Shown here in pieces: positions 1 to 64,000 of a DNA stretch of 64,000 bases. The stretch comes from Yuukianura sp. NJ FZ-2021 (Eukaryota). The notes below the pieces were generated by a model that was not told the DNA's origin, searched no databases, and saw only the letters and a list, made by a program, of their open reading frames with translations. Position 1 is the first letter of the stretch, and every line of letters starts with the position of its first letter. The position numbers were made by a program, and so were the translations under genes. The DNA is taken from assembly GCA_046563655.1 (NCBI GenBank), contig CM102284.1, positions 6,386,001 through 6,450,000 on the forward strand. Reading direction: 5' to 3'.

Positions 1-837
1 ATTATTATTTTTATTTATATTGAATTACAAAAACAAAAGCTCTTGAAATCTTTTTGGGCATTTTAAATATCTTGAAAAGTTTACTTGAGTCCTGAATTTC
101 CGCACAAATCGGACGCCTCATCACTAAAATTAAGATTAAAGTTTGAATTAAAATAATTATTTGAACAAAATGAATTTTAATATATTAAATTAGTATGAAT
201 TACTTAAAATTCATTATTTATATACTTGCCTTCCACCATCGCAGTCAACTTCGCCGTTACACACCAAGTTCCTGGCTATGCATCCACCGTAGCGACACCG
301 GAAGAACTTGCGCTGACTTAGAAACAAAAAATAGATTTTAAAAATATACAAATACTTATTAATTAATTAACTAAATTAATTAACTTTCTTACTCCCCACA
401 GTCCGTATTGAGGTCCTTCTTCTTGCAGTCCCAGCTTTCATCTTCTCCAGAGGGACAGTCAGGAATGCCTTTCAAGAATAATATTATGTATAATTAAGTA
501 TATTAATATAATATATATTTTAAATAATATGTATATAATATAAATGATACACTTCAGAATTACACGGTTCCCTCACTTTGCCTCACTTGAAGCTAACGTA
601 ACAAACTCACCATTGCACAGTTTTTCAGTCTTGAGACAAGCACTCCCATCACTGCATCTGTACTCTTGGAATTTGCATCTTGGACGTGTCTCTCCGCTAT
701 TTTCTGAATCATTTTTCAAAAAGTGCTCAAAATTTTGATAATTTTCCAAAACACAATAGGTTTTTACCTACAACAGTTCCAATGAGCCCAATAACAGAGA
801 AATGGAACACTAAAATGTACGTGGGACTTGAACGCAT
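1..837 (-). CDS. Secreted LDL-receptor class A repeat protein, 5' part only (continues off the window); resembles the N-terminus of arthropod modular serine proteases
   Basis: ATG at 837 and signal-like MRSSPTYILVFHFSVIGLIGTVV. Spliced exons give [33 protein letters not shown] and FFRCRYGGCIARNLVCNGEVDCDGGSDE, two LDLa repeats with the DCxxxxDE motif. Confidence 0.75.
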
Positions 838-1924
838 TGTTTAGAACTTTCTCCAGAAGAACGAAAAACTTTCACATTTCCACTGTCAGTTGCTGAAACT
901 CAAAATTTCAACGTCCATGGTTTTCAAAATTTTAATTCTACAAAACACGGAAAAAAGTTTAATGAAATTTTGAAACTTGAAGTTATTTGAGTTTAATGAT
1001 AATTAAAAACTAGTTTTGTCGGCTCTACGTAGTAGAATTAAAACTGAGAGTTCCTGGAATTGGGCATGGGGTGAAACTACGTCAGTTCAGACCCCGAAGG
1101 GGATGAACATCAGAAATTTACCCCCAAGAATAACGAAAACCCACCCCAACGATTTAGACAAGTTTTGCTTTTAATTTATTCTTAAACGAAAAATGAAGGA
1201 ATTGGTTTTGCAATTTCAGAGTTAGCAAAACTCCCTGGGCAAGTGGGTGGGTGGGGATTAATAATCCCCATGAAATCTTACCTCCGATTTCATAAAATCA
1301 GAAGCCAAAGAATTGTTAAGTTACCACTTTTTCCAAAGTGGTAACTTTGTGCACTTTGTGCTTTTTAAAGTGCACGTGAATTCTAAAAAAGAAGCGAAAT
1401 TTGCCTAATTTATTAAAAAATTTATTTTACAAGTTTAGGTTAGTTATGTTATGTTAAAGCTGACCCTTAAGACGTAAGCGGGTGGATTATTGCAAACTTG
1501 GTCAACTTTTTTTTTTGCACTAAACGAAACGAGAATGATCATAAAGTATGAAGTCAGTAAATTTTTAGTGTTATACTCAGCACTATTGATTTGTCTAACT
1601 GCTGATTTTGCAAAAATTTTAAAATTGTGGCAAAACCGGTTTTCCTAAAGAATTATAAAAGTCTTCTTCATTTTTATAAACACAACCTTTTTACTTTGTT
1701 TTTGAGTCGATGAACAACAACAAAGATTCAATTGACCATTTTAAGACTAAAGGAGATGGTTGACGGAGGAACTGGTTGCCAGTGATAATCTGTTGCCACC
1801 TTTTCAAAACAAACAAAGATGAATTCACCGGAAATTCTCAAGTTATTGAATTTACTTTTTTACAAAAAGAAAGCTGCGAATCATAAACTTGTGCAGCCAA
1901 AAGAGGTGAAAAAGAAATTTAAAA

Positions 1925-4167
1925 ATGGACATCGTGAGAAACTGGATTACGTTGAAATTGGGACTGCAAGTACCTCAACCAGAGGGTAAGCTTTTCAAAA
2001 TTTCAAAACTCAAAGAGAAAACTTAAATTTTTAAAAAGCTTTTTGAAAGTAGATTTCGAAAAGGGCATAGCCAACGGGGTCCTGATTGCTGAAATTCTAA
2101 GAAAGTATGGCGTGCTCAGTGACGATGAAGAAATTAGTCTCAAACATGGCAGGTTCGAATTCTTTTTGAATTTCATAAATTTCATTCAAATTCAAATTCA
2201 AGTTAAAAGTTTTCAACAAAAATTGCAAAACATTCACGGCGTTTGCAAAGAATTTGAATCTAAAAATACATTTTTATTTTAATTTTATCTGAGTATTCTT
2301 GATAAATTTTTCCTGTGGCGTGCAGTCAGGAAAAAACGCGACTTGAAAATATGACGCATCTTGAAAAATGGCTCAACGAATCTGGAGTCAAAATCAAAAA
2401 TTCGGATTTAGAAGACATCGCAAGAGTTAGAACTAAAAATTTCACAATTTTATGAACCTAAATGCTAAATAATTCAAAATTGAAAGTATTACAAAAAATT
2501 TAAAGTCCCGAAATCCGATTCTTTGCAGGAAAAGAAAGGCGTTGGACTGAGGTTGCTCTATGAACTTTTTCTCTGTTTCGAATTCGGCCCAAGAGATGCA
2601 AAATTTGCTGAAGAGAGTCAACCTGGAATTGGAACAGCAAAGGTCATGACCTCCAGAATTCCAGAACGCAGAGATGATGACCTTGGAATTTGTTCAGACA
2701 AACGACCAACTACCGACTGCTTAACTGATCCTCAAGGCACTTCTTTCGACCGGATGGAATTTGTATAACTAAAATTTCAAAAACCGGCACAGATTTTTAT
2801 AAAAATTTCAAATTTTTAAATTTCTAATTTTGAATTTTACTTTCTTTTTTAAATTTGTAGCCTAAGCACGCTGTTCTTCAGAAACCTTTTATACAAAGCA
2901 GCGAAGCAGCACAGGCTCAGCACTTGTACTTTTGCCTGCGCTCACTCGATGTTCTCAAGAAGCAAGAGGAAGAACGTCTTCAGTTTGCCATTGATCGTCA
3001 AGATCGGCTCAAAGAATTCGAAAGGTCAAGAGGTCAAGATCCAGAATTTCAAGATCAAGAGCAAATTTCAGGAGAATACAAACTAGATTCCGCGTCGATT
3101 CAAACTCGCCAACTTCAAAAAGTGGCCAATGCAAAAGCAGCCAAACTCAAATCGCTTGTAGATGACATGGACAAGTTTGACCTCATTTCAGCTCAGGCAG
3201 AGCTCAGATGTGATTCTACCATTCCGGTTTATGCTGGAGGGCGTGGTGACATTTGCGAATATGAACTCAAAATATATCAGTTGAGAATCAAACGATTTAG
3301 AAACCACCAAAGAGAAGAGGAACGAGCAATCATGCGCAGAGAAATTTTGAGTCAATTTACGAAAAACGTTCCACTTGAAATGGTAAACTCAAAATTTAAA
3401 AAAAAAAGTCAAAAAGACAAGTTTTTATAAAAGTTTTTCAAGCTTCTTTTTCTTTTTTGAAAATCTAGACCAAATCTTTAGAACAAGATATCATGTCACG
3501 ATTGACGAAATTGCCAGCATCAGAGCGTCTTCTGGCAGCATTTCTTCATCGTTGTCACCAGGAGAAGCAGCATTTCTTTGACCATGCAGCATACGAAGCC
3601 CGGCAGCTCCAAGCAGCCATGACCTTTGACCTGGACAAAGAAATGAGAATCAAAGGTCAAGATGAAGAGTTCAAAAGCTACGCTTATGCAGAACAAGCCA
3701 ATCCATACAAAACGTTTGACTTTGTTTGTCGTGCCCTGGAGGAACCAGATTTGATTCAACGATTGGCAGGGGCTGATGATACCATCAGAGACATGATTCA
3801 AAGAGCACTCAAACTCAACGCGTAAGCACCATTTCAAAGCTCATAAAATTTTAAAAAATCTCAAATTTTGAAATTTTTTATTTTGATTTTTGAAATGTAG
3901 GCCTCCACCACCTCCGCCACCTCCTTGTACTCCTACGTTTATGACTGGAAAACGCTGTAGAATGGTCATGGATAAAACTTATGGCAGAATGCTTGTAAGT
4001 TTTTTAAAAATTCACTTTTAAAAAACGAAAGTTTAGAAAAATTCAAAATTCCAAAATTCTGGCTATTCTTTAAGGTGTGTGAAGATGAACTTTTTGGAGA
4101 AGATGGAACTGCACCGCTTTCGTATTGCCGAGTACTCCCACCGGAATGGACGGGAGAGCAAGAATGA
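1925..4167 (+). CDS. SPEF2-like protein: N-terminal calponin-homology domain plus coiled coil, apparently short
   Basis: Exons join to MDIVRNWITLKLGL..DFEKGIANGVLIAEILRKYG..RLENMTHLEKWL..EKKGVGLRLLYELF, matching the SPEF2 N-terminal CH pattern. GT-AG introns; last exon ends ...PPEWTGEQE-TGA at 4165-4167. Confidence 0.6.
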
Positions 4168-4411
4168 TTTTATGATTTTTCAAAAAACGATCAATTTCAA
4201 ACATAAAAAAATCGTTTTTCCACAATCTGGTTGCTATTAGCAACAATTTTCGCTTTTTCTTTTGTGTTTGATAATACTCGTAGTTCAAAATTTTCCGCTG
4301 AGTTGTGAATTGCTGTCTTCTACAAAGTGAACGGAGCAGCAGGTAACGAGGAACGAAGAATTTTTCAAAATTCTTTGTTCAAAATTTCAAAATTTTCAGT
4401 TTGTGTAAAAA

Positions 4412-6292
4412 ATGAATTCTGATTACCGTGGACCGTATTTCCGAACTGGAGTGGATGGACAAGGACAATACTGGGAACTGACCAGCACTCAATCTCCGCC
4501 GTTTCTAAAACCCGGCAAAGTTTTGACCCGAAAACCTGCTGATTGGGAACTGCGGAAACCACAGATTGTACTTCAAGGCGCAGTTCCAGACGATCAGTAC
4601 TCAGGTAACTGAAATTCAAAATTTTGAAAAATATTGCTTTTTCTGAAAAACCTAAACTAGAAATGTCTCTGAAACTTTCAGAACCAACCGAGGTTCAACC
4701 AGTTCCTATTTCTGGACCAATGGAATTTTCTAATCCCAGGGAATCATCGTTTGTTTCGAAAGAGTACTTGAAGGGAATGCTTTTAGAAATTTGGAAAGAA
4801 TCTGGAATTTCTCCAGGTCAAGCACCTCCAGACGTTACCAAAATTCTTGAATCTGTCCAGGAGCGAGTTGATGAAGATCGGTCAGCTACAAATGCCCTTC
4901 GTGCGGCAGGAGCAGTCGAGAGTAAGTTGAAGGTCAATGACCTGGGCTCAAAGAAAGCCAGAAGCAAAGAGGTGGTTGACCTCGGGTCAAAAGAAGCAAA
5001 AAGTCAAGAGGTCACGGAACAAGAAGTAGAGGTCAATTCAACCAAAAGCAACCACAGCCAAGGAGCTGACCTTCCAGAACCAATCGGAGTCAACTTATTG
5101 ACAATGGCAACTCGACCGATTCGTAGTACGCGACGAGAAGAAAAAATGCGGAGCTTTGACTTTTTTCGAAAAGTAATTCAAAATTTGGGAAAAATTTAAC
5201 TTTAATTGAATTTTTCTACTGAATATCAACTTTTCGAATTTTTTTTGCATAGATTTCCTATGACCCGCCAAAAACTCCAAAGCAAGAGGAAGACTCCGAT
5301 GAACCGAAACGTACTACCCGGTTTAATGTTTCCGAGGATGAACCTAAAGTCAAAGGTCCAAGAAGGCGTTTACAACAGTCCAGGTCAAGGTCAAGAGGCA
5401 ATGACTCCGAACCACTTCCGCCGACTATTGACGAAGTACTGGCTCAGCCGGAACAAGTATTCTTCCACAACCAACCAGGAATGTACCCTGGACCAACACA
5501 GTTTCCAACTTACACTATGCCACAGCAGTCAGGATTCCGCATGCCTCAGCATCTTCGGAGGTCAAGGGCCAACAGCCCACGGTCACTCCAGAGCAGCCGA
5601 GAAGCCAGTCTTCACTCTTTGATGATTGTCAAGAAACTGCCTACTGCTGGTGGACAGTTCAATGACAGAATGCTTCCTCCACGTACTTTCTCAACTCAAT
5701 TTCGAAATTTTCACTTTTCTTTGGTTTTCTGAAAAACTGTTCAAAATTTTAATTTTTAGTGCTGCCGTCTGACCTTGAGCCACCGAAACGCGTTCCCAAG
5801 AAGCGATTTGATGCTTGGCGACCTCTGAACTGGACGCTGCCGCAGCATGAGCAACAGCAAAATGTCATGCGAGAGTACATTCGGCAGTATCAAGAAGGAA
5901 ACATGGCACAACAACAACTAATCCCGGGAAAGGTCAAAGGTCAACCTGATGCTGGGCAGTTTAGAGGTCAAACTGAAGCTGGACAGGTCAAAGGTCAACC
6001 TCAAACTGCTCGCCTGCCTTCACCAGTCCCGACGGTGGCAAAACCGAAAAAGACCAGCACTTCATCCAAGCAATTTCCAGCATATGTCAGTCCATTGAAA
6101 AAGGACAGTGGATATGCTGGACCAGTACTTGATAGTGAAGCGAACTTTTTGCGCAAAAGTATCAAAATCAAACCCAAATTTTGAAAAATCCCGAACTTTT
6201 CTTTTGTCCAAAATTTAGCAGCTAAAAGGCAATCTGCTGTCTTAAATTATCTTTCCCAACCTGGGGAAATTGGAAATACTTCAAATTTTTGA
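4412..6292 (+). CDS. Uncharacterised Pro/Gln/Glu-rich multi-exon protein
   Basis: GC-richer ORF blocks (4412-, 4624-, 5481-, 5759-) separated by AT-rich GT-AG introns. Short GQVKGQP-type repeats; AATAAA right after the TGA at 6290-6292. Confidence 0.5.
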
Positions 6293-6382
6293 AAATAAAA
6301 TTTGGATGCATACGAATAGAAATCTGTTGTTGCTGGAACTGAGCGGCAGTAAAATTTTACTGAATTAAAAATTTGGAAATCG

Positions 6383-8436
6383 TTAATTTTCAAAAGTTAA
6401 CCCAGGAATGACTTTTTTCCAAATTGAAAACAGTTGCTGATCGGTTGTTTGATTCCAGAGTTTGTCCAGTAGATTCCAGCCATGTTTGGCAGTGGTTAGT
6501 AGATATTCGTTTGATGGATCCAGAGTGTAGGAGTATCGACCAAGCACTACACTTTGACACAGGCGACTACAAATGCAAATCTGTAAAATTCAGTCAAAAT
6601 TTGGAACCAAAATTAGGAAATTTCAAAATCTTGACTTTCTATATTATGTCTCTCATGCTTAAAACAGCTTATTGCAGCAGGCGTTTTGAATAACTGGAAC
6701 TTACTCTCAGGATCTGAAATTCATCGGCTGGAATTGGATTTTTCGAATGAAATCCAGAAATGACATGAGCACTTCCTTCTAAAGGATCCATGTCAGTTTT
6801 GAGGCACTCCAGCATCATGTAGGCCAGTAACAAAGCAAGTTCAAAAACATAGTAATTGATCTGGAGGTCACCAAAGTCTATAATCCCGGACACAGTATAA
6901 GCAGTCGTATTTCGGCCGCCATCTTGCTCTACTTTTCTGACAATAATGTTCTGCTCATTCAAGTCTCCGTGAATAACTCCTGTTGAAAATCGGAAAATAT
7001 TCAAAATTTTGTAGAACACAGAAAATGGAATAATTTTAACCAACCTTTTCGTAATTTTGGATACATCGGAACAACCCGAGCGCTGAATGCTTCTAAAACT
7101 TCTGAAACCATTTTGAACTTGTCCGGTTCCGATTGAATTACGTAAGTAAACTCTTTTAGTTGTGGTGTAGAACACAGAAACCAAATTGAGCGATTGTTTT
7201 CTAAGGCAGAATGGCTAAATTCCTGGAAAAAAAAGAAATCACATGTCTGAAACAAAGTAATACACAGGAAACGGTAATTAATTAATTTGTAATTAGCAAA
7301 ATTAATTGAAATTATGAGTCATTTTTCCATTTTCCTTAATAGAAGTTTTTATGTTGAGTATTAGAAAGAAAAGTGAAAGTATTTTTTTATGAATGAAACG
7401 AAAAGTTTTATTCATAGGATCAACTTCATTCATTAGGAAGGGCTTCCCCGGAATGTGTAGTAAAAGCCACACCCCCGGTTTACAAACGATTGGAATGTTT
7501 TACAACTCCATTCATAAAATTTACGTTACGATCGCATGCACATGCGCCTGATATAAGGCACAACAAAAATTCCGGCGCCTGTACTTTGTATCACGTGGAT
7601 TGAAGATACACGCGACACGCGGTATTTCTTTGTTCTCGTTTGTTTTGTCCTAATTTTCTAACGTAAATTATTTTAGTAAGTTGTGATTAACTAAGCTAAT
7701 TAATTGTTCAGGTGCCGAAAAAGTACCTTGAAACTTGTTTGGAGGTTTGCCGTGAACAGGCCAAGGTCGTACAGCAATTTAGCAGTGACTGGGACATCGG
7801 TAAGGATTTGACCTTCAACGAACGATAAAAGTCGAATGACATGGGACTTCACAGTGGCTCGATCTCCAGTTGATTCTTGAAGAAAGTGATGTTAGGGAGG
7901 TCGAAAGGTTAGCCGAACACAAAAGTCATGTTTGCAAGTTAAGTTACAGTTAAGGTTTAGTTACCATTATTATCAATGTCTTTTTTGCAGGGAAGCTCAA
8001 TTAATGGACACGTACTTCTATCCGGATGAGTACTTGGTTCTGGAACTGGACAACTGATTCCCTTCGATTCTGAAACCGACAAACAAGTTATAAAATTGCG
8101 GATCCGAACTTCGTGTTGTCTACGTTAACTGAATGCTGACTTACGAAGAAATAGCATCGCGGCATTTTCGGCTAAAAAGTGCTGTTTCTTCGACTCATGC
8201 GAATTGAGAACTTTGAAAACAAATTTTCTCGTCGGTTCATCGCCTTCGCTGCTTCCTACAGGACTGACTTCTACAAAGAAGTTCTTATCGTCGTAAGAAT
8301 TTAATGCTGTAATTCTTTTTGTGTTATATCCGAAGTGATCTCTGATCAATTCCTTTGCAGTTGAAATTGACACCTCCGGATATATGATTTGACCCGGCTT
8401 AAGAATCCTGTCAGCCGACACTGTGTCTTGGCTCAT
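6383..8436 (-). CDS. HYKK: Hydroxylysine kinase (aminoglycoside phosphotransferase fold)
   Basis: Motifs LNSYDDKNF, GVIHGDLNEQNIIV, GIIDFGD, YYVFELA and DPSNEYLLTT across spliced exons. Confidence 0.88.
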
Positions 8437-9014
8437 GTTAATGCTGGTCCTGGCTCTGAACTGAACTTTGCTACAACACTACAGGGGTTTTGAAAACTTA
8501 ATTAAGACTGGAGCGCGGTATCCCTTTCTCATAGCCACAAAGACATATTCTCATGTTTGATCTCTTTCCACTTCAGATAAAAACATATCGCATGAAGGAG
8601 GTCACTCATGAAATATGTAAGTGGTGCAGGATCAGGATCGATAAGCGATGGAAATCGTGCCGCTGCATCTAGAACATACTATTTTATTAGTAACGCTTTT
8701 CGTTTTTGCACAATAATTTTATCACTTCTGAATACGATATGCCCAATTCATCTGATGAGTTTGGTTTAAAAGTTACGGATTTTTTTATTGCAAGCATTTT
8801 GAAATGAACATTAAATTGTGAACCAACATTCTCATCATATGAAGCGGAGCAGTGCAGCTCGAAATTCGAGTTGTAATTTTTGGCACGAAAGGTTTCTATG
8901 AATGAATGTGCACATGAGTAAAATAATGCAAAATGTTAAGCTGGTTTCATAATTGTTTTGTTTAGATTTCTGGAAGTTTGTAATTCTGGATTCTGACGTA
9001 AACCTGTTCAAACA

Positions 9015-12000
9015 ATGGAGTTTAGCGTGGAATTTATTGGAGCCTCTTGCAACTTGACTTACAATTGTTTGGAATTGACCGAGAATTACTTGGTTTATGG
9101 CTCGAATCATTCAGTTGCTGTGTACGATTTACATGTAAGATTTCTAGAAGTTGACGTTTATGTTATTCTTAAGGATTTAGATTTTTTAGTAACAGTTGTT
9201 AACATTCTTTTAGGAAAAGAAAGTAGTCAAGACCTACGTCAAACATACGGGAAGGATAAACTGCGTTCGATTCATACTTCAAAGGTAGCCTATTTGAGAT
9301 TTCACAAAACCCAGCGTCTGTTGCGACTTTCAATTTCATTCACTACAATTTTGAGGAAAATGTCTGTAATTCTGTATTTTCAGCAATAACAAGCTTCTCG
9401 TAACGTGTGGATCCGACGGACAGCTAATAATTTGGCAAAATTCTTATGACACGACACAAATAGAGGATTCTGTAGGAAAAACCGGAATTCCCTGCCTTCT
9501 GGAACCAAAATTGTGCCATCGTTCACAACCTGTTACTCCAATTACTGTCTGTAATGGGATCAGTCATGAGGAAAATAAACCGATCATTGGTTACATCACA
9601 TCTCTATCCTCCGTAGTACTTGGAATCGCCGATTTGGAAGGTTTGTGTTGCCCACCTCACGGATTGATCCTGCTTTTACGTATTACAGACTTGTTGACTT
9701 TTGAAAAAATTTTAGGTGGAAGTTTTTCACCATTTCAATCGATTATTCTTCACCAGACCGTAGCACTGGATATCTTGTTTGAAACTCTTCCTGGAGATGA
9801 ACTGATGATGGCTTTGGGATTGGGCTCAGGTGAAGTTGCCTTGTATGGAATACCGGGTGACCTTAAACCCGGTCCTGACATGCCTTTTACCAAAATTTGT
9901 GGCCTTAACAAACATGAAGATTGGGTGAGATGTCTCGCTATAACTACTTTGGGTAAGTCTTAACTAAAAACGTTTCTAATTACTTGGATAATTTTGATTT
10001 TGAAACATTTTGCCGTGTTTTAGAAAATGGGGAGCGACTTTTAGCTACTGGTGGCCAAGATTCTTTCATAGCCATTTGGAGATTCAAGAATGACGAGACT
10101 ACTGCTGTAATGGAAGACTTTGAATTCCAAGTTGTAGATTTCAAAAATCGAAAAATTGTATTTGATTCTATGATTCTTGGACATGAAGGCTGGGTTAACT
10201 CATTGCAATGGAATAGTAAAGGTGAGAAACTACTGCCAACATGCCCTAAAAATTGCAAATTCAAGAAGTGCAAATTCAATTTTTGTCAACTTTTATTATT
10301 GTTTTTGACAGGTGAACTGATTTCATGTTCCAGTGACCAGACTGTCATCATTTGGGAAAACGTTGGACAGATTTGGATGGAAAAGACACGTTTGGGCGTT
10401 GTCGGTGGCCAAACGTTGGGAGGCTACTGTTCTCGCTTCGATTCACAGCATGTTGTCACCGCCGGTTTTCAAGGAGCAATACAAATCTGGTCTTGGTCAG
10501 AAGAAACTGTAAGTAATTTATGTCAATACTGCTAGGATTCAAAAATTTTCGTTTTACACAAGTTTCAAACATTTCCAGGAGGAATGGACGATAGAGGCAA
10601 GTGTCACAGGACACTTCAAAGGCGTGTCTGATCTGGATTATGACGCTGAAGGACGCTTTATCGTCACTACAAGTGAAGATCAGACGAGTCGGATATTTGC
10701 TCCTTGGGGAACAGATCGATGGCATGAGATCTCACGTCCACAAATTCACGGTCATGACCTCTTTGCACTCAAATGTGCTGGGGATTACATTGTGTCCGGA
10801 GCTGAAGAAAAAATTCTTAGAGCATTCCAACCTACAGAAGTATTTGTGGCAAACTACGAAGATGCTTCAGGCATGCCAATTCATCTGACCAATGGTAAAA
10901 TTGCTTTCATTTTTGTGTTATTTTGATGTTAAAATGTCAGATCAACTTAGATTTTCTGTATATTTTTGTAGTCTCTGAAGCAGCGTCAGTACCGGCACTA
11001 GGACTATCCAATTTAACAACATCGGATCATTTTGATATCATTGGAAAGCGACTTGAGGAAAGACTGGAAGAAGATTTCTTACGTTCTCAGACTTTATGGC
11101 CGGAAACTTGCAAATTGTATGGACACGGTTACGAAATTTGTTGCATCGGAGCATCATCATCTGATCCAATCATAGTTAGCGGATGCAACTCAACCAAGCA
11201 ACAATTTGCTGCAATAATTTTATGGTTAGACACATTTTATGGTTTTGGCTCTTTGGCTTTTGTGAAATTTTTTCCTTGCAAAAATCCCACCGATTTACAT
11301 TTTGCTCGTTTCAGGTCCACTGTAAACTGGAAAAGCTTAGGAGAATTTCCATTTCATAAGCTGAATGTCACGGATCTTGAGTTTTCCAAGAATGGACAAC
11401 GTCTTTTGTCTGCCTCGAGAGACAGAACTTGGGCTGTATGGAAAGTACTTCGTCCTCGGGAAGCTGGAGAAGCGTTTTCTTTAGAACTCCAAGAAAATAA
11501 TAATGCACACTCCAGGGCATTGACAGTCGGAACGTGGTGTCCAAACAATGACTATTTTGTCACGGGAGGAAGAGACAAGAAACTGATGATCTGGAAAGCT
11601 GGAAATCTAGAGTAATTGACCAAATCTTACTTTAGCTAACTAAAACTTTACACTTTTAAAACTTGTAATAAAGTTTTTAAACTTTTTTTTTTTGCAGAGA
11701 AATGAAAGATTATGGAAAAGTTGCGGTCGAAACTTTTCAACAATCAGTGACTGCTGCTGCAGTGAACGAAAACAACATGATTGCTGTTGGTCTTGAATCT
11801 GGTATCATCACAATCCTTCAGCTAACGTTCGGATCAGAGTCAAATGCTGCTCAACTGACAGCTTTGTTGACCTTGGGTAACAGGTATGCTTTATGATTTT
11901 ATGAATTTTATGAATTCAAAGTTGACACTGCATCATGGTATGAGATTTACGTATGAACTTTTTTATTGCAGTGATGCTCATCACGGGCTGGTGAAACGGC

Positions 12001-12083
12001 TAAAATTCAATCCCCAGAAAAAGTATCAATTGGCCTCTGCAAGTGCGGATCACGCTGTTAAAATCTACAGATTTAAACCTTAA
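9015..12083 (+). CDS. ELP2: Elongator complex protein 2 (WD40)
   Basis: Motifs HEDWVRCL, GHEGWV, WHEISRPQIHGHD, SGAEEKILRAF, ASVPALGLSN, TLWPETCKLYGHGYE and LASASADHAVKIY. Confidence 0.93.
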
Positions 12084-12279
12084 CCTGTGAGTTTAATTTT
12101 TTAAGAATAATTCATCGTTGGTGTTAAATTCCATGACCTCAATCTTTCAATTTAAACCAAAAGTTAAAAAAATAGAAACTTTTATTTTCTAAAGTTTTTA
12201 AATTGAAAAATTGCATTTCTTTTTCAAATTGTGAAAAAAACGAGTCCTAAGATGTCACTGACCGTGTGACCTTTTAAAG

Positions 12280-13614
12280 TTATGTTGTTGTACCTCTATG
12301 TAAAACGATGACGTTAGATTTTGCCGGAGACGTTTGAGTTTTTGTTGCAGCTAAAGGCAAAATTTTGATTTTGGTCGGAGGTCCTCCGATGCTAGCAGAA
12401 TGTTGTGTTGGTGGCAGTGTTAAAACAGAAGCTCTTTTTTCAAATCCTTTTCTCGGTCGACCTCTCTTGACCTTGGTGATGCTGGGTTTAGGAAATACAA
12501 TGGATTCCACTGGGATAGCGGTGTGTCCAGTTATGGGAGGTGTCTGTTTTGGTAAAATTGTTACCTCAACTGGACTCGGTGTCACCGTGGAACTTGCGCA
12601 CAAGTCCGGAACAATAGTTTCCACTTGGAGCGTTACAGATGAATCTGCTAGTGGCTCTGCTTTAAGACGACGCAAAGCGGCTTGTGTTACATTACAATTG
12701 GAATGTTTACTTAATTCTTCTCTCAAAGCAGCATTTTCACCCCGAATTCTTTTTAGTTCCGAATGTACTTGTGCTAAAAGACTAATCAGTTGCTTATTTT
12801 TCATTTCTAGTTCCGACACCCACTGTTTCCGTCTCTCACGACTTCGGACAGCAGCAGCTCTGTTCCTTTCCAGCAGTTCTGTTCGCTTGTCAACCTGTGG
12901 AAGGTCAAGTACTGACTCAATTGCTGCTGATGCTGATGCTGATACTGGCTGGATTGTGCCTGGAACTGACTTTTGCGCTGCAATTTCTTTCTGGTTATCG
13001 GGATTCAGCGATTCCGAATGCGCTGGAGGCGGAGAATCGCAATTTTGTGCTGCAGCTTCTGCGACTAAGGCTGACAGTGGAACAGTAATTGTCAGATTCT
13101 GCTTTTTAGTGATGCTGGAGTCTGACGGAGGAAGAGGCGTTGACGACGGAGTAAATCCAAGAACTTGCGGTGTATTCAGTGTATCGTTGGACATACAAAA
13201 ATTTTGATTGTCTTGGATAGACGAAGATCCAGAAGAAGTGGCTCTTGCAAATTGTTCGTCAAAGGGATTAACATTTTGAATATCCTGGAAAAATCCGACT
13301 TCTTCGGAGATTCTGAAAAAGCGAGTGGGTGTGGGCGTTTCATCGGTGAATCCTTCTGGAGGTTGGATGTCCGAAGTACTGCCAGTACCATTGCTGTTAC
13401 CAAAACCTAAGCTGAGACTCATTTCGTGACGTTTTCGATGGACTTGAAGGTGATCTTCATTTGTAAAGCTCTAAGTTTAAAAATATTTCAACAAAAAGAT
13501 AAATTGCATTTTGATTTTTTAGAAATTCATTAATCTTTTGAAATTTTTTCAAGGGTTTGAACAAACCTGGAAGCAAGTTGAACATTTGAATGGTTTTTCA
13601 ATTGGGCTCTCCAT
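12280..13614 (-). CDS. ATF2/ATF7/CREB5-family bZIP transcription factor with N-terminal C2H2 finger
   Basis: Exon 1 MESPIEKPFKCSTCFQ splices to SFTNEDHLQVHRKRHEMSL. DETPTPTRF SAPK sites, NPFDEQF, and bZIP LLERNRAAAVRSRERRKQWV..L..HSNC. Confidence 0.9.
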
Positions 13615-14120
13615 CTTCCACGTTCTGAAGATCAACTTGTACTGGATAATTTTGGAAATACTGCGCCAGTATCTCAGTTTCGTGAGTATTTTATGAAAAG
13701 GTTGAATTTTTAGACGAAAATTTTAAAATTATGAAATTGGTTTATTTTTAGTCTCTAAACAGATTTTTGGATAGAGTCCAAATAACGGGATATTCCGCCT
13801 CTTCATTCATTCTGTGATTACCCCACTGTGTTGTGCATTTTACTTCTCTTGGTGTGACGCATTACTTCTCATTTTAGAAATTTTGAAAACTCAAAATTTT
13901 TTGAACGTTCGTTTTTTGAAAATCTTCTTTCAATCTTATCCTCTACTTCTACTTGGCATTGCGCCGTGTTTTTTGAGCCAAACGGTGCCGAATTTACGCA
14001 TTGGGTAAAAGGTCAACACTTTTTGAATGGATTTCAATTTTTAATTGTATTAACCTTGAAATTGGAGTCTCGTGATATAAAATTAAGACATTTTCTTTTT
14101 ATCAGTTCCAGAAGTACAAA

Positions 14121-14129
14121 GGTCACACT
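14121..14129 (+). promoter_or_regulatory. Ohler motif-1 (M1BP)-like element in the divergent ATF2/7-TMLHE promoter
   Basis: GGTCACACT lies between two head-to-head housekeeping-type genes. Confidence 0.3.
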
Positions 14130-14362
14130 CACACGTCAAGAACAAGATAACGTGCAGGGTCAAACACCGAAAGAATAAGATTTTCTGAATTCAGATTTCA
14201 ACGACCCCCACGCAACCCTTGGACTTTGGACTTTTGTCGAAAGTGAAAAGCGATAGAACCACCGTCAGCGCTTTAAATCAAAATTTAGTTACATCAAATT
14301 CTAATCGCCAGCATTTAATTTTTACGACGGTGGAACAATAACGATTACTTACGTTAGTGAAC

Positions 14363-15845
14363 ATGATAATCAAGTCGCTTCGATGTTTGTCACTTGGTTA
14401 CAAGCTAAGGAACATTGTTGCAGCGTGCCCCACATCACAGATTCATCGTAAGATTTACTTACTGCAAGAATTATAGAAAACTGTCGAAGTACTAATTGAT
14501 TTAATCATAATTTTTATGTTTTTAAGGTGACAAGCATACGTTGACACAAGGGCCTCACCCAGTCAGTACTGATGAAACGAGCGATTTCATTCAATTGAAC
14601 ATTTTGGGCCAAAGTGTCAAAGTTCATGAAACTTGGCTCCGACATCACTGCAAGTAACTTCAAAATCAACATTTTTCAATTCCAAAATTCTCCAATTTTC
14701 TAAAGTTTTTTGCTAATAATTTTCAGATGTACAGATTGTTTTGAAGCAGAAGTACAAGAACGGTGCGCCGTTCCGAACAGCGGTTGGTTGACCTCAAGAG
14801 TTTCAAATATTTCTGTGCTAAACGATGAATTGCAAGTTGAATGGATGGATGGACACAAATCGAACTTCAATTTGTCTAAACTTAAACGCAGTCTTCTTTC
14901 GATGCCTCCCGACATATGGAAACAGAACCCAAGTCCAGGAAATCTTCTGAGTCCAGTTCCCGTCAACTTTACTTCCATCAGTAATCCACTTAGTGGAGTC
15001 ATTGTGCCATACGAGGAGTTCATGGCCAGTGACCACGGAGTATCCAAAATGCTGGAATCAGTTTTGACTACTGGCTACGGAGTGGTATCCAATGTCAACG
15101 GATATGAACAAACAGTGTTGGCACACAAGAGGATAAGTCACCCAATCAGGACAATTTATGGTGAAGGTGTTACCATTGCCGAGCCGGATCTTGAACACAA
15201 AGATGCTGCTTACTTGTCAGTACCACTGGCACTTCATACTGACACTGTCTACTTTACGGAGCCAATGGGGTAATTCAAAATTAGGAATTCCAAATTTCAA
15301 AATATCTTATTTTAGATTTCAAAATTTCCAATTTCGGTTTTTTATTCTATAGATTACAAACATTTCACGTTTTGTGCCGATCCGAAACTGGAGGTCAAAA
15401 CTGTTTAGCCGACGGTTTCTTGGCAGCGAAGCTTCTATTTGAAGAAAGTCCCGAATTGTACCAAATACTTAGCCAAACTCCACTGGAATTTCAGTACCTG
15501 GAAGAAGGAAGGTACGACTTTCGTAGTCTTGGGCCAACGTTGCTCAGGAATTCAGTAACTGGACGTCTGGAACAAGTTCGGTACAACCCACGCCACTTTA
15601 CAACGTTAGTCCAACTACCTTCGAATCAAATTCCGTTGTTCTACGATGCCTTTATCCGATTTACTGAAATCCTAAATGAAAACATAACTTGGATCCAACT
15701 GGAACCTGGAACGATGCTGTTCATAGACAACTGGAGAATTCTTCATGGAAGGAATGCGTTTACTGGATTTCGATCAGTTGCGTCGTCTTATATACCCAGA
15801 TCTGACTGGCTTAGTAGAGCCAGAGTTTTAGGACTTAACTGCTAG
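14363..15845 (+). CDS. TMLHE: Trimethyllysine dioxygenase (carnitine biosynthesis, 2OG-Fe(II) oxygenase)
   Basis: WLRHHCKC..C zinc motif, LALHTDTVYFTEPMG (HxD), GGQNCLADGF, DNWRILHGRNAFTG and C-terminal ARVLGL; mitochondrial-type leader. Confidence 0.85.
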
Positions 15846-16129
15846 TATTAAAATTTGTTCCAGACTGATTACCTCATTTAAATTAAATTGACAAAATAAA
15901 CGTGTATTACTAATTACACAGTTAAAAATAATTGATTTTTAGTTTAATTTTTCCTTGTTGTTTATACTTTTGAAATTTGAAAACTCTTTCGTCTCACCCA
16001 ACTTTCCCGGATCCCGCCAACTTTTATATTCAAATTCTAACAAGTCATTCAAAATAAAAAACTCAAAAATAAAATTGAATTTTCGAAATTTTGTGTTCTC
16101 AATTTTCAATTTTTAGAAAGTTAGATTCA

Positions 16130-16137
16130 TATCGATA
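16130..16137 (+). promoter_or_regulatory. DRE (DREF-binding) element upstream of PSMD4
   Basis: Exact TATCGATA about 120 bp before the PSMD4 ATG. Confidence 0.4.
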
Positions 16138-16254
16138 GAAGGTCAACAGAGGTCAATTTGGAGTTCCGAAGCTTGTTGCAGGTCAAGCACAACTCTTTGC
16201 TGATTTTGTTGAGCAGTGGACCATTTTACTCAAAAGCGGTGAACAACTGTCAAA

Positions 16255-17850
16255 ATGGTTTTGGAAAGTACTATGATTTGGTAAGAAGTTGACCTGTTGA
16301 TGTATATGTGACCCAAGCTTTGATCATGCCAACGTTGCTGTTAACTTAATACCTTGATGTTATTACAGTGTGGACGACAGTGACTACATGAGAAATGGGG
16401 ATTTCGTACCGACTCGTATGGCGGCTGTGCAGGATGCTGTGAACATCGTTTGTCATACGAAAACAAGGGCTAACCCAGAGAACAACGTGGGTCTGCTCAC
16501 TCTTGCGAGGTGTATAAACGGTTTTAATTTATTAATGTTATAGTATGCGAAGGAGTAAGTAACGATGAATGTTTCTGGCAGCTCCAAGGTTCTCACCACT
16601 TTGACAACTGACTCTGCTAAGCTCATGTCCAAAATGCTGGCGTGCCAACCTGCTGGAGATCTGCAGCTCATGTCAGGACTTCGAAAGGCTCATTTAGCTT
16701 TGAAACATCGTCAGGTATGTACAATCCAACATCTTGAAAGTACATTTCAAGAGCTATCTTGTTATGCTATTTTTAACTTATCCAGGGGAAGAATCACAAG
16801 ATGCGGATTGTCGTTTTTGTTGGCTCGCCATTGGATAATCCGGATGCTGCCGAATGGATTCGTCTGGCAAAGCGGATGAAGAAGGAGAAGGTCAATGTGG
16901 ACATAATCGCCTTTGGGGACGGATCATGTGACGTCCTTCAACAATTTGTTGAGACTTTGAATGGAAGAGACGGCAGTGGAAGTCACTTGATCGTAGTACC
17001 ACAAGGGACTTCTTCCCTTTCTGATGCTTTGATGGCTTCTCCGATTCTCCAGTCTGAAGACGGTATGCCAATGCCCGGTGGTGGTTACGAATTTGGCGTG
17101 GATCCGAACGACGATCCAGAGTTGGCTCTTGCTCTCCGTGTTTCAATGGAGGAACAACGCACGCGTCAAGAAGCTACAGGAATTAGCGGAAGTCAAGCAG
17201 CAGTGGCGGCTCCAGGTATTGGACTTTGGTTCAGCGTTATACTGATGCAGCCTAACAGCATATGAGATATGATTGGAAATCCATGTTCATTGTAGGTACT
17301 TCCGAGGAACAAATGCTGGAACGAGCTCTCGCGATTTCTCGTGAGCAGGAAGCTGCTGCTGCCGCGGGCGGTGCTCATGCTGAAGCTGTCGTTGATTTTG
17401 CGGCAATGACTGAAGAGGAGCAAATTGCTTACGCAATGCAAATGTCTATGCAGGATTCTCAGCCAACGGAAGGTATTTGCAAAAATGTCAAGTGTATTCT
17501 TGATTGATGAAAACTGTCAATTAATCATTCAATTTCCTTGCCTCATTGATACAGGAATGGCTGCGACTGCGTCAGCATCTGTGCCCATGGAATCCGAACC
17601 AGTTGAGGAAGCTGTAATCGAGAAAATGGAATTGGATGAGCCTGGACCAGCTCCTGTTGACCCCGCTGCTGCTGCTGCCGTGCTTGAGGATCCCAATTTT
17701 CTTCAATCCGTTCTTGAGGGGCTTCCTGCTAGAGTTTCAAATGCTGCCGGTGGTACTGCTCCTACTGGACAGGAACCAACTAACCCTGGATCCACCACCA
17801 CCAATACCCAGTCGGACAAAGAAAAAGAGAAGCCTGCTCCGAAGAAATGA
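16255..17850 (+). CDS. PSMD4: 26S proteasome regulatory subunit Rpn10
   Basis: [20 protein letters not shown] vWA domain, [30 protein letters not shown] and [13 protein letters not shown]s. Confidence 0.96.
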
Positions 17851-18519
17851 GTTTCTTGAAGTTAAGTCTCTAATTTAGTTTTGTTTCATCGATAATAGTT
17901 CATCAATTCATCATCATCACTGAATAATGTAACATTGGGTTATCTAATGAATTCTTACTATTCTTCACCTAATTATACGCGAAAATTTTGAGCGAATTAA
18001 CGTTTGTTCTGGAATTTCTTGCCCAAAATCAAAATGGTAAAGTAAATTTAATTTACAAAAGGTCCATCTAAAAAATCTGAAAACGAGCAATAGGTAAAGC
18101 TAAGCTTTATTTGCGTTTTGTATTTGTTCTAAAAAAAAACTTTTTCATAACAATTGAATTTTATTTTTCAATTTCAAAAAGCCTCTTTTCATTTTTCAAG
18201 TTTTCTTAGAAATTCCTCAAATTCAGTCCCTTTCTTTTTATAACTACATTTTAAAATTCAAATGCATAGAAAAATACTAAAGCGAACCACAAGCTTAACT
18301 TTTCAACAAAGAAATTTAGAAACTCGCTTGCCATAATTTGCAGCAGGCATTTCACATTTTCTCCACCACAGTAGAAATACGGCAAGTTAGGACAACCATC
18401 GTGTGGTATTTCTGTTAAAAAGTGGCCGTTGGCGTTGAAGTTTGGTAAAAACCAAAATAACATCTTCCTCTACCCTGCCTTTGTCCTTTCATGACCTTTC
18501 AATTTATCCGTGCTCCTTC

Positions 18520-19480
18520 TTCGTCACTGTCTCGCTGACTGGGTCCTCGTCGTGTTCGGTCTCGTTCTCGCTTCATCGGTTCCTCAGAGTCACTGCAAAA
18601 CTGACAATCAGGTAATTCAAGAATCCGAGTATCAGTGCTTACTCTTTGAGAAGATTCTTGATTTCTTGATAGACAGGCTTTATTTAACTCTAATTTTTGT
18701 CATTTACAGAACCCGGATTGGTAACTGATCATTTGATCCATGGCTTCGGCCATGGGTCAGCCATGGATACCGACGTCTCGCACGCCCATTGATACCATCG
18801 CCAGGCGCCATAAATCAACGCAATTGTGTGCCGTCTACGTAATACTGCTTAACGACAAAGGTCACGATCGCATCACTTCCGTTTCCGTCGACGGCCATTT
18901 TCACATCGGGTTCTACTAGGGCGGTATTGCATGAGTGATCGGATTGCATTTACATTGAAGTAAGTTTTAGTTCTGTGATTCGAAACGGTAGAAGAAATGT
19001 TTATATTTTAGAAGAATTGAGCGTAATGTTGAGTTTGTTAATTGTTTTTGTTTTGGATTTTAGTACGTACGGAAATGTCCGACCGTACTGAGATCTGTGA
19101 TTCATTTTCACCTTGGACATCTTCCGGTTGACACTGACGTCGTACAGCATTACCAGGTCTACGACTACGAGGATAGAGGTTCGTAAAGTGCATGCGCAGC
19201 GAGATCTGGACGCACACTGTCATTACCGTATAATGTCGAATGTTACTTTCTTCAGTTATTTCAATTATTCAGTTTCATCTACTAGATGAAAGTAACATTC
19301 GAACTATTAGAATACCAGCTGTAAACGTTATGATTTGCCTAGGTCTTAGCTCTATCACATTAAGCAAATTCGATTGTGCCTCGAGAACGTAACACCGCTT
19401 TTGTATCAAAAGATTGAAGATTTATTTTCAGATCTCAAATCACAATCGAACTTGTCGAGACGATGAGAATATTTGCCAGG
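18520..19480 (+). other. Putative spliced short-ORF or lncRNA locus
   Basis: GC-richer blocks bounded by CAG|GTAATT (18612), TTTACAG (18709), GAA|GTAAGT (18960), TTTTAG (19063) and TTTTCAG (~19431). The best ATG ORF is 18740-18919 (59 aa). Confidence 0.35.
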
Positions 19481-19483
19481 AGT

Positions 19484-20763
19484 AAAGTAACTAACCAACC
19501 AACCAATTCGCCATGACGTTACGTTGTTCCACGACACAGTAGTGAACAAAGTTTAATTTTTTCAAAGAGGATGAAACGCAGCGTTATAAACCCTTGAATG
19601 GATGTAGTAGCTGTATACGGCTAGTTTACGGCGATGTTTGAATTTTGGTCCACAAATGTCGAAAAGCATCTTGCTTTAGATATACATTTCAAAAAATATA
19701 ATTTTAATTTTAAGCAATGAATATTGAGGAATGCATTTGTTTTTTTGCCTTCTGAATTTAGGCCTAACCTATACATCCTAATCGGTTGTAGCTGAGAAGT
19801 TTATTCCACGATTCCTTATTGACATAAAGCATTTTGCATGTTTTTATTTTCAAAGAGCTTAGCTCGTCGTGTCAGAATTTTGGTCCACAAATGTCGAAAA
19901 GCCACTTCATATATTTAACAAACTTGCGCGTACCTAACGTCTACACTATTAAAACACAATCACGTAATAGAAATTTTTTCCAAGATGGAAGATAATTTCA
20001 TTTTAGGGTTCTTCACGAATAAAACACAAACCACTACTGCTATGCAGTGTTTCTACACATTTTCAATAGCACTCATGGCGTCTAGCGTCTACAACGAATA
20101 AAACACAAACATAAAGTTATCTTTACAATTTTAAAAACCACCTACTTAACGTTCAACACGAATAAAACACAAAAAATTATATACTATATTATTACAGAGT
20201 TATTCTAAAAGAATAATTTCTATTTGCTACGATGAAACAAAGAGTTACAACTCATTATGAGTTTCTTAAAATATCTTAAGTTCTCTAGCTACGATAAAAC
20301 ACAGTCTCGCAGACTTATTTCTATTTGTACTTTCTCTTGCTACGATAAAACACAAGTCGCACTGGCTTATTTATATATGTACGCTCTCTTGCTACGATAA
20401 AACACGGTCGCACTGACTTATTTTCTAATTTATAAGTTCTCTAACTACGATGAAACATAATTGCACTGACTGCTTCGTGTCAGCTAATTCTTCACTTTTC
20501 TTCGACATTTATTACCGTACCTCATTTTTAACATTAAAATGTAGGTAGCTACTAAACAACAGCGGTAATATTTTAGGTTATTTGCTTTTGCGTAAATCCT
20601 ACGCAAAATGCTGCTCTAACGCAAGTATCTGAGAAGTTAATCTACGACTAAACCCCTTATTGTAAGCTTATGTTATGTTTTGGGAGACTAATGCGTTTAC
20701 GCAGCGCGTTTCAATTACACCTAAAATTTATTTCAGTCGTCGCTGGTTGGTTGGTTACTACTT
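19484..20763. mobile_element. Putative non-autonomous element with imperfect terminal inverted repeats and internal tandem motif array
   Basis: TAACCAACCAACCA at 19492-19505 is inverted at 20744-20757. Internal direct repeat GAATTTTGGTCCACAAATGTCGAAAAGC (~19640 and ~19875), plus the motif array. Confidence 0.4.
19945..20470 (+). repeat. Array of ~9 copies of a CGA(A)TAAAACAC motif with a 51-79 bp period
   Basis: Copies at about 19945, 20014, 20093, 20157, 20226, 20288, 20339, 20391 and 20444. Confidence 0.8.
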
Positions 20764-21174
20764 GGACTGGAATTTTAGTTTTATTACAAAAAAAATTAGG
20801 TATGTATTTCTGATGTTAAGTTTTACTTGAACCCGAATTTTCTAAATGATCAGTCATAATCATAATTGTTAATTATGTTGTGCATAATTGGAATTTATTG
20901 GTCAATTAGTTGGAATTTGTTATTTTAAGTTAAAGTTAAATACTTTTAGTTTTATTAAGTCCAAAAATTCATCAGAATAATGTTAACCGAACGGTAATTT
21001 TGATTTGGTAAATCATTAGACCTTTGCATTATGCTTGGAATTGAACTGGAATAAATCGAAAGGTCATATGTATTGAGGTCAATTGAAATTAGCATCCTAA
21101 ATTTTATTGAGATTGAGGTTCTTGCAATTTTAGACTTCAGTTGGGGCTGGGTGATCGTTGGAATCGTGCTAAAA

Positions 21175-21723
21175 ATGGTGTCCAAATTTTATTTAGCCTT
21201 GTTCAGTATTTTAACGTTAGTGGGTGTCATCCATGGGTTTACGAAAGTACCGCATCGAGATTGCCATTCACCAGCATTAATACATTTGACACGGCTGGAC
21301 GTAATTCCATGTGAGGGCGACATTTGCGTCCTGACGCGCGGTGAAAATGTCACCGTAATTGCTGACTTTGTTCCGCACATTTACAGCTCAAAGCTTTTCA
21401 TTGAAGTTTATCAACAGGATTTCAATTTTCCACAGTTTTTCGAAACTGTTCTTCTGACCGTAAGTAATATTAACTCGTAACGTTAAAAATTTCCATTTGT
21501 GAACTTCATAATGTCTCTTTGAATTTTATTTTTCTAGAAATACGAAGTTTGCGACAAATTCAGAGTGGAATGTCCTGCAGTTGCATTCGTTGGACAACAA
21601 ACCGTTTTTCGCCTCATGCTTCCGAAGTCTATGCCAGCGATGAAATTGTGGTTCAAATTAATTGCAATCGGAGATGAAAACCGAAGACTCTTTTGTATCA
21701 GCGTTCCTCTAGAAATACGCTGA
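21175..21723 (+). CDS. NPC2/ML-domain lipid-binding protein
   Basis: Signal peptide; DC..V.PC..D.C.L.RGENVTV.ADF; intron 21460-21537; then VC....VECP ... LFCISVPLEI. Six Cys in the ML pattern. Confidence 0.85.
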
Positions 21724-22021
21724 AAAGCAGCATCGACTGAAAGCTACTGTAATTCGGCAATTCGAAATCCAAATCTTCAGCAATTCAACACAAAATTCGT
21801 TTCGTTAGGAAAAAATTCCAAATTCGAAAAATATTTATCCCAAAAAACATGTTCATGCAATTGTAGTGTTTTATTTAACGAGTCTTTCAAGAATTTGTGC
21901 AAAAGAAAAGTTTTTGAAAAATTGGTTCAAAATTTTAGATTAAAATTTCGAAAATTTGGTAAGTCCATAGTCCTTTTATGTTTTCAGTTCCGTTTGGTTG
22001 TAGCTTTGTTCACCTCTGTAT

Positions 22022-22784
22022 TTAATCTTTGCAAACCTAAATTAAAAAGTTGAATTTCAATTTTCGTCAAAATCAGTTTTTAAAAAATTCAAAAATTCAA
22101 ACTTTCAGGTCTAGTAGTTTTGAATTTCAAAGTTTTTACCGTAGCGTATGCCGTTCTGATGCATCCAACCAAATCGATATGGACACAAGCTGCATTGTCA
22201 GTGCTGACCTTTGACCCATGTTCATCAAAACAAGCTCCAATGCGCGTGTTCAAGTCATTTTTCAATTCGTCCGGTAAGTCCTCATTCACCAATTGCTGAA
22301 CATTTTCTTTACGGAGGATTCCAGAGTCATCAATCTAAAATCAAAACAAAAGTTAATGTCAACTTGGTTTTCCAGAGTTCACGAGAGGTCAAAACATTTG
22401 GGGTCAACATATGACAGTACAGTAAGCTAAATAACATGAAACAATTAAATTGAAAATTGATTGACACTTTACCACTTGGCGTTTTTTCATTATGCAGGTA
22501 AAGATGCATGGAAGTTTTTCTGGAGTGACGTCTTTGAAGTTCTCAAATCCCCCTTCTTTAATGCACTCCATCATGTTCATCATTTTCTCCTCGCTGACCT
22601 TGAGGTCAACTCCCTTGCACTGCAAAATCAAAACCAAAATTAGGAACTTTTTCAAAATGAAATTTCAAATTTCCAGAATTTTTCAATCTGCGCTGTGCTG
22701 GATTACTTGTTTGGGCGCGTCAGTCTGAGCCAGAGTCGAAATGATGCTGGAAGCGATCAGTAGAATTGCCAATGTCTGTTTCAT
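22022..22784 (-). CDS. Odorant-binding-protein-like secreted protein A
   Basis: 4 exons: signal peptide, ECIKE..PCIFTCIMKK, IDDSG, ACFDE..ACVHIDLVGC, VCKD. OBP-type C-x3-C spacing plus two extra terminal Cys. Confidence 0.75.
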
Positions 22785-23788
22785 GATTGAAATTTTTGGA
22801 ATTTTCGAACAGGAAAATTTTAAGTTTTTAAAGAAAGTTCTTGGATAACACAAAATAGTCGTTTCGAAATTTCAGGATGTCCAAATAATTTGTGGCTCTG
22901 GTTTTTATATGGTTCGGTCTAATTTCTGTTTATGACTTTCAAATACTGTCACGATGCTTGTCAGCATCATGTTCTGATGTTGACATGAATAGCGTCTAAA
23001 ACTGTCCAGCATTTCCCATTCCCTGTCCATCATGTGCTTATCATCACAGAGGAAATTTCTGATTGGTTGTCACAACCAAGGGAAATGTTGGGTATTTAAA
23101 TTAATTAAGTTACATATTGCGACATTTCGTGATTAGTTGTGTCCGGGCAATTGCATTTATGCACATAACTAACGACCGTGTAACTGACAACTGTGGAGCC
23201 ATGACCGTGTTACTACTTTAGTTTTTATATGTAACTGAGCTTACTTAGCTAAGGTGAAGCATTATACTTTCATGACAATTATTTCAGTATTGTACATGAA
23301 TCATAGTTTAATTAAATCCACCTTCCATAATCCAATTAATGCATTATACTAGGTTTCAGAAAAAAAAACTGAAAATTCCTGATAGTTACTAAGAGAAGTT
23401 GCTTCCAGTTGTTTCCAAATTGCAATTCTGGGAATGTCCATCATGTTGACACGGAATCACGCAAAGTAGAAAATTACATGTGACCTTAGGGGTTTCATTT
23501 TTGCACAAAGTTGTTCGAATGACTCGCAAACTGGAACCTACACGCTATTCGGTTAGGTTGAGGTTGAACTTGTTGAATTTTCAAGACAGAGCGAGAAACA
23601 ACATGCTTTAATTAATAAATAGTAATGGATTTAATAAATTAATTTAGTTAAGTTTTAGAAATTAGAAGAAAGCATTAAGTTTTAATTAATTACGTATGAA
23701 ATTATCAATGCCATTGTTAAAATTCAGAATAGCCCAACAGTGAGTTTCGGTTGTACAAATGGTTAACCATAAATTGTGGTTAACACAA

Positions 23789-24140
23789 TTTTCAAAATTT
23801 TACAAAATTTCGAAAATTCGCTTTTTGCAAAATTTTTACACCAAATTAGGCAAAATACTGTTCTGCAACTTAAACCAGTTCATGGAGTTGCAGAAATTTC
23901 AAGAAAGTTGAAATTGTTAGAATTTTCTGAAATGGGAATTTGCTTGTGTTTTTGAAAGTTTTCGAAAGAGTCTTTTACACGGGAGGCCTTCAAGAGAGGC
24001 CAAAAGTAGATCGGAGATTATACGAAGCGAAGAGGCGAGATAGGTCTTTTGGTCTTGTGTGCTTTTCGTATGGCGAGGCCGTCAGCGGGAAAAAAAGTTG
24101 AAAAAGAGAGGAGCCTTTTTGCTTCGCCTAATATCCGCAT
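23789..24140. repeat. Dispersed fold-back repeat, copy 1
   Basis: Aligns by eye with 37248-37597, including the shared AAAAGTAGATCGGAGATTATACGAAGCGAAGAGGCGAGATAGGTCTTTTG. Internal inverted arms present. Confidence 0.8.
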
Positions 24141-24592
24141 AGCTCCGGACACTTTTTTTTAGAGAAGTCTCCATGCAAAATCTCTTTCCAAAATTTCAGA
24201 AAATTCAAAAACTTTAAAAATTCATATCTCCGGAATGGAATGCAATAAATTGCTAATTTTTTCGCGATTGAATTCTGAATGATCTCAAGAATATTTTAAG
24301 CCCATCAATTTAAAACATTCATAATTTCGCTAACTTTTGTTTTGTTTCGCAGTTTCGAAATTTCGAACCAAAGATTTATACAACAAAAACACTTCGAGTT
24401 ATTGACTTTTGAAAATTTCGGAGATGAGCATTTTAATTAAATATCATTTTATATGTTATTGATTATACATTGACTGGTGGTAAATAATTTCCCCAAATTC
24501 GGTTCATGTTCAAAAATTTTGTTTTTAAATTTCCAATTTAAGAATTGAAAAGTACTTGATTCTCCGGATGCTTTGGATGAAACGGACAATGA

Positions 24593-25390
24593 TTACTTGC
24601 AGATCTAAAAAGAATGAGAAAACAGAGAGTAAATCCAATTTCCATTAATTAAGCAATTAAAAATATAATTTTAGGTAAAAGCATTTACCTTCATATAAGC
24701 TGCGTGGACACACATTGTTAGAGGCATGAATGAAGCGCAAGTTTTGTCATCGCTGATGTCAATTTTAGATCCCTCTGAATCCAAGCAAGAGTCAATTGCA
24801 GTCATCCATTCAGATTTGATTGCTTCCGGGAGATGCTCCTCCCTAATTAGAAATTAGCAGACTTATTAACCACTTTTCAAAAATGTCCTAAGCAATTCAG
24901 AAGTTTGAATTTGAAAAAACGCTTTTTGTAACAATAAGCAAAACCTACATCAAGTTCATAATCTTCTCCTTGTGTGGTTTTCCTGAATCGTCAATCTAAA
25001 CGAAAAAATTCTTTCAAAATGAAATTCCTAAATTTTTCTCAAAAATTTTAAAAACTCAAAATTGCTAACCAATCCTTTTTGCATCAAGCAGCATCTGCTG
25101 AAGCATCCAGCATTGTTAGCATTCAACTCCTTGATTGAAGAGACTCCAACTTTTTTCAAGCACTCTTTCACGCCGTCTACATGCTTTTGGTCAACTGGAT
25201 ACTTGACGCCTTTGCATTCTACTTCCGTAATGTCGGCTTGGGCTAGCTGAAAATGAAAAAAGAATGGCAAATCGAAATCGAAATTTTAGAAATCAGAAAT
25301 TTCTACTTTCAAATGTCAAAAACACTTGTTCACCTGAATAATCACAGCTCCAATACAGACGAGAAGAGTGAAAAAGACGTTTTGATTCAT
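24593..25390 (-). CDS. Odorant-binding-protein-like secreted protein B (tandem paralog of A)
   Basis: Signal peptide, ECKG, ECLKK, GCFSRC, IDDSG, SCLD..TCASFMPLTMC (C-x8-C), terminal ICK. Shares intron positions with gene A. Confidence 0.78.
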
Positions 25391-26584
25391 TTTACAACTT
25401 TCAAAATGTTAACAAAACGCTGTCAACTAAAAACAAACTGAAAAATTCTAGAAGTTGTTAAAAACTAGAAAAATTTCAGAATTTCTGAACTATCGAGTGA
25501 CAATTTTTCCGCTCCAGTACTTCCGTTTTATACTGACACAAGTATTGTACAAAAAAAAAAAAGTGAGACGTGTGTTTAGTAAAAAAAATTGAATTTAGTA
25601 AATTGATAGTTTCGTTTTCCAAAAGTTAAAAATTTCTACTTTTCCATTGTTCAGTGTGTAAAAACTATAATTAATGGGGGATGAAACTGAAGCATCATTT
25701 TCACACCTCCATTTCACAAATACCTCAAATTAAGTTCTACAGATGATCATTAAAATTGATTTTTCATAAATCTAGGTTGATGTTAAAAAGATTTCGTCGA
25801 AAAAATATGATGCACCAAATTTTTAGAACTTGTGACACTGACTGTCATCGTGCCTGCCCAAGGTCAAGTGTATATGAAATCATCAAAACAATTCTTTACC
25901 GAGAACTGACAGACCGATGAGCGAAAAAAAAATCTTCGGTCCTAGTTTTATTTTTGCGATTTTAGAATTTTCTAGAATTTTTACGTTTAACTAAATTTAA
26001 CCGCAACGTAAACTTGTTTTTCAATCGTTCCATCAGTCACACACTAAACACTGCACATTCTTAAAGGAAATTCGTTCTGCAGAAAAGACATTTAAGGGCA
26101 GAGGTCTCATTTACACCAAAAAATTCTCCAAACTTAGACTAATCGATTAGCAATTTAAAGCGTGTTACAAGTAAAAAAGAATTCTAAAGTGCTTTTGCTA
26201 CCTTAAACTAATAAAAACCAAAGGAAACCCCAATAAAACTTTAGGAATTGGAGAGTTTCCAAAAATTACAACGCAATTGACAAAAATTTCGACATAAAGT
26301 GACAATTAACTTAAGTTGATATACGTTCAATCAAAACATGTTTTTCGGAAAGATGTAACAAAAATTTACAACTTTCATGTTCAAACAAGCATACTTGCTT
26401 TCAAATTAAGAATTTTAAGAATCATCACGAAGCACATTTTTCCAGAAAAGACCAAAAATTCCCGTACCATATTAACGTTTAGTTGATCTTGCGAAGGTGA
26501 GCGCTGCGATCGAAATTTAACTTTAAAAATTGTCGAACCCCCTAAATCTTAACTTTTAAAATCTTAATGTTATCCACTGTACCC

Positions 26585-28830
26585 TTAATTACTATTATTA
26601 CTATGTCGTGATTTTACTGCTGGGCCCCAAATCCGTATAGTTCCATCATCTGAAACGGAAGCTAACATCTCTGGACGCGTTGGATTCCAGGACACTGAAG
26701 TGACAATTCTGGTGTGACCACTCAACACGGAAATTGGGCGCTCTTTACGGATATTCCAAATGTAAACTTTACAATCTGAAAACAGGAAAAACAAGTTCGT
26801 AAAGTTCGTAATTAGCATGAGAAAACTGAAATTTCGTTGGAAGTTTCGTACCTTCTGACCCAGAAGCTATAAAATTTTGGTTCAATCCACCAAAACAAGA
26901 GTTTATGATGAAGTGACCTTGTGTGAGCCCTTGAAATTTGCGGAGCAGGACCCGATCTTCCAGATCCCACAAATGAACTCCTTGATGTTGTACGTTCATA
27001 AGACACAGACGATCGGTACTGTCCATTGAGAAGCTCATGACGGGCTGCTCGGATTTGATCCTACAAAGCACAAAATACTTTGAAAATCAAAAATTCAAAA
27101 TTTCAAATTCAAAAACAAAACGGTATCGTCTGAATACACTATGGCAAATTTTTTGTCTTACAAATGGAAATCAGTATTCGTAGTTTCAAATGTGTAACCC
27201 CGAATTCGATGATGTGAATCAGCCACCAAAACTGTTTTTCCGTCTTTTCTGTACGCCATACCGTGAACTCGAACTCCTTCCCAAGAGTCAAGCACGTTTC
27301 CATCCAAGTCCTGAAAATTGACGCAGAAAAATCCATTCAGAAGAAGTGGTTAATCGATTAATTTTAAGAAAAGTTTACACAGAGATAGAACTGTCCCCTT
27401 ATTCCTCCAGTGACGAAACGGCGATTGTCAGGATGCCAAGCAGCAGCAGTAAGAGAATCTTCAGAACCTGGAGTAATTTTGACATGAAGTTCCGCTGTCA
27501 CAGTGTTGTAGACCCACAGTTCAGGAGAATCATCTGGACCACAGACAACCAAATAGACCGAGTCTGAGCTCCAGCTCAAAAATGACACGCCATATTGGTG
27601 ACCATCTATCGTCTTGCGTATTGTCAGCTTGAACTCCGTCTGGAAACATAAACAGTCACATCAGTTAGTGTCGAGATCATCCGAATTCAGTTCGAACAGC
27701 AATCTCACCTCGTGGACATCCCAGATAATGAGCGTTTGATCTTTGGAACCTGTAGCCAATTTTGTACCGTCAGGCGAAAAGCTACAAAACCAAACTTCGT
27801 CCGTATGATCCGTCATTATTTGACGCGTAACTGATGGGAAAGACTCATTTGAACACATGTGGTCAACCACTAACGACAAGTTGGCATCCCACGAGATGGA
27901 AGAATTGTGATAAGGGCATTTGTCTTTCTGCCACTCAACGGATTGCTTTATAAGTGTGTCACTGAAAACAAAAAATTTCAAAAATTGAAAAAAAAAGTTT
28001 CAAAATTTCAACAATTAGGTGGTGGCCTTACAGCCTCCGCGGTGGAAGCATAACGGAAGGCGGAAGAAACTGCTGAAGGCGTTCCATCAACTGTGTCCTT
28101 GATTCCTTTCCGTTCCAGTTTGCTTGTTCATGCACTTCCTCGGCTGTAGCGCACATAATGTAGGCCGAGAGCTGATGGACGCGTTTAGTCCTATGGTTGA
28201 GCGGAGTAAGTTCATATTGAAGAGTGGACAGGGCTTCCAGAACCTTCCCGTCCTCCAGCAACTCCAAGTATTTTTGCTCCAGTAAAAGAAACTGCATTTC
28301 CTGTTGTACAAAATACCAAGATAACTTGTGAAGAACGGTGTTTCTAGACAAAGTTATTGAATTTACCAAAAGCGATTCAGCATTTTCCAGCAGATTTTTT
28401 AGTTCCTGTAAATCAGCGTTGGCCTTGCCCCAATTCCCTCGCATTACATGTTCCCGGAATCTAATTGAATATGATTCGAATTAGTTGGTGAGTGATTGCA
28501 TGTTTGCAATCCGATGTTTGTGATGCTGTTACCTAGCGGCAACAGGATGGTCCATACGACATCCAGACTCTTCCATCAACGTTTCGACACTTTTCCTAAG
28601 AAAAGATAGCAAATGCATGAACCTGTACAGTACTGCGTTTTAAAAAAAGGTACTAACGAAAGGCCGAGAGAGATGAGATGTTGACCAATGATTCGGACCA
28701 AGTCCTCATTGGACTTGACGCTCATGGATGCCGAAATGGCAACCGAATTCTCATGATTCATGTGGACTCCATTAGGGACGCCATTCTTGATCGTCACTTC
28801 TCCATTCTTCGCGTGGTGTTGCGTTTGCAT
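26585..28830 (-). CDS. WDR26: WD repeat-containing protein 26 (CTLH/GID complex)
   Basis: Lis[65 protein letters not shown] and [17 protein letters not shown]. Confidence 0.95.
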
Positions 28831-30713
28831 GATGTCGTGGCTACAATTACCGCCTTCCGTGTCAACTTTTTGCTTCTTCTTGGGGGGCGAGTCCTCCGCG
28901 GGGGGCGAAGCCCTGCCCGTCCCTTCTCCCCGCCCTAGGGAGGCCAGACTGATTTCACCTAAAAATCACAAATCAATCGATTGATTTTCACGTACAAAAC
29001 CATGAATTGCTTTAGTTTTGTTGAATCTCACCTCACCTAATCAAAAACAGTAGACGCTGTTTGTCTTTGAGCTAAGGGCAAAAAAGAAACTTCTTTGATG
29101 CCCTTACAACTAGTTGAACGCTGACTCGTGTCGGAGCCGTCCTGAATAGCGCAGTGTTACGCAGTACCTTGAAACACGTTCGTTGCGTCGGAATCGATTA
29201 ATTCAGAATCTTAAGAACAGTGGAATGCGGTCAATTTCCTCAGCATGAGTTGCTCGACAAGAAAACGTTTCCGCAACTCCAGGTCTTCGGAAGGGAAAGC
29301 TAATTTTCAGTTTTCCTGAAATTAAATATTCCTGTATCAAACAATGAATTCCAAAATTTCAGAATTAAAATTTTGTTAATTTTTTGAAATCGGGTCACTG
29401 CGTATCAAAAAATTTGTTTATACTACTTCGACTAAATCCACTTCCCTAATACAAATCATACGAGGAAAGTCATATTACGTGGTCCATGCAATGGGTTATG
29501 TCGCAAGTAAAAATAATCCAGTTACGCCAGTGCCATTTTTCACTATGAATATTAAATCCCTATAATTTTTTTTGGCTATACCTCATTTAAGAAATCTTAT
29601 CGTTTACTCAATGCGTAATTAACGAATCAGCTGGAGATGCAAATTGTGAAAGTGAGAGTATGGACAAACCAGCTGTTTTTTTTTATTAAATCTCCATTCA
29701 CTCCACTCACACTGTTAGACAGAATGAAGGTCACCTCCAAAAGACCTCTGGTTAAAGATAACCACAAATTGAGGTCAAATCCAAAATGAACATTAAATCT
29801 ACACGTCCAAATTGTTAATTTTGGATGAAAAAATAAACAAATCCTAGACCAGAAGCTGAGGTGTGGTGACTCACTTTTTTGCACACCTATAAGCATTAGT
29901 ACCAAAACAAAGGATCAAAGACTGGTCCTTGACTTCATTCCACCCGTCCCACATGGATAGCCATAGGCCCTCAAAGATCACTTGATTATTCAATTAATAA
30001 TCGAGTAAGAGACTGCGAATATTACTATGCATGTATGTGTGTATCTCTTACCGTAAACGACGAATCGAGGTCATTCACTTCTAGTACTTAGTGACTCAAA
30101 ATCAAGGAAAATGATGATGATGATGAGTGGTACTTCGTATGTTTCCTGGTTTTCGTATTATCCAGGACAGAGTTAGAGCCAGTTTTATAGGAGTCTGTGT
30201 CTCTGTCTTGTTTGTTGTTACGTAAGAACTTGAATGTTGAATGGACTAAACTTAAGATGAGTCTGAAGTTATGCTGCACATACAAGAAGTACACAATGGG
30301 CAGGATCAGGAGCTCTCAGCTGATTTGGATGCACCAGGTGACAGGACAGGTGAAATGCTGAACTTCAGCAGGTTCCCTGGACATCAATTGATAATCGACG
30401 TCTTCCAGACCAAGTCAGAGCTTAATATAAAACTCTTCGTTAATTGATGTCGTCGATTACCTCAATGGATCCAAATCAATGTGCTGACGAACGATCCAAC
30501 GACGTCTTCCCACGCTGCAGCTCCCTCTGGTGCTGATAACCTTCACTAAAGTTACCGTTAGAAATTCCAGCGTATCTGCGCAGGTCCCACGAAAATTTCA
30601 GAAGATCCGCAGTGACGTCACCGACCTAAAGTATATCATAGAAAATAAGTTTCGGCGTCGAATCATGTCGTAACTTTTTTTTTTGCATCTTTTGGGAATA
30701 CTTTGATACGAGG

Positions 30714-31517
30714 TCAGAGGTCATCCACGCGACGATGAAGGTAGAGGAAGAGTCCGACATATCCGGTAAACATGGTCAGAATGAAAATTGAGTAGACAAT
30801 TATTGTCAATGTTGCCAGTCCAGTGGCCCGAAGAAATCGTTGACCTGGTTCGCGGCAATTCGACTCATAAACGTATCCAGAGGTCACCATGCTCGTGTCA
30901 CAAATTTCGGGATGTCCAGGTCGTTGATACGATCCGGCGTTCCAGCAGCAACTTGATCTAAGTGGATGCTTTCTCTCAGCTTCTATGATGCTGTGACAGC
31001 ATCCCAATTGATTCTCAATTCTGATAAGGTCAAGGTCACTAGGATGTGCTGCTTCCTTGGCGATTAAAATACTGCTGACGACCAATGATATGCCAGCGAC
31101 TGCCGTTAGGATCAAGACGATCCAGAGAAGCTTGATCTTCTGTTTTTCAATGGCGATGATCGACAGAGGGAAGATGACAATTAGCACAACTCCGCTGAAT
31201 ATGTTGGTGTAAAGGTCAGGTGAGGTCAAACGGGTTTCGTTGCCAACTTGACCCCTTTCTTGCATCGTTTGAGCCGTTTTGATGAGCAGTAGCATTCCAC
31301 ATCCAAAGATCATAAAAGCACTGATACAGATGAGACGCTTGAGGAATCCGTACAAAGAAATGTCATGATCGCGTGTTCTTTTTTTGAGATGATCGTGAGG
31401 TACTGCGGCATTAGTTGGATCAGCGTCTTCACCTCGCGCTTCTGCGTCAATTTCAAGCGAATGAATGGGATTGACCTTTTCGTCGTCCAGGTCAACTTCA
31501 ACCTGCTGCGATGACAT
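30714..31517 (-). CDS. Divergent tetraspanin-like four-pass membrane protein, intronless
   Basis: 267-aa ORF with three N-terminal hydrophobic segments, a large loop with IENQLGCC..SSCC..C..NC, and a fourth TM segment. Confidence 0.65.
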   Translation of the reverse strand: MSSQQVEVDLDDEKVNPIHSLEIDAEARGEDADPTNAAVPHDHLKKRTRDHDISLYGFLKRLICISAFMIFGCGMLLLIKTAQTMQERGQVGNETRLTSPDLYTNIFSGVVLIVIFPLSIIAIEKQKIKLLWIVLILTAVAGISLVVSSILIAKEAAHPSDLDLIRIENQLGCCHSIIEAERKHPLRSSCCWNAGSYQRPGHPEICDTSMVTSGYVYESNCREPGQRFLRATGLATLTIIVYSIFILTMFTGYVGLFLYLHRRVDDL

Positions 31518-32263
31518 TCCGTTTCATATTCCGGAATACCTTGTGACGACAATAATCACCATTTCAGTAGCAGCAGCGATCAAAGGTTACGTTTTGATTT
31601 GTTCTTTGATTGTTTTGAATTTGGAACTTATAAAGTTGCCTACGTTTACGGTAGCAACGTTTCGCAAAATATTTTAATAATTAAAATATTTAGCTACAAG
31701 ATTATAAATTAATTATTAATTTGAGTATTTCATTTAATTTAATTATTTCATTTTTAAAGCAAGAAGTTGAAATTACCGAAATTGTGATTTCCACAATTAA
31801 CCGCCATTTGAAAATTAAGTATTTTTTTCTGTGCTATCCAGATCACTGCCGCTGTAAAATCAGGATTAAATTATTCTTTACATGGCGCATTACTAATTAT
31901 AATTAATTTGTGCAACTTGTCACGTGTGAGTTTGCAATTCCTTCCAGTAGTAATTAAATATATCATAACAATTTAACTTATTTTTAAATTAAAACGAGTT
32001 TTACTAAATTGTGACTCACAATTTCTTTATAATAAGACGACATTGCATTGGCATCAATGTCGCCATCACAGTTAAATAAACGTTCACATGGAACTTTTTG
32101 TTATTTTCAACTTTTTATTTTGAAAGAACAAATTCAACAGAAGATTCGACGTAATTTTTTCTCAGCGGAAGGAGCATTTTTGATTGATTCCAAAATTCAG
32201 TGAAACTCAGTAGGTGCAAAAGTCTTCCCAAATTCAAAATTTTGGTCCACTTTTGAAAAAACG

Positions 32264-34424
32264 ATGTCCTGGAAGGCTAATATGAACAATGAGTTCACTT
32301 ATTTTCCAAAACCGTATCCACTTGGTCCTGGAAAGTCTAAAACTGCCACCACAGTCAAATCCAAAAGCAACATCAAGAAAGCAAATAAGACTCCAGTAAA
32401 AAATCGTAAGTTAAATCCAAAATCGCTTGAAGCGATGACTACCTGGATGCCAACTTAACAATTTGTGGAACTTTAGAGCCACGACCAAGCGATGTCCCGG
32501 CCACCACCATGACCGGACTACCTTGGAAAGCTCGAGCAAAGCTTGAAGGAAAACTGAAACCGGAACCACCGCGTCGCCGCAGTCCTCCAGCGCGTCTTGC
32601 CAATTATACTTTTACTTATGGATTGTCCAAGGAAGACGAAAATCTCGTTCGATCTGAAATACCGTCTCGACTTGGACTCAGTGTCACTTCATTTCGTTTG
32701 TCTCCAGGAGCAGAAACATCTCAACTGTCCAAAACGGACGTCCGAGCTGCACAAACTGCTCCGCCACCAACATCCACCAGTGGACTCATTTCTGAAAAAT
32801 TAAAAGCCATCAAAGATTCGTTTCACCAAGCCGAAGTCACTTCGACTGCCCCAAATGCTCCGAAACCTTACTTTCGTAACTGGGGCAACGCCAAATCCGA
32901 TGTCATCGCAGGTCAAGGGCTGGATTTGGACGATTCCGAGATGATTCTACACTCGACTCGGAACATTCTGGAAAAAACGGGTATTCATGATGGACTGGAC
33001 AGTTACTTTGAAGGGCTGGGCAAAATGGACCAATATGATATCGAGGAAGACACTTTGCCGCTGATCGAACCAGAGAAAGCTGCTGCAGCTTTTCAAGCGC
33101 CAGTACCGAAACCATCTCGGCTCCAACCCAAGACGTACTACGAAGTGGGTAAATCCAAAAATGTGTCGAGACAGAGTTTGTACCAGAGCAAAAGTAGAGT
33201 CAGCGCAGTGGATTCGACGCCAACGGCTAGCAAAAAGTCGTCATCCAAAAAAGTGAGAATGGCTGAACCTGATCCAACGATTTTTATTCAATCACCAAAA
33301 TTGAAACCGTCACACCAAGAAAAAATTGTTCAAAAACAACTGCAAAGAGAAATCTCGAAAACACCAATGACGCATGAGCAGTACACGAAACGAAAAGAAG
33401 AACTGCTGCGGGCTGCTCTACAAGTATTTTTGAAAATCCAAATTTTTCAAATCATTTTTTCAAATTTGAACAATTTTTGAAAATTGACTCATAGGCCTAT
33501 GACCGTGACGTTCCAACATACGAGGCCATTCCTGACATTCGAGATGAAGGTGAGAGGTGACAGTCGTTGTAGCGTCACTTTTCAATGAAAAATTTTCATG
33601 AAAGTTTTTCTTTCCAAAATCTGACTTTTTTTTTCCAAAATTGTTTCAGTAATTGCTGCTGAGGAACACAGCGTTGCTCTTTCCAGACAAAACATAATGG
33701 ACTTGCTGTACAATGCACTAACGAATCAATCCAAGACGTTATCCATGAAATCACCGTCAACCAGTCTGCATCTGAGCAGTTCCAACTTTACACGCGGAAG
33801 ACCCGAAACGAAGACAAGGTCACGACCTCTGGACCATTTTCAGGTTAACATCATTTAGCCTTAGTTATACAAAAAAAAATTCAAAAAACTTTTCAAAATT
33901 TTCAGGGAGCAGTGGTGTCAACAATCCTCAGGGAAATGCAAGAACAGAAAGGTCCCGGAGTAGTCCAAAGTCAAGAATTCACGCCCACGGTGACCCACAA
34001 TCCACGGCGCGCCGCTGCTCGTCACGTTCCGACTCGGAAAGAAAGTAAAGAGAAAGTGAAAGCTCTGCGCGCCCTTGAAAACTACGATTTGAGCAAACTT
34101 CGTCAACGGAATGCCTTGGCTCCAAAACCCGTTCTTACTTTGCTGTCAGTCAAGAAAGGTCAAGGTCAAGGTCACATTAACGTCACTGGTGTCGGGGGGA
34201 CTTCAAGTGCCAACAAGCCAAGGGCCAACAGTCACCAATCCAGAAATATCGACCAAACACCGACTACTTCCGGCCTAGGATCGTTCACTGCCCTCAGCAG
34301 TCTCCAAACACGCAATGAAAAGTACAATTTGGGCAGACGAATGCGTCCGGTACGAACTTCGGCTCGGAATCGCGATCCTCAACCGCTTTTGTTTGGTTTG
34401 AACCGCGAAAAGCGACAGAAATAA
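32264..34424 (+). CDS. Uncharacterised basic, Ser/Pro-rich multi-exon protein
   Basis: ORF blocks 32264-, 32509-33423, ~33495-33549, ~33650-33844 and 33907-34424 are joined by GT-AG introns; no recognised domain. Confidence 0.6.
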
Positions 34425-34738
34425 GTCGTCAAACTGAACTGCTCAAAAGTTGTTTCAAAATTTTGTGACCAATGAGTTTCTATACTAAAGAGAAAAAAGT
34501 TCAAAATTTTGATTTCCAAAAAAAAGTTGAACTTAATTTTTTTTAAGAGTTGAATCCACTAGACGCCACACATAAATTTCTGGACAGCAATTCCTGTTGT
34601 GTTTTGAAATGCAGATCCGACATACTAGTAACGAAGGAGAGTGTTGAGTTTTAGTAAGTTTTTTTTAAGTTTATTACATTTTTTGAATTTTAGTTTTTTA
34701 ATTTTAATTGATTTTTAGAATTTGTAGTTTAGAATAAC

Positions 34739-35746
34739 TTATTTTCCCAAAATAATTCGTCGAGCAGCTCCAGGGTTCGTTCCAGCTTGCGTAGCACCCT
34801 TGTTATGTCCAGCCTGTTTCAAAATTTTACAAAAAAATCAGTCGTTTCAGAAAAATGCCGAAATCTTTTCGAAAATTCAGACTTCTAGAACTAAAACTGT
34901 AGCAACTGCATCAAATGCTAACAAATTTTGACCTTTGACATTTACCTGTAGTCCAATGACTTCTTTTCCGTGTGCAATCACATCTTCCGAAAAATGTCGT
35001 ACGTTTTCTTCCGACGGTTTTGGTCCCAACCAAGGTCCTTTCCATTCAGGATGTTTGTAGCTCTGTAATAATAACAATTTTTTAGAAAATTTCAGAAAAT
35101 TTTCAAAAATCAGCCAGTTTTTAGCTTTTTTAAAACTTTTAACTTCAAAAACTAATTTTTTAAGTGAAGTGATTCTCAACTTACGGTTCTTCCCAGAGCA
35201 AAAATGGTCATGGTGACATGAGCAATGTCTTTCTTGGTGATGAGGTCAACTGACTGGAACAGGTCAACTTCTGGAACTCCGTAAGCCGTTGCAGCAGCCA
35301 AAAACTGTTGAACATTGTCCATGAATTTGTAGTCTCCACCAGACACGTTGACACGCGTAACACTTCCTGGACGAAGTCTGTTCATCAATTTGCACAGAAT
35401 AATTCCATCCCGCAGAGCATCTTCATAAGAAACTGCAAAATGAAACAAAATCTTAAAAGTTTTCATTGTTTCTCTACAAAAATATTCAAAATTCCATTTC
35501 GATTCAATGGATTTCATGAAACTGAAAACTTTTAATGTATTCAATATTTTGGAACAACAATTTTTTCACCTGGTGGAAATCTTTCTCCGATTACTTCTTC
35601 AATCCATTCTTTTGCTGCAGCTTCTTCTTCAGGAACTCGTTTTCCAGCAATCTGTTTAAAAGAATTTCAAAATTCAAACTATTCTAATTTAAAAACTCGA
35701 ATTTTCAAAAAAAAAAAAGTTACCTTACCTGCCACAACATAGCCAT
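34739..35746 (-). CDS. Muscle-specific protein 20 / calponin-transgelin family
   Basis: IAGKR..EWIEEVIGERFP, YEDALRDGIILCKLMNRL.PGSV CH domain, and calponin repeat IGLQAGHNKGATQAG. Confidence 0.9.
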
Positions 35747-37247
35747 TTTGCCAAAATTTGGAAATGCTTTCACTTTTCTAGAACAACTAGAACTAACTGA
35801 AGATGCAAACACCAGAAAGCCACAATTTATACAAATCAGAGTCCTCCAGTTGAACTTGCTACAAAATGGAAATCTGTTTCAACCTATTTTTAAACCTTGT
35901 TTCAATGATGTCATTTCCTAAATTTAAAAAAAACGTCATTCTTGTCTTAAAAAAGTAGAACAAGGAAAGAAGAAAGTAAATCGGTGTATGACAGAATCAG
36001 GATTATGGAGTTACGTAGGTGTTCAAAAAAGAAGTTCATGAACACCGCCTACATCCCAAGACCTTGATTTCAAAGGCGATGCAAACGCAAGTTCAAACTT
36101 TAAAAAAATCTTTGAATTTGACACAATGTTCAACGTTTTCTAAAAATAATACCTGTAGCATTTGAAACATGATGGAAAAGTTTGAAGAAGAAAATTTTGC
36201 GTTTGGGTTTGTTAGCGTCGACGCCACATAAAATATTAAATTTTTCAACAATACAGAGCATTTTTCTCCTGTGTATTTTTTCTATCTCACTCCCTATCTC
36301 TCGCAATGAAAACTATTCTCACGTCGGCCCGTATAGAAACCTATGAGAGGGTTTTTATTAATTTTTATCTGGCGTTTCACTTGTACCAATGAAAATTTCA
36401 GTTTTTTTCCAACCAAACCAAGCTTAGAGTTTGGAATTTCAGATTCTGCATAGCTTCTATACAAATCTTGAATTTCATATTTTATTTTCGGTTCTAATGG
36501 TTGAAAAGTAAATCTGTGCTATATTTAATCTTTTTTTTCTGTCATTTGTTTTAAATTTACCTCACAGGATCGGCCTAAAAATTGAATCGGCGAGTCAAAT
36601 TTTAGAAAACCCAATCTGTAGGCCACAATTTAGACATACTTAAAAAAAAGTTAGCTTTGAAGTCACGAAACAACAGTTTAGCTTGATAATGACGATGTCG
36701 TTTTGATTCGTTTAAGTTTTTCCCTTATGTTTTTCTCCACGCCACATGAAATATTCACTTTCTCGCCTTTCCTTCCTCCATCTCAAAATCAGGAAAGAAA
36801 AGTTTTAATTTTTACTTGGCGTTCACGTTGTAGCAATGAAAATTTCAGTTTCTTCTTTCACTTTCGCGATTCTTTTCAACAAAAACTTTGAACACTCACA
36901 ATTACTAGTACTTGTTGCACACAAATACGAATTTCAAATTTTCAAGTTACTTCCTGCAAAACGTATTACATTGTGAAAATTCTTGGGAATTTCGAAATTT
37001 TGTTTCCCAACAAACTTTGCCTGAACCAACTCAGTTCCAGCAGGCGAATGAGTCCTCTGTTTCTGAGGTCAACCACTCCGGATTGAATGTCATCCAGGTC
37101 ATGGAAAAGTGCTGCTTTGATTGCTTCTGTCTGCTTGTCATACTCCTTTCACTCAACGATTTCAGGTGATTCAAGAAAAAAGAGAAATACTTGAAAAATC
37201 AATCTTTTAAAATAAGTGAAATAACCCCTATGCACAGAGCAGGGATT

Positions 37248-37597
37248 TTTTCAAAATTTTACAAAATTTCGAAAGTGCGTTTTTTGCAAAATTTTTGCGC
37301 CAAATTATATGAAATACTGTTCTGCAACTTGAACCAGTTCATGGTGTTGCAGAAATTGCAACAAAGTGCAAATTTTTAGAATTTTCTAAAATGGGAATTG
37401 TGCTTGTGTTTTTGAAAGTTTTTGAAGAGTCTTTTACACAGGAGGCCTTTGGGAGAGGAGAAAAGTAGATCGGAGATTATACGAAGCGAAGAGGCGAGAT
37501 AGGTCTTTTGCTCTTCTCTGCTTTTTGTATGGGAATGCATGTGCCGTGGAGAAGGATAGGGAAGGGAGTGTAGCCTTCTTGCTTCGCATAATCTCCT
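37248..37597. repeat. Dispersed fold-back repeat, copy 2
   Basis: Homologous to 23789-24140 in the same orientation. Confidence 0.8.
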
Positions 37598-38274
37598 GTC
37601 AACTTTTTCGTCCTTCTGCCTATCCCCCAATGTTAAACTTCAGTTCAAAATTGGATCGGGTGACAAGGGGTGTTGTGCAGCAGCTGCTACACAAACCACA
37701 CAAATTCAGAGGGTGACAAGGGTAGTGCCAGTAACTGCTACACCAGCCATCAAAATTATTTAAACACTAATTTCATTTATTTTCGCGCGCTTTTGACCGT
37801 CTCACGTCTGTTTTGTTCGCTTATAAGTTTGAAACAATAAGCCAATTTTTTTATTGATTGTTTTAAGCATTTAACTATGCTAAATTAATAAATATTATTA
37901 AGAAAACACTTTATCAGATTTTGAAGATACGTTTTTTTGGAAACTTTTTGAAGCGTTGGTTTAATCGATTGGCTCAATTAAGAATGAACAAAGTTTTTTT
38001 TAGACAAAACAATTTCTAAGCACTGTTCAAATAACAATAAGTTCCGTCTGCATTAAATCTAAAACCAGCGCTAAGCACTTAAGTAAGTTAATTACCCAAT
38101 ACTGGCCAAGTATCTTCTACTAAATACCTTTATTTAAAGACAATTTTCAAAAACTTTGAATTAAAACTTACACTAAAGCGAGCCCCGTAGCGCGTTGTGT
38201 TCTTGTGTTGTCGTTTGAAGTTTAACTTGTACAAAATTTTACCGAATGACAAACTCGGCTTGTTTTACAAATTT

Positions 38275-41200
38275 TTATACAATTGCACATGAACTTCCTT
38301 CGTCTTTCCCAGTTGTACTTCCATGTTCACTTTCGGATCGCAAGCTGTCATTGTCCCTTAAAACTCCATCACTACTCTCGTCACTTCCAGAATCAAGTGG
38401 CTTAGAAGCCCCAGTGCCATCCAATTTCTCAGTTGACATCACACTGGATTGACCTCCACTGCCTCCAGCCGCATTGCTCGCATTTAAAGTTGTTACACTT
38501 GACCTTCGACCTGGACTGACTCCTTGAAACGTTTTGACTCCACTTCCAGGAAACGGACTGGCTGCTATATGAAGTGGAGTGATTTCTGGCTGAGACAATT
38601 TTTTGGCCATCAGTGGATCCGTTTTTCTTCGACTGATTTCGGAATGGTGAGCAGCACCGGCAGGTTGTGAAGTACTGGAAGTAGCTTGTCCTTGAGCAGT
38701 AGTTGTCGCGAGTAGTTTAGATAAAAGTCCGCCTACTTGCGTGTTTATGCCGGAGATGAATCCTTTGTAGCCCATACTGTAAAGTAATTTTAAAATTCAG
38801 AATTCAGTTTCAAAAGTTTATGTTATTTTAGAAAAGTGAATCGCTGCAAGTGCTGTCTTACCATTGAGTGTTAGCCCACAAAGCCAAGTTCATTAGCCCG
38901 TCTCTCAAGTTCCGAATGAGTTCCGGTGACTGGTCTCTGGAAGAGTTGACAGTTCGTACTACTCCCAGAGCGTCTCGAAGCGCAATGGAAATTAACAACG
39001 ACCAGTCCAGCGCTCCTAAAATATGTTAATTAAACAATTTTTGGTACAATGACAAAAATTCCATAAAATTTTGGCATTACCAGCTTCCCACATAATTTGC
39101 TGCATAAATCTTAGCTCTACTGCACTTTTGGAAGAGTTGAGCATCGTCTGTCTGGAGCCTTCGGACAAATTTAACATGGGGAAGTAATCGCTGGGACTCA
39201 ACGGAGACTGATCCAAGATCATGCTTTCTTCGCTCAAGATACTCAGGGCATCAAATTCTGTAAAACAAAACCAAAATCATGAAAAATCCACCTTGAAATC
39301 AAAAACATTTTAGAAAAATCTACCTTGAGTTATTCCCAGAGTCATATTTGGCATTAATCGTGCTTCTATAGCTTGGTTTCCAGGGGTTGAATTGTACCCA
39401 CTATCCAGTCCATTCCTACTTCCAGCTCCAGGTCGATGACCTTGAATGTCAATTGTCAGGGGTTTCAGAGGCGATGTTCCTTCCGATGGAATTGGAAACT
39501 TCATAGAGTCATTTGAAGGAGTTCGACTATGTGTGTGTGGTGTAGCTACAAATTCTGGATACGGCCACTCGAATTGCGCATGGATCATTTTGACAGCCGC
39601 TACAAAGTCAACTACCATCACCGGTTTTCTTCGCTTCTCTTTTCTGAGCCAAGTGACTAAATGAAAGTCAAGATGAGCCGTTAGTTTTCCAAGGTCTCTT
39701 AACTTTCCTTCCGCTAGGATTTTCCTAGCATGCCGTTCAACTAGAGAGTCAATGTACAAGGACTCTCCACCAGTGAAATGTCCAATGTCATCTGAACTGC
39801 CACCAGAAGCTCCACCGGGAGAAGGTTCTGAAGTAAACTTGGTGTCAGTAGTGATTTGTCCACTGCTGGGTTGCATGACTGTCAAGGGGCCCTGAGTACT
39901 TGAACTTGAAGATTGATACTGATGAGGATGACTAGTGTTATTTCCTGAACTAATTCCAGCAGGATTCGGTGAAATGAGGGGCGCAGTAGTGCGACTATCG
40001 GTAGAATTTGTTCTGTTGACGGTATGATGCGGATGAGGTGAAATTTCTGAAAATTTTGGCACCGTGCTTGTACTGCTGGTTCGGTTTCGTGGAACTTGCA
40101 TCGTACCAAGAACCATGGAAATATCGAATTCATTTGGACTGACAGGCGGAGTTTGCATGTTGAATTTTGTTATGGACGCTCGGTGCGGTTCATGGGATTC
40201 GCTAGGTTCTGCAAAATAAATCAAAGTTTTTAGTCAAACTTTTTCCAAAAATCTGTCAAAAAACTGTTTTTCGTAGTTTCTTACCAATGGCTTTCAAGAA
40301 TCTAACCAAATCTTTGACCAAATCCCATTTCCGACTTTCCAGCGCCTTGTCCATTAGTTGAGTTGCAAACTTTTTGGAAACTAAAGGTGATTCCAAATTT
40401 TGAATTACCAGAAGATAAGTGGCAGCGATGTCCAGCTGGCCACGTTGAAGACATTCGTCGAAAAGAAGTCTTGGCCTTCCAGCTACTGAAAAAAGGTGTG
40501 GCCATAGTGCTAGTTCCGTTTTTCTTGCGCATTGTCCAACAGCTCTCAAATACACTGGAAATTCCTTCACAAATTCAATAACTGACGGCAAAAGGGCGTC
40601 CGGAATAGGTTCTTTGCTTGTGGCTTCTTCTTCCAGGACTTCGTGTAGGAGCAATTCCAGCGAATGCGGAAAATACGGAAGTTTTGAGCAGCTTCTGGCA
40701 ATTTCCCAGGCATAGTATCCTAGATTCCGTCGTATCAGTTGCCGCAGAATTTGATGCAGATAGACTTGACTCTAGGGGTTCAAAACACGTAAGTTTTTAG
40801 TACCACTACTAAAGTAACTACTAAAAAAAGTAGATACAACAAGGTTTCATTTTGACCTTGATTTTAAACTTACCGTTCTCTGAAGAATGCAAAATGGAAA
40901 AATTGCATTGGGAGCTCCGTAAGGATCAGGAGAATTTCCGGTAGTGTACGATAGAGAATCGTTTTCAGCTCCAAGAATTATTGCTTTCTCGAATAAAATC
41001 GCTGCAAGGTGTCAAAAAAATTCATCAGCATTCCTCTTTCAACATTTCACAAGTTAACGCTTACTTAGTGGATAAATAGACACTGGAAATCCCAGCATGA
41101 TCCGATTGGAAATGAAAGTGTGAACGGATGACTGTGATTTCTCTCTCAGCGGTAACCAAACTCTCATTTCTTGTCCACAGTAAAGCCAAAGTGCTTCACT

Positions 41201-44020
41201 CAAATATGGATTGTGATTGGCTGGAACAGTAGGTGTTTGTGGAGCTCTTGGAAGCCAAACCATTTCAACACAGGATGCCAGTACAGTAGGAGTTATGTAC
41301 TGCGGAGCATTTCCTTGGCTATTGTTTTCTTGAACTAGAAATTCGTGGTGGAGGATCATCAGTCGACCGGAGACGTTGATTATAACGCTGTGTTGCTGCG
41401 TCGGGTTATTTGAAGCTGAGAAAGAAGTTTTCAAGGTCGTCAGATAAACTGAAATGACGCATGCTGGATGGACACATAGAGCTCCGATGTCAATCGTTTG
41501 CAGACAGTCACAAGGATCTAATCAAAATGAAAAATTATCACATGTATCAGTATCACATGTTTTGGTTAAAAAATTGTTAAATTAGATTAAATTGTTAGAA
41601 ATGTCGTACCAATTGTTCCGTTTGTGGAAGTATCTGTGTTAAGATCAGCTCTCAATTGAAATATTGCTAATGTTGCATCAGCAGCAAACACCAGAAGCTT
41701 GTCTCTATCAATTGACAAGAGCATTATTTGGGACGGAAGACGCTTGGAATGAGCAAATCGATTATCGAGACGAGAATCCCTGGGATAAAACCGAATTTCA
41801 TCACGATCTTTCGGAATATCATAAACTGCAACGACGAGAAACGAATTCCACCACATCATGCCGCCAACTACGACAAAATCTCTTTCTTGAGCTTCGTTTC
41901 CAAATACTTTCCACTTTTTCTCAACAATTGAGTAGTGGGCCAGGCCATAACGACCGGAAACTGCAACATAAAGTCCTTCGGTGTCCATTGCAGTATACTA
42001 AACACAACAAAAACTTCCTTAGATAACGTTTTCAAATCGATTAATCAAAGTTTTTAAGTAAAAATCTATTACCCGAATTGGCCAATTTGTAGACAAGTAT
42101 GTATTTGGAACCATTACGACCACCCAGTTCTTGTTGTTTCCCAGAGGATTGACTTGTTCTTGCTTTCTACTCTTCGTGAGGCCGTATCCCTTTGATCCAG
42201 AACTTGGCACATGCGATTCTCCACTGAAACTGATGAGTAGTCGATCTTCACCTTGCAAGTACAAATGCTCGATTTGACTCATAGAAGGATTCACTGTTAG
42301 AGCACTCTTTACAAACGATAGGACACCAAATAGTCCAACACTGGCAGAAAGATTGCGCAGTTTCGAATTCGGAAGTGTTGGAGACACAGCTTCCCTCCTT
42401 ACAGCCAGGGGTATTTGAGTGGGAGATTCGGTCGGAGTTTTGTGGTGATTTGAGTAAGGATAAGCGGAATTCCGGCGACTTGTTTCCAGTGAAGTGTTTG
42501 GTTGCACGGCCATCCAAAGTTGGTAGCCTTCTGCAGCCCAGTCAAAGGAAGAAAGGACTTTCTGGGAGTAAGGTGACAAGTCACCGGTCCATGACCAGGA
42601 ACAAGTCAGCAAGGACCCAAATACTGACCACATTGCAAATCCACCCTTCTCCCAGGAAATAGCAATAGCACAACCATCTAAAAATAGAAACGATTGTTAG
42701 CAAAAAAAAATCTACGTTTTCAGTAAAAATTTAAGTTATAGTAACGATTTTGAACAATTCAATGTGTACTTGCCAGGAGTCCATGCCATGCTACGTACAG
42801 CTCCTGGTGAACCTGGGAAATCACGCGAGGACAACTTCAAGTTGAACAGATTTTGTAACGCACCAGTTTGATCATCTACGCCAAATACTGCCGTTTCGGC
42901 ATTCCTCCTTCCAAAGCTGAGAAGGCGATACTTGTGGTTGACATTTGAGCAAGTAGCATCGTCCAGATTCGGTGCCCAAATGCCCTGAACACTGTTGGGG
43001 TCATAACCTTTAGTTGTCGCAGTCAAGAAGGCTGCTCGACCATCAGAAAGAATCATGGAAAAACCACCAATGAGTGGTGAATAGTGAAGGTCAATGGGGT
43101 AAACATTTGGTTCCTATTTTTGAAAATTAGACTCTTATAAATTGGAATTCACAGCAAACTTCTTTTTGATTACTGGAACTTACAGTTATTGGAACTGCAC
43201 GAGAAGCTTGTTGGTCCAGAGAGAATGGAATTCTTCTGAGATCAATACAGTAGTCAGTGTTCACTGTTCCGTCCCACCGGTAGCGCATAACGTGATTCTC
43301 ATTAGTAGAAACCATCAGTTCATCTCGAAACAATGTCGCTGCTCCAACGATTTCCCCTTTCACGGCGACTTCTCTCAGCTAAAAAATTGACAAAATTAAC
43401 ACTGCAGATCCAACAGTCTAAAATAGTGACTTACCAGTTTGACACTGATGTCTGGAATTGGCTCCTTGAGGTACAACTCATCACTTTCTCGCTTGAGCTT
43501 CAAATTCTCAGGGTCAACTTGCTCGTAGACGCTATTGGCACCCGTCCCTAGGCCGTAAAACAAAAGGTAGCCGCTGCCAGTCTGAAAATTTATTAAACAC
43601 ATCCAGTTTATGTCAAGACTGTTATATAGCGTTACGAAATTTCTCCAGAGCCAAACCAGCCTAATGTAAATTAAACAAATTCATACCACTACGACGATTC
43701 CAGTAGAATCTTGCTTCCAAACTAAGGAAACGTTTTCTCCTAACTTTTCCACTGATTTGGCGCTCCGTTGATGACTGGCAACTGGTAGACAAGGCTAAAG
43801 AGACAAGGATAAACATCATTTTAGAAAAATACTGCCAGTACCTAGCATAAACTTTTGTCCAGCAGTATTCAATTACCTTGGAAGTCCATATTGACAGCGT
43901 TGAGCCAGTAAGTAGAGCAAAAATAATTTTGTCTCGATTTGCAGCAACATATGTAACGGGACTTGGAGGGTCAGCTTCAGGAACTCGAAGTATTTTTGGC
44001 CATCCGTATGAAAAATACAT
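38275..44020 (-). CDS. RIC1: RAB6A GEF complex partner RIC1 (Rich)
   Basis: MYFSYGWPK start, [53 protein letters not shown] and [10 protein letters not shown]. Confidence 0.95.
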
Positions 44021-44405
44021 TGCTGTCACTTACAAATCAACGTTCACTATTCTAATACTCGGTACCTGTTTTAGTGAAACTAAAATTAAAGTGTTAAGCT
44101 ATGCTAAGCTAAACTTTAAACTTTGATTCATTTTAGTACAACAGAAAAGAATATCAGAAATCAGATTCAAAATTTTATGAATTTTTGATTTTTCAAAAAA
44201 TTTTGAATTCTAAAATCTGTCACACTTGAACTTCCCGCCTTTCCGAATAACTGTTCCTTCCACATCATACTCTGAATTCATGCAACAAAAAAGAATCAGC
44301 TGATTTCACAAATTAGGGTAAAATAACGTCAATTACTAGAACTAACCTGTCTTATGCTTGAAGGTCAAACGTCATGTTTATTACTATAAATCTGTCGAAA
44401 AATAC

Positions 44406-45807
44406 CTATTCTTGGTCACTGGATTTCAACTTTGAACTAAGCTGGAGCGTCTCTTCTCGTAGACTTTTCAGTTTCGCTTGAATAAAGTCCGTAACGATTT
44501 TCCTTCTCTCCATTGCTGACTTCTCTTGAATACTAATCAGAATTTCGCGAATGTCGATAGGCTCCCCTACATTTATAAGCACTTCTTTGCCAAATCTGGG
44601 GATGTAAGGTGGATGATTCGGCAAAACATTTGCCATTCCTGAAACAATTTGAATTCAACATCATCATTTAATGCTTACAACGCTATGAATTCAAATTCAG
44701 TTTGTGGTCAAACCTTACCAGTATGCCAAAAAGGCAAGATATGCAAAGGCTTTTGACATTCCGTTAATATCCTTCCGATTCCCCACTTCAATCGATGAAG
44801 TTCTTGCCGCTCGGTATTTATCCTCCCTTCCGGAAAAATGTGTATCCAGTCACCAGCATTTACGCGTTCGATGGCTACAGAAAATTACAAATGCGTAAAT
44901 TAAGTTTAAAGTTGCAACACAAAAATTCATGGATTCCGAAATTGCTAACTTACCGAAGTCAACAGCCCGCTGATACACTCCACCTCCTCGAATAGTTGGT
45001 ACGCATTTTCCTAAACTGAATAGACTGCTTTCAAACTTTGACCGGAAACATATATCGTACGCTGCAAGGCTCCAGCGCATTTTCTTGTGGTCCGTTAATT
45101 GCTTAGCGTTCATGAAGGCAGCTAAAGTTAAAAAACACACTGATGTAAGTATGACATAATGCTTAGCCTAATCAGGTAGCGCATACGCAATAATTTCTTA
45201 CCAATCAACAGAGGATCATCGATACAGCTCTCGTGATTCGAAACTGTGACTAGAGCAGTTCCTTCCGGTCGATTGAAAATTGCATCCGCCATTCTCTGTT
45301 TGTTTACAATCCGTGTCCTGTTCATCCAACCTAAACCAAAACAAAATTGTCAAGCTTGGTGCTTTTAGGATTAATCAACTTTTATGATTACTTACTAAGC
45401 ACTGACTTGCCCCAAAGTCCAACCATGAATACTGTAAGTGTACTTCTAGCCTTCCAGAAGAAACCTGGCTTGTGAGGAAATGGCCACGTAAGGTTCATGT
45501 TTTGTTCTCGAACTGGTATGTTGCATATTGGAGGAAGCGGCTTCTTGGTTAACACAACTGCTGAGTAAGAGACTGGATTCGAGTCCAACGATTGTATAGC
45601 CACTGTTGTTTGTGATGGCTGTGAAGAATGGATTTTGGATGACAGCGGGATTGGCGACGATGAATTTGGCTCCTTATGCTTTTTGGCAGCTTCAATTGGT
45701 ACTGGTATCGGTATGGGGCTTCCTGCTGCACGGATCGATGGAATTTCTGTTCCCAGCTGAGAGGTCTTGATAAGTATTCTGGATACATTGTGCCCAATTT
45801 TCGACAT
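44406..45807 (-). CDS. TAZ: Tafazzin (phospholipid transacylase)
   Basis: LVTVSNHESCIDDPLL, MRWSLAAYDICF, GKCVPTIRGGGVYQ, WIHIFPEG and VLPNHPPYIP. Start is at 45807 or at the downstream MNLTWPFP. Confidence 0.93.
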
Positions 45808-46124
45808 GATTTACAGATTGACCTGACCTGGATAAACAAAACAAACAAGGTTAGACCCTCCTCTATGCTGAGAGGAGACTGAGAAATGAGAGAGGAACTT
45901 TCGCGGATATGAAAAAGTGAAATGTAAAAGAAGATTTGCGTCATGTTCGCGCGTTGAGAAACGTGAGAATTTTTGCATATGCCACTTTACGTAATTGAAA
46001 CAAAATACAACCTAACAACCCAACCCCAAAAGTTAAAGCAACAAACGTTATAATTTGAATCCTCGCAATAAGCTTTTAAAAACTACAAAAACTAAGGTAA
46101 AATTTTTAGGAAGTTTACCTTAGA

Positions 46125-48025
46125 TTATTCAGCTTTGTGCTTTTTTGATTTCTTCTTCTTTTTCTTCTTGTGCTTTGATTTTGAATGTTTCTTGGAACCA
46201 TGGGATGAGTGACGACGATGTGTAGAATTCGATCGTGAACGCGAACGTTCTCTGCGTGGTTCTTCATGTCTGGATTCTGACCTGTGTCGACTGATGCTTC
46301 TAGTCCTACTTCTTGATTTCCTTCTGCAGACGTTAGATCTTTCGTATGACCTTGATGTTGAAGTATTTTCTTCTTTGCGACGGTGTTTGGATACTTTGCA
46401 TACGCTAGAATCTTTACTACGTGCTGAATCTGGAAGTTGAACGCTTCGTGCGTGCTTCGGAGTATTCCATCTCTGCGTCGGTGGAGCTTCCCAGTCCCGG
46501 TCAGCAGCCAGGAATTCGGGCGTAGGATTTCGGAAAACGTGAAGATAGTTACAAGCCTTCCCTTTAAGACACACGCCGCGATTAAAGGCACCACAAATAG
46601 CAGTACGCCAATAATCGATTTTCACAAATCGCAGTGTAAGCTGCTTTCCGTTGTAGAATCGAGCGTTGAATTTCCGATAAGCCTAAAAACACACAGCGAA
46701 TCAGATTTTGCACGGTTGGTTAGTAAAAAATTTTTACAGATATTAGTAAACAAACTTACGTTGACCGATTCCTGAATATTTTTGTACTGAATGTACACAT
46801 TACCCCGAAGATGAGGCTCAAAATTACGACAAACCTTGAACTGTATAACTTCTCCGGATGTGCGAAATTCTGGTAAAACGTCTTCATAAAATGAGCTGTG
46901 AATATCAAAGGATACAGATAACAAAAAAATAAGGTGTGTTTGGAACTAATCTAACGTAAACTTACAGAAATTCCTTCCGCAAATCTGATTCTTCATACTC
47001 CAAGTTAGCGTCCCCATACTCTGAGCATTGCTCCAAGGAAATGTGTGTAAAGAAGTTTTCAATGAGTATTGTACTGCTTAAAGCCGGACTTGGGTGACGT
47101 CTGGAAGGAAATAAGTTTCATTCGTGACATTAAAATGCTAGTCTTTCGTTTTTTACACGTTCTCTGGGTTTGACCCACATTACTTTTTGCATCGCTCATA
47201 AAAACGACAAGCTCCAGTTCTAGAGAAATAAAGACATGGATCATCGTCTGCTCCGGTGCTGTCCGGCATCAGATATGGAAGCGGCGGAGTCTCAATATCC
47301 TGTCAAAGGTCAAACACAAATTATAGTGAACAACCCACCACCATTTTGATACGTTAACACTTACCCCGGAAAGAAATTCCAAAAGCTGGTTAAACTCGGC
47401 ATCCTGGTACGGATAGGTTGATTATAAAACGTTTGCGAGATTCCAAGAAGCATTGTTCCATTTGAGATATGAACGAACGAGTGACGACAAGGTTAAGGAA
47501 AATATTCAACATTTTCATCAAACTTTAAAAATAAATGTGTGCAGTAATAGGATATCTTAAAGCAAATTCCTTGGTTAAGCGTAACCTGTTTGTCCTGTTT
47601 TTCCTTTGCGAGTCGGTCCGCTTCCGCTTTCCGATGCGCTTCAGCTGCTTGCTGCGCTTCCCATTCTATTCGAATCCTTTCCTATTTTCAAAATAAATAG
47701 TTTAAAATCAATTTTATTCAATTTGTACTTATTGAAATTGAGTTACCTTTTCAGCAGCTTCTTCTTGTGCCAATCTTTCGGCTCTCTCTTTCTTGGCCTG
47801 GAACAATTTGTTAGACTGTCGTTCACGCTCCAGCCATGCTTCTTCTTCAAGGTCATGCCAGCGCTGTTCCTCTTGTAGTAACTCCAGACCCGCTTCCGAC
47901 GTATCTTCAAAATCCTCTGACGTTTTCGAGACTTGATTTTTTAGTTCCTCTGCCCTGGTTTGTCTAATTCTGGATCTGCGTAACTTCTTCACCTCTTTTC
48001 TCCACTGCCTTTTGTCCTTACCCAT
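46125..48025 (-). CDS. ZRSR2: U2AF35-related protein ZRSR2/Urp (minor and major spliceosome 3' splice-site factor)
   Basis: N-terminal coiled coil, CCCH CLYFSRTGACRFYERCKKRH, UHM FYEDVLPEF..FKVCRNFEPHLRGNVYIQY, second CCCH AICGAF..C.KGKACNYLH, RS/Lys-rich tail. Confidence 0.95.
47481..47555 (-). other. U12-type AT-AC intron nested in U2-type intron 47404-47585 of ZRSR2
   Basis: On the minus strand: 5' site ATATCCTAT at 47555, branch site TTTTCCTTAAC at 47502-47492, terminal AC at 47482-47481. Confidence 0.85.
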
Positions 48026-49001
48026 TTCGGAAGAGATATACAATCTTCAAATGCTTGATCGTTGATTTAATTAAGAAATTAATTAAAGTAATTGCAGCAA
48101 GCAACAAGTTTACTTTTTCGTTACTGATCAGCTGCTTCGTTCCTTTGTTTACTAAAAGTAACGGTAAAATTCAAATCCCGACGTGGGAAATTCGCGCGCT
48201 TTTTCACGCGACTCTAAACTTGAAAAACTTTCACTTTTACTTTCTCTTTTTCCGCTTTTTGCTCTTTTCTCCTTTAAAACTTTCTTCAAGTTTAGAAAAA
48301 AAGTGAAAGGTGAAAGGTCACTCCATATAAACCATTACATGCAATCAAGAATTCAACCTAGGTTAATAAGAAAAACTGTTTTTGTCTTTAATTTTTCAGT
48401 AATTAATTATAATAAGTGTAATTTCTGTTCAACTAACCAAACATTATTTACAAATCACAGCTTCACTCTTTCAACACAAAATTTAACGTCATATTCACAA
48501 CGCACTTGTAATGGACAATTAAAACAGGCCATTTGTATGATCAGCGATTATAAGTTAACAATTACTTTAGTATTTAGAATTAACATTTTTTCTACTTTTT
48601 CTGTGAGGTTTTATACTAAAGAGGAACAGTAAAGGTGATAAAAGTGAAAGTGATCAAGTCCATTATGTCAAACAGTTAACATTAATGGCTTGTCAATGAA
48701 ATGCATAAGTTTAATTATGATCGTAAATCTCTTGATTAATTTCGTCTAAGATTTTCCCCAACTTGGAATAGCATGATGGCATTTTTTGTGTGGAATAAAT
48801 TGTGATTTCAACTTCTTTTGGCAATTTATGAGGCGAAGAGTACCGTAGTAAAAGGCGTAATTTTTGTAGTAATTAAGACGAATGCTGAAGGCTTCTTTCT
48901 TTTATCTGTCAAGGGATATTGTTTGATTAATCTTTGAATTGTGGACGTCTTCCATCAATTATCACACACTGCAAAATTCCTCCTTCAAATTCTGACATGA
49001 T

Positions 49002-49666
49002 TCAGAGCAACTCCAGCTCATGCTTGCTGAAATTTGAACGAATTTTTAATTAAAGTGAAAATTTTTGAATTTTTAGCACAATTTTAATCTGACCTTTCAT
49101 TCTGTCTGGTTCTGTAGCGTTGAAACCATCCAATTGCGCCTACATACTGGCCACGGGTAGGCGATTTGTGCTCATCTGTAATTAAAAGTGTAACAGTAAA
49201 TGTGTAAGGTACTTAAAAATTTCGCTAAAATTAATTGCAAACTTAATAGTACCGATTTAATTCGGAAATTGAATCCATGTTTCAAAAGCCTTGCTACAAT
49301 GAGTTTTTCTCCCGATTTTGGACATTACCTGTATTTGAATGTCTGTGGCCTAATCTTCCTTCATTTCGCTTTTTCCGTGAGGCAAAATAGCAAAGCTGCA
49401 ACAGAAACAAAAAAAAATTGAAAATTTCAAAAATTTTGAAAACAGGATTCAAAGAAAGTTACCTCAACATGTAATTTCTCTTCCCTACTTTTACTACTAA
49501 AGTAGCTTCAGAAGTTTTTCAATTTTTAAGAATAATGCAACATATTTTTTATGGTTTATCCATAAAACTAAGCAAAAAATAATACGAAAATTGTGTTTAC
49601 CAGTAGAAAGAAGATGAGCCAGAAGAGAGCAAAGGCCGCAATGACTATGAATTCAATGGACTTCAT
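49002..49666 (-). CDS. Small single-pass membrane protein (~80 aa), orphan
   Basis: Four short exons with canonical sites join in frame to MKSIEFIVIAAFALFWLIFFLLLCYFASRKKRNEGRLGHRHSNTDEHKSPTRGQYVGAIGWFQRYRTRQNESKHELELL. Confidence 0.6.
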
Positions 49667-50379
49667 TATCCAATCTCCAATTAACTTTCCAATTCGAAAC
49701 TAACACACAGTAGTTACACAAAGTTGCACAAAATAACTTTCTAGAAAGCTCCTACACTACTCTAGGAACTCACAAAATTGCAACAGCATCTGTGACCTTG
49801 TGACCTTTTCTACTTATTAAGTTAGGTCAACTTTTTCTAAACTCTACTTTTTCCGAAAACTACCAAACTTTGTACCTTCGGAGCACTGCAATTGTTGGTT
49901 GACTTGGCACGACGACTTCTTCGGTGACACTAAAGTGCTAAAAAGTTATTAAAGGAAGACAGGGAAAGTGAAAGTGAAAGGAGGACTAATAATTACTACG
50001 AAGAGAAATTGGCTATGTTCCTTCTACATGCGGACACAACTGGTTATGCTCCCATGTCGCACGGAAGTGGATTCTGAAGTGTTGCTGGAGATGGTGAGAA
50101 GTTCTGGTTCCAAATTATGTTCTACCTAACCAAGCAAGCAACCACAAGTCGAGTGGACTTTCGGTTGCTTGTGCTCGTCAAGTCCCCAAAGGCACCGTGA
50201 AATGCCCGCCAGAAACCAACTTAGTCATTTCCCCAACCTCTCCTCACTTTTTCCCACACGGAACATCAAAGAAATGAACACGATTCGCACTTTCTCTTTT
50301 CCCAACAAGTGAAAGCTTTCTCTCCCTCTCTTTTAGTCTACTTTTTATGCTCTGCACAGTAAATTGTTCTTGGTAGACA

Positions 50380-52265
50380 AGGAGAAAGTAAAGATGTACT
50401 TTTTAGTACAAGCTGAAAGACGCTAAAAGCCATGCTCCTCGTTTTATCCAAACAAGATCTTATGACGCTACTACTGGCAGTATTCCAAGTAGTGCTGCTA
50501 GAATAGAAATATCGATTATCTTAGTAAATCCAGCCTAACCTAACCTTATGTTAAAAGAAGACAGGAAACTTTCCATGTTCATGTGAAAACTTCCTTCCTT
50601 CTTCCTCTTCTCTTTTTTGCACTGCAATATTAATCTGGGAATCTCTAACATTTATCTAGCTAAAACTTTTACAAAAAACTAAACAAAAAGTGGGAGAAAG
50701 TACAAGGAAAGAGAGAAAGCTTTGCCAAAAATTTTCTGCGCCAAAAAATATTCAGCGAGAAAGTTTGGCTTGTAACTCTGCTTTGTTTTAGATAAAAAAA
50801 ATTTAGTAGAAATAATAAGCAGATCCATAGTAATAATTTTTATGAGGAAATGGATTCTGCTTTCGTCGCTCCTGCTGGTGAAAGTGTATTACTTTTTGGA
50901 AACTGTTTATGAAAAAAGCAAAGTGTACCACAACTTACTGCTTTTTTCTCTTTTAAGCGAAAATGCTTGCAATCCGAATTAATTTAATGGTGGCAGCGGG
51001 GAGGCTGCTTAAGTACCAAATGGAGAAAGTAAGTCCAGTTTGTAGGTCATGAGCAACATTAAACCAAAAAAAAATGTGACATGAGAAAGGATTTTGGCGT
51101 AGGAATTGCTCTGAAACAATTTCTTTTTGAAAAAAATTGAAAAAGAAGAAAGTTTTTGGAACTTTCCCAAAGCACGAGTTCATAAACTTTAGATATACAT
51201 ATAAACATAAATTTTAGAGGACACAGTTTCACGCCGGTTGGCAATTTTTGTCTCCAATTGAAATTCAAAATTTTCAAAAATTTTCACAGATTGCTTGAAC
51301 TGATGTCATTCAACAATTTTTTTCATAAATCATTATTTCTTTGCCGGCAAACTGCAGGTATTGAAGCCCCTTTGACTAATTAATGTATAACTGCAATTCA
51401 ATTAATAATAAAAACATTATATATATTAAAATAAATAGTACATAATATAAATTATTAATATAGATAATTAGTAAAAATCAAAGTAAATAAATAATGAAAC
51501 AACAATTAAGTAAACTTAATAAATTAAAAAACCACTATAAAAATGTAGAAAAAGGGTCATGATGATGATGAATAGGAAAAGCAAATCAGAGAAATTAACT
51601 TCCATAGTTTAATTAAAATTTTGATTAGAGTTTCGGTTCTAATTTGAGCTCTTGAATGATTTAATTTGCGTTGATTGACATTCCATGGTGTTTTGAATAA
51701 TAATGAAATTGGTTCAGCCTTTTTCGTGTCACTAGACTTTCACTTTTGATTAACTTTCTCCACCCAGATTTCATTCATGCACATTCTACGTTTTGTCGCT
51801 CTGAAAATTCCAAAAGTTCAGGACAGAAATGCAATTGTTTAATTTTTATGTTTGTTCTCATTTTTGATTGCGTTACCTAATGTTTGACATGAATTTTAAC
51901 ATGGTCTATCATATCCCACCTCCTTCATCATTAATGTTTGACACGACCCAAAACCAACTTTTCATCAATCACTTTCTTCAAAAATTTTTTAACATGAAAG
52001 TTAACATAATTTGGTGAAAGCGTGGAAATTGAAAGGGGGAGGCAACACTTCCTGAATTTATTTTCACACTTCCAAAAATAAGTGTGGGTTTTCTATGGCC
52101 CACGCAGACACAAAGTGAAAGTCAAATTCAATTGCCAATGTGCTTTCAAACCAAATTACAAGAAAAAAAAATCACAAAAGATGAACTTTTGAGGTCATGG
52201 AAGTATATTATTAACGCCACCCACTCAAACTCCAGTTCTAAATTTAGAATAAAATTCAAAAGAAC
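50380..52265. repeat. Noncoding segmental duplication, copy 1
   Basis: Collinear blocks shared with 58180-60840, e.g. GAATAGAAATATCGATTATCTTAGTAAATCCAGCCTAACCTAACCTTATGTTAAAAGAAG. Confidence 0.85.
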
Positions 52266-52418
52266 AATTATTAATAACTTAAAATAATTAAAAGTAATTC
52301 TTATTACGAGCAACCTGGAAGGTTTTATTCGTTTTTAATCATGTCAGAAAAGGCTGTAGAGGAAGACTGAATAGTTTGAGGTAACTGGGATCCAAGATTT
52401 AAGTTTAAAAGCTGGTTT

Positions 52419-52772
52419 CTACTTTGATGTTGATGACGTTGTTATTCTAATTCCGTGCATTTCTTTGACCTCTTCTGCTAGTACATTATTAACTAGTTGA
52501 TGCTGCCTCACCCTTGTGAGACCATCGAATTCAGGAGACTCTACGTAAATTTCAAACATAGCACCGCATCCACCTGAAAGATGAAAGGTCAGAGGTCAAA
52601 CATGAGTTGGATTTAAAAATAACACTGGATATTTAGTTTCTCTACCTGATATATCTTCTATTTTGATTGCAGAGGCTCTAGGGAATCCTGTCTGTAGTTT
52701 CTGGCGTAACATGGCTTCGGTGACCTTTGGCCCAGTGGAACTTAAAAGGCGTGATAGCATTTGTTTGAGCAT
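52419..52772 (-). CDS. BOLA3: BolA-like protein 3 (mitochondrial Fe-S assembly)
   Basis: Two exons: MLKQMLSRLLSS..IEDISG|GCGAMFEIYVESPEFDGLTRVRQHQLVNNVLAEEVKEMHGIRI. Not present in the ORF track. Confidence 0.92.
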
Positions 52773-53293
52773 TCTAAAATTTAGTAAGGACCTGGAACAA
52801 AAACAAAGGCTTAAGAAATGACATTATGAGGTTGAGCGTCGTCATCATTCTTTTGTCATGTAACAGGATGGGAGGAGATAAATATTTCAAACAAAGCAGA
52901 AAAGTTATGTTTGAAGATCACATTTGAGTTGAAAGGGGGAGTTTTAGGTCTAACTTTAAGTAAGAAATTTATTGAAAGAAAGCAATTCCGTTCAAAAAGT
53001 TTTTACATCTGACGACATCCGTTTTCAATTCTTTAACAGTTCTGCAAGGTCAGTTTGGTAGAAAGTGAGAGATTTTGAAAAACGGGAAACTGAAGACGAG
53101 TCACCACATTGTATTTCGGTTTAATTCTCGCTTTCGCAATTGTTTTTACAAGTTGAGTGAAAGTCAATACAGAAAATACGGAATAACAGGGAAGGCGCGG
53201 AACTAGTGGTTTGAATTGCACAGATTTTCCTCTGGACAAAAGTGTCTCTGGACTGTCTGGACAAAAGTGTTGTAATTGATTAGTGCGATAGCG

Positions 53294-55284
53294 ATGGATG
53301 AGCCAGAAGTTATCAACGAAGGGGACGAAGAATACAAGGATGACCTTGACCTTTCGGGTCATGGCTCTGAAGATCACGGTTCTGAAGACCTACTGCCCCC
53401 TGATCTGTATACTACTGAGCAACAGAATGACCTTGACACTGACTTACGTTCAGAGCCCGGAAAGACTGGTTGGGTGAGCACTGCTCTCCTAATTGTCAAT
53501 GCTGCCCTTGGAGCCGGTTTACTGGACTTCCCACAAGCAGTCGGTCAAGCAGGCGGAGTATTCGTGGCCTCTGCAGTTCAATTAGTAAGTCAATTAATCA
53601 GTAATTTGCTAAATTATTTCCGTTTTCCTCGTGGATTTGTTTTGACTTTCACTTTATGAATATTTTACAATTCAAAAACAAATTCCCGCGAAATCTGACG
53701 AAAGGCGGGGCCAAGTGCTGTCTAATCCTCGGAAAACTGTGAATCTGCAGATCGAACTTTCTCCAATCTAAATTTTATAAGAATTTTCTTAAATATAAAT
53801 TACTATAAAATATTATATTTCTGCATTTTAACATATAAGATAATGTAACTAAACTGCTTTTCTTTCATAATTTTAGGTCTTGATGGTATTCATCGTTAGC
53901 GCTCTGGTTATCTTAGCTTACGCTTCAGATTTTAACGGAGCAGCGACGCTTCAGGAAGTACTGTTCTACGCATGGGGCGGACCAGGACGTCGGTTTACTT
54001 CCATTTGTATTGCAATCTACTGCTTCGGAACTTGCGTTACCTTCCTCATCATCATTGGAGACCAATCTGATCGCGGTAAGTTAAACAAAATCGCACATGA
54101 TCTGCCATTTTCTAACTTTCACCGGTGTAAGAAAAAAATGTTTCCAATTTTCAGTGTTTGCTTCCCTCATTGGACCAAACTTTTGTCATTGGTGGTACTT
54201 GGACAGGAAGTTCACGATTACCGTCACGTCGCTTTTGATGTTGCCACTTTGCTTTTCTAAAAGAATTGACTTCCTCAGACATGCCAGGTAACACCTCCAA
54301 GACCAACACAACAAAAATTGACACAAATCAAAAGTTGTTCACATTTTCGATTTCGTTTTCAGTTCTCTTGGAGTATTGTCTGTGATTTACGTCGTCTTGC
54401 TCATAATTGCTCAGTACTTCAAAGGAAGCTACATCCCAGGACCAATCAAGACTGGACCAGACGCATGGCCTGACCTCTTCCTAGCAATGCCAGTCATCTG
54501 CTTCTGCTACCAATGTCACGTCAGTATTATTCCGATCTACGCTTGCATGAAGGAACGGAATCTGACCGCTTTTATGCGTGCTGCCGGGGTGGCCATGCTC
54601 ATTTGTATCGTCACGTACTCCATCGCAGCCACTTTTGGGTACTGGACTTTCGGAAGTAAAGTGGAAAGCGACATTTTGGAATCTTACGATGCTCACGATC
54701 CTAGTGTACTCATTGCCATTGGCGCAATTGCAATCAAGTCTTACACGACATACCCGATTTTGCTATTTTGCGGCAGGTTAGTTAGTTAAAAACACAAGGT
54801 TAATTGTGATTGATGCAATGAATTTGAATAATTATGTTTTACTTACAGGGAAGCCATAAGTAGCCTAGTCATCGAGTGTGGCCTTACTTTACCTGAGAAG
54901 CCTCGACGCATTTTGGTAACTGCTGAACTTTCTCTTTTGGAAAATGTTGAATTTTTTGAAAAAATGTCAATTTTTTGAAAATTTTACTTTTACTTTTAGA
55001 TTGCATCAACTTGGTTCTTTTCTTCTTTGGTGCTCGCAATTGTGCTTCCGAATATTGGATCTGTGATCAAACTCATCGGCTCGCTAGCGGCACTTTTCAT
55101 TTTCATTTTTCCTGGATTGTGTCTTTTGCGAATCGCAGATCTACGAAACAGCTCCAACTTAAATTTCTTCAGCTTCACTTTTTTGACCATGGGAACCTTC
55201 ATTTTCGGAGTGGTGCTGACTCAAGGAATCCAGTATTTGACGGACACGTCTAAAACTATGGAACTCCCGTTATGTATAGTCTAA
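53294..55284 (+). CDS. SLC38A7: Sodium-coupled neutral amino acid transporter SLC38A7/8-like
   Basis: LIVNAALGAGLLDFP, YCFGTCVTFLIIIGDQ, PVICFCYQCH, TTYPILLFCGR and IGSLAALFIFIFPGLCL. Confidence 0.88.
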
Positions 55285-55289
55285 CTTTA

Positions 55290-55535
55290 ATAATTTAATT
55301 TTGAGCTCATTTTTTAATCTAATTTTGTCGGATCACAATTTTTCCAAACTATAATTTAATTTTGAGCTCATTTTTTAATCTAATTTTGTCAAATCACAAT
55401 TTTTCCAAACTATAATTTAATTTTGAGCTCATTTTTTAATCTAATTTTGTCAAATCACAATTTTTCCAAACTATAATTTAATTTTGAGCTCATATTTCAA
55501 TCCAATTTTGTCATGAATCACAATTTTTCCAAACT
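55290..55535 (+). repeat. Tandem repeat, 61-bp unit x4
   Basis: Units start at 55290, 55351, 55412 and 55473 (ATAATTTAATTTTGAGCTCATTTTTTAATCTAATTTTGTCAAATCACAATTTTTCCAAACT). Confidence 0.95.
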
Positions 55536-55605
55536 TTTACAATTTTCTGAAACTTTTCTGCACAATTAATACAGACTGACAGACTTCGCCAGAACACCAT
55601 TTTTT

Positions 55606-57959
55606 CTAGCAGTAGTAGTCACCGCTGCACGGTGGTGAGCAGTATGCTGAGCATGCGCAAGGATCGCATACTTGGCAGCACTGCCAAGCATCAGAATAGT
55701 CAGAATCCTCCAGCATCGTGGGGCGTCTGCTGCTTTCTCTTAGTGTTACATTCGATTGTGGGGCTGACGGGTTCGAATCCCACCGAGGTCGGCGGGACAG
55801 CGGGAATGGATTTGGGGCAATGAGGCTGATGGTGTGACCTCTGCCGACATTTAGTCTTACACCTCTATGGTTTCCATGGAACTTCAAATGGACAGAATCC
55901 AAATCCAAAATGTGCAAACTCATGAACGAATTCATTTTTTGTAGAATGCGTTGGCCACCGCCGTTCCAGCGCCAGCGATGAGCTTGTCCACTGCTGTCTA
56001 CTTGAAAACCACCGTCCAGATCGTATCGAAGTCTAAAAAATTGGGCAAGTTAACATAAAAATTTATGTCAAATTGATCGATTTGATCAAAAAATTTTCTC
56101 AAACTTACTTTGTTGCTCCTTGATTGTTGTAGACCACTCCGATGCCAAGTGTATTGAAGCCACCCAGCAGCGATTTGTCCAGGAAGTAGAATCCTTCCAG
56201 TGGATCCCTGAACACGAGAACTTGATGTGCTGAAATTTACATAAATTGGACAATCGTCACTTGTCATGCGCCATTTTGAACTCGAGTGACATGTTACTTG
56301 GATGTGGAGCTGAAATGGCCATCGCAAGACCTCCATGTGGATAGAAAACGAGCGAAGAGCCATTTCGATAGGAAGAAACAAAAGTGGAGCCGTCCGGGTA
56401 GAAGCGACAACCGTTGCGACATCCAGAGTTCCACTCTTCGCTACATTTATAAGTGTAAGTAAGTAGACATTTTTGAAATTTCAAAATTTTATGAAAGTAT
56501 TAGTTTTATGAAAATTTTGATACCCAGGGAAGCGTTTTCGGACGTATGACATGAGGATGTTGGGAGGCGGGATGGTTCCTAGAAGCGATTTGATTGGTTT
56601 CTTGATAAACTGAGTGGCCAACTCCCATGACGAGTATTCGTTTGTCTCTGTTTCGCCTTCATCTTCACCACAATCTTCGTACTTGTACTTGGAAGATCCT
56701 TCACCATCGCTGCCATCAGCCCACAGTTGTTCTGGATCAAGACGCTTTCGGAACAACAAATTTCCAATTTTCAAAATTTTGGAAAAATTTCATATAAAAA
56801 TGAATTTTGGTAAGGAAATTGTTTTTGGTACATTTTTCTGTCCTTTGCGATCCGAAATCGGTGGGAATTTCTCTCCCTTGCCTTCGAGACCTCGGTTTTT
56901 CTTGGATCTAGACTTCAATTCTTCCAGCCTTCGTTTCTCTTCGGCCTCTCTGTTCTGGAATGAACAGAGAAAGTGAAACTTCAAAATTTTGATTTTCTAA
57001 AAGATTTTGAAAAGCTTTTTGAAAATCCTGGTTAGTACAAGTCTCTGCTGCTCGCTTCTGGTCATCAACGGCGGAAGTTTCTCTGAATCTGGACCGCCGT
57101 CGCGACGTTTCTTTTGACGAGAATCTCGGAGCTTCTCTTCCTCCAACCTGCGCAATTTCTCTTGCTCTTTGCGCAACTTTTCTTGTTCTCTGCGAAACTT
57201 TTCTGGGTCTAATCTCCGTAACTTTTCTTGTTCTTTGCGCAACTTTTCTTGCTCTCTACGCAGTTTTTCTTCTTTTGACCTTCCACGATAGTTTTCTTGT
57301 TCCGACTCACTCTCGTCGTTGCTTCCACGTCCACGTCGGTTTTTCTTGATTCTGAATGCATCTGGATGGTGACCTTCGACATGCTCAAATCGATCATTGT
57401 CGGAGTCTTTCTTTCGGCGGTTCTTCGGATCTTGCTTGTCATAGAAACGTTTTTTATCTTGTGTCGAAGTTATTCGATTCAGATGAACAAACACGGAGTT
57501 TTTAGGAAGCTTGTGGCCATGCATACGCCGGAAAAGAGTGGAAGGAGATGGGTCTCGCTTGTCTCTTTTTGAGGGAAGGGAGGTCAAAGGTCGAATGACC
57601 TCGTGACATGGCCTGCCCTCTCCAGAAGAGTAAAGTGTTCTACCAGATCGACTGATTAGTTTCTGCTGAGAGTAGATGGACAAACGCTTCTGTTTTGGAC
57701 GGAAACAACAACTGTCAGCATCTCCACATTCCAAAATACTGCCAAGCACATTTCGGTAGTGCTCGGAGGGAAAGACGCGTGGTGATGGAACACGGGATTC
57801 TGTAGAGAGGTGACAAGTTGTTACCAAAATTTTAAAAAAGTTGACCTTTGACCTTGTACCTTCTGCTGAGGGTGACTGGAAGGCTTGACTTCTTTTCCGC
57901 AGCACTTCGGCCAACAACTCCTCCATTTGCATTTTTCCCTCTTCCCCATTTCCAGCCAT
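55606..57959 (-). CDS. FAM194/ERICH6-like domain protein with charged coiled-coil N-terminal half
   Basis: RFYPDGSTFVSSYRNGSSLVFYPHGGLAMAIS and G.G.I..P.G..(L)V..WRW-type exons resemble the FAM194 domain. Duplicated RREQEKLRKEQEKLRRL; Cys-rich tail. Confidence 0.55.
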
Positions 57960-58179
57960 TCTGAAAGTACTGTGCAAAGTTCTTAAAAAATTGTGAAAAG
58001 CATGAACTGTTTCGATTTTTGAAGAAAAAACGCAATGCTGAAGCGTTTTTTTCTTGTATTGCGTCATAAACTATACTTGTTTGTTTCTAAGCACTTCCGC
58101 AGGGCTCCGTCGGCATGCAAGTGAAAGTTTTCACTTTTTTGTAACGTTTTCTTTTGTAATGCAACAAAATTGTTCATGG

Positions 58180-60840
58180 AAGGAGAAAGCAGGATTTTTT
58201 AGTACAAGCTAAAATGGAAAGAACCCAGAAGCTATGCTCCTGTCCAGCCAAACGAGATCTTTCGAAGCTACTACTGCCAGTATTCCAAGTACTACTGCTG
58301 GAATAGAAATATCGATTATCTTAGTAAATCCAGCCTAACCTAACCTTATGTTAAAAGAAGCAAGGAAACTTTTCATGTTCATGTGAAAACTTCCTTCCTC
58401 CTTCCTCCGTCTTCTCTCTTTTGTATCTTCTGCTACAATATTAATCTGGGAATCTCTACGTTAATCTAAGCTCAAACTTTTACAAAAACTAACCAAGCAA
58501 TGGAAAAAATACAAGAAAAGTGGAGAAACCTTTGCAAAAAAAATGTCCTTTACAAACAAAAGTAATTCAACGAAAAAAAAGTTGACCTAAACTTTCTTTT
58601 TAAACAGAAAGCTAAGAAATCCGTAAAAGTAACTTTCATGTTGAAAAAAGACTCCGCTTTGTTACTTATTTTGCTCCTCATGCTGGCAATGGTGAAAGTA
58701 TTTACTTTTTGAAACAAAATGTTCATGAAAAAGTGAAGTGTGCGGAAACTAAGGTTTGGTGCACTTTAGTTTTTAAGTGAAAATGCTTCCTGATGCTGTT
58801 CGAATTAATGGTGGTTTCACGAGAGTGCCTAAGTACGTCCTGTTGGTAGGTCATGGAAAGTCACCATTAGCAGAACAAGTAAAAGAGACATGAAATATGT
58901 TTCGGAAGCATTTTGGATAGCATTTTCTCCTAAATAAAAAGAAAGAGAAAGTTTTGGAGCTTTCCCAAAAAACACAAGTTCATAAATATTTGTTAGTTTA
59001 AAAAAAGTTCGACGCCACTCAATGTTTTATGGAAAGAAATTATTTTAATTTTACACATAAAATATGCTTGACGGCGCTAACGCCTGGTTTATAGTCTCAC
59101 TCTTCACTTCATGCTCACTTCACTGTTATGTCGCTTTCATTCTCACTTTTTATGCGAGTGAACTATAAATTACGCTTACAGTTTCACTACAACGTCATGT
59201 CGTGGTCACTTCACTTTCAGTGTCAATTCACTTTGCAAAAAGTATAAATAGAAAAGGCGAAAACCGAAAGTGAACAACTCAGCTGTGTTCTAATTTTTGT
59301 TAGATAATTTTGATTTTCAAAATAAAATGGGGTCAGCATTATTGACAGCATTAATTTCCATCGTATTTGCAAAAATAGTCGTTTTTGAACAAATCAGAGA
59401 TGAACTGAAAAAGTAAAAATGAATACATTCAATTTTCACTCCGTCGTCACTTTGAAAAAAGTTGAGTTCAGTTCAACTTTGAAAAAGTGAAGGAAAAGTG
59501 ACGACGAAGTGATATGAAAGTGAAACTCAAAATAAGCAGCGAGTGAAAGAGGAAGTGAGGAGGAAACGAAAGTGAGACAGGGATGATCACATCCTCATCA
59601 CTTCCTACTCTAAATACGACAAAGTGACGGAGGAAGTGAAGTTCAGCACAAAAGTGAAGTGAAAAGTGAGACTATAAACCAGGCGTAAAGTGTTTCAGAA
59701 TTCAGAAGATTTTTTTTTCAAAATTTTTTTTTTATTTTTAGTTTTTTAATTTTTACTAGGGTTAATGAAAGATAGAAGGATAGTTAAAATGAAAATACGT
59801 TAACTTTTCATAGTTTGATTAAGATTTTAATTCGATTTTCAGTTTTCATTTGAGAGCGTGAATGTTTTAATATGCGTTCAGTGACATTCCATGGTGTTTT
59901 GAATAATAATGAAATTGGGATAGACTTTTTCGTGTCGCTAGACTTTCACTTTTGATTAACTTTCTCCATCCAAATTTCATTCACAAACATTTCACGTTTT
60001 CTGGCTTTCAAAATTCCAAACGTTCAGGACGAAAATGGAATAATTTTATTTGCTACTTGTTAAGTTTTTAAATCTGATGTTTAATAAATAAAAATTCTAG
60101 TAGTTCAATGATTCATTAAAAAATAATAATAATTTATACATGTTTTAACTAAAAAGTACTAAACTAAACTAAATCGACGAGAGAATTAGAGAGTTCCAGT
60201 TATCTCATGTTACTTTGTACTAAACGACAATGTCTCTAGAGTAAAGGTTTTAATTTTTATAAACTAATCTAAAACAAATTAAATGTTTAAAATTGAAACT
60301 ATTTTACAAACTAACAACTATTAATATTTTGTCTAACATGAGATAGTCCGTGTCTTTTTTAGTACTAAATTACAATAATAATATTGTAATATTCTAGGCA
60401 CTATTTGTTGGAAATGATCATGTCCCATGTTCATTCATCATATTTGACACGACCCAAATCCAACATCTCATCAATCACTTGTTCGAAACTTTGTTAGCAT
60501 GAACTTTAACTTTTCTTTTCGTTCTCCGCGTTTTTTTTGATTTAGTAATACTGAGTGGGCATTTGGTGAAAGTGTGGAAATTGAAATATGGGAGGCAACA
60601 CTTCCTCAATTGATTTTCACACTTCCAAAATAAGTGTGGGTTTTCTATGGCCCACACAACAATAAATTAGTTTAAGGAAGACATGGCACAAAGTGAGTCA
60701 AATTCAATTTTCAATTGGCTTTCATACCAAATTACAAAAAAAAATCATAAAAGCTGAAGTTTTGAGGTAATAAAAGAAAATTATGAGCACCCGCCCACTC
60801 AAAGTTTCACCAAGTTTTAGAATTCAAATTCAAGGAAACA
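58180..60840. repeat. Noncoding segmental duplication, copy 2 (interrupted by a MITE and AT-rich insertions)
   Basis: Collinear with 50380-52265. Confidence 0.85.
59081..59685. mobile_element. 605-bp MITE, PIF/Harbinger (Tourist)-type
   Basis: TIRs CGCCTGGTTTATAGTCTCACT / AGTGAGACTATAAACCAGGCG. TAA flanks both sides (59078-80, 59686-88). Subterminal TTCACT/AGTGAA repeats; no ORF. Confidence 0.88.
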
Positions 60841-61979
60841 ATTAATTCCGCAAAGAATTAAGCGTCTGTTGACCTTTTAATGTTTAGCATTAACTTTTTC
60901 AACTTTTAGTAAAATTTAATAATTGTAATCGCGAACTTTCACTTTTACTTTTACTTTCACATTCTTTTTTTTTAACTCCGTTAATAAAAAATTCAAACCG
61001 ACGCTGCAGGTTTAAACGGATTAATAGTTTAGATTCTTCTAACTTGGGAATTTAAATTGTGTGAAACTTTTGCTGGTTTTTCTCTGTTTTGCGTTTGATT
61101 TAAATATGATAGTATAAAACATAAAATAAGTAATATAAATCATTATTGCAAACTTTAAATTAAAAAAGTCAAAACTCAGAAGCAAGTTGGGTGTCAAACA
61201 GGTTACGTTTTTTTTTTTCATTTTGGATACCTTGAGCCTTAAAAAGAGAAAACATGTGACTTTAACAATTTTTTATATGTAAATTATTTAAATTTTTATA
61301 TGTAGCTCATTCTTTTTGAAAAGTCACAAAGAGAAAGTCACGTTATTGAAATTTTAACTTACTACGAAAGGCTACAAAATTTTACTTTTTAATTACTTTC
61401 TTTCTTATTGAAGAAACGAGAAGAAACGAGATTTGTTCCTTTTGCATTTCGATTTTTATCAATTTTGGAACAACTCATTTTTGAAACTTTTGAAACAAGT
61501 GTTACACTCACTCCAAGGAGTTACAAATGGTCCTACAGGGATTAGGCTAAGTTCTAAGATTAATTAATCAATTAATTAACTTTTAGAAACTAATTAACTA
61601 CTGTACGAGTATAACACATTAGGTTTTTTAAGTTCTACAAATTTTAGGCAACTTTTTCTGAGATTATTTCATTTTTAAAGTTATTGGTCAAAGATGAAAT
61701 GTAAGAGATTATTGTTATGTGGTCCTCCTAACGAGACATGTCTTAATTGTTAATTAAAAATTAAAGTTAAAATTGATCAAGAAAGAGAAAGAGAGCAAAG
61801 AGAGAGCCATTTCCAAAACAGTTTTCATAAGTTTTTCCAAAACTTTCAAAATCTTGTACCTTTTCCACCCGAATTTTCCATTTTTGTTCAAAACTTTAGT
61901 CACAAAGTTTATAAAGTTTTGCTATTTTTTGTAGGAATATTTTGGAAGTCTTTTTACGTTCTAAAAACCAGAGAAAACT

Positions 61980-63064
61980 TTAAGACAATGGTGGAAGTGA
62001 AAGCATTTTTTTCATATTTGCTCTTCTCATTTTCATTCGATCTTCTTCCGTTTTTGGAAAATCTCTAAAATCTACATCAGGAATAATGGTAATAATTTTA
62101 TCAGAGGGTGGACCACCTTCTGGATCTCCACCCTCGTCCAACTCCAATGACTCACCAAAGTTACTACCATCTTCAATTTTTGTGCTCGGGCCAAAGGTCA
62201 AGGTCGTTCGTCTCTTCTGTGTCACGTCTAACAAGGACTCTGCTTCCCTGAACTCTTCTTCTTCGTCTCCGTCTTCAAATAGAAACAAAATCAAAATTTT
62301 GGGTTAGATTTTTCAAAAAAGTTAGCTTTTTAGAAAGACAAAACTAGAGAAGCTCATCGTCCGGCCTCACCAGTGGCTCCTACAGTATTCAAAAGGCCTT
62401 CCAAAACTTCCAAATTCTTTTCCGTAATTTCAACTGTGCGAACCTTGGTTGATGGCGGGATGACTGCGTTGGAGAGGTGACGACCTTGACCTTGGTCCTT
62501 CTCAAGGTCTTCAGTTGACCCGTGCCCATGCGCCCGCAATTCTTCGAGTTTCTTCCTCCGTTCAAGCCACCAACTCACAATGATAACAATAATCTAGAAA
62601 AAAATTCAAAAGAAAGTAAAAAAAAATCACATAAAAATCCCGCAATGGATTTCTTCCTTTTCAGTAAAAGTTTTTTCAAAAGAAGATTTTTTGGAGAAAG
62701 TAAAATCTCACGATTTTTTTTCTATTGTTCACATCATCATTCTTTCAAGTGTCGCTGGGTAAGTGATTGATGATTCTGTACGTTATGCTACATTACACTT
62801 ACATTATTTTATTATGTACTTACATCTTATGCACATTATGCACACTAAAAGTAAGGTCACGTAACATAACTTATGTTAGACATTTTTACTTACCACAAGT
62901 AAAACGAGCATGCCAATAATGAAGAGCGGATCCAGAAAAAAGTAGTCGTCCATCCGCATCTCGGCGGTGTAAGAAACAGAAGCGGGTTGCGTTAAATTCG
63001 TTGTTGCGTTTTGATTGGTTGAGGCTCCTGAAGCAGCTCCGCCTGACGAACTTTTACCGCACAT
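61980..63064 (-). CDS. Single-pass (type III-like) membrane protein with acidic cytoplasmic tail, orphan
   Basis: Three exons join: MCGK..NAT.NLT..FIIGMLVLLV|IIVIIVSWWLERRKK..GAT|DGDEEEEF..LPPLS. No signal peptide; sequons lie before the TM and a basic stop-transfer follows it. Confidence 0.65.
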
Positions 63065-64000
63065 TCGTTTAGGTCACAACAATTACGAATTACAATTAGA
63101 AATTGCAACAATGATTAATACAAAATTAGCAGCAAAGACAAAACTTTTCTTTTGTTAGCACGTACAATCAATTTCTTTTTTCAAACAAAGTCGTTGAGAA
63201 GCTTGACCGTGAACGTCGATTCTGGAGCTGGAGCCATTTTGAGGCCAAAGCGAATGCAGTTTGACGACGATGACAATGCAAGGCTGGAAGGAAAGCAGTC
63301 CATGTCAAGAGGTTACTCTTTGCGGTAGAGATGACACACAAATTGGACACAAATGACGACAGACAGATGACAAAAGACAAAGACAAGACGATAAAGAAAG
63401 CACACGGAAAAGAAGGAAAGTGAGGTTGGTGGTGACAATCAAGGCATTTGGATAACTTTGGATTGATGAGAAGCTTAAAGGAAAATGCGACAAAGCGACC
63501 AAATTCCTCTGGTGTCCTCCAGCTCCGCTCCACCGACGTCGTCTGGACTGTGGTGGATTTTTGCCAACGTCTAGAGGCCTCCCTGCTTTCACCGTTATTG
63601 ATCCACCCAAAACGCCGCCACTCAATTCTGCACTACACCAAATACAGTGCAGATTTTCAAGAACTCTCGGCTGAACTCAAGCTTGAGTGAGTCAAAATAC
63701 TTTCGAAATTGTCTCCGTCCAAGTTAGGTTCGAAAGTAGTGGCGTCTTATACATGCTAATTTATAGTTGTGTCAATCAATGGAATTTTACAATTTCCATC
63801 ATTATGTTGGCGAGTTTTCCCTCTCTTTGTCAAAGTTTTAGCAAAATTTTGAACTTCTTTCGGATGTTGCATTTTAGAAAGTCCTCTCTGTAGAATGTTG
63901 GATTCATGTTCCATTGGTTGTGAGAAAGCAAGTGAAAGAAGTTAGTAGGGCACTGGGGTGCCAAGGGATTTTTGAAATCGTTTTTGGAAGCATTTCAGTT

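Follow-up and report, generated by a model that had tools for sequence, protein, structure and literature searches.

A U12-type AT-AC intron nested in a U2-type intron of a springtail ZRSR2 gene: a candidate negative-feedback twintron

Introduction

The closest described counterpart of the intron presented here lies in the same gene family of flies. Intron 3 of the 4 introns of Drosophila CG3294/Urp is listed as a twintron whose U12-type member is of the GT-AG class, and the passages that describe it place its U12 splice sites in Diptera, absent outside that order and derived from cryptic sites in early Diptera (PMC2831892). The same view is taken in the corresponding part of a survey of 20 insect genomes (15 dipteran and 5 non-dipteran, with no springtail among them), which calls the fly Urp twintron the only known recent gain of a U12-type intron (PMC3291851). 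The initial annotation of the DNA studied here had pointed to a U2/U12 twintron in insect Urp, and the sections of these two reports that deal with it establish that it does exist in print (PMC2831892, PMC3291851). Its geometry is described in more than one way. An excerpt of one article counts dZRSR2/Urp as nested, the U2 intron outside and the U12 intron inside (PMC8329584), whereas the relevant part of another calls the fly Urp site pairs shifted, not nested (PMC3564746).

A regulatory role for the fly twintron has been proposed. The U12 isoform of dUrp is described, in the passage that treats it, as an apparent target of NMD and as possible feedback on the minor spliceosome, and is offered there as a hypothesis (PMC3584512). 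According to the portion of a microarray study of U6atac mutant flies that reports on it, CG3294 shows no significant change in expression (PMC2952598), so the feedback is unproven in the fly as well.

Springtails (Collembola) share with Diptera an extreme yet incomplete loss of minor introns, with a few kept, as stated in passages of the springtail minor-intron survey (PMC10639083). In the published NAR version of this survey, the bioRxiv version aside, neither 'ZRSR2' nor 'twintron' occurs (PMC10639083), and the passages of the twintron and ZRSR2 literature consulted make no mention of springtails. A springtail Urp/ZRSR2 twintron is apparently unreported so far. The window, which is the whole 64,000-nt stretch of Yuukianura sp. 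DNA analysed here, contains a ZRSR2 gene with such an intron.

The Springtail ZRSR2 Gene

The ZRSR2/Urp coding region occupies positions 46125-48025 on the minus strand and comprises 7 exons encoding 453 aa. When the minus strand is read and spliced by script, the resulting open reading frame of 1359 nt is clean, with a single terminal stop. Exon 1 (48025-47747) is followed by exon 2 (47586-47681), whose 96 nt form 32 codons and whose translation closes with ...QDKQ, and by exon 3 (47365-47403), a 39-nt micro-exon (DAEFNQLLEFLSG) that is kept in springtail orthologues. Exon 4 (47184-47299) carries the first CCCH zinc finger, and exons 5 (47100-46966), 6 (46895-46760) and 7 (46682-46125) complete the gene, all on the minus strand. 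The six introns measure 65, 182, 65, 83, 70 and 77 nt, and all are GT-AG.

The domains encoded by these exons are those of ZRSR2. In Pfam, the exon 4 translation matches PF00642 (CCCH) at residues 20-38 with an E value of 7e-4, and exon 7 gives a second PF00642 (CCCH) match with an E value of 0.0018, both just below the Pfam cut-off because the exon pieces are short. The central part of the protein aligns with relatives carrying PF00076, and an RS/K-rich tail is seen in the exon 7 translation. The protein has the layout of ZRSR2/Urp: a CCCH finger, a UHM/RRM-like domain, a further CCCH finger and an RS-rich tail.

Comparison with other proteins points the same way. With the exon 7 translation as query, 33 of 3629 candidates match at E <= 0.001, and the named relatives are mostly annotated as 'U2AF 35 kDa subunit-related protein 1/2', which is ZRSR2. 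The spliced protein was also compared by blastp with a set of 145 gathered proteins, among which collembolan ZRSR2 proteins are 49-65% identical to it and non-springtail arthropod proteins 34-46%. The nearest is P0001 (64.7% over 187 aa), and the proteins of Orchesella (P0064, 60.6% over 241 aa), Folsomia (P0034, 60.3% over 199 aa) and Allacma (P0002, 49.2% over 354 aa) fall in the same collembolan range. A maximum-likelihood tree combined the window protein with 26 of these 145 proteins, picked for taxon spread; the 119 left out are mostly from vertebrates and further insects. It places the window protein inside a Collembola clade with support of 100/100, whose eight members are Allacma, Folsomia, Orchesella, four further proteins and the window protein itself. 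A separate clade of eleven, also supported at 100/100, holds nine named insects and two Logan proteins. The homologue search, the blastp identities and the tree placement agree with one another and with the initial annotation, which had named the gene ZRSR2. Judged by sequence, the window gene is a springtail ZRSR2/Urp and not a fly copy.

The Outer U2-Type Intron

The second intron stands apart from the others. This U2-type GT-AG intron spans 47404-47585 on the minus strand, with its GT at 47585-47584 and its AG at 47405-47404, and interrupts the coding sequence in phase 0 after aa 125. At 182 nt it is the longest in the gene, more than twice the length of any of the other five (65-83 nt). 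Its 5' splice site, CAG/GTTACG (the slash marks the junction), is the weakest in the gene, and it alone among the six carries T at +3 and C at +5. A weak 5' splice site in a long host intron is what would be expected of a site in competition. A YTRAY branch motif is absent from the last 60 nt of the intron, and the pyrimidine content of the intron is middling.

Splicing at the outer sites joins ...KEKQDKQ to DAEFNQLLEFLSG, giving ...QDKQ/DAEFNQ.... The resulting protein is collinear in alignment with those of Orchesella, Allacma and insects, which identifies the U2 route as the productive one. Predicted RNA folding of the intron and its flanks is no better than that of shuffled sequences (z +0.64; 148 of 200 shuffles as good), and a structural switch is therefore not proposed.

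The Inner U12-Type Intron

U12-type AT-AC introns are recognized by a 5' splice site with the consensus /ATATCCTT and by a branch sequence, TTCCTTAAC, that sits 10-15 nt from the 3' end, and they need no polypyrimidine tract. A 75-nt segment of intron 2, at 47481-47555 on the minus strand, has this anatomy. Its 5' splice site, ATATCCTAT (47547-47555), directly follows AAG and matches the consensus at eight of nine positions, the exception being A at +8 where the consensus has T. The branch-point sequence TTTTCCTTAAC lies at 47492-47502, with the branch adenosines A47494 and A47493 respectively 13 and 12 nt from the last base of the inner intron, and the 3' end is CAC (47481-47483), with the terminal AC at 47482-47481. 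The 5' splice site, the branch sequence with its spacing and the terminal AC are thus all those of an AT-AC U12 intron.

One feature of the inner 5' splice site departs from preference. It has a G at −1, a base that human U12 introns disfavour according to passages of one study (PMC10853781). A stronger view, that AG at −2/−1 blocks the U12 5' splice site, was considered and dropped: the prior experiments, in the sections that describe them, concern G/GT-AG introns (PMC11347168, PMC10853781). AG/GT creates a U2 site and AG/AT does not, so that what remains as a caveat is a mild tendency to avoid G at −1.

The combination of signals is rare. The signal set was defined as RTATCCT plus TCCTTRAY plus a matching AC or AG 9-15 nt after the branch A, on both strands, and the window holds a single instance of it. 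Simulating the window 200 times under a first-order Markov model gives an expected number of such sets of 0.025 if introns may reach 200 nt and of 0.495 if they may reach 2000 nt. Taken separately, the motifs are found 6 times (RTATCCT), 8 times (TCCTTRAY) and once (TTCCTTAAC), and no branch motif lies within range of any of the remaining five RTATCCT sites. A search of the window with Rfam gave no match at all, snRNA genes included. The nested U12-in-U2 structure is confirmed as real.

Splice Products of Intron 2

Removal of the inner intron alone leaves two pieces of the outer one: a 5' remnant of 30 nt (47556-47585, minus strand), which begins with the U2 5' splice site, and a 3' remnant of 77 nt (47404-47480, minus strand), which ends with the U2 3' splice site. 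Together these 107 nt shift the reading frame. Translation proceeds as ...QDKQ VTLNQGICFK SFVH... through the remnant and exon 3 and ends in exon 4, where the first stop of the shifted frame is a TGA at 47269-47271 on the minus strand, 85 nt before the exon 4/5 junction. This stop precedes the first CCCH finger and three exon junctions, and a U12-only isoform would thereby carry a premature stop with three junctions downstream, as alternative splicing coupled to NMD requires. When the whole of intron 2 is retained, the frame instead stops at the TAA within TTTTCCTTAAC, in the U12 branch-point sequence itself.

Reading and translating the minus strand bear out the initial annotation in each of these particulars: the 182-nt outer GT-AG intron running from 47585 to 47404 with its QDKQ/DAEFNQ junction, the near-consensus 75-nt U12 intron running from 47555 to the AC at 47481, and the 107-nt remnant whose frameshift leads to the TGA at 47271-47269 ahead of the zinc fingers. 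The fate of the U12-only product is a separate matter. Since the outer U2 5' and 3' sites survive U12 splicing and the 107-nt remnant exceeds each of the other five introns in length, it could still be removed to yield normal mRNA, a route that the initial annotation passes over, and the "poison" outcome is one that we infer.

A Retained Intron in a Second Springtail

A scan of metagenomes with a two-row alignment as query gave 177 pattern matches, of which one was confirmed. This contig, L001, is 1418 nt long, comes from a related springtail ZRSR2 and encodes P0001. Its open reading frame continues without a break from the exon 3 counterpart as far as the stop, across the four junctions that correspond to introns 3-6 of the window gene, and the lack of these four downstream introns makes it look like RNA. 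Upstream, an AT-rich intron of at least 164 nt ends in ...ATAG before 'EEEFEGFLSFLSG', the same position as the outer 3' splice site of the window. The contig represents retention of the whole intron and not U12 splicing, and its 5' end falls short of where a U12 5' splice site could be seen.

The 164 nt of retained intron hold TTTTCCTTAAC at positions 58-68, 96 nt before the outer AG as compared with 88 nt in the window, and the 12-nt string ATTTTCCTTAAC is common to the window branch site and L001. The two introns show no general similarity when aligned with MAFFT; the branch motif alone is shared. When 164-nt sequences of matching composition were simulated 200,000 times, TTCCTTAAC turned up in 0.1% and TCCTTAAC in 0.24% of them. 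The nearest AC in L001 lies 18-20 nt after the branch A, as against 12 nt in the window. A branch motif expected by chance at about 0.001, in introns that otherwise do not align, points to a U12 branch site that is apparently conserved in another springtail, represented by one relative and one contig. A further protein search, with Orchesella residues 105-205, gave 2 matches among 100 candidates and no extra junction-spanning isoforms.

A Candidate Feedback Switch

These features suggest, tentatively, that intron 2 is a U2/U12 twintron in which a productive U2 route is set against an unproductive U12 route, with negative feedback on ZRSR2 as the result. The proposal builds on what is observed directly: how the intron is put together, where each frame leads, how rare the signal set is, the orthology, the weak outer sites and the branch motif in one relative. 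In the proposed mechanism, two spliceosomes would compete on intron 2. Removal of the weak and unusually long U2-type GT-AG intron would yield productive ZRSR2 mRNA, while the minor spliceosome would remove the inner 75 nt, whose 3' splice site (AC) ZRSR2 itself would recognize. The 107 nt kept in the mRNA would then shift the frame to a stop upstream of the two zinc fingers as well as of the UHM and RS tail, and the U12-only product would become a target of NMD or give a truncated product. More minor-spliceosome and ZRSR2 activity would thus mean less productive ZRSR2 mRNA, closing a negative feedback loop.

Several steps of this scheme we infer, from use of the U12 sites, through a U12 product that is not spliced again but degraded, to a product ratio that responds to the level of ZRSR2. 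The initial annotation, which had arrived at the same feedback reading, is partly supported: its gene identity, nested anatomy, frameshift and stop stand. The feedback idea is not original, having already been put forward for Drosophila dUrp in the passage devoted to that isoform (PMC3584512).

Other explanations fit parts of the evidence. The two splicing events might be sequential, with the U12 intron removed first and the 107-nt remnant then removed through the outer U2 sites, so that both routes are productive. The U12 step would then be rate-limiting or neutral, and productive expression would either need the minor spliceosome or be unaffected by it. The inner intron includes neither the outer GT (47585) nor the outer AG (47404), nor the final 77 nt and whatever U2 branch site they hold, and a 107-nt intron is nearer than a 182-nt one to the 65-83 nt usual for this gene. 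However, the remnant retains the weak 5' splice site GTTACG. In addition, an exon-junction complex sits about 24 nt upstream of a new junction, and it might cover the outer 5' splice site, which would lie 25-30 nt upstream of the junction left by U12 splicing. The fly counterpart, moreover, is described in the passage on it as yielding an NMD isoform (PMC3584512), and sequential splicing is on balance unlikely. The U12 signals could also serve chiefly as a platform that binds the U11/U12 di-snRNP, as USSE elements do; its occupancy would block or delay the outer intron and lead to retention of that intron, with inner catalysis playing no key part. L001 agrees with this in that its whole intron is retained while its frame is continuous over four downstream junctions, as does the in-frame TAA of the retained form, which lies inside the branch-site motif; USSE feedback is, furthermore, established for other minor-spliceosome proteins in the relevant parts of two reports (PMC3584512, PMC5473595). 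Against a platform stand the single U12 5' splice site found here, where a USSE consists of tandem ones, and the correctly spaced AC, with the branch 12-13 nt away, which completes an intron and for which binding alone has no need. Such a platform seems quite improbable.

No regulatory role would be called for if the inner intron had arisen by chance, as a cryptic U12 intron that is rarely used and tolerated as splicing noise. Combinations expected at 0.025 per window will turn up when very many windows are scanned, and the one relative examined speaks to the branch site alone. But the signals stand in sense orientation within a 182-nt intron of the very gene whose product recognizes U12 3' splice sites, where the prior, scaled from the window simulation, is about 4e-5 per 182 nt. 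The branch motif also turns up at the corresponding point of L001, in an intron that otherwise fails to align, and flies have a twintron in the same gene; chance is accordingly an improbable account. A last possibility is that the structure is a relic, an ancestral U12 intron in the course of conversion to the U2 type through activated flanking U2 sites. Springtails have lost most of their minor introns, as passages of the survey state (PMC10639083), and twintrons have been proposed as conversion intermediates in parts of two articles (PMC3291851, PMC8329584). U12 splicing, though, gives no open frame here, the 30-nt and 77-nt flanks have no counterpart in orthologous proteins, the signals are near-consensus and not decayed, and the ancestral state at the fly twintron is reported as U2 where that report discusses it (PMC2831892). 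With the U12 route out of frame and the signals near-consensus, conversion fits worst of these alternatives and is very unlikely.

Origin and Significance

The passages that deal with the fly Urp twintron present it as the one recent case in which a U12-type intron is known to have arisen, and also as something that may hold the minor spliceosome in check. A similar structure in springtails would mean either that the twintron is far older than Diptera or that it originated twice in the same gene. The twintron is reported to be absent in the five non-dipteran insects examined, and springtails branch outside insects, which makes an independent origin the more economical of the two on the basis of these published statements. 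The twintron was possibly gained convergently in springtails. The fuller proposition, that springtails acquired a U12-in-U2 intron in ZRSR2 de novo and independently of flies, as a convergent self-limiting switch of the minor spliceosome, is rather doubtful.

A second origin, if true, would be strong comparative support for function. Convergence, if true, would argue that, with few U12 introns left, feedback of this kind is either needed or readily evolved. Furthermore, springtails are an old hexapod lineage, and they could offer a second, independent system in which to relate ZRSR2 dosage to minor-spliceosome activity.

Comparison with Known Systems

Several known systems pair U2 and U12 splice sites or use U12 signals to control a component of the minor spliceosome, and the springtail intron resembles each of them in part. 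In vertebrates, as parts of two articles list them, introns of NCBP2, PRMT1, CTNNBL1, CUL4A and SPAG16 share the arrangement of an external U2 and an internal U12 intron (PMC8329584, PMC3564746). These are other genes, however, and in the passages that describe them none encodes the factor of the U12 3' splice site; NCBP2 differs further in that its U2 route gives the truncated protein. The insect prospero twintron, as described in the passages on it, likewise sets the U2 and U12 spliceosomes in competition on one intron. There a U12 intron encloses a U2 intron and each product encodes a functional protein isoform, whereas in springtail ZRSR2 the U12 intron is the inner one and one of the products is out of frame.

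The USSE of U11-48K and U11/U12-65K is similar in its effect to what is predicted here. In these genes too, by the published descriptions available in part, U12-type signals in a component's own pre-mRNA lead to unproductive isoforms and to down-regulation of that component. The means differ: in a USSE, tandem U12 5' splice sites switch on a U2 3' splice site that lies upstream of them, and U12 catalysis is not involved, while springtail ZRSR2 has a complete U12 intron that looks spliceable. The USSE is also reported, in a passage of one article, to be absent in Diptera (PMC3584512).

The dipteran Urp twintron remains the nearest known counterpart. It belongs to the same gene family, combines U2 and U12 site pairs in one intron and, in the published accounts, gives an unproductive U12 product for which the same feedback hypothesis has been raised. 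The passages on the fly gene describe a GT-AG U12 member in intron 3 of 4, in contrast to the AT-AC member in intron 2 of 6 in the springtail. They further report the twintron as absent in 5 non-dipteran insects, and the present structure lies in a springtail. What is new here is the host (Collembola) and the subtype (AT-AC, not GT-AG); the arrangement and the feedback idea are already published for flies.

A methionine codon at the shifted-frame stop

On the minus strand, the TGA that ends the shifted frame when only the inner U12 intron is removed (47271-47269) overlaps an ATG (47270-47268), the two codons together occupying 47268-47271. The ATG is in frame with ZRSR2: the CTGATG at the overlap encodes the Leu-Met of the peptide YLMPD, and this Met is residue 149, directly ahead of the first zinc finger. 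In the protein alignment, the residue is present in the window, in the related springtail RNA-like contig L001, in Orchesella, in Folsomia, and in the springtail call P0036, while Allacma carries Ile at this position. Translation begun at residue 149 would yield a protein with all known ZRSR2 domains; re-initiation at this ATG after a long open reading frame is a priori unlikely.

Truncated and probably fused ZRSR2 gene models

The same Met is the first residue of three springtail protein calls, P0034 (Folsomia), P0001 (encoded by L001), and P0036, and a fourth, P0035, begins about five residues ahead of it with MRDEGPEG. All four calls are missing the N-terminal exons. P0001 lacks them because the intron is retained in L001, and gene callers or assemblies may also have been tripped by intron 2 in the other three. 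The annotated Allacma fusca protein (P0002, 609 aa) is ZRSR2 up to approximately residue 385 and continues into a RING/SIAH-like C-terminal part, and is probably a fused gene model.

Another U12-like motif and putative genes in the window

Inside ZRSR2 intron 5, near its 3' end, lies GTATCCTTTGAT (46909-46915, minus strand), which resembles a U12 5' splice site. The 3 kb beyond it contain no branch motif, and it is probably a mere piece of the pyrimidine tract.

Elsewhere in the window, long open frames resemble, judged by eye only, a WD40-repeat protein (9000-11600, plus strand), a transcription factor with zinc-finger and bZIP regions (12280-13470, minus strand), and the proteasome subunit Rpn10/PSMD4 (16777-17850, plus strand). 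Directly downstream of ZRSR2, minus-strand exons at 44400-45350 carry acyltransferase-like motifs (HESCIDDPLL..., FPEGRIN...) reminiscent of tafazzin.
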